Source: an uncultured archaeon
GTDB taxonomy: Archaea; Altiarchaeota; Altiarchaeia; JAFGQM01
Assembly (NCBI GenBank): GCA_964619365.1
Contig: CAZUDQ010000001.1
Location: 18,929 to 82,928 of the forward strand
Direction of reading: 5' to 3'
DNA: 64,000 bases
The notes below the pieces were generated by a model. The model searched no databases. It was not told the DNA's origin and saw only the letters and a list, made by a program, of their open reading frames with translations. The position numbers were made by a program, and so were the translations under genes. Shown one piece after another: positions 1 to 64,000 of this stretch. The number at the start of each line of letters is the position of its first letter. Positions within the stretch are counted from its first letter, which is position 1.

Positions 1-438
1 CATCTTCCGGGTAGGTGATCTCAGGAGTTGTCGGGGGCGTCTGGTCTAGTGGTGTGAGATAAAACGTATGAGTGAGATAACACTCCTGAGAAGGATCTAA
101 GGCTTCTTCGTAGAATGTACTGTTTATAATTAAAGGTTCGCTGTCGTAATATCCTTCCTTGGATGCCGTTATGTAATCTTCAACAAACCCCAGCATATCT
201 GATAAAGGGCGCACAATCCTATCAAATACTAGCACGGGCGGAAAGGTGTCCGGATAACCCCCCCTGAATTCTTCGGTTATGTATATGTAACCATCGTCTA
301 GATTCTCATTAATTAATTCTTTATCATTAAATACATTTACAGCACTTATGCAGATGTTGGAACCTTCTGGCATTGGAATTTCTCCGATAACGTTCGATGT
401 CGCAAGGACACAAACAAACAAACAATTAATTTTTCCAT
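1..438 (-). pseudogene. Secreted/surface protein, runs off the left edge; 5' end frameshifted at a (GTTT)3 repeat
   Basis: ATG at 438 (MEKLIVCLFV) behind AAGGGGG stops early. The -1 frame is open from ~480 to base 1 (CVLATSNVIGEIPMPEG...DQTPPTTPEITYPED). An alternative in-frame ATG lies at 373. Confidence 0.5.
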
Positions 439-517
439 CTTTAAGTGTTTCCCCCTTTCGTAAAGACCAAAGATAATAACACTAGTAGTTATTTGAAAAA
501 ACCTATTATAGTCTTAG

Positions 518-535
518 GAGGATAATATTATCCTC
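518..535. promoter_or_regulatory. Perfect 18-bp palindrome GAGGATAATATTATCCTC, candidate operator
   Basis: Read directly in intergenic DNA ~80 bp upstream of the 438 start; an extra half-site GGGATAAT follows at 538-545. Confidence 0.4.
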
Positions 536-587
536 TGGGGATAATAAAATCGCACGTAGTTTAAAGAATCCGTCAATAACGCTAAAT

Positions 588-983
588 CTATCCAAACATG
601 CTTGCAAAGCCTGTTTCTGCAGCTTCCGTATCTTCTTCCTCATTCTCGCGCCGTACTGTTGTCTGGAAACTTGAGGAATGTGAAGGCTGCGTCTGCCATG
701 AACTTGCAGGGGGTGTAGAACTTACGCGTTCTGGAAGACCGAGTTCGCGCTTAAGGCAGTCTGGACACATGAATTTATCAAGGTCTTGGTGGACTACTAA
801 AACTAAGGTTGTGTAAGCTGAAGAACAACCGCAAGAACAGCAAGATCTGGAGCTTGATTCGGTTTCCCGATAAGTCGGAGCTTCCCAGCTGTCCTCTGGA
901 GGTGAGTCTACGCTTAATTGCTCTTTGAACTCCTTGGGGATCATGTATTCAAGGTCTATTAGACCTTTTTGTTTTCTTCCCAT
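588..983 (-). CDS. Hypothetical protein with putative Zn-finger
   Basis: 131-aa ORF with CCSCGC...CPDC motif, flanked by AT-rich intergenic DNA. Confidence 0.55.
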   Translation of the reverse strand: MGRKQKGLIDLEYMIPKEFKEQLSVDSPPEDSWEAPTYRETESSSRSCCSCGCSSAYTTLVLVVHQDLDKFMCPDCLKRELGLPERVSSTPPASSWQTQPSHSSSFQTTVRRENEEEDTEAAETGFASMFG

Positions 984-1042
984 TTTAGGGTTTTTTGGGC
1001 GTAATAATAGGAACTTTGGCGAATATAAACTTATTTAATAAC

Positions 1043-1522
1043 TTATAAGAAAAGCTCCCAGAGTATCCGTATTACTGCAAGTGCGATTAGTACGAAGCCT
1101 ATCATCTTCCCGAATCCTGAAACAAGGACAAGCACCACACCAAGGATAAGAAGAAGTATTGGGGAGAGGTCTATTAGCCACTTTGATATACTATCGACCG
1201 GACCTACGCCAGTCTCTGTCATATTGGCCAGCTTCTCGCCTATCTCTGTTGTATTAAGGCCTTCTGTGAGATTCTTTATGCCGCCGATAAGGTCGTCAAC
1301 GCCTTCGGTTACTTTTGTTGTGTTTATCTCAAGCCCAGCTGTCGTATTGTTTGCAGAAGACTCTTCTTCAGAGTCTGTTTCTTCTGCTTCAAGTTCAATT
1401 AACCCCGAACCCCCGTAATCAGCGGAGTCATCGTCACCATATGTGACAACATCTGCTAAGGATGCTGGAATAACTATTGCAAAACATAGGATAATGGCAA
1501 GAATTCCTAGAGTGGGTTTCAT
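1043..1522 (-). CDS. Hypothetical membrane protein (signal peptide, acidic ectodomain, C-terminal TM hairpin)
   Basis: Hydrophobic N-terminus ending ASLA, several NxT sequons, two C-terminal hydrophobic helices. Confidence 0.75.
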   Translation of the reverse strand: MKPTLGILAIILCFAIVIPASLADVVTYGDDDSADYGGSGLIELEAEETDSEEESSANNTTAGLEINTTKVTEGVDDLIGGIKNLTEGLNTTEIGEKLANMTETGVGPVDSISKWLIDLSPILLLILGVVLVLVSGFGKMIGFVLIALAVIRILWELFL

Positions 1523-1562
1523 TTTTATTAACTTTTAAGCTTCTCGCTAAAAAATAAACGAT

Positions 1563-3179
1563 ATGCCTACAGCAGAATTCGTTACAAAAGACCTCATGGG
1601 GCTTATCGGCAAAAACGTCCCCTTAGAAGAGTTTGAAGAGCGCGCTTCTATGCTTGGAACTAGTGTTGAAGAAGTAAGCGCCCAAAAGGTCGTTATTGAA
1701 GTATTCCCAAACCGACCTGACATGCTTTCTGTTGAAGGCTTTGCAAGGGCCTACCGGACATTTACGGGTCTTGATTCTGGACTCAAAAATTATGAAGTAA
1801 ATGATTCTGATATCACACTCAATGTTGATAGTAAAGTAAAGGAAGTGCGCCCATTTGTAATGGCGGCAATTGTAAAGAATCTGCCAGTTACAGAAAACGT
1901 CCTTTTATCTATTATTGCAATCCAGGAAGCTCTTCATAAGTCCCACGGGCGGCGCAGAAGAAAAGTCGCAATAGGCGTCCATGACTTTGATGCGACAAAG
2001 CCTCCCTATAGCTATTCTGCTTCAAAGCCTAATGACGCTTCGTTTATACCTCTTGATTACTCCGTAGAAATGGATTTGGAAGCAGTCTTAACAAAACATC
2101 CAAAAGGAAAAGATTACGCACATATCCTTGAGGGAAAACCTGTTTATCCGCTTGTTCTTGACCAAGAAGGCATAGTCTCCCTTCCTCCAATAATAAATGC
2201 CGACAGAACGCGCGTAAAAGAAGGCGCATCAAACCTTTTTGTCGAGATGACAGGAACCAACAAACTTGCGCTAAAGCACACTATGGGAATAATTCTTTCC
2301 TCGCTTGCAGACCGCGGCGGAACTATCGTATCAATTAAGGTTGATGGGAAAAGCCTTGATATCTCGCCTGAAATAATGACTCTTGACGTCAGTTATGCAA
2401 ACAAGCTTCTTGGCATTTCTCTTAGTGAAAAGGAAGCCATATCACTTCTCCTAAAGATGGGTTATGACGCTAAAGACGTGGGAAAAGGCAAACTTGATGT
2501 GAGCGTTCCTTGCTACCGTGCTGATGTCCTTGCGCCAATTGACCTCATCGAAGATATCGCAATTGCCTATGGGTATGAGAATTTCGTCCCCGAAGAGCCA
2601 AATATTGCAACAACAGGCGCAGCAGACCCATTGGAGGAAAAGATGGGTGAAGTGCGCGCACTTATGATCGGGCTTGGCTTTAGGGAAGCCTTAAACTTCA
2701 TACTAACAAAACCTGAAACAATTGAATCTGCAGGCAAGATAACTGGCAATCCTGTAAAGATAAAAAACCCGCGGACAGAAGAATTCACCATGGTAAGGAC
2801 ATCTATTATACCGTCTCTTCTTTCAACGCTTGCACTTAATAAGAAAAAGAAGATTCCCCAGAAAATCTTTGAGATTGACAATGTCGTTCCTGGTGAGACA
2901 AACCCTGAGAATAAAAAAATGCTCGGGATAACCTGGCTTGATGCGCATGTTAATTTCTCACAGATGCAGTCTGTTGTAGAGGGTCTTCTCTCCTCAATGG
3001 GCACAACCTATGTGTTAAAAGAAAATGAGCATCCTTCGTTTATTCCCGGCAGGTGCGGCGCCATTACAATAAAGGGTAAGGATATTGGCTACTTTGGAGA
3101 AGTCGCACCAGAGGTATTACGCGCTTTTGGAATAGATTATCCTGTTCTTCTAGCAGAGCTTGCTGTTGTACCTTTATGA
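1563..3179 (+). CDS. pheT: Phenylalanine--tRNA ligase beta subunit (archaeal type)
   Basis: PNRPDMLSVEG, AIGVHD, SLPPIIN, YRADV...DLIEDIAIAYGY and FIPGR motifs. Confidence 0.96.
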   Translation: MPTAEFVTKDLMGLIGKNVPLEEFEERASMLGTSVEEVSAQKVVIEVFPNRPDMLSVEGFARAYRTFTGLDSGLKNYEVNDSDITLNVDSKVKEVRPFVMAAIVKNLPVTENVLLSIIAIQEALHKSHGRRRRKVAIGVHDFDATKPPYSYSASKPNDASFIPLDYSVEMDLEAVLTKHPKGKDYAHILEGKPVYPLVLDQEGIVSLPPIINADRTRVKEGASNLFVEMTGTNKLALKHTMGIILSSLADRGGTIVSIKVDGKSLDISPEIMTLDVSYANKLLGISLSEKEAISLLLKMGYDAKDVGKGKLDVSVPCYRADVLAPIDLIEDIAIAYGYENFVPEEPNIATTGAADPLEEKMGEVRALMIGLGFREALNFILTKPETIESAGKITGNPVKIKNPRTEEFTMVRTSIIPSLLSTLALNKKKKIPQKIFEIDNVVPGETNPENKKMLGITWLDAHVNFSQMQSVVEGLLSSMGTTYVLKENEHPSFIPGRCGAITIKGKDIGYFGEVAPEVLRAFGIDYPVLLAELAVVPL

Positions 3180-3181
3180 TT

Positions 3182-3910
3182 TTAACTCAGTCTAACGCCT
3201 TTCTTTTCACACAAATCAAGTAGCGGGCACTCTGTGCAGGAAGGATTTTTCTTTTTGCAGTGGCGTTTTGCGTGTTCGACAAGAAGTGCATGGGCTTCTT
3301 GTAAAATCTTTGTATTCCGGGTTAGTTCTTTTTGAGAAATCTCTTTAATTTCATCATAACTTGCCTCGGATTTTATTGCTCCAAGTCTAGAATAAATTCT
3401 TTTTGTGTAGGCATCAACGACAAACTCCGGCTGCGAGTATGCATAAAGAAGAATGGAATCGGCTGTTTCTGGCCCAACACCATTTAGCTTAAGGAGTTCG
3501 CTTCTCTTTGGAATCCTCCCGTTAAGCCCTGTAAAAAATTCTGCAATGAGCTTTAAGCGCTCGGCTTTCTGGTTAAAGTATCCTGCCGGGCGAATTGCCT
3601 TGCCAATCTCTTCTTTTGGGGTGGATGTAATTGCCTTTGGGGAAAGAATATCCTTTTCTTTAAGCGCGATAAGAGCTTTTTCAACAGAAGGCCACGCGGT
3701 ATTCTGCGTCAGGATTGCCCCACAGATTATTTCAAATCGCTCGTTTTCTGTTTTAGGGTAAGAGTAATCGCCGGGGTGATATCCGTTAAGTGATCCAGTC
3801 TTTGTGGGATTTTTGCCAGAACTGCTGTGGAGACTCAAAAGCGGCCACCATCCCTGCAATTCGTATTCTTTTAGGAGACTTTTTTGGGTAAGTGCTATTT
3901 TTTTACTCAT
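3182..3910 (-). CDS. Endonuclease III-related HhH-GPD DNA glycosylase
   Basis: GAILTQNTAW, HhH LNGVGPETADSILLY, VVDAY and C-terminal Cx7Cx2Cx5C Fe-S motif. Start reassigned to ATG 3910. Confidence 0.9.
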   Translation of the reverse strand: MSKKIALTQKSLLKEYELQGWWPLLSLHSSSGKNPTKTGSLNGYHPGDYSYPKTENERFEIICGAILTQNTAWPSVEKALIALKEKDILSPKAITSTPKEEIGKAIRPAGYFNQKAERLKLIAEFFTGLNGRIPKRSELLKLNGVGPETADSILLYAYSQPEFVVDAYTKRIYSRLGAIKSEASYDEIKEISQKELTRNTKILQEAHALLVEHAKRHCKKKNPSCTECPLLDLCEKKGVRLS

Positions 3911-3926
3911 TATTAAAATTATAGCG

Positions 3927-4766
3927 ATGAAGAATAAGAAAAAGCCTTTTAGAAAAAAGACTGCCAGTGAAGTCGGACAGCTGGCGCGGCTTGCATGCGA
4001 TCTTGAGGTCCATGCCGAAAAACCAGGGAACGTGACTCCCACTTACTTTTTCTCCGACCTTACTGTTGCGGATTTCCTTGAATCATCAAGAATTCTCGAA
4101 CCTATCGTAAAACGAGCAGTAGAACTTGGTCCCGACGCACCAGTCTGCTCACTCATTGAAGAGGCAATGCGGGAAGGGAAATCAAATGCGAACTTTGGAA
4201 TACTTCTTTTGATAATACCTCTTGCAGCGGCCCGCGGAGAAAGTACACAGGACATTATAAGAAATCTTGACACGGGGGAAACAAAATCCCTTGTCCGCGC
4301 AATGAGGAAAGCGTCCCTTGGAGGCGTAAAGGAAACTAAACCTCCAAAAGATCTGTCAAGATATGACGTGTTCTCTAAAGGCTTTTTTGATGTTGTAGAT
4401 GAGGAGAAGATAACCCCGTTTAGACTCATGGAACTCTCCGTTCCATATGACTCTCTTGCCCATGAATGGATTTTTGACTTCCCGATATCCCGGAACATTG
4501 CAAACAACATAAACCCGCGCAATGAGGAATCTGTGGTGGATGAATTTTTAAGAGTTCTTGCCTCCCGTCCAGACACGCTAATTGCAAGGAAAGTTGGCCT
4601 TAAGCGCGCAGAAGAAATCTCAGGTATGGCAACGAGTGTTATCAACGGCGACTTGGAAATCTCTGAACTTGACATATATCTTCGCTCGGAAGGAAATCTC
4701 CTTAACCCAGGAACAACCGCAGACCTTATTGCTGCAGGACTCTTCCTTAACCTCTTTTATGATTAA
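3927..4766 (+). CDS. citG: CitG-family triphosphoribosyl-dephospho-CoA synthase-like protein (archaeal)
   Basis: LEV..KPGNV, NFGILLL..PL, PDTLIARKVG and LNPGTTADL motifs. Start reassigned to ATG 3927. Confidence 0.88.
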   Translation: MKNKKKPFRKKTASEVGQLARLACDLEVHAEKPGNVTPTYFFSDLTVADFLESSRILEPIVKRAVELGPDAPVCSLIEEAMREGKSNANFGILLLIIPLAAARGESTQDIIRNLDTGETKSLVRAMRKASLGGVKETKPPKDLSRYDVFSKGFFDVVDEEKITPFRLMELSVPYDSLAHEWIFDFPISRNIANNINPRNEESVVDEFLRVLASRPDTLIARKVGLKRAEEISGMATSVINGDLEISELDIYLRSEGNLLNPGTTADLIAAGLFLNLFYD

Positions 4767-4771
4767 ACAAA

Positions 4772-5185
4772 ATGGGATGTCTAACTCTTTATACTGATGG
4801 CGGCGCTAGGGGAAACCCGGGCCCATCCGCGTACGGTTTTTTGATATATGATGGAGACCGCCTGCTCTACAAAGAAGGAAAGGCTATTGGTGATGCTACA
4901 AATAACACAGCAGAATATTCTGCGATTATTGCAGGTCTAAAAAAGGCGCGGGAATTCGGAGAAAAGATAAAGGTTTCCTCGGACAGTGAGCTTGTAGTGC
5001 GACAGTTAAAGGGACAGTATAAGGTCAAAAAGCCGCACTTAAAGGAGCTTTACAAAAAAGCAAAGGAGGCTGAATCAACATTTAAAGAGGTTAATTACAT
5101 CCACCGCAGGCGTGAATTTCCTGGTCAAAAAGAAGCCGATGCCCTTGTCAATGAGGCTCTTGACAACAGCACCCAAACTCGTTAA
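4772..5185 (+). CDS. rnhA: Ribonuclease HI
   Basis: YTDGGARGNPG, TNNTAEY, SDSELVVRQ and ADALVN motifs. Confidence 0.95.
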   Translation: MGCLTLYTDGGARGNPGPSAYGFLIYDGDRLLYKEGKAIGDATNNTAEYSAIIAGLKKAREFGEKIKVSSDSELVVRQLKGQYKVKKPHLKELYKKAKEAESTFKEVNYIHRRREFPGQKEADALVNEALDNSTQTR

Positions 5186-5187
5186 AT

Positions 5188-6552
5188 CTAAATACAAGAA
5201 GCTATTTCCTCTTCAAGACGTGCCATTAGTTCGTCTGCATCTTTTTCAGTCTTGCCTTCGGCCGTTATCCTAATCATCGGTTGAGTGTTTGATGCGCGCG
5301 CAAGAGTCCATCCATTCTCATAATTGACTTTAACGCCATCAATTGTAAGGGGTTTTCTGTCACTTGAGAGTTTTGCAAGCGCGTCAATTACGCCAAATTT
5401 CTTCTCATCAGTTACTGTTAGCTTCTTTCTTTTGACCGGATACTTGGGAACGCCCTCAAGATTTTCTGCAAAAGTCCCCCTTAATTCTGAAACAATCTGG
5501 GCCATGAAGGCTGATACCGCTATTCCGTCATCAAAGTGAAAATATTTAGGAACTACAAAATGACTTGAAGACTCCATTGCAAAAACAGCGCCGTCTTTAA
5601 CGGCCTTTGCAAGGAAAACATCCCCTACCCGAATACGCCTTACAGTTCCACCTTCGGCTTTGGCCGCTTCTTCAACACTCATTGAGCAGTCAACATTAAG
5701 TGCCACTTCTCCTTTTTCCTCCGCAAGGATTTCGCGCACCATTAAGGCTCCGACTTCTTCAGCGCTTGCAACACGTCCTTTGTTATCAACAAAAACCGCG
5801 CGGTCGGCATCACCGTCATAAGCCACTCCGATATCTGCACCCATCTTAATGACTTCCCCACTTAAACCTTTAAGCGTCTCTTCTGTGGGGTTGGCGCTAC
5901 GTCCTGGAAAATCCCCGTCAGGAGTATCATTAATAGTTGTCACACTGCAACCAATCGAGGCAAAAAGCGGGATACAGTATCCACACGCGGCACCGTTTCC
6001 GGGGTCGACAACAACTTTAAGGGGCTTTTGTAAATTTGTCTTTGAAATAATTTCGTCAAGATACTCCTCTTTGACAGTTTCTGCATCAATTTCTAAGTGA
6101 GTGCCCTCTTTTGCTTGCTCGATAAAGGCAGATTTCTCCCAGATAGCTTTTAGTTCAGGAATGCACTCTGGATAACCTTCGCCGTCACCTTTCCTAAAGC
6201 GTATTCCGTTGTATTCAGGGGGATTGTGCGATGCTGATATTATGACACCTGCGCATGCAGATTTCTTTTCACACCAATAGTTTACAACCGGTGTTGGCGC
6301 CATCCCGATTGAAATCGTGTCAAGCCCGCATTTCCTTAAGCCTTTTGCAAGAGCCGCTTCCAGTTCGGGTCCTCCGTGGCGTGCGTCTGTTCCCAAGACG
6401 ACTTTTGCGCCCTCTGGTACCTTGTCTTTTTGCCGAAGATATGTGCCAAAGGAAAGCCCCATCCCAAGAGCAAAATCCTCACTAATCTCTTTTTGGTAAA
6501 TTCCCCTTAAGTCATAAGCACGAAATACGTTATCAAGTGACATTTTTTTCAT
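5188..6552 (-). CDS. Phosphomannomutase/phosphoglucomutase family
   Basis: FRAYDLRG, ISASHNP (phosphoserine), DGDADR, RASNTQP. Start may be 6543. Confidence 0.93.
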   Translation of the reverse strand: MKKMSLDNVFRAYDLRGIYQKEISEDFALGMGLSFGTYLRQKDKVPEGAKVVLGTDARHGGPELEAALAKGLRKCGLDTISIGMAPTPVVNYWCEKKSACAGVIISASHNPPEYNGIRFRKGDGEGYPECIPELKAIWEKSAFIEQAKEGTHLEIDAETVKEEYLDEIISKTNLQKPLKVVVDPGNGAACGYCIPLFASIGCSVTTINDTPDGDFPGRSANPTEETLKGLSGEVIKMGADIGVAYDGDADRAVFVDNKGRVASAEEVGALMVREILAEEKGEVALNVDCSMSVEEAAKAEGGTVRRIRVGDVFLAKAVKDGAVFAMESSSHFVVPKYFHFDDGIAVSAFMAQIVSELRGTFAENLEGVPKYPVKRKKLTVTDEKKFGVIDALAKLSSDRKPLTIDGVKVNYENGWTLARASNTQPMIRITAEGKTEKDADELMARLEEEIASCI

Positions 6553-6619
6553 TAAAGCCTTCTTTGCTAATTTTAATCTCGCGCCTAATAAACTTAAAAG
6601 AAAAATAATTCAAGAGACG

Positions 6620-7465
6620 ATGCCAATTCTTAAAGTCGCAACATTTGGACCCAAAGGGACATTTACTGATGAAGCTGCAGGAAAGGTATTTCCGGGTGCT
6701 GGTGTTGCTTTTGGCTATTCGGACATAAGCGGGGTCTTTGAAGAAATCGCGAAAGGAAAAGCTACTTTTGGCGTTGTCCCAATAGAGAATTCGACTGAAG
6801 GGAGCGTGAGTGAGACACTTGAATGCCTGAGAAATTACGATGTGGAGATTGTGGGTGAAGTGTTCCTTCCCATTCGCCAGGTTCTGGCAGGAACCGGAAA
6901 ACTTTCTGATGTAAAGAGCATAAGAAGCCACCCACAGGCAATCGCACAGTGCTCAGGAAAACTTAAGATTGTGGGAAAACTTCCAAAGATAATAACAAAG
7001 ATTCCAAGCGGTGCAGACTATTCTACGGCGGGAGCCATGGAAAGTGTCGCCAAAGCAAAAGACCCGTCAATTGCCGCGATAGGTTCGCGCGCGGCAGCAG
7101 AGAAATACGGCTTGAAAATCCTTGTTGACGACCTCTCGGATATGGAAAATAACGAGACACGCTTTTTTGTAATCTCAAAAGGCCGGAAACTTAATTCTGG
7201 GGTCAGGAAGAAAACAAGCATGATTGTCGGCCTAAAGAACAAACCAGGGAGCCTTTATGAGTTCCTCGGCGTCTTTGCAAAAGCTGGAATAAACTTGAGT
7301 AAAATCGAGTCGCGCCCCAGTAAAAAAGAAAAATGGTCTTATGTATTCCTCGTTGATTTTGAAGGCTCTTTTGATGATAAGAAGGTTCAGGAGGCACTTG
7401 ATTCTGCAAATAAGTTCACGACATACTTTAAGGTCTTTGGCAGCTATCCTTCTGGTAAAAACTAA
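6620..7465 (+). CDS. pheA: Prephenate dehydratase
   Basis: GPKGTF, VPIENSTEG, SHPQA, NETRF and ACT domain IESRP. Confidence 0.95.
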   Translation: MPILKVATFGPKGTFTDEAAGKVFPGAGVAFGYSDISGVFEEIAKGKATFGVVPIENSTEGSVSETLECLRNYDVEIVGEVFLPIRQVLAGTGKLSDVKSIRSHPQAIAQCSGKLKIVGKLPKIITKIPSGADYSTAGAMESVAKAKDPSIAAIGSRAAAEKYGLKILVDDLSDMENNETRFFVISKGRKLNSGVRKKTSMIVGLKNKPGSLYEFLGVFAKAGINLSKIESRPSKKEKWSYVFLVDFEGSFDDKKVQEALDSANKFTTYFKVFGSYPSGKN

Positions 7466-8059
7466 ATGGACCTTGGGGAGAGCGCATCAGCCTTAATGCC
7501 CGACTTATCAAGTTTTGGAGGATGGACTTTTTTCTTTGGAATAATACTTCTTTCAAGTGCGACGCCCTTTCCACTCTTTGCAACAGAAGCAATCGTTGCA
7601 TGGGCAGGAACGCAAGCCCCCTGGTTTCTTGTGGGAATAGTTGCAGGATTTGCAGGGGCAATCGGCGAACTTACAACTTATGTCATAGGTTATGGTAGCG
7701 AAAAGCTAATAGCTAAAAAGAAACATGAGGGCAGCCGGTTTCATAAAGCTGAATCAATATTTGACAAATGGGGATTTGTCTCTGTTATCATATTCGCATT
7801 TACCCCCCTCCCAATGGATTTAATGGGGCTTGTCGGAGGTGTCTTACACTATGACATAAAAAGGTTCTTTTTGGCAACCCTTATCGGTAAAATCCCAAGA
7901 TTCATGATAATTGCCTTTGCGGGGGCGAGTATCGGTGCTGCAATAGAGAACGGTGACTTGTCCTTAGAAAAAATACTTAGCGTCTCTGCAATAATCGCTT
8001 TTGTGGCTCTTATAGGATACCTCATCTACGCATCAAAAAAGAAGAAATCTTCAGTCTAA
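7466..8059 (+). CDS. DedA/VTT (YqaA-like) membrane protein
   Basis: GAIGELTTYVIG, FTPLPMD, GKIPRF and multiple TM helices. Confidence 0.88.
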   Translation: MDLGESASALMPDLSSFGGWTFFFGIILLSSATPFPLFATEAIVAWAGTQAPWFLVGIVAGFAGAIGELTTYVIGYGSEKLIAKKKHEGSRFHKAESIFDKWGFVSVIIFAFTPLPMDLMGLVGGVLHYDIKRFFLATLIGKIPRFMIIAFAGASIGAAIENGDLSLEKILSVSAIIAFVALIGYLIYASKKKKSSV

Positions 8060-8530
8060 AAGGACTCTAGTCTTTTTAAAATCCGTCGAGCCGCAGACTT
8101 CGCACTCTGAAATATCACAATTGTATTTTTTCTTGCATGCGTTGCACTGGGTCACCCAGGAATATGCATTTGTTATGCCTTTTAGGATTACTTTCTCGTA
8201 GGGCATCTCAAGAATCTTGCATGCATTTTGGATATCGTAATCATCAGTGACAATCGGGACTTTTTCTTCAAACCCAAGGGCAATAACTGATATGTCAGAA
8301 TCCGAAAGAAGGGAAAGAACGCCTTTTTGCCTGAGTTGTTCGCATACAGTTTCAAGGGCTCTGTCCGAAGGCTCTTTTAACTTTAGCTCCCCTGCCTCCT
8401 TTGCAACTTCAAATTTTATTTTAGACTGTGTGTCTTTTAGCTCCTTTGCAATCTGGGGTGTTGTTAAGAATTCTCCTGAAAGGACCTTTTCGCGTGCGTT
8501 GATTATTCCTGATGCGTCAAGTACTTTCAT
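8051..8530 (-). CDS. nob1: Nob1 endoribonuclease (PIN + Zn ribbon)
   Basis: VLDASG, LSDSD, TDDYDIQN and CxxC...CxxCG. Confidence 0.9.
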   Translation of the reverse strand: MKVLDASGIINAREKVLSGEFLTTPQIAKELKDTQSKIKFEVAKEAGELKLKEPSDRALETVCEQLRQKGVLSLLSDSDISVIALGFEEKVPIVTDDYDIQNACKILEMPYEKVILKGITNAYSWVTQCNACKKKYNCDISECEVCGSTDFKKTRVLLD

Positions 8531-9009
8531 TTAGAATCCTCCGTTGCAAAAGCGAGTGCCTCCTCTGGTGTCTTTGCGACAAAGAATTCAAAGGGAAGTT
8601 TTTTCATGGCATCTGCTGTTCCTCCAGAGCCGTCAAGCACGATAAGCTTCTTTTGATAGTTTAAGGCAAATGCGCACTCTGAAAGCGTGCCATATGACCC
8701 ACCTATTGCAATAAGGGCGTCGCATGCCGAGGCAATGAGTATGTTTCTTCCAAAGCCCATTGATGTTGGAAGCGCAATATCTACAAACTCGTTTGCCTGG
8801 CTCTTATCAAGACTTGGGAGAATCGCGACAACGACCCCACCTTCTTTTTTTGCACCGCGCGATGCTGCCTCCATTATCCCATCAAGACCGCCTGTTATAA
8901 GCACTGCACCTTTTTTTGCAATTAGAGCTCCGGTTTTTTCTGCAAGAAGAGTCTGCTTCTTTGTTGCAAGGTGTCCACCTATCACACCAATATTCAGCTT
9001 TACTGCCAT
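8527..9009 (-). CDS. LOG family protein (TIGR00725-like) nucleotide phosphoribohydrolase
   Basis: TGGLDGIMEA, RN, IGGSYGTLSE motifs. Confidence 0.9.
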   Translation of the reverse strand: MAVKLNIGVIGGHLATKKQTLLAEKTGALIAKKGAVLITGGLDGIMEAASRGAKKEGGVVVAILPSLDKSQANEFVDIALPTSMGFGRNILIASACDALIAIGGSYGTLSECAFALNYQKKLIVLDGSGGTADAMKKLPFEFFVAKTPEEALAFATEDSK

Positions 9010-9032
9010 TTCTATTATTTGATGTCTTACTC

Positions 9033-9896
9033 TTAATCCAGTAAAAGGTCGGTTCTTTCAAGCGCGCCTTTTGTATCGCCAAAGAACTCCGCGGCTTTTT
9101 TCATCTCAGAAATAAATGCGTCTTTATCGCCAGAATCAATTTCTCCAGCAAGCCTGCCCGCGGCTTTGATATAAGCTTCCCGCACTTCTTTTGATGCCGG
9201 ATTTTCAAGCTGGATTTCTGCATATAACGCAGGGTCCTGCCCGAGTATCCGCCCTATAATATCAAATGTAAGGCGATATATCGGTGATGCCATCTCGCCC
9301 ACTTCATCGATGTCTGATTTCATGTCATGCATGGTAACTCCAGCTGAGATGAGCATGAAATGCGTTAGCGCCTGAACCGTTCCCATGGCATGATCATGTT
9401 CCTGTGGACTAGTCATTATGACGTTTGCCCCTTCTAGCCTAAGGAAATCGCAAAAATCGTTGAACCGCGCGCCTTCCCTTATTGGGCATAAGATGAAATT
9501 TTGACCTGAAAATGACCTGATGCTGGGACCAAATACCGGGTGCCCTCCTGCAACTTCAACGCCTTTAGGAATCTCGTTTTCCATCAGTTCGCATATTGGA
9601 CCCTTAACAGAAGTAAAATCCGTTATAAACGCCCCGTCCTTTAGGGAACTTGCAATCTCCTTGATTACTCCTGTTGTCTTTTCAATTGGGACTGTGACAA
9701 TCACAATATCAGCGCCCTTTACTGCTTCTTTATTATCCTGAGTATAACGCAGACCCAGCTCTTTTGAGGCAAGTTCGCCCTTCTCTTTTGTTGGACCCGC
9801 AATAACGACTTCAAAGCCGTATTCGTCCATAAGTGAGGCAAAAAGCCTGCCCATGCCCCCATAGCCTCCGATTATCGCAACTCGCCCTTTTGTCAT
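9033..9896 (-). CDS. tyrA: Prephenate dehydrogenase
   Basis: IIGGYGGMG, DFTSVK, HPVFGP, HDHAM..VQALTH. Start reassigned to ATG 9896. Confidence 0.93.
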   Translation of the reverse strand: MTKGRVAIIGGYGGMGRLFASLMDEYGFEVVIAGPTKEKGELASKELGLRYTQDNKEAVKGADIVIVTVPIEKTTGVIKEIASSLKDGAFITDFTSVKGPICELMENEIPKGVEVAGGHPVFGPSIRSFSGQNFILCPIREGARFNDFCDFLRLEGANVIMTSPQEHDHAMGTVQALTHFMLISAGVTMHDMKSDIDEVGEMASPIYRLTFDIIGRILGQDPALYAEIQLENPASKEVREAYIKAAGRLAGEIDSGDKDAFISEMKKAAEFFGDTKGALERTDLLLD

Positions 9897-10008
9897 TTTA
9901 AATATGTATTCTTTGCTGTAAAACCAAGAAAAGAGAGGATAATCATTTATCCCGTTTTTATTAGTTCTTCCATTCATTTAACTGTTCTTTTGGGGGTTTA
10001 AAAATAAG

Positions 10009-10701
10009 ATGAAAGTAGAGTTAATAGCGCATACGCCGGAGCCTGATAAGGTGTGCGCCGCATCGGCATTTATCACATGGAAGAAAAAGACAGCAGCCGA
10101 GCTTTTCAGCGAACTTTCAGACAAAGAGGCAGATGATTTCCTTCGCGTTGTAATGAACCTTGGGCACGTTTCAGTAACAGAGCACGCCGTATTCACATTC
10201 AGTATATCCGGGGTTTCCCGAGCCTTAACCCACCAGCTGGTGCGCCACAGGATGGCCTCATACTGCCAGCAAAGTCAAAGGTATGTCAAGTTTGGTGAGG
10301 ATGAGATAGAAGTTGTCATTCCGCCCAAAATCGAGGAGGACGAAAAGTCAAAGGAAATTTACCTTAAGGCAATACAAAACGCAAAAGAGGGCTATATCAA
10401 ACTTCTTGAGAATGGTATTGCACCAGAAGACGCGCGCTTCCTTCTTCCAAACGCCGCAACAACAAACATAATAGTTACGATGAATGCGCGCGAACTCAAT
10501 CACTTCTTCTCTGTGCGAGCGTGTGAGAGAACGCAATGGGAGCTTCGTGAGGTCGCAACTGAGATGGTACGGCTTGTTAAGAAAAAAGCTCCAGTCCTTT
10601 TTGAGAACGCAGGACCCAACTGCATGAAAGGGCCATGCCCTGAAAAGAACCTCTCCTGTGGTAAGATGGAAGAAGTAAGAAAGAAGTTTAGGGAGCTTTA
10701 A
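10009..10701 (+). CDS. thyX: FAD-dependent thymidylate synthase
   Basis: GH.SV.EH, RHRMASYCQQSQRY, EDARFLLP and QWELR motifs. Confidence 0.96.
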   Translation: MKVELIAHTPEPDKVCAASAFITWKKKTAAELFSELSDKEADDFLRVVMNLGHVSVTEHAVFTFSISGVSRALTHQLVRHRMASYCQQSQRYVKFGEDEIEVVIPPKIEEDEKSKEIYLKAIQNAKEGYIKLLENGIAPEDARFLLPNAATTNIIVTMNARELNHFFSVRACERTQWELREVATEMVRLVKKKAPVLFENAGPNCMKGPCPEKNLSCGKMEEVRKKFREL

Positions 10702-10703
10702 TA

Positions 10704-11693
10704 TTAAAGCTCTTCTCTTAATTCTTTAACAGCTGCGCCAAGTGCCATTAGTTTCTCAAATGCGATTTCTTCACTTGGAAGGAGCTTTAGTCCACAGTCA
10801 GGCTTTGGGAATATCTGCTCTGGGGTAAGGAACTCCATTGCACGCCTTATTGGCTTTTGAATCTCCTCTTTTGACTCAATCCGCTTTGTATGAACATCTA
10901 AAACACCAAGTCCAATATCTTTTTTGATGTCATAGTCTGCCAGATATTCAAGAGTCCTAAACGCGTTATTTGTGAACTCAAGGTCGTACTGGTCAACTGG
11001 GAACTCTAAGGCGTAAGGGAAAAGGCGTTTAAAGTCGCCATAGCAAATGTGAATACACTTGTACGTGCTTGACTTAAGCTTTCCGCAGATGATATCAAGC
11101 GCTTCTTTTTGAAGTTCTAGCTCTTCTTTTCCAGGGTGAGTGCAAAGTGCGGGCTCGTCAATCTGGATAAAGGGACATCCTGCGTCCTCAAGTGCTTTTG
11201 CCTCTTTTGCAAGGGCTTGGGCGAGATCTAAAACAAGGTCGCGACGTGACGCGTGTTTCTCGTAAAACGCCCATGAAGCCATTGTGTAGGGCCCAGTAAA
11301 CATCTGTTTGACAATAGCGCGACCGTTTGTGTAATCGTTTGCAAAAGTCCAATCGTCAACTGTCATTGGAGCCGTAAACTCAACGCGGTCCTCGGCTATT
11401 GGCTTGTTAAAATAATTGTTGCCCCAGATGCGCACCCACTGACCCTTTTTCATGCCACCAAGACGCTCTGCAAAAAAGACACTCATGTCTTCGCGTCCTT
11501 GCTCGCCATCAGCAATTATATCTATTCCTGCTGCGATTTGATTGTCAACGCACACCTTTGTGGCATCAGCCACAACCTTATCATAATCCTCTTTTGAGCC
11601 TGACCCAGCCTCCCAGCTGTGAAGAGCCGCAAGGACTTTTGGCGAGCGTGGGTTGCTACCAACAACTGTCATTGGTAAAATCTTTCTTTCCAT
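10704..11693 (-). CDS. metE: Cobalamin-independent methionine synthase, catalytic (C-terminal) half of split MetE
   Basis: DGEQGR, TGPYT, IQIDEPA and Zn ligands HICYG, E and PDCG. Start reassigned to ATG 11693. Confidence 0.9.
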   Translation of the reverse strand: MERKILPMTVVGSNPRSPKVLAALHSWEAGSGSKEDYDKVVADATKVCVDNQIAAGIDIIADGEQGREDMSVFFAERLGGMKKGQWVRIWGNNYFNKPIAEDRVEFTAPMTVDDWTFANDYTNGRAIVKQMFTGPYTMASWAFYEKHASRRDLVLDLAQALAKEAKALEDAGCPFIQIDEPALCTHPGKEELELQKEALDIICGKLKSSTYKCIHICYGDFKRLFPYALEFPVDQYDLEFTNNAFRTLEYLADYDIKKDIGLGVLDVHTKRIESKEEIQKPIRRAMEFLTPEQIFPKPDCGLKLLPSEEIAFEKLMALGAAVKELREEL

Positions 11694-11697
11694 TTTC

Positions 11698-12636
11698 TTA
11701 GATGTTTGAAGTCGCCTTAAGGATGTCAAGCTTCCTTAGAGCGTATTCACGCGGCAGGTATTCAAGACCGCAGTTTGTCGATATTATCACATCATCGCCA
11801 AAGTCATTTGCGACGCTTGCAACTTTTGCAGGGTCCTCTGCTTTGATATTTCGCGCGTCGACAAGACCAAGCTGTGCGTTTTTTATCCCTGCGTCCTTTG
11901 CAATGTTTAAATCGTTTTTCATAGACACGCAGTCAAGCCCGACGTAATCGCATTTTATGTCTGCAAGCCTTCCCGCAAGAGACGAATCAAGCTTTCCAAA
12001 GTATGTTGCGACAATAGATTTGCCCCTTGTTGCCCAGGAGAGCTTTTCTATTTCCTCTTTTATGTGGATGAAATCATCATCACTTGGCGGATTATATGAA
12101 AGAGCCGGCTCGTCAATCTGTATGAAATCAGCCTCGATAGTGTCAAGCTCGGATAGTAGCGCCTTTGATATTGCAGAGATGCCTTCTGCGGCATTGTTAT
12201 AGAATTTGTCGTCTGAAAGCGAGTAAAGCGTATAGGGTCCCGGAATAACTGCCTTTATTTTCGCACCGGGGTTTGCCTCTTTTAAGAGTTCTAATTCTGG
12301 TGCTATGACTGGTTTTCCCGCATTTATTGCAGATTCGATAACGGGGCGCCTGTAATAGTTATTATTGTCAAAGAAACGTATGAGTCCTGTCATTTTTACA
12401 CCTTGCCAAGACGCCATGACGCTTGCAAGATAATCATCCCAGCTAAGCTGCCCGTCTGTAATCACATCAAGACCCACTTCGTCTCCAACTACTTCGCGCA
12501 GTGCCTTGATATACTCTTCACTATCCTCTTCTGTCGGATTTTGGTTTGCTTTTTTCTGCTTTCCGTGTGCCTTAAGCAAGTACTCTCTTAGAGACTGTGG
12601 CCGCGGATAGCTCCCGAATGACGCTGTTAGAAACAT
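11698..12636 (-). CDS. Split MetE N-terminal (folate-binding) half
   Basis: TDGQLSWDD, RFFDNNNYYRRP, IQIDEP, DARN; lacks the His/Cys Zn site; directly upstream of the catalytic half. Confidence 0.85.
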   Translation of the reverse strand: MFLTASFGSYPRPQSLREYLLKAHGKQKKANQNPTEEDSEEYIKALREVVGDEVGLDVITDGQLSWDDYLASVMASWQGVKMTGLIRFFDNNNYYRRPVIESAINAGKPVIAPELELLKEANPGAKIKAVIPGPYTLYSLSDDKFYNNAAEGISAISKALLSELDTIEADFIQIDEPALSYNPPSDDDFIHIKEEIEKLSWATRGKSIVATYFGKLDSSLAGRLADIKCDYVGLDCVSMKNDLNIAKDAGIKNAQLGLVDARNIKAEDPAKVASVANDFGDDVIISTNCGLEYLPREYALRKLDILKATSNI

Positions 12637-12696
12637 TTTTGCCTTTTTTGTAATTTTAGGATATAAAAGCTACTAGTAAAAAATTACTAAGAATGA

Positions 12697-12769
12697 TAGC
12701 CCCGCCAGGATTCGAACCTGGGTCGCCCGGTCCAAAGCCGAACATGATTGGCCGCTACACTACGGGGCT
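12697..12769 (-). tRNA. tRNA-Gln(UUG)
   Basis: AGCCCCG/CGGGGCT acceptor stem with archaeal A1-U72, anticodon loop CT-TTG-GA, GTTCGAATC T-loop; CCA not encoded. Confidence 0.96.
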
Positions 12770-12841
12770 ATTTTAAACTATCTAAACGCGGCTAATTAGA
12801 ACTATTTACAATAAAAAGCTTGCTTTGTGGAATTTTTTTGT

Positions 12842-14506
12842 CTACAGAAAGTATGGCAGGAAATTAAGGAAGAATACTGCCAGGATAAAAAGCGTAAAAA
12901 ACTGCATGAGCATCGCCGAAAGCTTAATCTTCTTGCCACCCTTGACTCCGCGCTCAGCCTCGTTGAAAAAAGCTTCATAACAGTAGCCCCCGTCAAGCGG
13001 TTTGAAGGGGAGAAGATTGAATATTCCTATTGCAAGATTCAGGAAGAATATCCACTTTAGAAGGGAAAATACGATGTCCCATCCGTTTTCTGCTAGTTTT
13101 GAACCGGACAATCCCGGTGAGAATGCATACCCGCGCTCTGATGTTATAGGGTCAGTCTGCTTGACAACACCTGCAAACCCTGCACCGGCAACATAAGGCG
13201 ACTGGGCAAGGATTATCTCTTCAGTCCTATTACTGAGTTTTAAAGTTATTGTATCGCCTGCAGCCTTATCCGACAGGACTTTTGAGAAATCAGAAAATGT
13301 TCCGGTTGTCATGCCGTCTACTGCAAAAACAAGCTCTCCTGGATAAAGAACTTCTGCTGCCCCCGTCCCTTCAACTGTTGCCCCCACATAAAACCCTTCT
13401 GCTTCCACCAGACCCGATACGGCAAGTCCCCACGCAAGAACGTATGCTACTATTGCCACGACAAATATGTTTGCAAAAGAGCCTACGGCATAGACTCTTG
13501 TTCTTTTTTCTTCAGAGAACTTTGGAAATTTCTTAGGGTCCGGCTCGACAAAAGCGCCAAGCGGGATTATGCTTGAAAAAAGAAGTCCAGTATTTTTTAC
13601 GGAGATACCTTGAGCGCGCGCAACAAGTCCGTGGAAACCTTCGTGAAGTGCGAGCATTATTATTAAGGCGATAAGAATATCTGGGAATATCGGTATTGAA
13701 AGGTCGGTTCCTGCGTACTTTAGAACAGGGATTCCGTTTTCTACGTCAGGATAACCTATGTTTAGTCCAGGCGTTTCAGATGCCCCCGCAACGACCATTC
13801 CCGCATTAAGGACAAGTGGAATCAAAAGATAAAACGGTATTCCAAAGGCACCTATGAGAAGGCCTGTTAGGACATATGTCATATCGCCGTATACGAATGC
13901 GCCATAAAATGAGGTTCCGCCAAAAGCAAGTATTCCAAGAGCCAGAATTATTATCGATGCTTTCTTTGAAGATAACTTTGGAATCAAAAAGTATACAAGC
14001 GCAGCTACTGCCAGTGTTGCCACGAGGCTTTCAAGTCCAATGTTAAAGACAAGAGCAAACGGTAGGAAGGAGAACGCGAGTGCGCCTGTAAGGACCAGGA
14101 TTGCGAGCGCCGCAAGTATTGCTGCAATCACTTGTTTTCCTTTGACCCCTCGCTTTGAAGCGACATATCCCGCACCAACTCCTGCAAAAAGAAGTATTAG
14201 CGCCGCATCAGCCAGGTCTTTCCAAAAAGTCGGATGGCCGGCACCTAGGGAATCCATGAGCTTTATTCCTTTTTGGGAATTTATCTTTGTCAGAAGACCG
14301 CCTGCAATATTATCTGCGCCCTTTATTTTTGGGACAAGAACATAACCTAAGAGCACCACGCTTGCAAGCACTAGCCAGGGCCAGTTTATTATAATATATT
14401 TGTCAATGACACCCGCCCCGCTGTTAAAATATCCGGGGATAAGGGCAACGGCGAGTGCGACAAGAATGGGAAGAATTCCAATTGCGCGCTCTTTATGTTT
14501 TGACAT
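12842..14506 (-). CDS. Site-2 (M50) intramembrane metalloprotease with PDZ domain
   Basis: HEGFH, GAFVEPD, NLLPFKPLDGG, PDZ-like insert and extended N-terminal TM region. Confidence 0.92.
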   Translation of the reverse strand: MSKHKERAIGILPILVALAVALIPGYFNSGAGVIDKYIIINWPWLVLASVVLLGYVLVPKIKGADNIAGGLLTKINSQKGIKLMDSLGAGHPTFWKDLADAALILLFAGVGAGYVASKRGVKGKQVIAAILAALAILVLTGALAFSFLPFALVFNIGLESLVATLAVAALVYFLIPKLSSKKASIIILALGILAFGGTSFYGAFVYGDMTYVLTGLLIGAFGIPFYLLIPLVLNAGMVVAGASETPGLNIGYPDVENGIPVLKYAGTDLSIPIFPDILIALIIMLALHEGFHGLVARAQGISVKNTGLLFSSIIPLGAFVEPDPKKFPKFSEEKRTRVYAVGSFANIFVVAIVAYVLAWGLAVSGLVEAEGFYVGATVEGTGAAEVLYPGELVFAVDGMTTGTFSDFSKVLSDKAAGDTITLKLSNRTEEIILAQSPYVAGAGFAGVVKQTDPITSERGYAFSPGLSGSKLAENGWDIVFSLLKWIFFLNLAIGIFNLLPFKPLDGGYCYEAFFNEAERGVKGGKKIKLSAMLMQFFTLFILAVFFLNFLPYFL

Positions 14507-14548
14507 GACTGGTATTTTATTCTTCAGCCTTAAAATAAGCCTATTAAA

Positions 14549-15697
14549 GTGAAGGAGCTAAAGATAATAGGAACGGCGCACGTGTCGCCTGAAAGCGTGA
14601 GGGAGGTTCGCGAGGCGATAATCAAATACAGGCCTGGTGTTGTTGCTCTTGAGCTTGATTCCGAGCGTCTTGATGCCATCTTGCATAAGAAGAAATGGGA
14701 GGAAAAGCCTATTACAGACATGATAAAAGGCAACAATTCCTATTTCCTTTTAGGCTACTCCCTCCTTAGCGCATTTGAGCAAAAGATTGGTGAGAAAACC
14801 GGCGCTAGACCCGGGGACGAACTCCTTGCAGGATACAAAGCCGCAAAAGAAGTCGGGGCAAAAGTCGAACTAATCGACAGGCCAATTGGCGTGACCTTAA
14901 AGCGCGCATGGAAAAAGTCATCGTTTAAGGAGAAGATTAAGATATTATGGGAGTTTTTCGGCGTTGCTTTTGGTGGCGGGGGAGACGACCTTGAAATAAC
15001 CCCTGAGCTCATTGAATCCTTAAAACAAGAAGATGTTCTTACTCAGGCGATGGAAGAGCTTTCACAAATTGCGCCATCAGCTAAAAAGGTCTTTATTGAC
15101 GAGCGCGACCTCTATATCGCAGGTAAACTAAAGGACCTTGAAAAGTCGCCTGATGCAAAAAAAGGAGTTATCGCAGTTATTGGAAAGGGGCACGAAAAGG
15201 GCGTTAAAAAACATCTGGCGGAAAAAACGAGCGTTGATTTCAAAGCGCTTGAAGAGGTTCCCAAAAAGAGGTTTAAGACACGCTGGATATTCTACGGGAT
15301 AACATTTGCAATAATTGCAATATTCCTTTATGTGGGACTGAACAACCCGAAAAACCTTCCTGAATACCTGTTCTGGTGGTGTATTATAAACATAGTATTT
15401 TCTGCAATAGGCGGAATAATCGCTCTGGCTCATCCGCTTTCAATAATCGCAGGAGCCCTTTCATCGCCCATAACATCTCTTGTCCCGACAATTGGAGCTG
15501 GCTGGGTTGGAGGTATAGTCGAGGCAAAACTAAGGACACCTACTGTTAAGGACTTTAATAAACTCAGGGATTTGGGTGGCATCAAGGATTTTTGGAGCAA
15601 CCGCTTTACTCACTTGCTTCTTGTTGTCGCGCTGATAAACGTAGGAAGCCTTATTGGAACTTTTGTGGCACTCCCATTCTTACTCAGCTTATTTTAA
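14549..15697 (+). CDS. TraB/GumN (PrgY-like) family protein
   Basis: IGTAHVS, VALELD, LIDR, DERD, GKGH and C-terminal TM helices. Confidence 0.92.
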   Translation: MKELKIIGTAHVSPESVREVREAIIKYRPGVVALELDSERLDAILHKKKWEEKPITDMIKGNNSYFLLGYSLLSAFEQKIGEKTGARPGDELLAGYKAAKEVGAKVELIDRPIGVTLKRAWKKSSFKEKIKILWEFFGVAFGGGGDDLEITPELIESLKQEDVLTQAMEELSQIAPSAKKVFIDERDLYIAGKLKDLEKSPDAKKGVIAVIGKGHEKGVKKHLAEKTSVDFKALEEVPKKRFKTRWIFYGITFAIIAIFLYVGLNNPKNLPEYLFWWCIINIVFSAIGGIIALAHPLSIIAGALSSPITSLVPTIGAGWVGGIVEAKLRTPTVKDFNKLRDLGGIKDFWSNRFTHLLLVVALINVGSLIGTFVALPFLLSLF

Positions 15698-15709
15698 GAT
15701 TAGTTTGTT

Positions 15710-16201
15710 TTATTCCTTGCGGCGTATTACTATTACATCACCCATAGTAAGCGCGCCCCCTTTCTTTTGGCTTGAAGAGTAAGATTCTTCTTCATCTGTT
15801 ATGTAATCGACAAGCTGGAGTGAAAGAATCCGTTCAACCTTCTTTGCTATACCAATCGTGGGAATATACCCATGCTCAATTCGCTTTACCATGGAGGCGT
15901 GCTCTGCGATTTTTTGGCCAAGTTCTTCTTGAGTCCATTTGCGCTTTTCACGCTCTTCCTTGACTAGTTCACCGATGTCATCAACAACTTCAGGCGTGCG
16001 AACGCTTCGTTTTACAGTAAGGTTCCTTTGCACCTCTTTTCTTTTCTCGTCTTTGCGGACTTGAGCGCTTGTTTTTTCCTGGAGCTCTTCGATTATCGTT
16101 CCCATACTGGCGCATCTTTCACAGACTAAGGCTTCTGTTCCCGCCACTTTTGCCAGATATTTTACCTCGCCTCGCCCACAGAGGTCGCATGCCGTCTTCA
16201 T
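15710..16201 (-). CDS. mbf1: Archaeal multiprotein bridging factor aMBF1
   Basis: CDLCG...CERC Zn ribbon, HTH TQEELG and C-terminal LTMGD. A GGTGG SD favours ATG 16201. Confidence 0.92.
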   Translation of the reverse strand: MKTACDLCGRGEVKYLAKVAGTEALVCERCASMGTIIEELQEKTSAQVRKDEKRKEVQRNLTVKRSVRTPEVVDDIGELVKEEREKRKWTQEELGQKIAEHASMVKRIEHGYIPTIGIAKKVERILSLQLVDYITDEEESYSSSQKKGGALTMGDVIVIRRKE

Positions 16202-16270
16202 TTCATCCACCTACATTGACTAAAAATTGAACTGTATTTATTGCGTGTCAGTCAAAAAATACCACAAAAC

Positions 16271-17518
16271 ATGAAAACTGAGGTTTCTTCTGGAGAGCAC
16301 GTCAAAATTGTCGCCGGAGCCAAAGAATATGAAGGCATCGTCATGCCAAGATCTGAGCTTGAGCGCCCAGGTATCCTTTCACTCAAACTGACTTCAGGCT
16401 ATAACATCGGACTTTTGGAAAAAGATATAAGCGAAATAAAAAAGCTTGGCTCGCGTGAGAAACTTGAGTCGTTTCCGTCCAAACCCCCAAGCAAAAACCC
16501 AAAGCTTCCATCAATTGACATACTCGGATGCGGAGGAACAATAGCATCAAGAGTCGATTATGTGACAGGGGGCGTCAAATCCGCAATGAGTCCTGAAGAG
16601 ATATTATTCAGCGTCCCAGAACTTGGCAGTGTCGCAAACATAAATGACGCACGTATTATACTTAATGTCTGGTCTGAAGCCATGAACCACAAGGACTGGG
16701 AGACTATGGCAAAAGAGACAAAAAAGAGTCTTGACTCGGGTGTCCGAGGGGTCGTTCTCATGCACGGCACAGACACTATGCACTACTCTTCTGCCGCACT
16801 TTCATTCATGCTCCCTGAGATATCGGGTCCTGTTGTCTTTACAGGCGCCCAGAGGAGCTCAGACCGCGGAAGTAGTGATGCTGTAGAGAATCTCCTTTCT
16901 GCAAGTATTCTTGCCGCAAAGAGCGATATAGGTGTTCCTGTGCTCTGTATGCACGAGACAAGCTCAGACGGTGCGTGCGCAGCCCATCTTGGGACAAAAG
17001 TAAGAAAGCTCCACTCTTCAAGGCGCAATGCTTTTACTAGTGTGAATGCGAGTCCCGTCGCACGGGTTCTTCCAAACGAAAGAAAGCTCATTATGCTTGG
17101 AGATTCAAAGCCACTTTCAGATTCCACCAAAATTGACACTCGCTTTGATTCTAATATCGCGCTTCTTAAAGCATTCCCTGGTGCAAAAGGCGAGATGATA
17201 GACTCTCTTGTTGCAAACGGAACAAAGGGCATTGTAATTGAAGCAACAGGCCTTGGGCAAGTCAACAACGAATGGATGAAGGAGGTAACAAAGGCGATAA
17301 AAGATGGCGTTACAATCTGCTTTGCTGCCCAGACGATTTATGGGCGCCTTGATCCTTATGTTTATGAGCCTGCACGAAGGATGCTAAAGGCAGGCGTCAT
17401 CTATTGCGAGGATATGCTTTCTGAAACCGCTTATGTCAAGCTGGGATGTGTTCTCGGGCAAAAGCTAGACCCAAAGGAAGAAATGAGAAAAAGTTGGGTT
17501 GGCGAGATATCTGAGTAA
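16271..17518 (+). CDS. gatD: Glu-tRNA(Gln) amidotransferase subunit D
   Basis: KLTSGYNIG, GGTIASRVDY, HGTDT, GAQRSSDRGSSD. Start reassigned to ATG 16271. Confidence 0.96.
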   Translation: MKTEVSSGEHVKIVAGAKEYEGIVMPRSELERPGILSLKLTSGYNIGLLEKDISEIKKLGSREKLESFPSKPPSKNPKLPSIDILGCGGTIASRVDYVTGGVKSAMSPEEILFSVPELGSVANINDARIILNVWSEAMNHKDWETMAKETKKSLDSGVRGVVLMHGTDTMHYSSAALSFMLPEISGPVVFTGAQRSSDRGSSDAVENLLSASILAAKSDIGVPVLCMHETSSDGACAAHLGTKVRKLHSSRRNAFTSVNASPVARVLPNERKLIMLGDSKPLSDSTKIDTRFDSNIALLKAFPGAKGEMIDSLVANGTKGIVIEATGLGQVNNEWMKEVTKAIKDGVTICFAAQTIYGRLDPYVYEPARRMLKAGVIYCEDMLSETAYVKLGCVLGQKLDPKEEMRKSWVGEISE

Positions 17519-17538
17519 CTTCTTTAAAAATATTTCAA

Positions 17539-20500
17539 TTAGCTTAAAGTTACTCTGACTTGTGCATCGTCGTTATTTGGTACATCAAAGGACACTGGCA
17601 TAAATGTTACTTTATTGACGCCACATACATTATCCCTGCTTATCCCACTTGTGTAAACTGCAGTATCTGAACCTACAATTAGGTCAGTATTACATCTGAC
17701 TGTGAAGTAACCACATGAGCCATAGCATTCATCGTTATAACAAACAGACACTTTTGTATTTTGATATTTGAAGTTAATGTCTTTACAGGCACCCCCCTCG
17801 GTCAGTGTCAATAACGAACTTGTTTCAGGTAAAGTCCCACCTCCGGTCACAGTACCAGAAGTTGATTTTGTCGGCAGACAAAGAGATGTTATGGACGCCT
17901 GTGCTGCAGTAAATGTTGCTACGTCAGTACAACTACTCTTATATGCATCTTGGGAACCAATTAGGTATTTATACTGCTTGCCAGTTTCTAGATATGCTTC
18001 AATCTGAGCATTGTTTATGCAGTTATTACCCGACTGTGTCCACCCTGAAACAACATTCTTACTTATGCATATCGCTGAAGCTCCAGGTACTGCAGTCAAC
18101 GTTAAGCTTCCAACAGATTTACAGTTAAGCTTCTTGCCATCCTGTGATTTTAATGTTATTTGTCCTGGTGCTGCAGTATACTTCATTAAGTTTGTGAAAC
18201 TTGCAGTGCCCATATCTACTGTTTTTGCCGCGGTAGTTGTTCCCCAAAGACTGCTTGTCGTTTCGGTTGTAAGATACTTTGCAGGGGTCTCTGCTCTTAC
18301 ATCTGGACAATTTGGAACTGTTGCAACAAACTTTGCCGACTGACCGTTACTTGCTTTAAACGTGCATTCATATGCTCCGGTAGTGGTTTCTTTGCAAGTT
18401 GCGGCGGCAAGAATATTTCCGCTAACGCCTGCAACTGAAGCAGTGGCGCCAGTTACCGCTTGGATATTTTTGTCTTGTATTTTTGCTGTTACCTTAAAGT
18501 TTGATGAAGCGCTCTCAACGTAACAATCTGATGAGTCGGTCTTGGCTAGTTTCATATCCTTTTCGACTATTGTCTTTCCACTAAGGTCGGACTTTGGAAC
18601 TACCATTTCAGCGTTATAACATATGTTATCAACAATAACACCCACTCTCACTGCAGCATCAACGTCATTTTTGACTTCAAATACTGCCTCACAGTTCTGG
18701 CCGTTTGGAGTTGCCCCGTCTACTTTCTTAACCCCTAGGTTTTGCTGCGCGTAGCGTATTGTTAAGTCTGAACAGGTCACGCCCTTATCCGTTGGGATGA
18801 CAGTTGTTGAGACTTTTACCTTAAGTTTGGTGTATCCTTCTGTAGCAGTTACACCGCATGCACATATAAGGAGGTTATCGGCTGAAAGCCCGTCTGGAAC
18901 GTTTGTTTTGCTCAGACTTCCTGCTTCAAGCTCAGAGTATGTTTTAGCACTGCATGTCAGCTGCTTTTCTGTGCACTTTGCGCGCAGGTAGTAAAGTGCA
19001 TTGTTCTCTGCACTGTATACCATTGGAAGCTGTGCGTTTGTCTTAAACGCATCAGTCGGTATAAAGCAATCTGCTGCAGTAACGACTACAACTTGGTTCT
19101 TGGCTCCTTTCTTTGCATATGCAACAGCGTCCTTTGAAAGTTTGGTCGTCTGGCAGCTACTTGAGGTACAATATTGAGATATTTTAGTCTCAGTCGGAGT
19201 ATTGCATATTACTGTACCACCGGATGTTGTAGTGCATGTTGTTGTTACCTTCCCAAGCACGAAGAGATCTGCATTTGGCATAATGTATTTGCCCTTGTTC
19301 ATGGGGTTCATCGTCTTGGTCACAGAATCACAATACGAAATTGCGCCGTCCTTCTGCACATCCTCAAACTTTGGATAAGCCTGACCTCCAACAAGGTTCT
19401 TTGCAACAGTTCCTGCAAGTGAGCTTGTCCCGTACTTGTCGGCAGTTGTCAAAACATATATTTTGGTGTCATCACCTGGATACTTAAAGACATCTTTTGG
19501 AATGTCCTGGGTTGTTATGACATATGGGGTAAGCGTACCTACAACACTCTTTGCCGAACTTGAAAGGGTGTTTTCGGCTAGTGCAATAGTCTTGTCTGTC
19601 TCTTTAGCGTCAGCAGGATATGCAAGAGCGTCAACCTTTGCAGATGAGCCTTTGGCTCCTGTTGAGGATTTTTTCCATATGTTGAAATAATTGTTAAACG
19701 CCGAATTACCCTTTATATCTGTTGCTGTTGCCCAAAGGAGATATTTACTTGCGGTTTTGCCACCTGGTGCAGTCACTGCATTTGCAGCTATTCCAACAAC
19801 TGGAGTGTAAAGACCGTGTTCATTACCCTTTACTGCATATACTGCTGCGTCCTTATAGACTTTGTATTTATCGGAAAGTCCATAAGTTTTAAGTGTTGCA
19901 TCGTTTATCTCATCGCGTATGTCAACAATCATGCTCTTTCCACTGGTAACAGAAGATTCAAAGAGCTTTGTAAAGCTATCTTTATTGCACGAATCACCCC
20001 AGAAACTCTCTACATTATCACTGCAACAATATGTCGTTCCAGTGTCGGTTCCTTTTGTAACATATACATATGATGCCCCATTGGCCTTGAAATGATCGAT
20101 TATCTGTTTACATGAAGGATCATTTTCTCGTGTAGTCGTACCGGTACCAAACCAGCCACTCCAGAAACCTTCACTCTGACCTTTTATCTTAGTTGTTGTC
20201 GTACTAGTATAGTCTCTTACCCAGACAACATCGCCATTAGTCGCGCCTGAAGCTTTGTCATCGCCCATGCCTAGAAGCTTCTTACAGTTCTCAAGGTTAA
20301 AGCCTGCCCCCCCCATGCTAACTCCGCCGGGGGCAATTGTTGTCCCCATTTGGGGCGTTCCGCCGACTGTCGAGCCGTATGGGCTGCCGTAGCTTGTCCC
20401 ATAAGGTGAGTTTCCGGAATTCGGTACAGAGTATCCATTCTGGTTCATAAGCCAGATACATCCTGCAAGGTTTATTCCGGCTCCGCCGGCATTTGTATCA

Positions 20501-23500
20501 TCATCACATATACAACCAGCTTCGTACCAGCTCTCATCGTCACATCCACAATCTACACTTGCAGAGACTGAAGTCGAACCACTGCGATCACCGCTTACTG
20601 CGTTTACACTTATTGACTGACTCGAGTCATAATCAACCTGGTTTGTGTATGTATTATAATAGTTTGAGCTTGTCTTCTTCTTGTAGAATGCTGACTCTGG
20701 CATTGTTATATAATATCCGCCACGTCCTGAATTATAGCTTGCCGAGACTGACGTTGAAGTGCTTGAGGGGTAAGCTGATACTGTTGCGTCCTTTACAATA
20801 CCGCAGTCATCTGTTACTTTAACCAGGAAACTCACGCTTCCGCCTGAACCGATGTCAACTGATACTGAACTGGGAGTTGCTGAAACACTTAAAGAGCCGC
20901 ATATATCTTTTGAGCACTTGCATTCCTGGGTGCACCCATAGCCTGAAGAGCATCCTGTCGGGTCTGCTGCCGGGTCGCACTGCTCGCCGGAATCTATTTC
21001 CCCATTTCCACAAAGCTTTGTTGCCGTTATTTTAGCATCAGCATCAATTGCCTTACTTAGGCCATTCCACTTTGTTATTACGGTGAATGTGAGTATTCCT
21101 GACTCATAATCTCCATTGTCTTTTGGCGCCATACTTCGTAAGATTGCACCACGGAAACAGTTCTTTGCCTCATCATAAGTTGCTGTGCGTGTTGCAGTTG
21201 TTGCCCAACCGTCCATCTCATCAACTGAGACTGTGACTGAAGCATCTTTTATCTCCTCGCCGTCCTGGTCAGAGACGAATATGCAAAAGCCCGCACTTGT
21301 CTGTTCTGTCGGGTCGAATGTGACTGAATCAATTGTCACCTTAAGAGCTTCAGTGTAAACATCAAGGTCGTATCCCGCCTGACGTGAACACTGTGCGTTC
21401 TCGTCAATCTGGAAAATTCCTGAATAATTGCCGTCTTCATCAAGTTCGACTATGGCTACTACTTCCTGTTCTGGTGAGTAATCAGTCTGCGCGTAGCCAA
21501 GTGAGAACTGCTCGTATGCGCCGTTAAGCCTGAGTGTGAGGTTTGCCTCATCTCCGTTTATCAAATATACTTTTTGCTCGCCTGAGATAACGCCCGTTGT
21601 TATAGATGACTCGCCGCGCGCGCCGTCAACTAATATTCTTAAGGGTATCTTGCCCTTCTCTCCGTTTTGTATGCGGACATTGTCTCCTGAGTCAAGCACT
21701 TCTATTCCAAGTGTGCAAAGTGAGCCAAGGTTGTATATTACAATCTCGCCACAGCTTCCATTTGAAACTTCACTTGCTTCAAACTCGTAGTCATCAAGAG
21801 GTGCGTATAATGTAAGGTCTTCTTTTACCTTAAAGTAATATTCATCAAGCTCTTTGCCATAGAACCTTGCAATCCCGCTTGAGTCAGTCTCTATTGTCTT
21901 TATCGGGGCTGAGAAGTTATCGTTGTAATACATTATAACATCAATATCTGCTGCGGGTTGTGAGCTGTCTGAAAGACGCGCCTGGACACAAATCGGGTAT
22001 GCTTCTGGGAGTGAGACGTCAACTGTCACCTCACCATTTGGTATCATCTCGATTATGTCGCCTTCGGATTCGCCGTCGTATGTGGCATAATCTTCTGCCT
22101 TGACAACTACATAGATATCTCTTTGTACTATCTGGCCGCCGTTATTGACTTCTGCAGGGACATCTGTAAATGGCCAGCAACCGCCGACTCCAGCTCGTGC
22201 AGAGACTATTGCCTGTCCTGTCGTATAATCATATACTGTGATATTTGCCCTGAGTGGGAGTCCGGTTTCTTCTGATGTTACACACACCTTGATATCTCCG
22301 TTATCTATTATTACGGGGGCTGAGCCTGTGTATATCGTACCGTTTGCCATGCTTCCGCCAACGATTGATGCAACGCCTGAAGTCTTTGGGGAACTGCCAA
22401 GGTTCAGTGCTTTGACATAGACCTGGGTTCCGTCTGGAATGTTTTTAAAGGTATAACAGTTTTCCTCTTCAGCGTCATCGTCCCCGGTTTCTGCTGTCCA
22501 GAGAAGCTCGTTGTTGGAATTGTAAAGCTCAAGATCTGCATTGTCAAACGTGTCGCCGTCCTTATAGACACATACTTCGTACTCGCCAGAATTATCATCG
22601 TCTGCGCGGCAGGCAACAATATTCATTATCGCACCCTCTGATGATGCTATTCTTCCTGACTTTGAAAGAAGGTAGTCATCATCGTATGCGACTGCATAAA
22701 CTTCACGCCCGCTTGAAAGCTTTACTTTTGTGTTCCCGCAACTGGGAATTGTAAGCCCTGTTATTGTGCCCATGCATTCTGAGTAATCTTCGTCTATTAC
22801 CATGTCGGTTGCGGCATCAATTATCATGACTTTTATTCCTGTTAGGGGGTCGCCACCACAATCATCAACGTGGGCATATACTGTTACTGTCGAGCTTGCG
22901 GACTGTTCCTGCATAGTGACTGTGAAGCTTGTTACTCCTGAATAGGATATTGTCTTTGCGTTTGCAGGGGACTCATAAGGGGCATATCCTGCTATTTGCA
23001 CGACTGGATAAACGCTTACACCTTCAGGAAGACCTGCAAAGTCCTCACATGCCGAATCAATCGGACGCGCGGTTCCGTAGGTGACACCGTCAATCCCTCT
23101 TAGCATTAGTGTGCCACTATCTAGTGGATAACCATCGTTGTCATAAACGCAGACTTCGACTTTTCCGACAGTCTGGAGTGAGACCTGGTAGATAAGGTCG
23201 CTTTTTGAGACGTCAAGCTTGTTGCCTGCAGTCTTTCCATTGTATTGTGATACTGAAGCTGTGCTGGGATATACTGTCGCATAAACGCTTGTTCCCAAGG
23301 GGACGCCCGATATGCTTACTGTGCCATCGTTGTATGTCGTCTCCGGGCCTCCGATTAAGGTTGATGTGTCCCAGTCAAATAACTGAACGTCTGCGCCTAG
23401 TACTGGCTGATACTCTGAATCAACGACCTTTACCTGAAGGCTTGTTGTAAGCGATGTTTTGGGTATTGTTATTTTCGCTGTGTTCTCACCTTGTGTTATG

Positions 23501-24159
23501 GTTACTTTTTGACCAGCTGGGGGGTATTTTTCCTTACCTATTGAAAGCTGTAAAATCCCTTCTGCACCTGCCGGGATGTCAGAGAAGCTTGCCTTGTTTG
23601 AAAGAACTGATTTTGTCTGTGAATACTTTCCGGGTGAAGTCAATGTCGCATAAGTTCCGCTTGGAAGTTCGCCGCCGCCAGATACTTCAATATCTACACT
23701 AAGGGAACCCACTTCCGGGGCGAGTTCAAGCTTGACTGAGCCATCCTCTGATTCTAAGAGTTTTTGTTCTGATGCTGTGACATAGCCTTCAGAACTAGCA
23801 GAAATTGTTGTTTCAATATCACGCGGGAATTTTATGTTTGCGCGGCCGTTGGCATCAGTTGTATTGCTTACTCTGCCTTCAGGTCCGTTATAATAAACTG
23901 TTGCGTCTTCAATCGGGAAGCCATCTGACTCCACCTGCACAAGAAGCGCACCCATCGAAACTCCGCCTGCTGCGCCAAGTGCCAGAGCAAGAAGAACGAT
24001 TATAGCTACCGCTATGAGGGCAATTAATAGTAATGGGTTTATGTGGTGTTTGTCACAGAAGGTGGCAAGGGGAATACCCTTTGCCTCTAACTTCTCTGCA
24101 GAAGACCACGCTTTCTCGGTCAACCCATCGATAAATCCAGTTTTTCCTCCGCTTGGCAT
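17539..24159 (-). CDS. Giant membrane-anchored surface protein (2206 aa); carboxypeptidase-regulatory/Ig-like repeats, Cys-rich motif, T/K-rich C-terminal half
   Basis: N-terminal amphipathic motif + TM; repeated V.V.D..G.P+..A.V beta-sandwich units; CGNGEIDSGEQCD; many Cys pairs. Confidence 0.85.
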   Translation of the reverse strand: MPSGGKTGFIDGLTEKAWSSAEKLEAKGIPLATFCDKHHINPLLLIALIAVAIIVLLALALGAAGGVSMGALLVQVESDGFPIEDATVYYNGPEGRVSNTTDANGRANIKFPRDIETTISASSEGYVTASEQKLLESEDGSVKLELAPEVGSLSVDIEVSGGGELPSGTYATLTSPGKYSQTKSVLSNKASFSDIPAGAEGILQLSIGKEKYPPAGQKVTITQGENTAKITIPKTSLTTSLQVKVVDSEYQPVLGADVQLFDWDTSTLIGGPETTYNDGTVSISGVPLGTSVYATVYPSTASVSQYNGKTAGNKLDVSKSDLIYQVSLQTVGKVEVCVYDNDGYPLDSGTLMLRGIDGVTYGTARPIDSACEDFAGLPEGVSVYPVVQIAGYAPYESPANAKTISYSGVTSFTVTMQEQSASSTVTVYAHVDDCGGDPLTGIKVMIIDAATDMVIDEDYSECMGTITGLTIPSCGNTKVKLSSGREVYAVAYDDDYLLSKSGRIASSEGAIMNIVACRADDDNSGEYEVCVYKDGDTFDNADLELYNSNNELLWTAETGDDDAEEENCYTFKNIPDGTQVYVKALNLGSSPKTSGVASIVGGSMANGTIYTGSAPVIIDNGDIKVCVTSEETGLPLRANITVYDYTTGQAIVSARAGVGGCWPFTDVPAEVNNGGQIVQRDIYVVVKAEDYATYDGESEGDIIEMIPNGEVTVDVSLPEAYPICVQARLSDSSQPAADIDVIMYYNDNFSAPIKTIETDSSGIARFYGKELDEYYFKVKEDLTLYAPLDDYEFEASEVSNGSCGEIVIYNLGSLCTLGIEVLDSGDNVRIQNGEKGKIPLRILVDGARGESSITTGVISGEQKVYLINGDEANLTLRLNGAYEQFSLGYAQTDYSPEQEVVAIVELDEDGNYSGIFQIDENAQCSRQAGYDLDVYTEALKVTIDSVTFDPTEQTSAGFCIFVSDQDGEEIKDASVTVSVDEMDGWATTATRTATYDEAKNCFRGAILRSMAPKDNGDYESGILTFTVITKWNGLSKAIDADAKITATKLCGNGEIDSGEQCDPAADPTGCSSGYGCTQECKCSKDICGSLSVSATPSSVSVDIGSGGSVSFLVKVTDDCGIVKDATVSAYPSSTSTSVSASYNSGRGGYYITMPESAFYKKKTSSNYYNTYTNQVDYDSSQSISVNAVSGDRSGSTSVSASVDCGCDDESWYEAGCICDDDTNAGGAGINLAGCIWLMNQNGYSVPNSGNSPYGTSYGSPYGSTVGGTPQMGTTIAPGGVSMGGAGFNLENCKKLLGMGDDKASGATNGDVVWVRDYTSTTTTKIKGQSEGFWSGWFGTGTTTRENDPSCKQIIDHFKANGASYVYVTKGTDTGTTYCCSDNVESFWGDSCNKDSFTKLFESSVTSGKSMIVDIRDEINDATLKTYGLSDKYKVYKDAAVYAVKGNEHGLYTPVVGIAANAVTAPGGKTASKYLLWATATDIKGNSAFNNYFNIWKKSSTGAKGSSAKVDALAYPADAKETDKTIALAENTLSSSAKSVVGTLTPYVITTQDIPKDVFKYPGDDTKIYVLTTADKYGTSSLAGTVAKNLVGGQAYPKFEDVQKDGAISYCDSVTKTMNPMNKGKYIMPNADLFVLGKVTTTCTTTSGGTVICNTPTETKISQYCTSSSCQTTKLSKDAVAYAKKGAKNQVVVVTAADCFIPTDAFKTNAQLPMVYSAENNALYYLRAKCTEKQLTCSAKTYSELEAGSLSKTNVPDGLSADNLLICACGVTATEGYTKLKVKVSTTVIPTDKGVTCSDLTIRYAQQNLGVKKVDGATPNGQNCEAVFEVKNDVDAAVRVGVIVDNICYNAEMVVPKSDLSGKTIVEKDMKLAKTDSSDCYVESASSNFKVTAKIQDKNIQAVTGATASVAGVSGNILAAATCKETTTGAYECTFKASNGQSAKFVATVPNCPDVRAETPAKYLTTETTSSLWGTTTAAKTVDMGTASFTNLMKYTAAPGQITLKSQDGKKLNCKSVGSLTLTAVPGASAICISKNVVSGWTQSGNNCINNAQIEAYLETGKQYKYLIGSQDAYKSSCTDVATFTAAQASITSLCLPTKSTSGTVTGGGTLPETSSLLTLTEGGACKDINFKYQNTKVSVCYNDECYGSCGYFTVRCNTDLIVGSDTAVYTSGISRDNVCGVNKVTFMPVSFDVPNNDDAQVRVTLS

Positions 24160-24274
24160 TTTAGATAGTAATAGTTGCTTTAATTAAGCGAGTAAGACAT
24201 AAAAACCCTTAAAAATACCTATTTCAAAATAGAAAAAGAAGCTTGATGGGTGTAATTACCCTAAAGTCTGCGCC

Positions 24275-25966
24275 TTACAAGAACTTCTCGACAAGGCGAG
24301 CGTAGGCCGGCCTTGATATTAGGATTCCGATAAGAACACCAACTATTGCAGTTACCGCAAAGCCACGAAGGTCGCTTATACTATAAAGCGGCACCATGGC
24401 ACAGATTGTTGTTAAGGCTGAGGTAAATATTATAAAGAAGGCACGGTCTATTGACTGCTTTAGGTCCCATATTTTCTTATCCTTGCGCTCCACACCACCA
24501 TTGCCACGCAGAGCTTCATCAGTTATTATTATCTGGTGGTCAACACCGGTTCCAATAGCTGCGATTATTCCTGCTATTGCGGCGAGGTCAAGCTCCCAGC
24601 TTGTGATTGAGGCAAATCCTAAAATCATTAGAACCTCAGAAAATCCAGTTACAAGAATAAGTGCCGAAATTTTCGGCTTCCTGTATCTTAATGAAACAAT
24701 ACATGCGACAAAGCCTATTGCAACAAGAGCGATTAATCCTGCGTACTTAAGGAACTCTTGACCGAGTTCAGGGAGATTCGGACGCTCGCTTACGATATCT
24801 GCTTTTACAGGCAGGCTTCCTGATTTCAGCCAAATCTTAAAGTTAAGTACTGTTTCACGCGCCGCCGCCTCGGTTGCCGAGCCCCCTTCAAAGACTGAAG
24901 AGTATACTGGGCCTCCTGATGTTAAGCCTTCCCCAATCTGAAGAGTGCTTTTTATTCCAATAATATTGTCTACCCATGACTCGTCATTATCCGGCCTATC
25001 TTTGGTCTTGGCATAATTTATGTGCCACTCTGACTCGCCTTTTATTACTTCTGTTAAGGTGATATTAAGCTTTTCTACTTCTGCTAAGAGCTCTGCTGGA
25101 AGTTCGTTTGAGTTTATCGGGATTATTATTTCTTTTATCCCGCCTCCGCGAACCAAGGAATCAATCTCGGCAACTGCAGATGATAAATCAAATGTCTTGG
25201 TAGTTTCAGTTTCGTTTGCAGTCTCGTTTAGAGTGCCGTTTATTGCTATGCCAAGCTCATCAAGTATGCTTAGGTTATCTTCAGGAACAGAAATTTCGAC
25301 TTTTTCTGTTGAATAACAGATTACGGGAACATTTGCCCGCTCCTCGATAAAAGAAAGCGTTGTGTAACCTGTGTCCTCGACGTGGTTTCTAAACTCCTGG
25401 GAAGCAAGCTCTGTGCAGTCCTCTTCAGTTAGAAGTATGAGTGATTCACTTGGGCGGTCAAGGAATATGTCTGTCATGTGCCCTGCCATGCCTTCCATGA
25501 CATTTCCTGAACGTTTAGGGGCCTCGCCTGTTGCCTTGACATATACTTTCCAGCTTGTACCCTGTATAAATGAGCCGCCCTGAGATGCTGCGTCGAGTTG
25601 AATCTCATCGCCTGATGCTGCAAGTTCCCCTTCAACCATCTGCTCAAAAAGCGCCTGCTGGTTTATTATGTCTCTTAGTTGCTCAAGTTCTGTTTCCTCT
25701 GTCGTTGAGACTTTGATTGTAATATATTTATTTCCGGCCTCCTTTAGGACTTGGGTTGATTTAAGACCCATTTTGTTTAACCTGTCCTTTAAGATTGAAA
25801 TCACTTCGTCGGCATATTCCCCACCACCTGTTTCAATCTCCATCCTAAGGATAGTTCCTCCAGTAAAATCTATTCCAAAAGTGAGACCATTAAGTAGAAT
25901 TGTAATTATCGATAACGCGACAATGATACCCATAAGGATAACCCGCCAGTCTTGACTTAGTTTCAT
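24275..25966 (-). CDS. secD: Protein translocase subunit SecD
   Basis: GIDFTGGT, LKSGSLPV, LDLAAIAGIIAAIGTGVD, LRGFA. Confidence 0.93.
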   Translation of the reverse strand: MKLSQDWRVILMGIIVALSIITILLNGLTFGIDFTGGTILRMEIETGGGEYADEVISILKDRLNKMGLKSTQVLKEAGNKYITIKVSTTEETELEQLRDIINQQALFEQMVEGELAASGDEIQLDAASQGGSFIQGTSWKVYVKATGEAPKRSGNVMEGMAGHMTDIFLDRPSESLILLTEEDCTELASQEFRNHVEDTGYTTLSFIEERANVPVICYSTEKVEISVPEDNLSILDELGIAINGTLNETANETETTKTFDLSSAVAEIDSLVRGGGIKEIIIPINSNELPAELLAEVEKLNITLTEVIKGESEWHINYAKTKDRPDNDESWVDNIIGIKSTLQIGEGLTSGGPVYSSVFEGGSATEAAARETVLNFKIWLKSGSLPVKADIVSERPNLPELGQEFLKYAGLIALVAIGFVACIVSLRYRKPKISALILVTGFSEVLMILGFASITSWELDLAAIAGIIAAIGTGVDHQIIITDEALRGNGGVERKDKKIWDLKQSIDRAFFIIFTSALTTICAMVPLYSISDLRGFAVTAIVGVLIGILISRPAYARLVEKFL

Positions 25967-26871
25967 GATCTAAAAAGCGAAAAGTTAAATCTCTTTTTTG
26001 TGCTTGCAGGCTTTTTCCTGCGCACATACCAAAGGAGTATTGCAAGGTTTGTAAGCCATGTTGTTGCAAGGTCGATTGTCAGGCCCACAAGAAGGACTGT
26101 TGCAATCTGTGATATTGAAGGCATCTCGACAAACATAGTCACAATAAATATTGCTGCCATCGCACCAAGAGTCGTGCCAGTCATCGTGATACCTGTTGAG
26201 AAGGCATCATTTATTTTCTTTGCAGATTCGCCGCCGCTTTCCTTAAGCAGTTTTGAAGTCAGCATTATGTCCGTGTCAATCGAATAACCAATAAGCATAA
26301 GAAGTGCTGCAACGCCTGCAAGATTTAGTTCAAATCCAAAAAGCGAGAGTATGCCAAGCGCAATTAATATGTCGAAGAATGCCGCCTGGATTACTGCAAT
26401 TGAAGGTACTAGTGAACGGAATGCAATAAAGACTATTATTATCATGAGAATCGCAGCAGCAGTCACTGCCCAGATTCCCTGCTCCATTAAGGTCTTTCCA
26501 AGTTCGGGCTTGTATGTTGAGACCATTATGCGTGAAGTCTCTTCATCACTTATGCCAAGAGAGCTAAACGCATTTAGTGCGCAGGTTTTATTCATCTGGT
26601 CTTTTGTCCTGGCAATAACAGAAGTCTCTCCGTTTAGTTCCCCTATTTTAACGTTAAGTTCGCCACCTTGTGTGCAGGGACTAAGGGCTGAGTTAACCTG
26701 CTGTGCGGTGAGTGCTACAGGAATAAGCGCCTGAATCTCGGTACCGCCAGTAAAGTCGATTCCAAGCGGGATATTAAGCGCTGGATAAATCATGAGAAGG
26801 CCGATAATTGGAATTAGAACTATCCATAGCCTATAATCGACTTTCGAAAAAACTGATTCATAATAACCCAT
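25963..26871 (-). CDS. secF: Protein translocase subunit SecF
   Basis: GIDFTGGT, FRS, ALLMLIGYSIDTDI; 4-bp overlap with secD. Confidence 0.94.
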   Translation of the reverse strand: MGYYESVFSKVDYRLWIVLIPIIGLLMIYPALNIPLGIDFTGGTEIQALIPVALTAQQVNSALSPCTQGGELNVKIGELNGETSVIARTKDQMNKTCALNAFSSLGISDEETSRIMVSTYKPELGKTLMEQGIWAVTAAAILMIIIVFIAFRSLVPSIAVIQAAFFDILIALGILSLFGFELNLAGVAALLMLIGYSIDTDIMLTSKLLKESGGESAKKINDAFSTGITMTGTTLGAMAAIFIVTMFVEMPSISQIATVLLVGLTIDLATTWLTNLAILLWYVRRKKPASTKKRFNFSLFRS

Positions 26872-26971
26872 TTAATGCCACCTGCCGCAGATGCGACTGC
26901 GTAGTTTTGACTTTTAGCATATATAAATGTTAAGTCGTTTTAGATGATTTTTGTGTGCGTTAAATCTTAAT

Positions 26972-27592
26972 TCATATCGACGAATATGAACAGGCTTCAG
27001 GAACCTTGGAACATACATTATCCGCATTAAGGAAGTACCATCTTCCTTTAAACATAGTCTCAAGTTCAGTAGGGGGCTCTTCAGTTTCACATTTTAGATA
27101 ATAGTGGGTCACATACGGCCATACTGCTGTTCGTGCATTAGGTATCGGTGTAAAGCCGTTTTCATTGTCTGTAAGGAGAATGTCTTTTATGTTCGCACTT
27201 GATTTTATATCCAAAAATGAGTGTATAGCATCACGGACTTCACAATCAATTCCAAAACCCTCTCTGTATATCGGGACATATGTATTGCCCAGCGCATCTT
27301 TTAACCCGTCTTTCATCTTCGTATATACTTCTGTCATGTAGGGCGAGCCTTCAGGGTCATAATTGTTTATTACTTGCTGAAGAAAATTCTGGAAGAAAAC
27401 ATCAAATGCGTCAGCCTGTATAGTGTAAGAAATAAAAACAAGAGGCGACTCCATTCCGGCGCGCGCCGTTTCGACCTGCTGTTCATTTTCCGTCATTATC
27501 GATGCGCCAACACCAATTGTTATTGCCAGAAAAAATACACCAAGAATTGGTGATGTTACGTAAAATCCCTTGCGTGAAGAGAAAAATTTCAT
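26972..27592 (-). CDS. Pilin-like protein with class III (type IV prepilin-like) signal
   Basis: SRKG|FYVTSPILG followed by a hydrophobic helix; N-terminus paralogous to 51690-53546. Confidence 0.65.
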   Translation of the reverse strand: MKFFSSRKGFYVTSPILGVFFLAITIGVGASIMTENEQQVETARAGMESPLVFISYTIQADAFDVFFQNFLQQVINNYDPEGSPYMTEVYTKMKDGLKDALGNTYVPIYREGFGIDCEVRDAIHSFLDIKSSANIKDILLTDNENGFTPIPNARTAVWPYVTHYYLKCETEEPPTELETMFKGRWYFLNADNVCSKVPEACSYSSI

Positions 27593-29238
27593 TGCTCTGC
27601 AGTCAAGTCCTCGGTTTCGGACTCATCAAGACCGTCTACCAGATTTTCCTGCGAGAAGAACTGTGCCGGGTACTCCTCGCCGTTTATCATTATTGAAACG
27701 TAGCTGTTCTCCGGAGTCAGGAGTGTATCATTGTAATATATCTCCTGAACAAATACTGTAAGCGGATTGCCGGGGGCAGCTGGAGTGTATATCAGAGATG
27801 CCCCCCTGAAATCAAATGCGCTATCGTCAGATTCTGCAAGGATTATGTCTATTGTTCCGTGTTCGCCGGAAATGAGTTTTATGGGGCCTGAATAAGTTGT
27901 TGCGTATCCCGATGGGACGTCTGTGACGCGGGCCTGGAGGTAAATTCCTGCGGGAACTGCTATCTCCTCTGTAAAGCCGCCAGCACCTATTGCAAGTGAG
28001 CCGTCAGGAGAACTTCCTGGTATCTCCTCGACATTTTCGACATCCCAGACAGTCACTTTTGAAGATTCTGTTAGAAGTCCGCCCGCTTTATTGTGAACCA
28101 TTACTTTGAGATATGCGACATTGCCACACACTGCAGGAATATTTATTGTGTTTGTGTTCTCTGAAACTGTTATCGAAGAAGAAAAGCCTGGAGTCGCGCA
28201 GTCTGAAGGCAAGGAGGTCACGCTTGCTCGCACCCTCTTTCCGGCAGGAATGCTAAAGGTTATACAACCCCCATCTGCATTACTAAGGTAAGATGATGCA
28301 AGTTCGCCCCCGCCCACTTCTGACACCGCAACGCGGCCTTGTGTTGCGGGTTTGCCTGAAGCTGTCACACAAACAATTACTGGCGAATCCATAACTGAAC
28401 CTCCGGGGAGACCGCCCACAGGATAGATTTGGACGTCTTTGTACATAACATCGCCAGCTATTACATAAAACGAGTTTTCTGAACCGTCAAAAGTCTCATA
28501 ACCATCTTTGTTTGCAACAAGATAATAGAAGTTGTCCGAAGGTACGCTTAAGGTTGCCATGCCTAAATCAGAATAAGCATCCTCAATAGGTATGTTATCT
28601 GCTTTTCTAACCGCAGTAATAGAAACGCCATCAAGTTGGGCGCCTGAAATAGAATCACTCACGCTGACTATCATGTTTCCGTATGAACCAGAGCCGCTGG
28701 TTATAGTACCCATGTCAAAGCAAGCATCAGGCAAAAGCAGGGCTATTGTAGAGTCGCCGGGGGAAACCTCGCGGGGGCGTGACTGGCGTGCCTTTCCATT
28801 TGGACACTTCAATTCCGCCTTTACGATTTGCGGGTCGAGTCCAGTAAATTCAAACGTCTGCTTACGCCCGATTTCGGATTTGAGCATATTGTCTGAGGCA
28901 TCGTATAATGTCACTTCCAGAAGTCCTGAAACCTGGTCTTGGAGTACGTCTACTGTAACTATAAGGCCGCCGGGAGTGATGTTTATCTCGCACTCGCCAC
29001 AATCAAGCGGACATGTTACGCAGTTCTCATCGGAATCACATATGAAATTGCCGCATTGGTTTTGCGCAGGACCCGAAAAGAGAAGCACCCAGGCTAGCAA
29101 GAGGACTATAAGAATTATTAGTAATGGGAAAAGGACTGCGGGTATGTTATACTTCTCAAAAGCCGCGCCAATAGGTATCCCGCGATCCCAAAGCCAATCA
29201 AGAAGAGACCATGATTTATCTTCAATCGAGTCAAGCAT
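27589..29238 (-). CDS. Membrane-anchored surface protein (549 aa), short paralog of the giant-protein family
   Basis: Shared N-terminal motif + TM, CGNFICDSDENCVTCPLDCGEC and Ig-like repeats. Confidence 0.85.
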   Translation of the reverse strand: MLDSIEDKSWSLLDWLWDRGIPIGAAFEKYNIPAVLFPLLIILIVLLLAWVLLFSGPAQNQCGNFICDSDENCVTCPLDCGECEINITPGGLIVTVDVLQDQVSGLLEVTLYDASDNMLKSEIGRKQTFEFTGLDPQIVKAELKCPNGKARQSRPREVSPGDSTIALLLPDACFDMGTITSGSGSYGNMIVSVSDSISGAQLDGVSITAVRKADNIPIEDAYSDLGMATLSVPSDNFYYLVANKDGYETFDGSENSFYVIAGDVMYKDVQIYPVGGLPGGSVMDSPVIVCVTASGKPATQGRVAVSEVGGGELASSYLSNADGGCITFSIPAGKRVRASVTSLPSDCATPGFSSSITVSENTNTINIPAVCGNVAYLKVMVHNKAGGLLTESSKVTVWDVENVEEIPGSSPDGSLAIGAGGFTEEIAVPAGIYLQARVTDVPSGYATTYSGPIKLISGEHGTIDIILAESDDSAFDFRGASLIYTPAAPGNPLTVFVQEIYYNDTLLTPENSYVSIMINGEEYPAQFFSQENLVDGLDESETEDLTAEQ

Positions 29239-29304
29239 CGTAGTTAAAATAACAATTAATAATTAGGAGTCGTCCAATAAAAACGTGAGAAAACACTTAA
29301 ATAT

Positions 29305-32300
29305 TTATGGTGTGGGGAACCATGGTGGGTCGGGGTAGGTTCCTGCGCCTGCGCCAAAGCCAGTCCAAGTGCAGTACGAGCCAGAACAATCACATACATA
29401 TGATTTTATTGTGGATAAATCTGTTGCTGCACAGTATAATTTGACACCTGATGCATCTTCTAATGGTGTGCATGCCGCAGCTATCTGGCTTGCAGTCTTT
29501 AATGAATACTCGTTAGCACCTATCTTAGAACAAAGTGTATAAGAGCCAATACCTGACTTAAAGAGCATCTCACAGGGCGTGTACTTATTGCATTCACAAA
29601 GGTTTATCAGCTCCTTTGCTGTGGAATTGTAAAGGTAAGCTCCGTTATAATAAGTCACCCTGTCAGTCTGTCCGTTGCAATCATCATCAGTTGAATTAAG
29701 GCACACTTCCATTTGTGAACTTGCAACACAACTCTCCTCGCAATATCCAGACATTGGGTCAATGAGACAAAGATAATCGTTTATATTTATTTCCCCGTCA
29801 CCATTGACATCAACACAATACGGCAAACTTGAGTATGGTGGCCGACCAAAAATCTGCCAGTTGTCAATGATTGAAGCCATTATCTTCTTATCACTGTCTT
29901 CTTCTCCGATACCATTGCCGTTAAGGTCTTTTTCAACACCGCTGCATGCAAGGGGACAATATCCGACTGCTGTGACTGTCCCGTCTGACTGTGATATCGC
30001 TAATGAGAATGAGGGTGCCGCGTTGCATGTATTCGAATTCGTGCAATCTGGGTCGCAGTCTGCACCCATGCAAACTTCGTTTCCACCAGCGATAGTGACA
30101 TCTGCAAACTGGTATCTGACCTGCGTGGTTGCATCCTCTGCTATTGTTGGGAGTATGAAATCTGTTGCATTGCTTAAAGTCTTTGTTTGCCCTGAAGGTG
30201 TGCCGTCAATAAAATATGTCAGGTAATCTGTAGTGTTTTCAAAGAGCCTGTTTAAGCAACGTGATTCTGTTGGATGCGCAGCACAGTAAGTAGAACAGCT
30301 TGCGCCCACGTCTGTAAAGTAACAGTAAGACTTTATTCTGAAAGTGACACCGTATCTGCAATTGGAATAATCTCCGCTTGGCGCGCAGAAGTCCGGGAAG
30401 ACGTTATCCGCACAGGAAAGAAGCTCGTTATAGGAATAAGCGTCCTCATCCTCCTGAAGATATAAAGAATAACAATTCCTTAAGTCGTCTTCTGAGTCGC
30501 ATGAACTTGGGCTTGCCGGGCATGAATCTGGGTCACTTGCCAGACTTGGGTTTACCACATACAAATAGGAGTTTGAGTATATGCTTGAGTTATCCGCAGA
30601 CTGGCAACTGAGTGTGTATTTGCATTCGTTTGAAAATGTAGGAATTTCTCCTGAAAAAAGGCCTGTCGCCCCAGTGTTCTTTGTATATGCCTGGTTGGCC
30701 ACCCCAGAACTGATGTTTATTATGATATTTTCGTTTGGAAGCGCAGTTCCTTCCAATGTGATGCTTGAATTTATTGTAAATGAATCTGAGGTCTGCGCGA
30801 AACGAGTTTCGGGTATGCAACTTATTGTTTCAGAAGTCGAGCAAGACCCTGAAAGCACCTGGCTTGCGCAGTTGTTGACAATTGGAAGCATTGCTGCTGC
30901 AGATTCCGGATATTCTAAAAGGTAGGCATAACAGTTCCTTAAGTCCTCTATTGAACCACACTGTATCCTGCCTCCTGAAATGGGGCAATCCATATAGTTT
31001 ATTCCTGGGGCTTCTGCATTTACGACATACAGATAAAGAGGATTTGATACTATTGAATCATCTTGGATGGATTCGCAGTTTACTGAATACCTGCACTCTG
31101 AGGAGAATGTTGGAATCGACGCATTGACAAGACCAGATTCATCTGTTTGTACTATATAGGTCTCGCTTCTTGAACCGGCATTGACATTAACTGCAATATC
31201 CTGATTTGGAAGTCTCGCTCCTGCAAAGATGAGCCCCGTTGAGACGTTAAAGGTGTTGGGGGAGTTTGGGTCTGGAGAACTCTTTGCTATTGTCTCTTCA
31301 AGCTCGCATATTATATTTGTAGAGCCACCACCGCTTAGTATCTCAATGTATTCATAGGGGTCTGCAGAGATGAAAGTCTTGTACGAGCCATTAACGTATA
31401 TAGAGAACCTTATTGAATAGGAATAATTACCTGCAAAAGGTACTGGGAACTCCACTTTGAATGTTCCGTCTGACTCCTTTGTTAGTGAGGAGTTTGCGAT
31501 AAGTGAGCGTAATTGGCTGTCTTCATAATAGACGAGAATACTGCTCTCATAAACGCTGTCAACGGGTACATAATTTGACCCATTGAAGTAAGTTATGTTA
31601 AAGCCTAATATTTCAGGGCTAAATGGAGTCATGGATACCCTGTCAACTAAGAAGGAGCCTGCGCCACTACTGGATTCATTATATACCAGAATCTTAAAGT
31701 CCTTAGAATCTGTTATATGGTCTGTTTTTGTTGCCCTTATAACAACAGTTTTTTCACCGATGGATGCGGGGGCAGTCATATTACATACCCATGGAAGGCT
31801 CAAGCTTGAGTTATATGTGGCTGTGTGCCATGTTGAAGACGCCCAGCTTCCTGCACACGAAACGCTTAATCCATTAGATGGGTTAAGAGCTGTCGTGCTC
31901 TCATTAGTGTAAACCTTGCTCGCATAAAGAAGTACGTCTCCACCTTCTTCAACTGCTGCCTGCGGTAATCTTGCACCCTGTATTATGAGTTGGGGTGGCG
32001 GGGGTGGCGGGACTTGTAAAGTTATTGTTATTGTCTCATTGTCATCTGGGTCTAATTCAAACATTTTTTTTGCCGTCATATAACCACTGGGAACGTCTGT
32101 TACTTTTATGTAAAGCTTTCTGTTGGCGGGAGCATCCAGGTAGTCTGTATACCCCTCTGAATCATAATACATGTTGCCTATTTTTGAGTCGTTCTGGTCT
32201 AAGAAAAGTTCGATTGTGACATCATCCGTAACCGAAGTGTTATCCACCAATACTCTTGCCCGCACCTCTGCCACAAGATTACATTCTACATGTGCCACTT

Positions 32301-33387
32301 TTGTTACAGTTTGTCCAGCAGGAACCTGAATCGGTCCTACTCTTGGACCTGGCGCACATCCAGAAGGTGCGTCGGTAACACCCACATAATATTGTTTTGA
32401 TGGGTCTGCATTAAACACTCCGCAACGAGTATTAACAGTACCTGACATAAGCTCGCAATCACTTATCCTATGCGTGGATTTTAACTCCCCGTCAATATCA
32501 TATAACCCTATCTCACCACCTGGTGTAATTCCCTCTTCAAGGCCGCTAACACAAGCCTGTATCTTTGTATTTGACTCGTCAACTACTATTGGCTGTGTTG
32601 CCACATTCATTGATATCGAGATTGTCTCAGTACTTCCATCAGTAACATAAATGGCGTTTTCCTCATTTGTATAGTCGGCATAGCCTGAGAGTTGGACTGT
32701 CAAATAATAATATTCGTTTGCAGGAAGGCTTGAGAAGGTCGCGCTTCCGGCGACATACTTGCTGTTTTTGACTGTGCCCCCATTATCGTATACTCTTACT
32801 GTTGCCGAAAGCGGCTCGCCTGTTGCCGAATCCTTAAGTGTTACTGAAATACTGCCCGTAACTTCTTGCTTCTTGCAATAGTCTTCTGGCAACGAAACTG
32901 AAAGGGTTGACTTGTCCGCTGTTTTGATAGTGCTTGACTTGACTGGAGATGATTCACTGTCATCTGAAGAGACTTGCGCATAAACTTCTTCTGCTGAAAC
33001 GTCTTCGAATGTTGCAAACCTTGAAGGGGCGTTTTTCGTGCCAAAACTTGTTCCATCAGCACTCTTCAATGTTATGTCTAAGGACGTACAGGAATAGCCA
33101 CCCTGTACATAAACCCTTATGTCTTTTTCAGTGGTCTTTGTTGTAGGTTCACGACAGGCACCACAGTCCTCCGGGCAAGAAGAACAATTCTCGGGCTCGA
33201 CACAGAGCGCATCGCCACACTCCGTTGCAGGAGCGCTCGAGCCACCCATCATAAGAAGTGCTGCGATGATGGCGATAACTGCTACAATCGCTGCTGGAAA
33301 AACTATCGGGGGAATTCCTTTCTCGTCAAAGAACTCTCCAAGATGCACTTTATCGAGTAAGTCCCACAGGGTGTCGTCAAGGGTCAA
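29305..33387 (-). CDS. Giant surface protein (1360 aa) with Ig-like repeats, internal duplication, dockerin-like and Cys/Asp metal-binding motifs
   Basis: TTG start; shared N-terminal motif; CGDALC..ENCSSCPEDCG; DLNGNG...DVNGDGEININD; EVCLNSTDDDCNGQTD. Confidence 0.85.
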   Translation of the reverse strand: MTLDDTLWDLLDKVHLGEFFDEKGIPPIVFPAAIVAVIAIIAALLMMGGSSAPATECGDALCVEPENCSSCPEDCGACREPTTKTTEKDIRVYVQGGYSCTSLDITLKSADGTSFGTKNAPSRFATFEDVSAEEVYAQVSSDDSESSPVKSSTIKTADKSTLSVSLPEDYCKKQEVTGSISVTLKDSATGEPLSATVRVYDNGGTVKNSKYVAGSATFSSLPANEYYYLTVQLSGYADYTNEENAIYVTDGSTETISISMNVATQPIVVDESNTKIQACVSGLEEGITPGGEIGLYDIDGELKSTHRISDCELMSGTVNTRCGVFNADPSKQYYVGVTDAPSGCAPGPRVGPIQVPAGQTVTKVAHVECNLVAEVRARVLVDNTSVTDDVTIELFLDQNDSKIGNMYYDSEGYTDYLDAPANRKLYIKVTDVPSGYMTAKKMFELDPDDNETITITLQVPPPPPPQLIIQGARLPQAAVEEGGDVLLYASKVYTNESTTALNPSNGLSVSCAGSWASSTWHTATYNSSLSLPWVCNMTAPASIGEKTVVIRATKTDHITDSKDFKILVYNESSSGAGSFLVDRVSMTPFSPEILGFNITYFNGSNYVPVDSVYESSILVYYEDSQLRSLIANSSLTKESDGTFKVEFPVPFAGNYSYSIRFSIYVNGSYKTFISADPYEYIEILSGGGSTNIICELEETIAKSSPDPNSPNTFNVSTGLIFAGARLPNQDIAVNVNAGSRSETYIVQTDESGLVNASIPTFSSECRYSVNCESIQDDSIVSNPLYLYVVNAEAPGINYMDCPISGGRIQCGSIEDLRNCYAYLLEYPESAAAMLPIVNNCASQVLSGSCSTSETISCIPETRFAQTSDSFTINSSITLEGTALPNENIIINISSGVANQAYTKNTGATGLFSGEIPTFSNECKYTLSCQSADNSSIYSNSYLYVVNPSLASDPDSCPASPSSCDSEDDLRNCYSLYLQEDEDAYSYNELLSCADNVFPDFCAPSGDYSNCRYGVTFRIKSYCYFTDVGASCSTYCAAHPTESRCLNRLFENTTDYLTYFIDGTPSGQTKTLSNATDFILPTIAEDATTQVRYQFADVTIAGGNEVCMGADCDPDCTNSNTCNAAPSFSLAISQSDGTVTAVGYCPLACSGVEKDLNGNGIGEEDSDKKIMASIIDNWQIFGRPPYSSLPYCVDVNGDGEININDYLCLIDPMSGYCEESCVASSQMEVCLNSTDDDCNGQTDRVTYYNGAYLYNSTAKELINLCECNKYTPCEMLFKSGIGSYTLCSKIGANEYSLKTASQIAAACTPLEDASGVKLYCAATDLSTIKSYVCDCSGSYCTWTGFGAGAGTYPDPPWFPTP

Positions 33388-33430
33388 TTTAAATGTAGAA
33401 GAATTATCGGGAGATGCTTAAAAAGTTTCT

Positions 33431-34822
33431 TTATGCGCTTTTGTTTCCAATAATCTTCATATCCATCCATAAAAGCCTTCCTTCCAGCCATGTCGTGATA
33501 TTGGAGATTTGCTCGTCAAAAGACATGTTTACTCCTGGGTACCATCTTAAATAGTCGCGCGCCGCAGGTTCTGGTAAGCCCTTTGTCAAATTTGTTATTG
33601 TCGCGTTGATGTTTGATTCTGAAAACGAATCCTGCCTTAAATTTTTCCAGAGGCCAGAGGCCAATTCGCGGTTGTCGTCTTTAAAGAGCTCATCAAACGT
33701 TCCAAAGTGCTCAGCGCCCCATCCTTCTGTTGATACGGGGGGTGCATTAAATGCGCGGTCAAAATCCCATTCCGGACCAAAGTGGAGAGTCCCTTGCGAT
33801 TCTGGGATATACATATATGTACTTGCCCACATGATGTCGGCATTGCGCGCAAGCTCGTTTAAAAGATAATGCTTGGCAAAGCTTTCCATATCAACAAAAT
33901 CCGAAAGATAGTCCTTATCAAACTTTAGGGCAAGAAGCATCTTTTTGAAGAAAGATTCAATCCAATCTTTTTGTTCTTGGTTTAGGTCCTCTTGTTTTGG
34001 ATATTCAAAAAGTATATGGCCATCGTAGCATCCCCAGCTGATATTAAAATATTCTTCTCCGGGCTCGATGTGGTCTAATTTTACCAGCCATCCCCCGCCA
34101 ATGTCAGGATAAGTTGTGGCATTCTTCTGCATCTTTTCAATATCCACTCTGTTTTTATCCCGCTTGATTTTTTCAGCAAACGTATAGACACCCATATAAT
34201 CCTCCGGGGAAAGCTCCGAATCATTTGAGACAAATACTTCGACAAGTTTTGTTCTCATCGCAAGAAGACCTATGTCACCTGCAAGAGCGTAGGCAAGCGC
34301 GTGGCGGATATGGCTTTTGTCATAATCATATGTCGCGACAAGCACCCAGTCAGACTCTTTTGGCATTCCAAAGGGTTCTATGTTCTTATCCTCGCCTTCG
34401 GCGTCCCATGCTTCTATATTATAGGATTTCTTCGGCCAGGAGAGTGCGGTGTTTCCCCTTAGTTTTATTCCGGCAAGTGTAGACAAATCCGGAGTATCCT
34501 CAAGGGAGGACGTCTCGTTTTTAAGATAGTAAAAATCTGCTTGGGACCAGAGTCTTTTAGAGTCGTTATAGGTTTTATTCTCAAGCTTATGGATTACAAT
34601 AATCGGTATTGTAGATGAGAAGTTCAGTTTTGAAGGAATTATTGGTTTTGGGTTGTTTTGAACAACTTGGATATTCTTAAATTCGCTTATATCCTGAGAA
34701 GAAATGCTTGTATTTTGAACTGCTTGCTCTGTTTTTGGAAAAACAAGAAAAATAATTAGAATTAGGATACATATTGTTAAGAAAAGGGGGAGGATTATCC
34801 TTGAATCAAAACTTTTTGGCAT
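33431..34822 (-). CDS. cotH: CotH-family protein kinase, membrane-anchored, catalytic domain probably extracellular
   Basis: GIKLRGNT...KKSY.IE, WVL.A.YD.D, YMGVY, N.D, GPEWDFDRAF; N-terminal TM; NxS/T sequons. Confidence 0.9.
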   Translation of the reverse strand: MPKSFDSRIILPLFLTICILILIIFLVFPKTEQAVQNTSISSQDISEFKNIQVVQNNPKPIIPSKLNFSSTIPIIVIHKLENKTYNDSKRLWSQADFYYLKNETSSLEDTPDLSTLAGIKLRGNTALSWPKKSYNIEAWDAEGEDKNIEPFGMPKESDWVLVATYDYDKSHIRHALAYALAGDIGLLAMRTKLVEVFVSNDSELSPEDYMGVYTFAEKIKRDKNRVDIEKMQKNATTYPDIGGGWLVKLDHIEPGEEYFNISWGCYDGHILFEYPKQEDLNQEQKDWIESFFKKMLLALKFDKDYLSDFVDMESFAKHYLLNELARNADIMWASTYMYIPESQGTLHFGPEWDFDRAFNAPPVSTEGWGAEHFGTFDELFKDDNRELASGLWKNLRQDSFSESNINATITNLTKGLPEPAARDYLRWYPGVNMSFDEQISNITTWLEGRLLWMDMKIIGNKSA

Positions 34823-34848
34823 GGTTTACTTTTGATTAGATTTAATCC

Positions 34849-37800
34849 CTAAAAATCTATTTCTACTGGCGAATATATTCTGGCAAACTCTTCTATGTTG
34901 GGAACGTAATTTTCTATCATATAACTATAAAGCTCTTGTCCGGATGCAATGACCTCTATTAGGTCAAGATCTGTACCCATGAATTCAGAGCCTAACTCAA
35001 ATTTGTAATATCCTTTTGGCCAAAAGACGTATGAAAGTTCTTCTCCCAAATTAGTTTTCATATTTGAGTCGAAAAAAGCCTTCACCCACTCGCCTTGTAA
35101 TATCTCTACATATTTATTGTCATCTTTGGAGAGTTCAGTATAAACCTCTTTTCCTGAACTGTCAACAGCGTTTAGCATGGGCAATTCAATAACTGAAGAA
35201 GGCTCTATATCTGAGAAATCGGCTGCGATATAATCTATGCTAAACCCACCTATTGGCGAGGTTAGTCTCACTCTAAGATTACTTTCTTTTGTTGGGATGG
35301 TAACTGATATTTTCCCGGCATCTCCTGCAAAAGCATAGCCAAAATAATGTTTTCCTGCTAAAATCCATTTGCCGTCTTTTTCATATTCTATCCAGACTTT
35401 TCCATTCCGGTCAATAAATGAATCAAGAGCATTCAATATAGGTAAGGTTAGTATCCCATAAGGTTTTTCTTTTAGAGTTTCTTCTACCCCCCACCACATG
35501 AAGACAAGCATGTCCGTTACAGTGCCTTTAAGTATTAATTTTGCTTCTTTTGCTCCATTTGGGACTTCAAAGTCCACATAGACTGGATCATATATGTTGT
35601 CAGGGTTTTTGGGGGGTGAGAGCTTAAGATCGTACACATACATTTTTCCCTCAGGTTCTGCGACATAATCCAAACAGTCTACGCCGTATTTTGTGATACA
35701 TGACTTTGGTTCCTGTGGAGAAATTATAACAGTATTAGAGCCGTCAATGTCAGGTACAATTTCGCTTCCTTTTGGATGAGAAACTGCGAAAAGGCGCATA
35801 GTGTTTATGTTTGTTGTATCAGGAAGTGCCTGTGCTATTGCAACTGTAAGTATGCCATTTGTTTCCTTTAACGAAGGGAGTCTTGAATAAGAATATATTT
35901 CCAACGAAGGCGACAATGACAATGGGAAGGCTACTGCCTCTAAAATATAGTTTGTTCCATCATAAGAGTATACATATGGACATTCGTCGTCCCCTCCTTC
36001 CGATGGACAGGGGGCATCACCTCCTTGACAATCATTATCCCAGCCATCCTCACATTTTTCACCTGGCAGAGTATTTTCAGGATAAAATTCATACCACTGG
36101 CTTTCTGAACATTTCCAGGTGTTTCCATTACATGAGAACCATTGGCACCCACGGTCTTTTGTGCAGGCTGGCGGGAATTCGGATTTTTTGAACCATTGGT
36201 ACCCACCTTCATCCCAGCTCGCGTCACGACAGATCTCAAAATCGTCGTCTTTTAAATCTTCGGCATAAACGCCCTTTATGTTTCTTAACATTTCACACGG
36301 CGTAGTCTCGGTGCAAGCACATGATGGATCTTCATCATCTAAAAGTCCGTCGCAATTGTTGTCATATCCATCATAGCATACTTCAAGCGTACTGTATGCC
36401 CCTTCCGGTAAGTTTTCATCACAATCAAGGCAGACAAGCCAATCTTCAGAATTTCCCCAAAGATAACTGTTTAGGCATACAAGATCCTGCTCATCTATTA
36501 TACCATCTGAGTTGACGTCCGCACATTCTGCAATCGGTAAATCTGGTGTCAGATATCCATATACAATAAGCGCTATTACTGCATAATCAAGTTCGTCTAT
36601 CTTACCGTCATTATTTATGTCCCCCTTATTCCCACACTGGAGCCTAAAGACGCCCATACATTCAGCCGGGATATTTTCAGAAAGTGATATTTCGCCCCTT
36701 AAGCCATCATCGAAATCCAGTGATTCAAACTTCTTCAGACAGTCAAGATCAATCTGACCTATCGTCCCGTCCCAGTTAAAGTCGATAAGGGCAAGAACCT
36801 CTGTTGTTGGTGTAACTCCACTACGTACGGCAAGAACAGCTTTTTCCATGAGTTCAATATCAATTTCGTCTATTACTTTGTCACGATTAAAGTCGCCAGG
36901 TATCGGGGAATCAAGTTTTATGTCAAAACAAAAACCGCCTTTGAGTTGGCTTGAACAGGTATCTTCCTCCGTCCCCGCATCACCAATCCATTTGCCTGAT
37001 ATTATATTTGCAAGGCACGTAAGGTCGTCGTTATCGATATCATTGTCGTTATCAATGTCTCCGCATGCAAGGTAATTTTGAAGTTCGTCTTCTGAAAGTC
37101 TTGATATTACTTCTGACATTATTGTTTTATCGTTATATGCGCCTGAAGAATCAAGATAACAGTTATTGTTCCAGTCACCCTTCGATGCCAATTCTGAAAG
37201 GCAATGGGCGATTGAGACTTCACCTGCAAGACCCCATCCATCTTCAAAGCAGTTTATTGTCTCGCGCTCTGAGTGCATAAGGTCGTCTTTATGGGATTTC
37301 ACACATTCTCTGACGTCAGAGGGCGAAGCGCAATTTGAAATCTCGCACTTACTTGACCTCTCAAAATCCTCATTTGACACGTATACCTTCTCTTCTCCGA
37401 CTTTTCTCCCGCCGACTTTGAATACTATCGCATATATCCCCTCTTCATCTGACGCGTCAAATGAGGCAGAATATGCGCGCGTGGAATTATCCCAAAACAT
37501 CATCTGACTCTCGCCATTAAATTCGGCAAAGAGGTTTGTTAGGTCTTCGACGTACTCCGACCCCATTTTCAGTTTAGCTGTGACTGAGAAAAGTTCACCG
37601 GGGTCAGGGAACCTCTGGCTGACTGTTGAATCGATTGTGAGTGTCTCGCGTGTTGGCATAGAGCGTATGCCAGCTACTGTAAAGGTGCCTGAATAATATT
37701 TTCCATCCACCACTTTTCCAAGGTCAATTACAAGTGAATGGTCTCCTGTGAAGGGTGAATTAAGGTCAACATAAAAGAAGCCTTCGTCTTCCCCAAGGGG

Positions 37801-39603
37801 TAATATTCCAAGGTCTATCTCACCTTCATCGTATGTTGCAATGACGTTTGATGTGAAATCACCGGTCAGCGCGCTTCCATTAAAGGTTATTCCAAGAGGT
37901 ATTCTTATTGGCGCTTCTGCGTCAGTTAAGGTAAGCGGCACGACTGTAAAGAGTCCATCTCCAGCTTCATATACACTTATATTCTTTTGGATTACTCCGA
38001 TGCAATTATCTACTGTTGCTGATATTACAAGAAGATGTTTTCCGCTTATCGGAGTTGGTGAGACGCATACAACAGAAGTTCCTTCTCTCGAGCAATTTCC
38101 TCCGCTAAATCCAACAGCATAACTTGCAGTCTGCGTCACGTCTTCCCCGTTGCATGTCGCCTTGGTAAACCCTGCGCGGAAGTCCTCATCATTTATTGCG
38201 ATATTTGGATAGTACACTCCGCTAAAAATTATTTCAGAGGGGATTGAGTCAAGTCTTATTGTAACAGTCTTGTTGTAATACGGTTTGACTGACAGGTTTG
38301 AAGTCGTCGCGTCCATATAATCCTCAACGCCAGTTACTATGAAATAGAAGTCTTTTGTAGAATCTACCTCCACGTATTCTGTGAAATTGCCTTCGGTCTT
38401 AAGGGAATCATACTCTCCATTGCCACCTATGCGCTCACCGTCTTCATAAAATAGGTTTATTGTGGCATCTTCTGTCAAAATCTCACTGTCTGCTCCGATT
38501 ATTTTTGCTCGTACTGCAGATATAAAATTGCATGTAACCTCTAAATTCAGGGTATTAGAATCAATAGGTATTGTTGCCTGTGATGCGACGCATCCATCTT
38601 CAATGCCCACTGCTTTTATGTAACCAGTCTGCCCAGTTGGAAGCTCTACTTCAACGCAACCTGACGAATCTGTGTCATATTGACCAAGGCTTATTCCTGC
38701 AAGTGAATATATCTCTATTTTGGAAACTGCAGAATCCGCACATATAGTTAAAAGACCTTCGTCATCCTGTTGTCTAGGATTAAGTGAGATTTGTTTTGAT
38801 ACTGTCGTTCCTGATATCAGGCTAAATGGGTTTTTGCTACCATCATAATCCTGGTACCCTTGGCTTTCGGCCATTATGGCATAGGTTCCTGCTTCGAGTG
38901 AGAAGGTGACTTCGTTGGTGACGTCTTTTGAATCCATCACCGCATAAGCGCTTCCAGTCGGTTTTATTATAGATACCTTGCCCGGGATTATGACACCTGT
39001 TGATGATTCAAGAAGAACAACACGTATGTAGCCCGTGCCAAGTCCCATGTCTTTTTCACTTTCTTTCTCGAAGAAATCTGAGGATAAAAGAATATTTAAA
39101 ATCGTTTCATCTTCATCTATTGTAAAGAAATCAGAGTTTCTGGTTTTTCCGTTCGCAGAGTTTCGGACAACTGCCCTCACTGCATCTGCTTTTGTGGGAA
39201 TTGAAAATGTAAATTCTGCTTTCTGCCCAGATTTTTGCTGTAAAGTCGAGCCTGATGCATCCTGAAGACTAACTGTGACTGAGGATTCTATTGGGGCTCC
39301 CGAAAGAAGGACTATAAACTTTTTTGAAGGGACTGTAATCTCAGTATCACGACACTCGCCACAGTCCTCTGGACATGATGAACATGTTTCGTTCTCAGAG
39401 CAAAGACCGTCACCACACTCATCAACTGGGGCTACACTTGGTCCAGACATCAGGAACAATGCGAGGATTGCAACTACAATGATTAGAGCTATTGGAAAAA
39501 CTAATGGTGGGATGTGATGCTTATCAAAAAACGCGCCTAGTTTGACGGCATCTAAGACGGGCCATAAAGAATCATTTAACTTGTCTAGTATTCCTGGTGA
39601 CAT
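34849..39603 (-). CDS. Giant surface protein (1584 aa) with three tandem dockerin-like domains, MopE-like Cys/Asp motifs and an extra C-terminal domain
   Basis: Shared N-terminal motif; GDINNDGKIDELD...ADVNSDGIIDEQD and two further pairs; EVCYDGYDNNCDG; CPYVYSYDG. Confidence 0.87.
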   Translation of the reverse strand: MSPGILDKLNDSLWPVLDAVKLGAFFDKHHIPPLVFPIALIIVVAILALFLMSGPSVAPVDECGDGLCSENETCSSCPEDCGECRDTEITVPSKKFIVLLSGAPIESSVTVSLQDASGSTLQQKSGQKAEFTFSIPTKADAVRAVVRNSANGKTRNSDFFTIDEDETILNILLSSDFFEKESEKDMGLGTGYIRVVLLESSTGVIIPGKVSIIKPTGSAYAVMDSKDVTNEVTFSLEAGTYAIMAESQGYQDYDGSKNPFSLISGTTVSKQISLNPRQQDDEGLLTICADSAVSKIEIYSLAGISLGQYDTDSSGCVEVELPTGQTGYIKAVGIEDGCVASQATIPIDSNTLNLEVTCNFISAVRAKIIGADSEILTEDATINLFYEDGERIGGNGEYDSLKTEGNFTEYVEVDSTKDFYFIVTGVEDYMDATTSNLSVKPYYNKTVTIRLDSIPSEIIFSGVYYPNIAINDEDFRAGFTKATCNGEDVTQTASYAVGFSGGNCSREGTSVVCVSPTPISGKHLLVISATVDNCIGVIQKNISVYEAGDGLFTVVPLTLTDAEAPIRIPLGITFNGSALTGDFTSNVIATYDEGEIDLGILPLGEDEGFFYVDLNSPFTGDHSLVIDLGKVVDGKYYSGTFTVAGIRSMPTRETLTIDSTVSQRFPDPGELFSVTAKLKMGSEYVEDLTNLFAEFNGESQMMFWDNSTRAYSASFDASDEEGIYAIVFKVGGRKVGEEKVYVSNEDFERSSKCEISNCASPSDVRECVKSHKDDLMHSERETINCFEDGWGLAGEVSIAHCLSELASKGDWNNNCYLDSSGAYNDKTIMSEVISRLSEDELQNYLACGDIDNDNDIDNDDLTCLANIISGKWIGDAGTEEDTCSSQLKGGFCFDIKLDSPIPGDFNRDKVIDEIDIELMEKAVLAVRSGVTPTTEVLALIDFNWDGTIGQIDLDCLKKFESLDFDDGLRGEISLSENIPAECMGVFRLQCGNKGDINNDGKIDELDYAVIALIVYGYLTPDLPIAECADVNSDGIIDEQDLVCLNSYLWGNSEDWLVCLDCDENLPEGAYSTLEVCYDGYDNNCDGLLDDEDPSCACTETTPCEMLRNIKGVYAEDLKDDDFEICRDASWDEGGYQWFKKSEFPPACTKDRGCQWFSCNGNTWKCSESQWYEFYPENTLPGEKCEDGWDNDCQGGDAPCPSEGGDDECPYVYSYDGTNYILEAVAFPLSLSPSLEIYSYSRLPSLKETNGILTVAIAQALPDTTNINTMRLFAVSHPKGSEIVPDIDGSNTVIISPQEPKSCITKYGVDCLDYVAEPEGKMYVYDLKLSPPKNPDNIYDPVYVDFEVPNGAKEAKLILKGTVTDMLVFMWWGVEETLKEKPYGILTLPILNALDSFIDRNGKVWIEYEKDGKWILAGKHYFGYAFAGDAGKISVTIPTKESNLRVRLTSPIGGFSIDYIAADFSDIEPSSVIELPMLNAVDSSGKEVYTELSKDDNKYVEILQGEWVKAFFDSNMKTNLGEELSYVFWPKGYYKFELGSEFMGTDLDLIEVIASGQELYSYMIENYVPNIEEFARIYSPVEIDF

Positions 39604-39634
39604 TTCGGCTCGTAAGTATTTAGGGTGAGCCGAA
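39604..39634. promoter_or_regulatory. Inverted repeat TTCGGCTC-N15-GAGCCGAA between TATA-like box and start codon
   Basis: 8-bp arms abut the ATG of the 1584-aa gene. Confidence 0.4.
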
Positions 39635-39667
39635 TAAAAACAATTTCTTTTAATCAGAAAAATTAGG

Positions 39668-39728
39668 TGGCGGGGGGAAAGAATCAGATAACCAACTGGA
39701 GGAAAGGCATCCGCTTACCACCCCCGCC
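39668..39728 (-). ncRNA. Candidate ~60-nt structured small RNA with GC clamp
   Basis: GGCGGGGG...CCCCCGCC terminal stem in AT-rich intergenic DNA; TTTTTAT TATA-like element ~25 nt upstream on the minus strand. Confidence 0.35.
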
Positions 39729-39764
39729 TTGGCTTATCTATAAAGTAAAAGGATAAAAAGATTA

Positions 39765-40832
39765 TTATATTATTCCGGCACCTATAAGGAGTGATATTAT
39801 AAAGCTTGAATAAAGTGCCAAAAGCAAAATTCCTTCCGGCCAGTTAATTTTCCAGCGCCATCGTATGAAAACAAGAATAAGCGATGTTGTCAAAAGCAGT
39901 ACTGGTAAGGAATAGTTGAGCTCCCACTGTGTGACGGCTAAGGGGGCAACCATTGCTGAGAGTCCTCCGACAAGAGTTATGTTAAATATACTTGAGCCAA
40001 TGACGTTGCCAAGTATCATATCACCAAGACCGCGTTTAATTGAAGAGAATGATACCATAAGCTCTGGAAGGGAGGTTCCAATCGCAATTATCGTTGCCCC
40101 AATTATTGCTTCAGAAATGCCAAGTTTTGTTGCCATTTCAACAGCCTCACCGACAAGGAAATCGGCGCTTATGAGTATCAATACGGCAGCAATTGCCACA
40201 ATTATCAAGCTTCTTGTTATCCCTGCCTCATATTTTTTAGCGAGGTGAGCCTTACTTTTATCCGACTCTTTTTCAAATCCTTCTTCTACAAAGTCTGCTG
40301 TACCTTTTTCTTTAGCTACTTTTTGCTCCGGCTTTTTAACATGATATCTAAAGTGCAGCAATTTCGAGGCACCAATGCCCCGTATTCTTTTCCTGAATTC
40401 AAGAGCATAGAGTAAATAGACTATTGCCACAATAAATAATACCAACCCTTCTATCCTTCCTATGACCCCTCCCATTGCAAATATGTAAAAAACAATAACT
40501 GAAAGAAGAAGCATTAGGCAATCGCGATAAAACATCCTTTTTGTGCTCTTTATCGTCATAAGGATTGTGACAATTCCAAGATTTAGGGCAAGGTTTGACA
40601 TATCAGCGCCCACAATATTCCCAACAGCAAGCTCTGATGCCCCCGAGAAAGACGCCATTACAGCCGATGCCAGTTCTGGGAGAGATGTCCCTATCGCAAC
40701 CACGGTAAGGCCTATTATAAATTCTGATATCCCAAAGTACTCGGCTATCTTTGAAACCTCTTCGACTAGGTAATCACTTGCTTTTATAAGTACTGCAAGT
40801 GAGCCAAGCAATAGTAAGACACTGATTAACAT
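39765..40832 (-). CDS. Ca2+/Na+ antiporter (CaCA, YrbG/NCX_Mj type)
   Basis: Two alpha repeats GTSLPE and GNIVG/GNVIGS. Start reassigned to ATG 40832. Confidence 0.93.
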   Translation of the reverse strand: MLISVLLLLGSLAVLIKASDYLVEEVSKIAEYFGISEFIIGLTVVAIGTSLPELASAVMASFSGASELAVGNIVGADMSNLALNLGIVTILMTIKSTKRMFYRDCLMLLLSVIVFYIFAMGGVIGRIEGLVLFIVAIVYLLYALEFRKRIRGIGASKLLHFRYHVKKPEQKVAKEKGTADFVEEGFEKESDKSKAHLAKKYEAGITRSLIIVAIAAVLILISADFLVGEAVEMATKLGISEAIIGATIIAIGTSLPELMVSFSSIKRGLGDMILGNVIGSSIFNITLVGGLSAMVAPLAVTQWELNYSLPVLLLTTSLILVFIRWRWKINWPEGILLLALYSSFIISLLIGAGII

Positions 40833-40933
40833 GTTTTGATTATTTGTCAAAGAACTGATTAAAAGACTCTCGTTTGCAAATGATATTTTTAAGAACCGTC
40901 GCCTTATAAATCCCACCCGTTAAAAACAATAAC

Positions 40934-42223
40934 ATGCAAGTAATAGAGATATACCTTGAGCCTGGAGAAGGCAAGAAAGGTGCGGCCATACTTGACGAGC
41001 TAGGTGTCCAGGGCTTTGACTTGATAAGCTCAAAGACAAACGATCTTATAACAATAAGGCGCCCACTTGATAAAACAGACAGTATCATATCGGCATTTGA
41101 AAGCAACTTCAACTTCAAGGTATCAGAAAGCCGCGGGATAATAGTCCTTAGCCCGGATGTCGTAATCCCAAAGGAGGAATATGATTCTGCAAAAAAGAAA
41201 TCTGAAAAAAGCCCTTGGGAAGTACTTGTAGATTATGGTGAGAACAACTGCAACCTTGACTCAAAGTTCATCGCGCTTTTTTTCTTTTCCATAATACTTG
41301 CAACTCTTGGACTCATAACAAATAATGTTGCAGTCATTGTCGGTGCGATGATAATTGCTCCGGCCTTTGGCCCGCTTGCATCAGCCTCAATTGGGATAGT
41401 CACTGGACGTCCCAGCCTAATCGGAAAAGGGATAAAGACTGAACTCGTCGGAATTGCTTTTGTCATAGTAATTGCTGCAGTAATTGCCTTCCTTCTCCCG
41501 GATGTTGGGATGAATGAATCCCTTAGGAGCAGGATGTATCCAACGATTTATGACCTTGTAATCGCCCTTGCAGCAGGTGCTGCCGGAGGTTATGTACTTG
41601 TCTCAAGCAAGCAGTATGCAAACGTCGTTGGCGTCATGGTCGCAGCAGCCCTTGTCCCTGTAATGGCCGCAATTGGTATAAGCATAACGTTTTTTGAACC
41701 AAGTATGGTCTTTGGGGCAATACTCCTTCTTCTTGCAAACGTCGTCTCAATTGTCTTTTCAATTGTCCTGGTCCTCTGGTTTGCAGGACCAAAGAAGGAA
41801 AAAGTCGATGTGACTTATGGGGAAAGCAAGAAAAAAGAGGATGTTGGAAAACTTGTTGGCAACATAAGGGACGCGCGGGACTTAAAGCGGAAGGAAAGAA
41901 GCGTTGCGCGGGCAATAAAGGTTCTTTTCCTTGCAATAGCACTTATTGCAATCGTCCTTGTATGGGTTAGCTACGATGATCTCATAATGCGAAGTCCTGA
42001 AGAAACAGTAAGGGAGGCTTTTGAGGAATCTGCAATACCGGGACTCAGCCTTGGTGAGGTGTGGGTAACTGGGAATGTACTGCGCGTACTTGCTTTGGAA
42101 TATGAGTCTGTTGATAACAAAGAACTCTCAAAACTTGAAAATACGATTTCTGCAAGAATAGGTCCGGCATACACAATTGAGATGAATGTAGTGGGTGCGC
42201 GAACACTTAGCGGGGGCACGTAG
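40934..42223 (+). CDS. TIGR00341/DUF389 family membrane protein
   Basis: VIVGAMIIAP, DLVIALAAGAAG, GVMVAAALVP. Confidence 0.9.
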   Translation: MQVIEIYLEPGEGKKGAAILDELGVQGFDLISSKTNDLITIRRPLDKTDSIISAFESNFNFKVSESRGIIVLSPDVVIPKEEYDSAKKKSEKSPWEVLVDYGENNCNLDSKFIALFFFSIILATLGLITNNVAVIVGAMIIAPAFGPLASASIGIVTGRPSLIGKGIKTELVGIAFVIVIAAVIAFLLPDVGMNESLRSRMYPTIYDLVIALAAGAAGGYVLVSSKQYANVVGVMVAAALVPVMAAIGISITFFEPSMVFGAILLLLANVVSIVFSIVLVLWFAGPKKEKVDVTYGESKKKEDVGKLVGNIRDARDLKRKERSVARAIKVLFLAIALIAIVLVWVSYDDLIMRSPEETVREAFEESAIPGLSLGEVWVTGNVLRVLALEYESVDNKELSKLENTISARIGPAYTIEMNVVGARTLSGGT

Positions 42224-42300
42224 GCTAAGGTATAAGCTAATTAGGCATTTGGGTATGATTAATAATAACGATACTTAAGGAGCGTCTAGTTATTACGATA

Positions 42301-43806
42301 TTAGGCTACTGTAAATGGATTCTCACCTTCTGCAATAGCTAAAGCGTAGGCCAACTTAGACTTGCTTTGTGCATATAATGTATAGAGTGGCTCGCCGATT
42401 TCAGCCTTTTCCCCAGCTTTTTTGTGCAGGTACATGCCAGCCCGCGGATCCTTTGGACATCCTGCGGTCTTTGCAAGATTTGCGACAAGTGAATTTGAAA
42501 GAGCTGTTATCTTGCCGGATTCTGTTGCAAGTATATCCTTTTTGAACCTGCCGATTGCGATATCAGATGGTTTAATCATCGGGTTTCCACCCTGTATTTT
42601 TATTATCTCGCGCATCTTTTTTTCTGCGGCGCCAGACTCAAGAGCTTCGCGCGCGTCCTTCTCACCGTCTTTGACAGATTTTGCCCCGTCTGAAAACGCC
42701 ATTATTTCTCCTGTCATCATGATACTCTTTTCAGTAAGGTCCATTGGGCCTTGTCCTGCTAGTGCCCACAAAACATCTCTTGCTTCAAGTGCCGGACCTA
42801 TGCCGTTTCCGATTGGTTGTGCCCCTTTTGTGTAGATACAATGGACTTTCATGTTGACATGCTCTCCAAGATTAATAAATTTCTTTCCGAGTTCTTCAGC
42901 CGCCTTTTTTGTGGATATCTTGGCGCCGGGTCCATGAGGTAAATCTATTAAGACGTAGTTGCTTCCGACACTCTTTTTCTTTGAGATTATGCTCGCAAGT
43001 ACCTGTCCTTCGGCATCAATTGAGAGGGGGTATTCGACATGGATTATCTTATCATCTGCCGGGGCAAGGTTGACTGCCCCCCCCCAGACTATGCATCCGC
43101 CTGTTTTATTTACAAATTTCTTTATGTCGCTTGCACCATAGGAAACCGGGCACAATACTTCCATAGTATCTGCAGTTCCTGCAGGAGAGGTTATCGCACG
43201 TGATGAAGTCTTTGGCATCTTAAGCCCTAATGAGGTGCATATCGGAACAACCATCATTGTCGTCCTGTTTCCAGGTATTCCCCCGATGCAATGCTTGTCT
43301 ATTACCTTACCTTCAAATTCTAACTTGTCTCCTGTTTCCACCATGGCAACAGTAAGTTTGCATGTCTCTTTCCATGTGTAACCATGTATGGCAGCTGCCG
43401 TTACAAAGGCACTTAGCTCGATGTCTGAGAGCTTGTCATCGACAATGTCGCTTACAATCGTAGTTATTTCGTATTCAGAGAGTTCTTCACCGAATATCTT
43501 TTTTCTTATGAATCCGATAGACTCTGGTTTTGGGCGCGGACAAACATAGACTTGTGACTTTGGTGAAAGCTTCATCTCACAGGCTAGTTCGTTAAATACG
43601 CCGACTTCCCCCGCTGAGACCATGGTATCGGTTATATCAACAATTCCAACTTCGCCAAGGTCACATGACTTGCTACGGGAAAGACTGACACGGTCACCAA
43701 CGTGTATGCCTAAGTGCTCGCAGTCTATCTCATGTAAAAGTACTATGCTGTTTCCTGCATCAATATCTATAGACCGTACTTTAAGGCGTCCTAAACTGTT
43801 GTCCAT
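42301..43806 (-). CDS. deoA: AMP phosphorylase
   Basis: DKHCIGGIPGNRTT, KTSSRAITSPAGTAD, WGGAVNLAPADD, GNGIGPALEA. Confidence 0.95.
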   Translation of the reverse strand: MDNSLGRLKVRSIDIDAGNSIVLLHEIDCEHLGIHVGDRVSLSRSKSCDLGEVGIVDITDTMVSAGEVGVFNELACEMKLSPKSQVYVCPRPKPESIGFIRKKIFGEELSEYEITTIVSDIVDDKLSDIELSAFVTAAAIHGYTWKETCKLTVAMVETGDKLEFEGKVIDKHCIGGIPGNRTTMMVVPICTSLGLKMPKTSSRAITSPAGTADTMEVLCPVSYGASDIKKFVNKTGGCIVWGGAVNLAPADDKIIHVEYPLSIDAEGQVLASIISKKKSVGSNYVLIDLPHGPGAKISTKKAAEELGKKFINLGEHVNMKVHCIYTKGAQPIGNGIGPALEARDVLWALAGQGPMDLTEKSIMMTGEIMAFSDGAKSVKDGEKDAREALESGAAEKKMREIIKIQGGNPMIKPSDIAIGRFKKDILATESGKITALSNSLVANLAKTAGCPKDPRAGMYLHKKAGEKAEIGEPLYTLYAQSKSKLAYALAIAEGENPFTVA

Positions 43807-43814
43807 TGTCTTAT

Positions 43815-45083
43815 TTAGGCTTTAACTACGCCCCATTTTTTTATTGCAACGGAAAGCTCGCTGTTTGTTTTTGCAGCTTCTTTTAAGGTCTTGCCATCGG
43901 CTACTGCCTGAGCTGCCTGCCTTAGTGAGGCCGCGCCTGCTATTGTCCCACCGGGATGTCCATGCACCCCACCACCTGCCTGTAGGATTATATCCTTTCC
44001 AAGATATTTGACAATTGCCGAAACGTGACCTGCATGAAGACCACCAGAACAAACTGGGAATGTTGATTTCATCTTGAGCCAGTCCTGGTCAAGAACATCG
44101 CCATGCTCTTTAATCTCTTGTTCTGAAATCTCATTTTTAATGTCGATTATCTCCTGCTTCCCACCCTGCATCTTGCCGACTATAGTTCCGATGTGAAGCT
44201 GGTCCATCCCGACCATCCTTAAGCATTTTGCATAGGCAAGCATTGTGATTCCGTGCTTTGGATTGCGGGTGAGCATTGCATGTCCTGCCCGGTGTGCATG
44301 TATCACAAGGTCAAGACCTACGTCTCTTAGCGTCTGGAGACCAGAAAATCCGCATGTGAGAACGTCAACCATGACATATTCACCGCCCGTTTCCTTTACG
44401 AATTCTGCGCGCTTTATCATCTCGTTTGTTTCAGCAGTCACATTTGGCATGTAAATCTTCTTTTCGCCGGTTTCTTTCTCTGCTTTATCCCTAAGCTTAA
44501 GGACTTCGGGGATGCGCTTGTAGAATGGATTAAATGTCTGGGAAGTTAAGTTCTCATCATCTTTTACTATGTCAAGACCGCCTGCCCAGGCCTCATATGC
44601 CACTTTTGCATGCTCTTTATAGTTAAGTCCTACTTTTGGCTTGACGATTGTTCCCACAAGCGGCCGGTCATAGACTTTAAGGAGCTTTCTTACGCCAGGT
44701 ATTCCAAACTTTGGCCCGGGAAAGCTCTTTATCATCTTTTGGGGAAAGCCAATATCAAGAAGGCGCAGATTGCTAACAGCTTTCATTCCATAGATGTTTC
44801 CGGCAATTGATGACCAGATTTCAGGCATCGAACCTTTTTCGAAAAGCTTGAGTGGGTATGCAATCTTTGTTGTTTTCTTTTTTTTATCAATTTCAAAAAC
44901 ACGCGCCGAAAGCTCCTCTTTTGTCTCTTTAGAAAGAGTAGTAAGTTCTGTCCAGGTACCTATGCTTGATTCTGCAGCAACTTCCTCGCATGCTTTTTCA
45001 AGCGTTATCCCGTTTGGCTCAAGATAATATTTGCAGATTATATCAGTTTCTGCAGGCTTATATTTTAAATCTAGGTAGGTCAT
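43815..45083 (-). CDS. rbcL: Form III ribulose-1,5-bisphosphate carboxylase
   Basis: AESSIGTW, GTIVKPKVG, catalytic KDDEN, HAHRA, loop 6 GKMQG, SGGLH, GGGVHGHP. Confidence 0.96.
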   Translation of the reverse strand: MTYLDLKYKPAETDIICKYYLEPNGITLEKACEEVAAESSIGTWTELTTLSKETKEELSARVFEIDKKKKTTKIAYPLKLFEKGSMPEIWSSIAGNIYGMKAVSNLRLLDIGFPQKMIKSFPGPKFGIPGVRKLLKVYDRPLVGTIVKPKVGLNYKEHAKVAYEAWAGGLDIVKDDENLTSQTFNPFYKRIPEVLKLRDKAEKETGEKKIYMPNVTAETNEMIKRAEFVKETGGEYVMVDVLTCGFSGLQTLRDVGLDLVIHAHRAGHAMLTRNPKHGITMLAYAKCLRMVGMDQLHIGTIVGKMQGGKQEIIDIKNEISEQEIKEHGDVLDQDWLKMKSTFPVCSGGLHAGHVSAIVKYLGKDIILQAGGGVHGHPGGTIAGAASLRQAAQAVADGKTLKEAAKTNSELSVAIKKWGVVKA

Positions 45084-45175
45084 TTTGTCTAAACTGTATT
45101 TGGGCTTTTAGTTACACAAATATTAGCAGGACTATGATAAAAGGATTTTTCAAATATTGTTAAATAGATACACTT

Positions 45176-45844
45176 TCACTTAAACATTCTGGTGTATTCT
45201 CTTATGTCATCGGATGAAAGCGAGCATCCTGAACGTTTTAAGGATACAAGACAGGCTTCAAACATATGACGGGGTTCGGCTGAAAAATATTTAGCCAGTA
45301 TACCTTTCTCAAAACAAACTGCAACAAGTTCGGCAGACCGTATTATCTCAACTCCTTTACAGTACTTTTGAAACTCTTTTGCTCGCGCAAAATCCATTGT
45401 TATGTGACGATGGAGCCTGTGGTGAAGAAGTGAAAGCAAGTCTTTTGGCTGCTCAATAAGATAACGCAGGGTTCGCTCGTCCATCAAAAGAACGTCCCCG
45501 TCGTTTGCCAGAGCAAGTGCCTCGGCCTCCCCTTGTTGGATTATGTGAAGCTCTTTGCCTTTTGCCCTGTAAACTGAATTGGCGACATCCATTATCCCAT
45601 AGACCTCTTTTTTATCTGGAGTCTCAAGCTTTAGGATACCTGAATCAAGCATTGCGCGAAACTTCATCGGACCCATGAGATGATTTCCGCGTTTTTCGGG
45701 AGTTGTTATTATTTCTTCAACGACGGCAGGAGTTATTATGAAATCGGCATATTTTGATAGTTCAAACACCAGAGGTGTCATGCAATTAATGGAAAGTGAG
45801 ATTAGTGCGCCTGAATCGCATATCACTCTTTTTTTCTCAGTCAT
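45176..45844 (-). CDS. PIN-domain protein (DUF3368/COG2405-like)
   Basis: ICDSGALI, V.EE, QGEAEALALA and LLMDERTLR acidic PIN residues. Confidence 0.75.
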   Translation of the reverse strand: MTEKKRVICDSGALISLSINCMTPLVFELSKYADFIITPAVVEEIITTPEKRGNHLMGPMKFRAMLDSGILKLETPDKKEVYGIMDVANSVYRAKGKELHIIQQGEAEALALANDGDVLLMDERTLRYLIEQPKDLLSLLHHRLHRHITMDFARAKEFQKYCKGVEIIRSAELVAVCFEKGILAKYFSAEPRHMFEACLVSLKRSGCSLSSDDIREYTRMFK

Positions 45845-46409
45845 CTTTTATGTTAAAAATGCGCCTTGCGCTCTCAAATCGTTTTGCGTTTGACCTAGAC
45901 CCTTTTAGCTCGTGGATTTTTGTCGTGCCAACATATGATGAGACTTCGGAGGGCTCGGCGCCCGTCATTTCTGATGCGCGCCTTACTGAAAAACCCTTGG
46001 AATAAAGGCTTGCGGCTTTCTTGATTTTTGCCTTATCAATGAGGGTGTCCTCGAAATTGCCTTCTTTTCTGTCAAGGTCAACAACCCGGTTTTCTGCATC
46101 TTCAAGAGCAAGAAGAGTCTGCTTTTTTGGACCCGCAAGTGCTCGCTTTAAGTCGTTTATTATCTGGTCATAAAACTTTTCTGGCAAGCCCTTGTAGTGG
46201 ACTTTTGTCATTAGTTTTGAAAGGGAGTAGTCAAGGAGACCTATAAGCATAAGCTCCCTATGGCTTTCGACAGCCGCCTCTGCGCTTGCCTCTTCTGAAA
46301 CACGACGCAGGGCAAGGTCTTCTCTTGCCTCAATTGCGATTATCGAGTCCTCAATATATTTTTTGAGGCTTATATAAGCGTCATTTGATTCAGTTTTTGG
46401 TTGAGGCAT
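45837..46409 (-). CDS. Helical protein with C-terminal UPF0175-like HTH
   Basis: AASLYSKGFSVRRASEMTG HTH. ATG 46409 lies 2 nt after the upstream stop (alternative ATG 46424); 8-bp overlap with the PIN gene. Confidence 0.7.
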   Translation of the reverse strand: MPQPKTESNDAYISLKKYIEDSIIAIEAREDLALRRVSEEASAEAAVESHRELMLIGLLDYSLSKLMTKVHYKGLPEKFYDQIINDLKRALAGPKKQTLLALEDAENRVVDLDRKEGNFEDTLIDKAKIKKAASLYSKGFSVRRASEMTGAEPSEVSSYVGTTKIHELKGSRSNAKRFESARRIFNIKDD

Positions 46410-46411
46410 TT

Positions 46412-47293
46412 TTAGAGTTCCCATGCGAATTTTTCCTTTAAGACTTCATATGCCATATACGGCGGGATTATTCCGTCTTCGGTTACAATTATGTCAATGT
46501 ACTCTGGCGGCGTAAAGTCAAATGCTGGGTTCCACATCTTAACTCCGCGCATCGGCGGGCGGATTTCAGCATTGTCACGCTCTTCAACTTCAATCAGGCT
46601 GCCGTCCATCGTCTGGGGTGAGAATTTTATCGTCTCGCAGGCAACAATAACTGGAATATTTGCCTCGTGAGCAAGAGTTGCAATCTGGCTTGTTCCAATC
46701 TTATTTGCAACAGCGCCGTTTGCAGCAACCGTGTCGGCGCCGATTACTACTTTATCGATGTCAAAATGCTTAATCGCAAAGCGGACTGCAGAGTCTACAA
46801 TCATCGTCACATCAACTTTGCTTTTTGCAAGGGCTGCAGCTGTCAAATAGCCTTGGTTTCTCGGGCGCGTTTCAGTGCAGATGGCTTTAATCTTTTTTGT
46901 CTTTGATGCCTCGACTATGACGTCAATTGCCGCAGTCGAGTTGCAGTGCGTAAGAATCGTGTCGCCTTTTTCAACCCTTTTTGCGCCGTTCTTTGCTACT
47001 TTTTCAAGGGCAGCTTCCTGCTCTTTTATGAACTTATCGATTATTTTTGGAAGCTTATCTTGTGGATTTTCCTTAGACAAGTAAACACAATAGTCAACCG
47101 CGTTTGGAAGCGAGACTGCAGTCGGACGCGCCGCCTTTAAGACTTTTGCAGCTTTAAGGAAATCGCGTGAGAAGTTTTTTCCAGAGTAGTCTCTCGCATA
47201 CTTGCTAAGGGAGTCTGCAGCGGATGTCGCAATCTTTAGTGCGCCACGAATCTCCATTGACTTGATTTTCCGGGCAGTAGTTTGTGGATCCAA
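46412..47293 (-). CDS. Ribose-1,5-bisphosphate isomerase (eIF-2B-like)
   Basis: MEIRGA, RPTAVSL, THCNS, ETRP, GAD, NKIGT, NPAFDFTP; clustered with rbcL and AMP phosphorylase; TTG start. Confidence 0.92.
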   Translation of the reverse strand: MDPQTTARKIKSMEIRGALKIATSAADSLSKYARDYSGKNFSRDFLKAAKVLKAARPTAVSLPNAVDYCVYLSKENPQDKLPKIIDKFIKEQEAALEKVAKNGAKRVEKGDTILTHCNSTAAIDVIVEASKTKKIKAICTETRPRNQGYLTAAALAKSKVDVTMIVDSAVRFAIKHFDIDKVVIGADTVAANGAVANKIGTSQIATLAHEANIPVIVACETIKFSPQTMDGSLIEVEERDNAEIRPPMRGVKMWNPAFDFTPPEYIDIIVTEDGIIPPYMAYEVLKEKFAWEL

Positions 47294-47351
47294 TTTTTAG
47301 AGCTAAATAGATTATGGGTTAGGCAAATAAAAGGCTAACCTGAAGTTTTTA

Positions 47352-47374
47352 AAAAGTAAGAAAATCTTACTTTT
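47352..47374. promoter_or_regulatory. Perfect inverted repeat AAAAGTAAGA-AAA-TCTTACTTTT, candidate operator
   Basis: 10-bp arms in the divergent intergenic region between the R15P isomerase gene and leuC. Confidence 0.5.
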
Positions 47375-47440
47375 GCTTTTTTCACCCTTTTTTATCTCGC
47401 TGCGCTCAAAATTGGCAGTTTAATATTAGAATAATTTACA

Positions 47441-48697
47441 ATGGGCCAAACAATTGCTCAAAAGATACTCGGGAAGCATGCGGGCAAAGATGTAGTAAAG
47501 GTGGGTGATACCATCGAAGCGAAGATAGACTATGTCATGGTCAATGACGTAACCGGCCTTCCAGCATTTGAAGTGTATGACGAACATTTTTCGGGTACGG
47601 TGCCAAAGACTGAAAAAATCGTCCTCATCCCAGACCATTATGTTCCAAATAAGGATGTTAAGAGTGCTGAACAGGCCAAGGCCATGCGCGTTTTTGCAAA
47701 GAAATATAATATAAAGAATTATTATGAGGTCGGGCGCGGAGGCGTCTGCCACCAAGTTATGATAGAACAGGGCTTTGCGGCTCCCGGAAGACTGGTAGTC
47801 GGCGCTGACTCTCACACTTGTTCCTACGGTGCTCTCGGCGCACTATCAACTGGAATAGGTTCGACTGAAGCGGCATGTGCTATGGCAACCGGAGAACTTT
47901 GGTTCAAAGTCCCTGAGACCCAAAAGAGTATTGTTGAAGGAAAGCTAGGCCCTTATGTCATGGGTAAAGACATAATACTTCACGTAATTGGCGACATAGG
48001 TGTTGAAGGCTCGCTTTACCGTTCAATGGAGTGGTACGGCTCAACAATAACCGAGCTACCGCTAGCTGACAGGATATCAATTTCAAACATGGCAATAGAG
48101 TGCGGAGGAAAAGCCGGAATAATCCCCGCCGACGCTAAAGTTGATGATTATCTAAAAGGGCGCGTCCGTGGAACTTATGAAAAAGTCTATGCGGATCCCG
48201 ACGCAGAGTATTGTGATACGTTTAATTATGATGCAACGACTATCGTACCGACTGTAGCTGAGCCTTTCCTTCCGGAAAATGCAAAAGCGGCGCGCGACTG
48301 CGATGTAAAAATAGACCAGGCATACCTTGGTTCCTGCACCAACGGAAGAATTGAAGATATGCGCGCAGCAGCGCAGATTCTAAAGGGTAAAACAATAGAT
48401 GACGATGTGCGCATGATTGTAGTTCCCGCATCAACTGACGTTCAGCGCCGGATGATTGAGGAAGGACTTTATAAGATTTTCATGGACGCAGGAGCCTTCC
48501 TTTCAGGGCCCACATGCGGCGCCTGTCTTGGCGGTTATATGGGAATACTTGGAAAGGACGAAGTCTGCGTATCAACGACAAACAGGAATTTCATAGGACG
48601 AATGGGTGATAAGGAGTCAAAGACCTACCTTGCAAACCCTTATGTTGTTGCAGCATCGGCCCTCACTGGAAGGATAACTGATCCAAACGAGCTTTAG
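47441..48697 (+). CDS. leuC: 3-isopropylmalate dehydratase large subunit (LeuC/HacA family)
   Basis: DH, GVCHQ, GADSHT, GSCTNGR, CGACLG, STTNRNF. Confidence 0.92.
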   Translation: MGQTIAQKILGKHAGKDVVKVGDTIEAKIDYVMVNDVTGLPAFEVYDEHFSGTVPKTEKIVLIPDHYVPNKDVKSAEQAKAMRVFAKKYNIKNYYEVGRGGVCHQVMIEQGFAAPGRLVVGADSHTCSYGALGALSTGIGSTEAACAMATGELWFKVPETQKSIVEGKLGPYVMGKDIILHVIGDIGVEGSLYRSMEWYGSTITELPLADRISISNMAIECGGKAGIIPADAKVDDYLKGRVRGTYEKVYADPDAEYCDTFNYDATTIVPTVAEPFLPENAKAARDCDVKIDQAYLGSCTNGRIEDMRAAAQILKGKTIDDDVRMIVVPASTDVQRRMIEEGLYKIFMDAGAFLSGPTCGACLGGYMGILGKDEVCVSTTNRNFIGRMGDKESKTYLANPYVVAASALTGRITDPNEL

Positions 48698-48710
48698 GTT
48701 AGACAAGAAA

Positions 48711-49193
48711 ATGAAAATAGAAGGAAAGGCCTGGAAATTTGGGGACAACGTCGATACTGACCAGATAATTCCTGCAAAATACTTAATCACAGGCGACCTT
48801 AAGGAGCTTGCAGCTCACGCTTTTGAAAATGTTCGCCCAGAGTTTGTGGATGAAGTAAAGAAGGGTGATATGATTGTTGCCGAAAACAACTTTGGCTGTG
48901 GAAGCTCAAGGGAACATGCACCTCGCGCGCTCATTGGCGCCGGGATAAGCTGTGTCATTGCCAAATCATTTGCAAGGATATTTTATCGTAACTCAATAAA
49001 CATTGGCCTCCCGTTAATAGAAACGGATATTCCATGTGAAGAAGGCGATATTTTTGAAGTTGATTTTGATGAAGGTATTGTCAAGAATAAGACTAAGGGG
49101 GCAACAGCCTCATTCCCCCCAATGCCTGAATTCCTAAGGGAAATGAGCAAGGCTGGCGGTCTTGTAGAATACTCTAAGAGAAAACTTGGTTAG
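48711..49193 (+). CDS. leuD: 3-isopropylmalate dehydratase small subunit
   Basis: DTDQIIPAKYL, NFGCGSSREHA, SFARIFYRN. Confidence 0.93.
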   Translation: MKIEGKAWKFGDNVDTDQIIPAKYLITGDLKELAAHAFENVRPEFVDEVKKGDMIVAENNFGCGSSREHAPRALIGAGISCVIAKSFARIFYRNSINIGLPLIETDIPCEEGDIFEVDFDEGIVKNKTKGATASFPPMPEFLREMSKAGGLVEYSKRKLG

Positions 49194-49194
49194 T

Positions 49195-49536
49195 CTATTG
49201 TTTGTCTGTGAGGAAAACACAGGAGTCTTTTCTCACTTCCCCTTTTCTTGCCACATCTGAGTGTAATGGAAGTTCACTTTTTTCTTGTATGTGTCTTATC
49301 AACCGTTTAGTGCCAATACCTTTTCTTTCAAGAGCTTCCTTATTGCTGGATATATGTGTCAGTATTCTTTTTGCGTCATCTTTATCCAACTTAACGCGCA
49401 TATTCTCGCAACATTCACCACATACCCTACAGGATGAGCCCCCAGGTCCTATCCCTAAAAGATGAAGTTCCTGTGCGGATGTGCCCCTGCATCTTTTCGG
49501 TTTTATAGAATGCACAGAACATTTCCTTACTCTCAT
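49195..49536 (-). CDS. YkgJ/CxxCxxCC-family Cys-cluster protein, circularly permuted
   Basis: CSVHSIKPKRCR at the N-terminus, CRVCGECC central, CVFL at the C-terminus. Confidence 0.7.
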   Translation of the reverse strand: MRVRKCSVHSIKPKRCRGTSAQELHLLGIGPGGSSCRVCGECCENMRVKLDKDDAKRILTHISSNKEALERKGIGTKRLIRHIQEKSELPLHSDVARKGEVRKDSCVFLTDKQ

Positions 49537-49598
49537 AATGATTTAATCATTGAAAAGAGAAAAAGTCTTTTTATCTCTCTACTCGAAAATAAGGAGAA

Positions 49599-50726
49599 AT
49601 GACACATAAAGTTGCACTTATCCCGGGAGACGGTATAGGAAAAGAAGTCGTACCCCAAGGTGTCAAAGTATTAAACACTGCGGCAGATAAATTTGGGTTT
49701 TCTATTGACTGGGAAGAGTTTCCCTTTGGCTCTGATAATTACTTAAAGACCGGAGAAGTCCTAAGCGACGAGTCACTTGAGGCTGTCGGGAAGAACAAGG
49801 CGATATATCTTGGCGCGCTTGGTGACCCAAGAGTAAAGCCCGGAATACTTGAAAAGGGAATCCTCCTTAAACTTCGTTTTGCATTTGACGAGTATGTCAA
49901 CTTGCGCCCGGTCAAGCTTCTTCCAAGCATAAAGAGTCCGCTTGCAGGGAAAGGACCAGATGACATAAACTTTGATGTCATTCGTGAGAACACAGAGGAC
50001 TTTTATGTCGGACTTGGTGGACGCGCTAAGACTGGAACGAGCAAAAAAGAGCTACTTCTTATTAGAGAACTTCACAAGACCAAGTTTGGTCTTGACATTG
50101 AAACAGACTCTGAAGAGATAGCATACCAGATAGGCATGATGAGTAAGGAAGGCGCAACGCGTGTTATAGACTACGCTTTTGACTTATGCAAGAAAAAGAA
50201 TGGGAAAAGACGTGTGACGGCAGTCGATAAGGCTAATGTTTTATCCGACATGTATGGTCTTTGGCGCGAAGCTGCTGTTGAGGTTTCGGCAAAATATCCC
50301 GGAATCGAGCTTGAATACAATTATGTTGATGCAATAACTATGTATTTTATCACAAAGCCACAGTGGTTTGATGTTGTTGTCTCACCAAATCTCTTTGGCG
50401 ACATAATAACAGACCTTGGGGCCTGCATACAGGGCGGAATAGGTCTTGCAGTTTCAGGGAACATAAACCCGAAAGGGACTTCAATGTTTGAACCTGTGCA
50501 TGGTTCAGCACCTGATATCGCCGGGAAAAACATCGCAAACCCCTGCGCGACAATTCTTGCTGGAGCTCTGATGCTTAAGGAACTTGGCGAAAATGAAGCC
50601 GGGAACGCGGTAACAATGGCAGTTGAAAAGGTTCTTGCCGATGGCAAAGTGCGCACTGGCGACCTTGGCGGCAGTTCAAAATGTTCTGAAATGGGTGATG
50701 CAATACTAGAAAAGTTGTTGGAGTAG
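49599..50726 (+). CDS. leuB: 3-isopropylmalate dehydrogenase (beta-decarboxylating dehydrogenase family)
   Basis: [45 protein letters not shown]. Confidence 0.9.
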
Positions 50727-50775
50727 GCTTTTTAATCTTTTTACTCAAATTAGGCGCGAGTTCTTATTTTATTTT

Positions 50776-50860
50776 GCGGGGATGCCGGAGCTTGGTCAAA
50801 CGGGCAGGACTTAAGATCCTGTGGCTTAGGCCTTCATGGGTTCGAATCCCATTCCCCGCA
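50776..50860 (+). tRNA. tRNA-Leu(UAA)
   Basis: GCGGGGA/TCCCCGC-A acceptor, CAGGA-CT-TAA-GA-TCCTG, long variable arm, GTTCGAATC. Confidence 0.96.
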
Positions 50861-50870
50861 TTCTTTATAC

Positions 50871-51347
50871 ATGGACAAAATAATCAGATTAGACAGAAGA
50901 CATCTTGAAGAGCTTGTACTGATAGATTTTGAGTCCGACCACCAAGGCGACCGGGAAGAAAGAATCACAAAAGCCCAAATGAAAAAGAGGGTCAATGAGC
51001 GTTTTGACTCTTGCCATGAAATTTTCTTCGGGCTTAGACATGGGAAAGAACTAGTCGGTTATGTGACACTTAAGCCTTTCTTTCCAGGTTATAAACACTG
51101 TGAAATCTATTGGCTTTCAGTAAAAAAGAGAGTTCAGGGACTGGGTGTGGGGACAACACTAATAAGATTCATTGAAAACTACGCAAAGAAGCATGGCTTT
51201 AGAAAAGCATTCCTTTATACTGGAAAGAACATGAAGCTCACAAGAGGATTCTATGAAAAAATGGGATACTCCTTAATCAATGAATTCCCGGATTATTATT
51301 CTTCTGGGAGGAACACTACTGCAGTTTTATATGCCAACTCACTCTAA
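50871..51347 (+). CDS. GNAT family N-acetyltransferase
   Basis: Motif A QGLGVGT and motif B FYEKMGY. Confidence 0.9.
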   Translation: MDKIIRLDRRHLEELVLIDFESDHQGDREERITKAQMKKRVNERFDSCHEIFFGLRHGKELVGYVTLKPFFPGYKHCEIYWLSVKKRVQGLGVGTTLIRFIENYAKKHGFRKAFLYTGKNMKLTRGFYEKMGYSLINEFPDYYSSGRNTTAVLYANSL

Positions 51348-51362
51348 TTGGCTTAACTATGC

Positions 51363-51620
51363 TTAGGCGGATTTTCTGCTAATCCAAACGGTCTTAAAGT
51401 ACGGCAGCGAAAGCGTTGAGAATATAAACGCTGCGCTTGGAACAAGCGCGCTTAAGAAGGGATAAGGAAGCTCTGCGACAATAAAGAAAACAAGTATTAC
51501 AAAATATGTAAGAACTGCAAGAATTATCTTTCGCGCGATGCTAGTTTCCCAGGCTTTATCAAGCTCTACACGACAGTTCCTTTCTTCTATTGCTTTAACC
51601 CTTTCTTCAATACTTGTCAC
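51363..51620 (-). CDS. Small membrane protein (coiled coil + 2 TM)
   Basis: IEERN.RVELDKAWETS followed by two hydrophobic helices. Confidence 0.75.
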   Translation of the reverse strand: MTSIEERVKAIEERNCRVELDKAWETSIARKIILAVLTYFVILVFFIVAELPYPFLSALVPSAAFIFSTLSLPYFKTVWISRKSA

Positions 51621-51689
51621 TTTTCCTTAGGATTTACCCGTACTATGTATAAAACTCTCGCTTTTCTTTTTCCTCATCTAATATCACCT

Positions 51690-53546
51690 ATGCCCAAAGT
51701 CCCTTCCAAAAAAGGCATGTTTAGTGCAACGCCATTTTTAGGCGCCATAATATTTTTAATCGTTGCAGGGATAGCTGTTGTAATCGTTGGGGAAAACGAG
51801 GCGCGGCTTGAGATTGCGCGTTCCACATATGCCAATGGTCGCCTGCAATTTATTGCCCAAAGCATAATGGCAGACAGTTATAACGTCCTTTTGCAACGAA
51901 GCCTTGAAGAAGGCACTATCGATTTCATGAAAAAGGAATACAATATCAATACTCAAGAAGGGTGGGAAGACGGTCTCAGGCAGAGTCTCGCCAGTCATTA
52001 TGCCAAGACCATGGGCGACGATCTTGGTGTCGATCTTGAAGCTTACGGCATAGCATACAAGAACATCCCTAATGTCAAGGACTGTACTGTTGAGAGTGTG
52101 GCTGAAGGCTTTGCACTTCCTTCGGTTGAAGCAAGCTGGAGTGAGGAGCCTACACTTGTTGCTCAGACAGTTTCTTTCGGACAAAAAATAACCTGTGTGG
52201 GTCGCGAACCGCCAAGAAGCGTTTCTGTTGATATTGTCGGGAGAAGATATAATATAGACATCAGATTGCCAAAACTTTATGAAGTGGCAACAAAACTTAT
52301 TGAGAAAGCAAAGGCTGCAATAAATGGACAGGGAGAATCCTTGGGTATAACCGAGCCTGTAGCAGAATTTAAAAGCTCGAAATGGGTACTTGTAAAGACA
52401 ACAGATAACCTTCCAAGCGACCCGAGTTACGGTGGTCTTGAAAATATCGTCACAAATTGGAAGGGAGTAGCATCAGGCTTTGCGAGTAGGTTTAAGACTT
52501 ATGCCCGCGACTTTATCGCAAACGATATGAATGAGGAAGCAATTACTTTAAGTGAATTCTTAGTTGTCGGTGAGGATGGCAAAGAGTTGATTCTGGAGAA
52601 TTTTGAGGTCGCGTGTAAAGGTGGGGATATCGATATGCGAAATTGCATTCCCTTTAGGATAGACGCAGTAATAGGAAACGGGGGATGTCCATGGGGTGAG
52701 GCTCCTGAAAACAAGAACAACCCTGTTTATAGCGTAAAGTCCTTTAACCCACGCTGTGATGATAAGTCTTGTGCTTCTGCTGCAACAGAAGCGCTCAAAA
52801 AGATGGTGGCACCTCTTGGAAATCTTTGCATAAATTATTATGCCTCTGCCGATTCAGTCTATGCGGCATGCAAAGCCTGGATTGCAAAACCGAGATCAAT
52901 TGAACTTAAAGGGACACTAAGTGACACGGAATACACAGTTGGCGATAATGAAATAACAGAATTTAAATTTACAGATGAGCATTCAAATGTCCGTACCCAA
53001 ACGTTAAGTGAGACGCGCCTGACCTGCAGGGAAGGAACGGAAGGCAGCGAAGTCTATAAGGATAATGTCGGTCGTGTGCTTGAAAAAGTTGTGATAAAAA
53101 TCGGGGCGGCAAAAGGGAAGTTAAGCGAGCGTGTGCGCTGGGAAGACAAAGGAAGTGTGGTATCCCAGATAAGTAACGCCCAGCTTGTGCAAATCTATGA
53201 AGAGACTTACGGGAAAGACACAAAACCCATTGTGTGTTTTGATGATAACTCAGGTGTTGAAAGCGACCCAACATGTGAGAGTGCTGATTATCTGAATAAA
53301 CCAAGAATTGAGCTTAGTGTTGACTGGAGTGCAGCACGAACTGAATGCAACGTTCGTGCAAATGACTTGTGTTCTGCACTTGGTGGCGGTTCTGTTAAGT
53401 CTTCAGCATCAGCCCAAAGTTTTTGCAAGAGCCTTTTCCCTGAGATTTCGGCTGGAGAAAAGCTTGTTTCGGGCGGTAAAGGAGTTCTCCAATGCTCCCT
53501 TGGAGAGCACACGATTGCAATAGATTTCCTTCAAATGAGTCTTTGA
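51690..53546 (+). CDS. Large pilin-like/adhesin protein with class III signal and Cys-rich ectodomain
   Basis: SKKG|MFSATPFLG + hydrophobic helix; N-terminus paralogous to 26972-27592. Start reassigned to ATG 51690. Confidence 0.7.
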   Translation: MPKVPSKKGMFSATPFLGAIIFLIVAGIAVVIVGENEARLEIARSTYANGRLQFIAQSIMADSYNVLLQRSLEEGTIDFMKKEYNINTQEGWEDGLRQSLASHYAKTMGDDLGVDLEAYGIAYKNIPNVKDCTVESVAEGFALPSVEASWSEEPTLVAQTVSFGQKITCVGREPPRSVSVDIVGRRYNIDIRLPKLYEVATKLIEKAKAAINGQGESLGITEPVAEFKSSKWVLVKTTDNLPSDPSYGGLENIVTNWKGVASGFASRFKTYARDFIANDMNEEAITLSEFLVVGEDGKELILENFEVACKGGDIDMRNCIPFRIDAVIGNGGCPWGEAPENKNNPVYSVKSFNPRCDDKSCASAATEALKKMVAPLGNLCINYYASADSVYAACKAWIAKPRSIELKGTLSDTEYTVGDNEITEFKFTDEHSNVRTQTLSETRLTCREGTEGSEVYKDNVGRVLEKVVIKIGAAKGKLSERVRWEDKGSVVSQISNAQLVQIYEETYGKDTKPIVCFDDNSGVESDPTCESADYLNKPRIELSVDWSAARTECNVRANDLCSALGGGSVKSSASAQSFCKSLFPEISAGEKLVSGGKGVLQCSLGEHTIAIDFLQMSL

Positions 53547-53623
53547 TATGGGACCCTGAGTACTGCTTTGACTGTGTCGTTTATTATGTATTGGTTTTTT
53601 ATCCAGTATCCCCAAATTAGGCG

Positions 53624-54277
53624 ATGCTTTTTGACCACCATATCCATTCAAAGTATTCTGAAAAAGACTCGCTTTCAGAAATCGATGACATTATAAGGAA
53701 GGCTCAGGAGTCCGGGCTTGGCGCAATTGCAATTAGCGACCACAACGCAATGAAAGGTAGTCTTCTTGCCTCAAAGAAAAAGGTAAAGGACTTAATTATA
53801 ATCCCCTCAATTGAAATCAGCACAAAAGACGGACATGTAATCGGTCTGGGGGTGGATGAAATTATTCCCCAAGGCCTTAGTGCCAAGGAAACTGTCGGAC
53901 TTATCCATAAGGCTGGTGGTATTGCTATTGCCGCCCATCCATATGATGCGATAAGAAGCGGTATCGGCGACCTTTGCTGGAAACTCGCTTTTGATGCTAT
54001 AGAACTAAACGGGCATTGTTTACACGGGAATGGGAAAGCACGTGAGATGGCAAAAGTCCATTCAAGACCCCTTGTCGGCGGGAGTGACGCACACGCCATA
54101 GCCGGTATAGGTGCCGTATGCACAGAGGTTGAAGGCTCAACGGCTGGGGAGATAATGGGAAATATCAGAAGCGGTAAGTGTTGTCCTGTTATAAGGCGCA
54201 GTGGAATAGAATTAAAGGGGGCTATTCTTGCAGATAAGATTTCCAGAAACTATCAACTTCTTGCCCACAGATTATAA
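53624..54277 (+). CDS. PHP-domain phosphoesterase
   Basis: DHHIHS, SDHN, AHPY, GGSDAH. Confidence 0.92.
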   Translation: MLFDHHIHSKYSEKDSLSEIDDIIRKAQESGLGAIAISDHNAMKGSLLASKKKVKDLIIIPSIEISTKDGHVIGLGVDEIIPQGLSAKETVGLIHKAGGIAIAAHPYDAIRSGIGDLCWKLAFDAIELNGHCLHGNGKAREMAKVHSRPLVGGSDAHAIAGIGAVCTEVEGSTAGEIMGNIRSGKCCPVIRRSGIELKGAILADKISRNYQLLAHRL

Positions 54278-54589
54278 AGAAGCAAGAGTCTCTTTAAGAA
54301 GGTTTTTTCCGTTCTCGATTTCTTTTTTGCCCTTCTTGGTTATTGTGTAATATTTTCGTTTCCGCCCAGTCCCTTCCTCTTTTTTCTCGATTGCGACAAA
54401 CCCTTCTGACTTAAGGGCATAAAGAACTCTATACGCTGTGACTTTTCCCGGAAGAAACCCAAACTGTGCTTTTACTGTTTCCCTTAGCTCATAACCGTAA
54501 AAATCCCTTGTAGAAAGGAGAGACAGTATGTAGAGCCAGAGGTTCTCTGTTGTAAGCTTATTCCTAAGGCGTGAGGAAGGTGTTGGCAT
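54272..54589 (-). CDS. PadR family transcriptional regulator
   Basis: YGYEL, Y..L..L..EG, RKYYTITKKG. Confidence 0.9.
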   Translation of the reverse strand: MPTPSSRLRNKLTTENLWLYILSLLSTRDFYGYELRETVKAQFGFLPGKVTAYRVLYALKSEGFVAIEKKEEGTGRKRKYYTITKKGKKEIENGKNLLKETLASL

Positions 54590-54626
54590 TTTTCCTTTAT
54601 TTAAGATTTACAGCTATAAAATAAGA

Positions 54627-55310
54627 GTGAAAACATCAAGAATGGGCGCAACGTTGGGACAACACTTCATGGTGGACGAAAAAATCCTTGATTCTGTTGT
54701 TAATTCTGCGGAGCTTAATGGAAAAGAAATAGTCCTTGAAATAGGTCCGGGGAAAGGCGCTATGACAGGAAGGCTTTGTGCCTCTGCAAAAAAGGTCATT
54801 GCAATAGAGCGCGACTCTCTTCTTGCAAGCGCTCTTGAAGGGAGATGGGATAATCTTGAGGTAATAGATGGTGATGCCCTTCGAATTGATTGGCCATCTT
54901 TTGACAAATGCATCTCAAATCTGCCATACTTTATTTCAAAACCATTCATCCTTAGCTTGCTAGCGCATGAATTCGAGCTTGCAGTAATCGTGGTTCAAGA
55001 GGAATTCGCACAAAAACTAGTCACAAGCCCAGGAAGTAAACAATATGGTGTCGTATCTGCATGTACGCAATTATGTGCAGAGATTGAACTTCTGGACAAA
55101 ATCCCAAAAAACGCGTTTTCCCCACAGCCAAAGGTTAAGTCGCGGGCAGTACGTTTAAGACAAAAAAAGGTTCTTGAAAAAGACTTTTTGGAAGGAGCAA
55201 GAAGACTTTTTACGCGCAGAAATCAAAAGATAGGAGAGATGAGGCTTCGTGATATGAATCCTAAGGAAATAGAGGAGTACCTTCGGGCACAAAAATGGAA
55301 CCATGACTGA
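54627..55310 (+). CDS. rsmA: 16S rRNA adenine dimethyltransferase (KsgA/Dim1), short C-terminus
   Basis: LGQHF, LEIGPGKG, NLPY, FSPQPKV.S. Confidence 0.92.
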   Translation: MKTSRMGATLGQHFMVDEKILDSVVNSAELNGKEIVLEIGPGKGAMTGRLCASAKKVIAIERDSLLASALEGRWDNLEVIDGDALRIDWPSFDKCISNLPYFISKPFILSLLAHEFELAVIVVQEEFAQKLVTSPGSKQYGVVSACTQLCAEIELLDKIPKNAFSPQPKVKSRAVRLRQKKVLEKDFLEGARRLFTRRNQKIGEMRLRDMNPKEIEEYLRAQKWNHD

Positions 55311-55869
55311 GATTATAGATTTTAAAGACGCAGACTTGCGCGACATATCCCAAAGAATAAAATCCGGCGCCGTATTTGCATACCCTACAGATACTGTTTA
55401 TGGTATTGGATGCAACGCGACAAATCGTGAGGCGATATTGCGGATTTTTGAGATAAAAGGACGAAACAATCAAAAGCCTATGTCTGTTGCATTCGCCTCG
55501 GCTGATGATGTAATAAGATATGTTGATGTCGATAAAAGAGAAACTGAGGAGATAAAAGAACGCTTGCCAGGTCCCTTTACACTTATTGTGAAAAATAAGG
55601 GAATACCAAAGGAAGCTGTGTGTGGTCTTGAAACACTTGGAATTAGAATTCCTGATTATCCTTTGCTCCTTAAACTCATAAAAAAATCAGAGTGTCCTGT
55701 AGTAACAACCTCTGCAAATATTTCAGGCATGCCACCCGCAAGCCAGTTTTCCGAAATTCCAAAAGAGATAATAGATTCTCTTGATTTTGTTCTTGTGGAT
55801 GATGACGTGCCAAGTGGCAAAGCGTCACGGGTTATTAATCTTGTCAGTGGCAAAATACTAAGGGACTAA
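55303..55869 (+). CDS. tsaC: L-threonylcarbamoyladenylate synthase (TsaC/YrdC domain only)
   Basis: PTDTVYG, KGR...KP, PGPFT, TTSANISG. Confidence 0.92.
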   Translation: MTEIIDFKDADLRDISQRIKSGAVFAYPTDTVYGIGCNATNREAILRIFEIKGRNNQKPMSVAFASADDVIRYVDVDKRETEEIKERLPGPFTLIVKNKGIPKEAVCGLETLGIRIPDYPLLLKLIKKSECPVVTTSANISGMPPASQFSEIPKEIIDSLDFVLVDDDVPSGKASRVINLVSGKILRD

Positions 55870-55878
55870 AATTTTATA

Positions 55879-57300
55879 ATGGCTTATCATACGTTTTTTA
55901 CAAAAGTAAGGGGAAAGCGCGGCAAATTAACAGGCATGCGTGAAGTGGGTTCTGATAAGTCTGTTAAAGAGCGAGCAAAAACGGGCTTTGAAGTTGAATT
56001 CCTCCTTGTTGATAAGGACGGAGGTGTTTCAAATGAAGCTGATAAGGTTCTTTTGCATATAGAAAACAAAGAACTGGCTCATGAGGCTGTAAAAGAGTGC
56101 TGCCATTCTTACATTGAGATGGGAGTCTATCCAAGAATCTATGTCAGAAACGTTGCGGCAAAGTTCCTTGAAGACATGGTCGGGGTCCTTGATATCGCCG
56201 AGGAGTATGGCCTAGAGTTTTTCCCCATGGCAATGTATCCATATGACTATGAGCCAAAAATGCGCGAGTCTGAATGGTACGGCGTCAAAAAGAAGCTTTT
56301 TGGTGATAAATGGGAATACGCGGGACGTTGCGCGGGCTTTCATTTTCACTACTCTTTACCAAAAGGAATCTTTGACTATTCTAAAAGGAATCTTATAGAG
56401 CATGCAAAAAGAGGTGAAAAACAAAAGACTGTCAATTGTTTTAATTTTGGCATAGCAATTGACCCCGCGCTTTGTACACTAACACAATCATCACCAATCT
56501 TCAAAGGAAGCTATCTGGGCAAAGACTCGCGTATGCTTCTTTATCGTGGAGGGCCAGCACTAGGTTATGACGGACTTTATGACAAGTATCAGGAATTTGG
56601 CGCCCTGCAGAATTATGTTACAACCTATGATGACCTTGACAAAAGAGCAAAAGCACGATTAGAGGGCTGGCTCGAAATCGTAGGCAATGCTGGGGGAGAT
56701 CTTGAGGAAGTGAAAAAGAAAAACGTCCTTGATATATCCTGGAATCCTGTTAAAGTAAACAAAGTCGGGACAATAGAACTAAGGAATATGGACATGAATA
56801 TGCCTTCAACTTTAATGGCTGTTGCAATATTATCAAAATATGTGCTGCGCGATATCCAAAGACGGGAGATTGAAGTCATTCCTGATGAGCTGGCAATCGA
56901 AGAGCCTTTTAAGCTTGAATCTGCAGGCGCTGACGGGGGCGTTGAGCGGCTTTATATCCCGCCATTCTCTTATGTTAATAACGTTTTGCAGAGGGATTGT
57001 GCCTGGGATGGAATGGACTCTGATGCGCTTTATGATTATGTCAAGGCGTTTTATACGCTTTGCTCGCGCTTTACAAACAAGAAGTATACTCCGATTTTGC
57101 GTCCTGTGCGCGAGATGGTCAAAAAACGTGCAACAAGGTCTGATGAGATACTACGACTTGTTCGGAAAGAAGGTTATAACGCAAGGGAAGAGAAAGTGCC
57201 GAATGAAGCCCTAAAAGAGCTTGTTTTGTTTTATTCATCAAAAACCAGAAGCGATATAGAGAATACAATAAAGCTCATGAATGCCCTTGTCGAGGACTAG
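55879..57300 (+). CDS. Glutamate--cysteine ligase family 2 (GCS2/YbdK-like carboxylate-amine ligase)
   Basis: GFEVEFLLVD, E....IE, GFHFH, SSP, TIELR..D. Start may be 55936. Confidence 0.75.
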   Translation: MAYHTFFTKVRGKRGKLTGMREVGSDKSVKERAKTGFEVEFLLVDKDGGVSNEADKVLLHIENKELAHEAVKECCHSYIEMGVYPRIYVRNVAAKFLEDMVGVLDIAEEYGLEFFPMAMYPYDYEPKMRESEWYGVKKKLFGDKWEYAGRCAGFHFHYSLPKGIFDYSKRNLIEHAKRGEKQKTVNCFNFGIAIDPALCTLTQSSPIFKGSYLGKDSRMLLYRGGPALGYDGLYDKYQEFGALQNYVTTYDDLDKRAKARLEGWLEIVGNAGGDLEEVKKKNVLDISWNPVKVNKVGTIELRNMDMNMPSTLMAVAILSKYVLRDIQRREIEVIPDELAIEEPFKLESAGADGGVERLYIPPFSYVNNVLQRDCAWDGMDSDALYDYVKAFYTLCSRFTNKKYTPILRPVREMVKKRATRSDEILRLVRKEGYNAREEKVPNEALKELVLFYSSKTRSDIENTIKLMNALVED

Positions 57301-57325
57301 GAAACCTGGCTTTAAATTAAAAGTA

Positions 57326-57404
57326 TGGTAGCGGGGGTGGGATTTGAACCACACGACCTCCGGGTTATGAGCCCGGCGAGCACTCCTGGCTGCTCAACCC
57401 CGCT
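57326..57404 (-). tRNA. Initiator tRNA-Met(CAU)
   Basis: A1-U72, AGCGGGG/CCCCGCT, GGG/CCC anticodon stem, CT-CAT-AA, encoded CCA. Confidence 0.93.
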
Positions 57405-57512
57405 AGTAATCTCTAAAGAAAAAGCGCTCATTTTGAAGTTATAGATTAAAAAGGCATAGAGTCAAACTGCCTTAGGCTTCGCTTTTTAGCCTTAGAATTT
57501 GGGATTTTTACT

Positions 57513-58898
57513 TCAAAAGGTCTTCATGAATTCCCAAAAAGATGTGTTTTTTATCCCCTGGATATTAGAATTGACTTTTAGGTGGAACTTGCAGGGAGTC
57601 TCGCGCAGGCATTTTCCAAACCCTTTTTTCTCCTCTAAGTAGTATTTGACAAAATCGTCTGCGTGCCTAAAGCGCCTTTCTATGTCTATTGCCCAGTGAC
57701 CGTCCTCAAGATATGGTTTTGATATGGCAATTTTCCTGTTTGCCTCAACAAATCCTTTTAAATCGGCGACTTTTGAATCAAAGAAGGGACCCATTTTCTT
57801 TTGTGCTCTTGGTAATGACGAGACATCAAACTCCAGGACTAGGCCGGCTTTTTTGCCATCTGTCCAAAAGTCCTTTTTCATAACAGAAAAGCCTTCGCGC
57901 TCGGCTGCTGCCCCCAATGCATTAAGACTCTTTGAGAGTTGTGGTATGAGTGTGTCTTCAATTAATTTTGGAGCTTCAAAATATATGCAGATTAGGTTTG
58001 TCCCGCGCACAGAAAGATACTTATAAAACTCCTTTTTGGACATTATTCCTTTTTTCTCCCCGTAAAAGAATTCCTTTCTGGGTTTTTCAAGGAATGCTTC
58101 GGCAAGTAGCATGAAATTTGCCATTTTCTCAATAGAGACTGCCGCAGCGACGTTTCTTGTTTCATCAACTGGGTCTATGAAGACTAGAGGGACTGATGAA
58201 AAGCGTTTTTTAAGAACTGGACCTTCTACTGAAATGTGTTCTCCGTGCACCCATTTTGAGGCGGCATCAAGAACCTTGATAAACGAGCCGTATTTAATGA
58301 CTAAAAGTTCGCATAAATACCCTGAAAAGCCTTCGACAGCCGCGTGCGCACCATAAATGTTATTGCCCTTCATGAATTTTTTAAGGAGGAGTGTGTCAGA
58401 CTGTAATTTTGGCTTTGACTTTATTTTTGAGAGGACAAAATCTGTGTGTAAGGGTGTTCTGTCAACGGCACTTTGTATCTTGCCGCCTTTTTTTATCTTG
58501 TAGCATGGGACAATTTCGACTACAAACCCTTTATAGTCACCTTTTATGTAGGGGTGCTCGGCATAACTCATCTCACTTTTGCCACCCACTAGTTCAAAGA
58601 ATTTACGCCCTGCCATAATTCCTTTTGCTTCAAGCTCCTCGCGCTCGACATCTGGAGGGAACTGAATGAAAATATCAAAGTCCTTATCTCCTGCAATATC
58701 AGTTCCTTTTGCTATGGAACCAACAAGCATTACCTCGGCTTTCGGATTTGCACCCTTTGCAACAGCGCCCACCATCTCAAGAAGGTCTTTAAGAAGCCCT
58801 GCTTCTTTCTTACGTTCTTCTGGACTGGGCGTTATATCAGAAAGAATATGTGAAAGAAACAAATTAAGATTGACCTTTGGCAGACTTTCTGTTTCCAT
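57513..58898 (-). CDS. cca: CCA-adding enzyme (archaeal class I)
   Basis: VGSIAKGT...DFDIF, YAEHPY, SAVDRTP.H, GFSGYLCELL, DPVD.TRNVA. Confidence 0.95.
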   Translation of the reverse strand: METESLPKVNLNLFLSHILSDITPSPEERKKEAGLLKDLLEMVGAVAKGANPKAEVMLVGSIAKGTDIAGDKDFDIFIQFPPDVEREELEAKGIMAGRKFFELVGGKSEMSYAEHPYIKGDYKGFVVEIVPCYKIKKGGKIQSAVDRTPLHTDFVLSKIKSKPKLQSDTLLLKKFMKGNNIYGAHAAVEGFSGYLCELLVIKYGSFIKVLDAASKWVHGEHISVEGPVLKKRFSSVPLVFIDPVDETRNVAAAVSIEKMANFMLLAEAFLEKPRKEFFYGEKKGIMSKKEFYKYLSVRGTNLICIYFEAPKLIEDTLIPQLSKSLNALGAAAEREGFSVMKKDFWTDGKKAGLVLEFDVSSLPRAQKKMGPFFDSKVADLKGFVEANRKIAISKPYLEDGHWAIDIERRFRHADDFVKYYLEEKKGFGKCLRETPCKFHLKVNSNIQGIKNTSFWEFMKTF

Positions 58899-58932
58899 AT
58901 AGGATTAATGGAAAGATTTATAAAAAGGAGAG

Positions 58933-59400
58933 TTAATTCGAAAATTTCGAATAAATCTCTTCAGCGGTTTTATTTATGGTCTCAAGTTCGGCGCGAATAT
59001 TGTTCCCGTCAGAAAGAAGCTTGTTTAAATCCTCTTCAAGCTTTGCCTTTCTCTCGATAAGATAAGCTTTTGCATCTGGGGATGCTTTGGCTACTTGAGT
59101 ATCGCCACCTACTGAGATTATAAAATTCTCTTTATCAGTAAGCTTTGCCTTGACAAAGACTCCGGCACCTATCGGGACAAGTACCTCATCGCCTTTTTCC
59201 TGAGGGAGAGTCTCTACGAGTCCAACAACAGACTCAAGTTCCATAAGAACCTGCTCTGCCATTGCCGCCTGCTGGCCCATCTCTGAAAGCGCCTGCTGGT
59301 AAGACCTAGATTTTATCATGAGCTCCTGGAGCTTTCTCTGGTCGCTCTCTGAAGGTCCTTTTGCTTGGGTTTTGTTTCCAGGCATGTTTTTTTCGCTCAT
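58933..59400 (-). CDS. pfdA: Prefoldin subunit alpha
   Basis: Coiled coils flanking LVPIGAGVFV...VGG; conserved operon position. Confidence 0.9.
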   Translation of the reverse strand: MSEKNMPGNKTQAKGPSESDQRKLQELMIKSRSYQQALSEMGQQAAMAEQVLMELESVVGLVETLPQEKGDEVLVPIGAGVFVKAKLTDKENFIISVGGDTQVAKASPDAKAYLIERKAKLEEDLNKLLSDGNNIRAELETINKTAEEIYSKFSN

Positions 59401-59576
59401 ACTGTTGTTTTTTCTACTTTATCGATGTTTATCCAGCGTCTCTTTGTGCCGTGTGCACTTCCATAAAGTGTATAGAGGCGCTCTTTTGCCGCATCCTCAG
59501 AATCGGCTTCGAGCTCTTTTGTAAACTTTTGTATCTTTTTGCCTATTCTAAGATTTCCGCTTAGTGTGTACTTCAT
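59397..59576 (-). CDS. rpl18a: 50S ribosomal protein L18Ae (LX)
   Basis: Hand-translated 59 aa MKYTLSG...FTKELEA...YTLYGSAHGTKRRWINI; ATGA overlap with pfdA; below the ORF-track cutoff. Confidence 0.9.
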   Translation of the reverse strand: MKYTLSGNLRIGKKIQKFTKELEADSEDAAKERLYTLYGSAHGTKRRWINIDKVEKTTV

Positions 59577-59624
59577 TTTGTTTTGTTGTTTTTGAAACTT
59601 TATGTTATAAAATGTCTTGATGCC

Positions 59625-60290
59625 CTAAAGGAAGCCTAAGGCATCGTTTGCATATTCTATTTCTATTGGTGTTGTCTTTTCTGATATTACCATGCCTTTG
59701 GAGTTTGCAATAAGATGAGAACCTACGGACTTTTTCCCCATATCAAGAGAGGCTCTTCCGCCCGAAACTCCAAATATTTCTTTCAGGTAATCGAGTTCTT
59801 TGTCAGCGGCATCCGGAGTCACAACAAATCCTTTGTTTGTCGCAATGCAAATGGAACCCACTTCTGAAGAATCTGCAATTCGCCCACGCTCTGTTTTAAA
59901 GCCGAGCGCGTCGTCAATCATCTTTTTTGCTTTATCAGAAAATACGTCACTTATTATCCCACCATTGTCATTTGCACAGACAAGATTCCCAAGTGCTGTG
60001 AACTTATCAGAGACTATCTGTACTTTAGGTACAATCTTTCCTATTGCCACAATCTCAGAATCCTCTGAAAGGTATGGCAAAAGAATTGCATTAGAATTGC
60101 CTGCTGACATTATTCCAGGAAGCATGAATGCTGAGACTGTTGTTTGAAGCACGGGGACATCCAGTTTCTCTGAAAGATCCTCTGCTTTTGTTTCAGTGAC
60201 TCTGTTTGAAAGGATACAATATGCATCGCTTGCAAAACCAAAGAGACCAAGACAGCCTTCGCCCATGAAATTAGTCCGTGCAATTGCCAT
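59625..60290 (-). CDS. eif6: Translation initiation factor 6 (aIF6)
   Basis: ALGNLVCANDNG, ATNKG, ANSKG, TTPIE; operon context. Confidence 0.93.
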   Translation of the reverse strand: MAIARTNFMGEGCLGLFGFASDAYCILSNRVTETKAEDLSEKLDVPVLQTTVSAFMLPGIMSAGNSNAILLPYLSEDSEIVAIGKIVPKVQIVSDKFTALGNLVCANDNGGIISDVFSDKAKKMIDDALGFKTERGRIADSSEVGSICIATNKGFVVTPDAADKELDYLKEIFGVSGGRASLDMGKKSVGSHLIANSKGMVISEKTTPIEIEYANDALGFL

Positions 60291-60324
60291 ATCAAGCTTA
60301 TAATGTGCTGAGACAAAAAGCCCC

Positions 60325-60837
60325 TTATTTAAGGAGGCTTACTGTCACTTTGCCTGTAGAGTCTTTTACCGCCTTTACCTGAACTTTTCGCGGAGGTCTT
60401 TCGTTTCCGTGTGCCCAGATATGCTGGTTAAGCTCTGATGAGATTTTAACGTTCTCTTCAGTTGCTTTGGTGTGGCGGCAGATAAATGTCACTAGTGTTG
60501 CCACTGCTTTATTTGTCCTGCGGTAGCAGGGCTTTGTGTGATACACTTTGCGCAAAGGGATAATATATACAGTCTCAGAGACTATATCTACTTTTTCGCC
60601 TTTTTTATCTTCCTTTTTAGACTCTTTTTTTGTCTCAGCCTTAACATCTGCTGCCTTTGGGGACTCTTTTTTCTCCTTAGAATCCTCAGAAGACTTTTCT
60701 TCTGTCTTGGTTTTGACTTTCTCTTTGACAGGCTTTGTCTCGATAATTTTCTCGACAGGTGCTTCTTCTGCCTTTTTTACCTGTTCTTCCTTTGTGACGG
60801 GGGAAGCTGCCTTTTCTTTCTTAACTTTTTCAGCCAT
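60325..60837 (-). CDS. rpl31e: 50S ribosomal protein L31e with long K/E-rich N-terminal extension
   Basis: YIIPLR, RRTNKAV, LNQHIWAHG..PPRKV.V. Confidence 0.92.
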   Translation of the reverse strand: MAEKVKKEKAASPVTKEEQVKKAEEAPVEKIIETKPVKEKVKTKTEEKSSEDSKEKKESPKAADVKAETKKESKKEDKKGEKVDIVSETVYIIPLRKVYHTKPCYRRTNKAVATLVTFICRHTKATEENVKISSELNQHIWAHGNERPPRKVQVKAVKDSTGKVTVSLLK

Positions 60838-60850
60838 TTTTTTAATTCAA

Positions 60851-61006
60851 CTAAAATATGTTGTCTCCTCTCCAGCTTCTCCTACTCCTTGGGGACCAGC
60901 GCACCTTTCTGTTTGTCTTGGGGAATACCCAGACTGGAGCACGACTTGCCTCCTTGTGCGCCTTTTCAAGGGCGTTTTTACTTTCTTGATCTTTTCTTGA
61001 GCTCAT
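60851..61006 (-). CDS. rpl39e: 50S ribosomal protein L39e
   Basis: Hand-translated 51 aa MSSRK...RAPVWVFPKT...RRSWR. Confidence 0.9.
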   Translation of the reverse strand: MSSRKDQESKNALEKAHKEASRAPVWVFPKTNRKVRWSPRSRRSWRGDNIF

Positions 61007-61020
61007 TGTAGTTATTATTC

Positions 61021-61353
61021 TTATATTCTTTTAATCGTCGTCTCGTGTTTTGACCCTGACAAGCGCACAAGGATTTCCTTAAGCTGCGCATCATCCATCT
61101 GTTTTATTTGACCTGATGAATACATTTGAGCCAAATATAGTTTTAGTTTTTGCACGAGTTCTGGTTGGACGAGCCTTAGATTATCAAGTCTGTCTTGTGC
61201 CTCCTTAGAAAGGAAACGCCTGACAATCAAGTCAATCTGAGTAAGTGCGGCATTCATCTGGGCGCGCTGTTCAAACTCCTGGTTGTCGGCCATCTGGCGA
61301 CGTGCCTGGAGTTCTGCAAGTTTTCTTGCCCGTAATGCCTCAAGCTCATCCAT
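61021..61353 (-). CDS. PDCD5-like dsDNA-binding protein
   Basis: DELEALRARKLAEL, L..EA..RL..L.LV.PE; conserved position after rps19e. Confidence 0.9.
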   Translation of the reverse strand: MDELEALRARKLAELQARRQMADNQEFEQRAQMNAALTQIDLIVRRFLSKEAQDRLDNLRLVQPELVQKLKLYLAQMYSSGQIKQMDDAQLKEILVRLSGSKHETTIKRI

Positions 61354-61384
61354 TGTTTTTTCGACGCTTATGTTATTAGCTTTT

Positions 61385-61801
61385 TTAAGCTCCTTTCACT
61401 TTGTAGGACATAGCATCAAGGAACTTCATTCCCTCAGCCGTAATCTCCCTACCGTCACTGTCTTTTGCTTTCTTCACATAACCGCATTCTTCGAGCTGTT
61501 GGCATGCGAGCCTGATAATTTTTCCTCCTGCAACATAGGATCTCTCGCATCTGACACCACGGTTCTTTTTTGCGCGGTATTCTTTTCTTAGTCTTGAGAC
61601 GCCTATTGGTCCCTTGACATAAATCTTTCTAAGGATTGAAGCCTCCCTGACATACCACCAATCGGGGTCTTCAGGCGGTCTTTCCTTGGAAACACCAGTT
61701 TTGACAAATTCTGTCCACTCTGGCGCTTTCACTTTGCCTTTTAATTCCTTTGATGCGGCACCAATCAGTGCTCCGGCATCAACATCGTATACTGTTGTCA
61801 T
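61385..61801 (-). CDS. rps19e: 30S ribosomal protein S19e
   Basis: TVYDV, PEW..FVKTG..KERPP, WWYVR.ASILRK. Start reassigned to ATG 61801. Confidence 0.96.
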   Translation of the reverse strand: MTTVYDVDAGALIGAASKELKGKVKAPEWTEFVKTGVSKERPPEDPDWWYVREASILRKIYVKGPIGVSRLRKEYRAKKNRGVRCERSYVAGGKIIRLACQQLEECGYVKKAKDSDGREITAEGMKFLDAMSYKVKGA

Positions 61802-61886
61802 TATCGTTCGCAAAAATATTCGCGTTAGAATCGGACCTTGCGGCCCAAAGTGGCTGGAATAAATCCAACCTACTGATTTTGCGGGC
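61802..61886 (-). promoter_or_regulatory. Structured 5' leader of the rps19e operon
   Basis: TTTTTATA TATA-like box at ~61904-61911; hairpins GGTTGGA/TCCAGCC and GGGCC-GCAA-GGTCC. Confidence 0.45.
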
Positions 61887-61913
61887 TTATTTGCACTATA
61901 GGGTATAAAAAGC

Positions 61914-63188
61914 TTAGAAATCCCCAATGCGCATCTGCCTGAGAATCGATGACATCCTTAAGTACTTTTGCATTGGAACGCGCGAGCGTCTGGCAATCCA
62001 TGCAAGAGCCTCGTTTCTAGTCTGGAATTTTTCGGGAGGGTTTTTCATTGCCTGGCGAACATTCTCACGAACTTCCCAGACGCCAACTGGAATTACGTAG
62101 CCTTCATTAATTTCTCTAAATGAGATTACTCTGGCTTGCCTTCTCATGTGATATAATCCTTCAACGATTCCCATGCGCGCGGCATAATATCCACCACCTT
62201 CTTTTTGCGCATAGTCACTTCGCCCTTCGTGTGGTTCGCCCTCTAGTTGAACAACTGGTTTACTCTCGGTTAGAGTCCACAGGGTCTTTGGAGCCCATGC
62301 CTCAAAGTTCTCAAACTCCCATGCCCCTGGCATGACGAGTATATGAAATGAATTATCAAGATATTCGTTTGAATAGACCCGGAACTCATTTATCTCGGGA
62401 AATTCACGAATCTCTTTTAGGAGATTTTTTGCTATCATGTCATCAGTTGCCGTGATACTCCAGCGTGTCGGAACCATCTTTTTGGCATCAGTCATCCCAA
62501 GGGCTCCTGATGAGAGTATCTTTGAAAGATAATAGACGTCATACCCGCGGTCGTATAATGTTGTTGCCCCTTCTGTTGCACGAATCTCATCGTTTACAAC
62601 ATAGTCGACAATCTTTGGTATCTTTGTGTTCTCGGTTATCTGGAATTTCTCAAGAACGCCTGTTGGCCCCATGGGCTGCTCCATTGAGTTAAAGGACATT
62701 TTAAACCTTGGAGAATTCTTAAAATGCAGTTCTACGTCAGCCGGTTTGACTGCTAGAGCAAGTTCGCGGGAATCAGATACTATCCTTGAATCAGATTTTA
62801 CGTTTTCGACTTTCCTTGAGCGGACAAGATTCATTCGCATCGCAATTATCTCATCAAAGTCCTTGCCATACCACTTTGACGGGTCATCAAGCATGCGCGG
62901 GTCGTCGCTGTCGATTGCAGACATCGGTCCAACAGTGACTTTTGGGTAACCAAAATGCCCGACAAATATAGAAGGTGGTGACGGACCAAACATGTCACGT
63001 GAAAGCTTCTTTTTTTCATCTGGCGCAGTTATCCGTGATATCTTTTGCATTAAGGGGCAATAGCTTCTGCCACAAAGCATGCGCGCACCTTTGCAGATAA
63101 GACAAAGGCTCGTACCATCGCTTTCAGCTCTTTTTAGGGCAGCTGTTATCTCGCATTTCATGCCCTTCTTTTTACCCCCTTCTGGCAT
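61914..63188 (-). CDS. nreA: Nre family DNA repair protein
   Basis: CxxCKG...CGxxxCP, PPSIFVG, VPTRWSITATD, GGYYAAR, GVWEVRE, C-terminal PIP box QMRIGDF. Confidence 0.93.
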   Translation of the reverse strand: MPEGGKKKGMKCEITAALKRAESDGTSLCLICKGARMLCGRSYCPLMQKISRITAPDEKKKLSRDMFGPSPPSIFVGHFGYPKVTVGPMSAIDSDDPRMLDDPSKWYGKDFDEIIAMRMNLVRSRKVENVKSDSRIVSDSRELALAVKPADVELHFKNSPRFKMSFNSMEQPMGPTGVLEKFQITENTKIPKIVDYVVNDEIRATEGATTLYDRGYDVYYLSKILSSGALGMTDAKKMVPTRWSITATDDMIAKNLLKEIREFPEINEFRVYSNEYLDNSFHILVMPGAWEFENFEAWAPKTLWTLTESKPVVQLEGEPHEGRSDYAQKEGGGYYAARMGIVEGLYHMRRQARVISFREINEGYVIPVGVWEVRENVRQAMKNPPEKFQTRNEALAWIARRSRVPMQKYLRMSSILRQMRIGDF

Positions 63189-63253
63189 TGTTTATTTTGT
63201 TATAATATTGAGATAAAGGCTTTTTAGACGCGCTTGCCTAAAACTAGAGAAAA

Positions 63254-64000
63254 ATGGAAGACTTCATACTCGCGCCATTCACGCTGGCAATGAAAAAAGG
63301 AGGGCTCATTTTGATTGCCGCCCTGCCCATAATCTTCCTTCTGGCGTGCACTGGTGTGACAGATGTTCTTGACGGCTCCTGGTCTCCTGCTACAATAGAT
63401 GGGCTATTATCGGACGAAATGGAGTTTTCAGCAACAAATATAAGTGTTTACGATTCATTCTCAACAAACATACAACTGCCTCTTATCCGTCTTGGGGGAA
63501 TTGCTGGAAAGACAGATATTCGCGCAATATATAACCCCGACTTTGGCGACCGGACTGACTTTTTGGTGATATTTGCCACACTCATTATTGCTTTTTTGTC
63601 TTATTCTATGATTGCTCGCTCCATTGCGAGAAAATACAGGAAAGCAAAGGGATCGCTTATTCGCGGAATCAACCCTGCAACAATCATTCTTTCAATAATT
63701 GGTGCATTTTTGATGCTTTTTATTGCTTCTTTTACCTTTGCCGGGTTTAGTCTTATGATAGTGATAATTTTTGGTGTCTACTTTACTTTTGCAATACCCT
63801 ACGCTGCAACTGGACGCGCTCTTGGTGAAAGCCTCTTTTTAGGCTGGCGATTCTTTTCAACTCACCTTGGCAGGACTGTAGGTTGTTATGTCGCGTCAAT
63901 GGGTGTTGCGATAATGGCACCAATTGCTCTTCTTATTTTCATAAACCCGCTTCTTGCCAATATCTCGTCTCCAACCGTAGCAATACTCCTTAGCGCTTTT
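63254..64000 (+). CDS. Multi-pass membrane protein, runs off the right edge
   Basis: Open frame from ATG 63254 (MEDFILAPF...) with several hydrophobic helices. Confidence 0.75.
   Translation, partial: MEDFILAPFTLAMKKGGLILIAALPIIFLLACTGVTDVLDGSWSPATIDGLLSDEMEFSATNISVYDSFSTNIQLPLIRLGGIAGKTDIRAIYNPDFGDRTDFLVIFATLIIAFLSYSMIARSIARKYRKAKGSLIRGINPATIILSIIGAFLMLFIASFTFAGFSLMIVIIFGVYFTFAIPYAATGRALGESLFLGWRFFSTHLGRTVGCYVASMGVAIMAPIALLIFINPLLANISSPTVAILLSAF

Follow-up and report, generated by a model that had tools for sequence, protein, structure and literature searches.

On the minus strand of the 64,000-nucleotide stretch of archaeal DNA analysed here (the window), two overlapping, conserved open reading frames lie between e2b2, the gene for ribose-1,5-bisphosphate isomerase, and the genes for type III RuBisCO (rbcL) and AMP phosphorylase (deoA). 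They encode a PIN protein and a helical partner, and the pair does not appear to be an addiction module. The explanation we prefer, to which we give about even chances, is that the two proteins are the subunits of a nuclease module of UPF0175-DUF3368, VapBC-type ancestry, now a fixed and vertically inherited pair of DPANN archaea, which in the window's lineage would act as a gated RNase co-expressed with the RuBisCO pathway.

Toxin-antitoxin modules are regarded as mobile, dispensable and patchy in their distribution, and the pair described here appears to be one of the UPF0175/DUF3368 type that gained extra domains and became near-universal and single-copy in one DPANN phylum. Nucleotides cannot be made by DPANN archaea, for which the type III RuBisCO route is the presumed way of burning ribose that they scavenge; the AMP (pentose-bisphosphate) pathway of deoA, e2b2 and rbcL, as described, needs only these three enzymes. 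The presence of the pair in the operon of the window's family, together with a tie between partner and isomerase in four families, makes it a testable candidate link from RNA breakdown to the RuBisCO pathway. A full-text literature search joining DPANN, PIN domain and RuBisCO returned nothing on such a pair, and those on DUF3368 and UPF0175 brought up general classifications only.

Gene organization of the cluster

The cluster begins with e2b2 (46412..47293; all genes of the cluster are on the minus strand), whose product matches TIGR00511 (E 2.6e-103; 345.4 bits, the cut-off being 314.1). It is followed by the gene for the 195-aa partner (45837..46424), the gene for the 222-aa PIN protein (45176..45844), rbcL (43815..45083; TIGR03326, E 7.7e-175, 581.8 bits against 497.45) and deoA (42301..43806; TIGR03327, E 5.5e-181, 602.4 bits against 535), so that all three pathway enzymes score above the curated cut-offs. 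An in-frame ATG at 46409 gives a 190-aa version of the partner and lies 2 nt past the e2b2 stop codon (46414..46412), which thus overlaps or abuts the start of the partner gene. The first-pass annotation had described a helical protein of 190 aa starting 2 nt after the isomerase stop, and this holds from the ATG at 46409. It had also seen an overlap with a 222-aa PIN protein and rbcL downstream; in the sequence the two reading frames share 8 nt (ATGACTGA), and rbcL starts 92 nt on, at 45083. The intervening 92-nt spacer (45084..45175) is not conserved, since the same junction is a 1-nt gap or an overlap in relatives L002 and L004.

Partner and PIN reading frames overlap or lie at most 20 nt apart in 26 of 33 loci. 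Both are conserved genes and not chance reading frames, given 47 related loci and a partner family with 762 cluster representatives. A word-based search with the partner gave one relative only, and the extent of the family was revealed through the neighbours of PIN genes and an exhaustive search.

The PIN protein

The AlphaFold model of the PIN protein has a pLDDT of 93.6, and its fold agrees with the PIN assignment made from the letters alone. In Foldseek the top matches were Nob1 (2lcq, E 9.7e-4) and then SSO1118 (2mdt), while nearly all of the best 40 matches in the VIA-align wide search were PIN proteins, among them 1y82 (Z 11.4), 2mdt (Z 9.9) and VapCs at Z 9-10; the solved VapBC chains 6sd6, 3zvk and 4chg share the PIN fold at Z 9.4-9.8. 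SSO1118, a top structural match that ranks second in both searches, is a solved COG2405 structure according to excerpts of PMC5499597.

An acidic set made up of D10, E44, E106, E108, D122 and E123 is invariant in 43/43 members that are 25-65% identical, with E106 and E108 forming the GEAE motif. D10, GEAE and DE had been pointed out before on the basis of the window alone and were borne out, whereas the residues given as E42/43 are really E43/E44.

Homology to COG2405/DUF3368 extends over the whole protein. When aligned with 9 bona fide DUF3368 proteins of the window's phylum, each of which matches PF11848 above its cut-off, the family reached 97.8% in hhalign (E 1.2e-12, 166 columns). Some 40 aa inserted at about residues 131-165 were unmatched in that alignment and set the window protein apart from classical DUF3368 members, single-domain proteins of about 150-180 aa, which are 149-176 aa long as aligned in pairs of the window's phylum and 153-176 aa among the members aligned here. 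Pfam models reach neither window protein. The PIN protein had no direct Pfam or NCBIfam match (PF11848 gave none at E <= 1), PF11848 found no match at E <= 10 among 20 members of the PIN family, and genome-wide scans with PF11848 and PF03683 matched neither gene. Precomputed PF11848 labels are nevertheless carried by 22 of 25 PIN relatives and by 74-77% of the members in Atlas clusters. In PDB sequences, the profiles of the two families matched nothing beyond chance level, with Elongin-C and designed proteins among the rows.

The Foldseek result raises the idea that the pair replaces a missing essential PIN enzyme, either Nob1 (16S rRNA 3' maturation) or a HARP-type protein-only RNase P. Besides the top match to Nob1 2lcq at E 9.7e-4, HARP 7f3e scores Z 8.4 and the EndA gene adjoins the family in 18 loci. 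VapC-type chains, however, score equal or higher, the sequence homology is to COG2405, and the PIN_6 model does not match the PIN protein. The genome has a separate, canonical Nob1-type PIN_6 gene of its own (window 8267..8524; 59.5 bits, where the cut-off is 27), and archaeal RNase P RNA was found in 5/5 genomes tested. In 3 of these, the window's genome with 101.6 bits among them, it exceeds the gathering score. The Nob1-type gene and the RNase P RNA in practice rule out such a replacement, which we consider hardly credible.

The partner protein

The partner is modelled as an all-helical protein (pLDDT 91.1) of two domains, an acidic N-domain of five helices (about residues 13-121) and a basic, UPF0175-like C-domain (about residues 128-190); the pI is 5.3 over residues 1-125 and 9.9 over residues 126-195. 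Y66, L68, K70, Y141, G144, S146, G166 and R182 are invariant. Residues 130-190 align with 9 proteins of the UPF0175 type, whose genes precede classical DUF3368 genes of the window's phylum, at 86.9% in hhalign (E 4.2e-6, 61 columns), which is moderate support for the UPF0175-like HTH that had been noticed at the end of the protein. With the 97.8% obtained for the PIN protein, it also upholds the proposed relation to UPF0175 + DUF3368-PIN modules.

Direct Pfam and NCBIfam scans with the partner gave two chance-level Pfam matches (E about 0.08), neither of them UPF0175; PF03683 matches 7 of 31 partner orthologues weakly (best E 2.6e-4) and the window protein not at E <= 1. No Foldseek match was found at E <= 0.001, and the best VIA-align wide score (Z 7.9, with CheA P1 and BRIC1) is what helical bundles reach generically.

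UPF0175 proteins are typically small, single-domain and about 85-100 aa long. Classical ones of the window's phylum are 84-103 aa long as aligned, compared with 195 aa here, and the difference lies in a helical bundle added at the N-terminus, about 125 aa long and kept across the whole family. The first-pass annotation was right to call the two proteins enlarged (195 and 222 aa against 84-103 and 149-176 aa). Enlargement is not special to the RuBisCO operon, though, for the enlarged form defines a DPANN-wide family found mostly away from pathway genes.

In excerpts of PMC5499597 and PMC2701414, COG2405/DUF3368 (PF11848) and COG2886/UPF0175 (PF03683) are described as predicted VapBC-like toxin-antitoxin pairs. 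The window pair resembles them in its homology over the whole PIN protein and the partner's C-terminal 61 columns, in its gene order with the partner first and overlapping reading frames, and in the common motifs D-S-S-x-L-I, V-x-x-E, GEAE and D-E-R and a C-terminal G-I-L ... G-C-S-L-S segment.

Model of the complex and natural fusions

The complex prediction that had been suggested for the pair supports an association of the two proteins. All 3 runs gave a score of 0.89, while the best-scoring of 3 controls had 0.00; 58 of 80 solved complexes attain the mark used for this score, as do 2 of 110 mismatched pairs. At least 90% of contacts are common to the runs, and the partner pLDDT is at least 81. 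Part of the score may reflect likeness to VapBC, since VapBC-like complexes are already solved. In the model, the basic C-terminal domain of the partner (residues 141-192) covers the catalytic face of the PIN protein, with contacts at PIN residues 44, 99-106 and 122-126. An invariant patch of the N-terminal bundle, Y-x-L-x-K...K-x-H, lies outside the modelled interface. A partner C-terminal region sitting over the acidic active site, as predicted, would be a feature shared with VapBC complexes, but the partner is not an antitoxin of the AbrB, RHH or Phd type.

UPF0175/COG2886 has a predicted HTH motif according to the available text of PMC2701414, and the partner could then be chiefly a DNA-binding transcription regulator of e2b2 or of the pathway operon, with the PIN protein as co-repressor. 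The basic C-domain (pI 9.9) and the tie of the partner gene to e2b2 in 24/32 genomes would fit such a role. In the predicted complex, however, the PIN protein buries the HTH-like residues 141-167, which would not be free to bind DNA, and other phyla show no linkage of the pair to the pathway. The perfect 10-nt inverted repeat AAAAGTAAGA-N3-TCTTACTTTT (47352..47374), which had been suggested as a target for binding assays, is the sole palindrome upstream of e2b2 and a solo copy of a genome-wide palindrome with 36 sites in the 1.2-Mb genome (the reversed control pattern has 0), and a comparable repeat is absent upstream of e2b2 in 5/5 related loci. Its number of sites and its absence from related loci rule it out as an operator of the operon, and we regard the regulator role as improbable.

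An association of the two proteins is also in keeping with their natural fusions. Among the best 150 representatives of the partner family, 5 are partner-PIN fusions of 380-429 aa. For P0132, one of these, the fusion was verified by a match of residues 188-403 to the PIN family at 99.8% (E 4.9e-30). Fused toxin-antitoxins and autoinhibited enzymes with a sensor domain are known, for example the CapRel-type fused systems. The existence of natural single-chain partner-PIN forms is a likeness to these systems, with which the pair has no sequence relation, and no defence context was seen for it. A partner-PIN fusion would work by conformational gating and not by loss of a labile antitoxin.

Distribution and copy number

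The pair is present as a single copy in the window's own genome. Among 61 genomes of the window's phylum, the PIN gene was found in 30, the partner gene in 32 and both in 28, and in a second DPANN phylum the PIN gene is carried by 166 of 201 genomes, compared with 173 of 201 for the universal EndA. The five-gene cluster is confined to the window's family, f1 (8 genomes). In the other families the PIN gene is away from both e2b2 and the partner gene, and in 20/20 non-f1 genomes of the phylum with both genes the two are on different contigs. The two genes can thus be unlinked or fused, which sets them apart from the COG2405/DUF3368 and COG2886/UPF0175 pairs, as do their single copy, their near-universal presence in one DPANN phylum and their housekeeping or metabolic, not mobile, contexts. 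This tolerance of both splitting and fusion suggests that a gated RNase does some job in the cell.

These observations bear on whether a classical, mobile type II VapBC-like toxin-antitoxin pair, serving addiction or defence, landed in the operon by chance. It would account for the homology to COG2886-COG2405 pairs, predicted to be toxin-antitoxin modules in excerpts of PMC5499597 and PMC2701414, for the antitoxin-first order with its 8-nt overlap and for a partner that covers the active site in the model. But the genes are single-copy and consistent by lineage, they can sit on different contigs or be fused, and their composition is host-like (GC 0.43-0.44 for the pair genes, 0.437 for the window). 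No relative of the pair was found among 53 candidate viral stretches and no plasmid match was obtained. Bona fide DUF3368 genes of the same phylum offer a contrast, being patchy, with 0-4 copies, in 16/61 genomes and 0/8 f1 genomes. We therefore disfavour a chance landing as very unlikely. The window pair is neither mobile nor multicopy, unlike VapBC modules, and the term "domesticated" chosen in the first-pass annotation suits a single-copy, vertically distributed pair. Behaviour as a mobile classical toxin-antitoxin pair, which it had set against its own proposal, was looked for, and the pair proved to be lineage-consistent.

Linkage to the RuBisCO pathway

Linkage of the pair to rbcL and deoA, as proposed from the window, is partial. 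In f1 the five genes are on the same strand and tightly packed, with the order e2b2-partner-PIN-(rbcL)-deoA in 7/7 of the closest loci; L003 and L006 have no rbcL between the PIN gene and deoA, and in L002 and L004 each of the five genes overlaps the next or is separated from it by 1 nt. The pair is thus packed between genes of a pathway that many genomes have without it. Beyond f1, it is the partner gene that keeps the connection, since it lies directly 3' of e2b2 in 24 of 32 genomes, belonging to families f1, f3, f6 and f8 (the adjacency was inspected in L052 and L055), and the two reading frames overlap or abut across all four families, where the partner is only about 28% identical. Outside the window's phylum, on the other hand, a pathway gene was found within 7 kb of the pair in 0/40 loci (L008-L047).

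Co-occurrence with RuBisCO, the other tie that had been proposed, is modest and not obligate. PIN and RuBisCO genes are associated with an odds ratio of 4.0 over 201 genomes, a value uncorrected for relatedness or genome completeness, compared with 2.0 for EndA as a control; within EndA-positive genomes the PIN association is 3.2, and these values are equally uncorrected. Against this stand the exceptions. Of the 31 genomes in the window's phylum that have no PIN gene, 24 carry RuBisCO, e2b2 also occurs without the pair, and in the second phylum RuBisCO was missing from 49 of the 166 genomes with a PIN gene.

Possible role of the pair

Under the preferred explanation, the pair would descend from UPF0175-DUF3368 (COG2886-COG2405) VapBC-type toxin-antitoxin pairs that became single-copy and vertically inherited in DPANN archaea. 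The partner may gate or inhibit an active, Mg-dependent RNase, and its five-helix N-terminal bundle could serve as a sensor or adaptor domain. In f1 the module is probably co-transcribed within e2b2-partner-PIN-rbcL-deoA, in which case its dose would go along with that of the AMP (pentose-bisphosphate) pathway; the 9 sequencing runs listed were all DNA of salt-lake or other metagenomes, with no RNA run among them. Regulated RNA cleavage or turnover, coupled in the window's phylum to the salvage of ribose from nucleotides, would be the most likely role. PIN endonucleases yield oligonucleotides and not NMPs, which counts against a direct feeding of NMPs into the pathway. The module may instead act upstream of it, with other nucleases converting its RNA fragments to NMPs, or it might itself be tuned by the pathway.

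A more far-reaching proposal, which we think rather unlikely, is that the pair is a "metabolic valve" derived from a toxin-antitoxin. Here the N-terminal bundle would sense AMP, R15P or RuBP, or would bind the translationally coupled R15P isomerase, and would thereby switch the PIN RNase. By opening and closing the RNase, the bundle would match RNA breakdown to the capacity for nucleotide salvage through RuBisCO. If true, such a valve would be a core mechanism linking RNA turnover to carbon and energy metabolism in nucleotide-scavenging DPANN archaea.

The genomic neighbourhood elsewhere suggests a plainer role, which we hold possible, if less probable than the preferred explanation, namely that of a housekeeping nuclease of RNA processing or decay with a specificity or regulatory subunit, for which the position in f1 and the adjacency to e2b2 would be inherited gene order with no functional tie to RuBisCO. 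The DPANN-wide family mostly adjoins EndA (18 loci) and a RimI-like GNAT (30 loci), and its other neighbours include ProRS, DNA ligase, TBP and the proteasome alpha subunit, a setting of information-processing genes. The proteasome alpha gene also flanks the partner in 3/3 non-f1 loci examined, so the adjacency to e2b2 could be inherited housekeeping synteny. A prevalence close to that of EndA is what a core gene would show, and the genomes in which PIN occurs without RuBisCO, or RuBisCO and e2b2 without the pair, agree with it. What this role leaves aside is that the overlap or abutment of e2b2 and partner persists in four families despite the low identity of the partner, that the five genes of L002 and L004 are so closely packed, and that the association with RuBisCO, though uncorrected for relatedness, exceeds that of the EndA control and is retained within EndA-positive genomes.

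As a separate observation on these neighbours, the window itself contains a GNAT gene (50871..51347), whose product is 25% identical over 87 residues to the GNAT that follows the PIN gene elsewhere; it is one of three near-tied weak matches in the genome.

Results and Discussion

The PIN protein is encoded within a run of five minus-strand genes arranged head to tail. The ribose-1,5-bisphosphate isomerase gene e2b2 (47293..46412; NCBIfam TIGR00511, 2.6e-103) is followed by two called ORFs, one of 195 aa coding for the partner protein (46424..45837) and one of 222 aa coding for the PIN protein (45844..45176), and then by rbcL for a type III RuBisCO (45083..43815; NCBIfam TIGR03326, 7.7e-175) and deoA for AMP phosphorylase (43806..42301; NCBIfam TIGR03327, 5.5e-181), with all three NCBIfam matches above the curated cut-off. 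Our analysis confirmed the presence of an HTH-type partner and PIN pair between the isomerase and RuBisCO genes, and the 190-aa protein beginning 2 nt after the isomerase stop, as described in the first-pass annotation, is exactly what an in-frame ATG at 46409 gives. The partner and PIN ORFs share 8 nt, ATGACTGA, a 92-nt spacer separates the PIN gene from rbcL, and the GC content of the two genes (0.43-0.44) equals that of the window (0.437).

Pfam and NCBIfam scans returned no match for the PIN protein. Its predicted model, folded with 20 of 25 relatives from a word search (P0007, P0009 and the truncated P0017, P0019 and P0023 were omitted), reached a pLDDT of 93.6. Foldseek placed Nob1 (2lcq, E 9.7e-4) and SSO1118 (2mdt) in the first two ranks, and in a fold search independent of Foldseek PIN proteins occupied nearly all of the top 40 rows, with Z scores of 11.4 for 1y82, 9.9 for 2mdt, 9-10 for VapC chains, 9.0 for Nob1 and 8.4 for HARP. 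Replacement of Nob1 by this protein is unlikely, because the same genome has a canonical Nob1-type PIN_6 gene (window 8267..8524, minus strand; 59.5 bits, ORF of 159 aa). Identity with a protein-only RNase P is also unlikely, because archaeal RNase P RNA was found in all five genomes tested, scoring above the gathering threshold in three of them, the window's own included. The acidic residues that had been noticed in the protein are kept, with D10, E44, E106, E108, D122 and E123 invariant in 43 full-length family members (25-65% identical), and judged from sequence the nuclease site appears intact.

The partner protein gave only two Pfam matches, both at chance level (E about 0.08). Its predicted model is all-helical (pLDDT 91.1), with a five-helix bundle (residues 13-121, pI 5.3) leading into a basic C-terminal region (pI 9.9), and no convincing match to the fold was found among solved structures, the best Z of 7.9 being generic for helical bundles. 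An exhaustive search placed 762 cluster representatives in the partner family, 633 of them at E <= 1e-10, and nearly all are 170-195 aa long and match end to end.

Neither of the window's two genes is matched by Pfam models PF11848 and PF03683, and 7 of 31 partner orthologues match UPF0175, weakly. Since the Pfam models miss these genes, comparison was made with bona fide DUF3368 and UPF0175 members of the window's phylum, where PF11848 matched 24 genes spread over 16 of 61 genomes (0-4 in each); nine of the matching proteins and their nine upstream UPF0175-type genes (84-103 aa as aligned) formed the comparison alignments. In profile-profile searches the PIN family matched bona fide DUF3368 over 166 columns (97.8% probability, E 1.2e-12), and partner residues 130-190 matched the UPF0175-type proteins over 61 columns (86.9%, E 4.2e-6). 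COG2405 (PF11848) has been described as a VapC-group family of potential toxins with a solved structure, 2mdt, and UPF0175 as found only together with it (PMC5499597); COG2886 has been described as a predicted HTH antitoxin (PMC2701414). In terms of homology, therefore, the assignment of the pair to UPF0175 and DUF3368-PIN is correct. Both proteins are also enlarged, as had been claimed, the partner having 195 aa against the 84-103 aa of the upstream UPF0175-type genes and the PIN family carrying an insertion, at roughly residues 131-165, that has no counterpart in bona fide DUF3368.

In 38 of 47 related loci the partner gene immediately precedes the PIN gene, and in three of the nine others the PIN gene is at the end of its contig. 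Of the 33 loci where both ORFs were called, 26 have them overlapping or separated by 20 nt or less. Among the best 150 of the 762 partner representatives, five are natural single-chain fusions of 380-429 aa (P0115, P0125, P0131, P0132 and P0163), with the partner N-terminal and the PIN motifs behind it, and residues 188-403 of P0132 matched the PIN profile (99.8%, E 4.9e-30). Two other long forms, P0129 and P0145, have a low-complexity Asn-rich N-terminal extension ahead of the partner domain. A predicted partner-PIN complex scored 0.89 in all three runs, a mark attained by 58 of 80 complexes of solved structure and by 2 of 110 mismatched pairs, while the best of three controls scored 0.00; at least 90% of contacts agreed between runs, with a partner pLDDT of at least 81. 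Because VapBC-type complexes are solved, part of this score may stem from likeness to them, and we know of no solved UPF0175-COG2405 complex. The modelled interface joins partner residues 141-192, including the family-invariant Y141, G144, S146, G166 and R182, to PIN residues 44, 99-106 and 122-126, which form the catalytic face. The two proteins are thereby predicted to work together, with the partner placed over the nuclease site.

The behaviour of the pair is not that of a mobile toxin-antitoxin pair. There is a single copy in the window's own genome (1.2 Mb, 85% complete), and among 61 genomes of the phylum the PIN gene is present in 30, the partner in 32 and both in 28; the PIN gene occurs without the partner in G013 and as a weak fragment in G018, and the partner without the PIN gene in G008, G020, G038 and G045. 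Sampling of a second DPANN phylum around G083 showed the PIN gene in 166 of 201 genomes, nearly always as a single copy, and the universal tRNA-splicing endonuclease EndA in 173. No relative of the pair was found in 53 candidate viral stretches or in a plasmid collection. In contrast, classical DUF3368 genes in the window's phylum are patchy, multicopy and absent from all eight genomes of the window's own family (f1), a pattern expected for real toxin-antitoxin modules. The term "domesticated" used in the first-pass annotation fits this single-copy distribution, and the view of the pair as a relative of UPF0175-DUF3368 modules that has been enlarged and domesticated is supported. A contig labelled Omnitrophota bacterium (L017) bears an archaeal PIN gene whose product shares 38% identity with that of the window, and its ORF upstream of that gene is identical to the one on Altiarchaeota contig L008; L017 is probably a mis-binned archaeal contig.

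Linkage of the pair to the RuBisCO pathway had also been proposed, and in gene order it held for f1 and, for the partner gene, beyond it, but not for the family as a whole. All seven closest loci (PIN 52-65% identical) have the order e2b2-partner-PIN-(rbcL)-deoA, and by coordinates the arrangement is present in all eight f1 genomes and in no other family; neighbouring genes among the five overlap or have 1 nt between them in L002, and much the same is seen in L004. In L003 and L006 deoA directly follows the PIN gene, with no rbcL between them. The same junction was seen by coordinates in G054 and G060. The sole RuBisCO-like match in the L003 and L006 genomes is on another contig (405 and 329.5 bits, under the type III cut-off), which suggests loss or replacement of the operon copy of rbcL in such f1 relatives. 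Outside f1, the PIN and partner genes are on separate contigs in all 20 genomes of the phylum with both. In 16 genomes of these families the partner nevertheless comes directly after e2b2 on the same strand, bringing this adjacency to 24 of 32 partner-bearing genomes in four families (f1, f3, f6 and f8). The two genes are 2.8 kb apart in G039 and not adjacent in G010, G011, G012, G020, G045, G046 and G047; an ORF check of two junctions showed a 1-nt gap (L055) and a 16-nt overlap (L052). Gene order usually decays unless genes are co-expressed, and since the adjacency is kept at about 28% partner identity between f1 and those families it is probably operonic, although inherited synteny among housekeeping genes is a possible explanation. 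The tie to the salvage genes is therefore real in f1 and, for the partner gene, extends across four families.

In all three non-f1 loci examined the proteasome alpha subunit gene directly follows the partner (L052, L055 and L057, from G052, G005 and G011), with e2b2 preceding it in L052 and L055; an antitoxin-like protein beside a proteasome gene is perhaps worth a look. Lone PIN genes of the phylum in L051 (f8 genome G052) and L012 are divergently adjacent to a TATA-binding protein gene, identified by Pfam in the former and by eye from the translation in the latter. A second, weaker e2b2-family gene in the window's genome (G000:C3:88838-89725; 192.8 bits, under the TIGR00511 cut-off) is probably an MtnA/aIF-2B-like paralogue, and most genomes of the phylum have a second copy of this kind.

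None of e2b2, rbcL and deoA lies within 7 kb of the pair in the other 40 loci. The usual neighbours there, on the opposite strand, are EndA (18 loci) and a 138-aa protein (17 loci); next come the partner, the PIN gene and an overlapping RimI-like GNAT gene (30 loci). Taken as a whole, the family is a fixed module found across DPANN archaea, mostly in contexts other than RuBisCO salvage genes. Because in 30 of 47 loci the GNAT gene follows and often overlaps the PIN gene, the unit in these lineages comprises three genes: partner, PIN and GNAT. The acetyltransferase is about 150 aa long and occurs among L013-L047, often with a 4-55-nt overlap (for example L014:7594-8052 and L024:6139-6588). The conserved 138-aa protein, found between EndA and the partner in L021-L047 (for example L033:2856-3272), has no Pfam or NCBIfam match.

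Co-occurrence with the pathway was assessed through RuBisCO, which is present in 52 of the 61 genomes of the window's phylum (28 of 30 PIN-positive and 24 of 31 PIN-negative), and 32 genomes of other lineages, themselves reached via the PIN gene, gave a RuBisCO-like match in 31, over the cut-off in 25. In the unbiased 201-genome sample of the second phylum, RuBisCO was found in 117 PIN-positive and 13 PIN-negative genomes and was absent from 49 and 22, respectively. On raw counts that ignore relatedness and completeness, the odds ratio is 4.0 for PIN and RuBisCO against 2.0 for the EndA control, and 3.2 among EndA-positive genomes. The association is modest, with clearly no dependence either way. 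Overall the first-pass interpretation is partly supported; that the pair might degrade RNA to supply NMPs to AMP phosphorylase, or might regulate the pathway by ligand sensing, are hypotheses.

A perfect 10-nt palindrome upstream of e2b2 (47352-47374, AAAAGTAAGA-N3-TCTTACTTTT) was considered as an operator of the operon and rejected: we found no evidence for this role, AGTAAGA-N3-TCTTACT has 36 sites in the 1.2-Mb genome against none for a reversed control pattern, and the region upstream of e2b2 has no comparable repeat in any of five related loci. The palindrome also occurs on contigs C1, C3, C4, C6, C7, C10, C11, C13 and C15 of this genome. In about 11 places paired copies 71-84 nt apart bracket a conserved element of about 60 nt, in which aragorn detected no tRNA. 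The element has two hairpins with stems that vary compensatorily (for example CTCGG/CCGAG vs CTCCG/CGGAG), and it resembles a family of small RNAs or miniature repeats.
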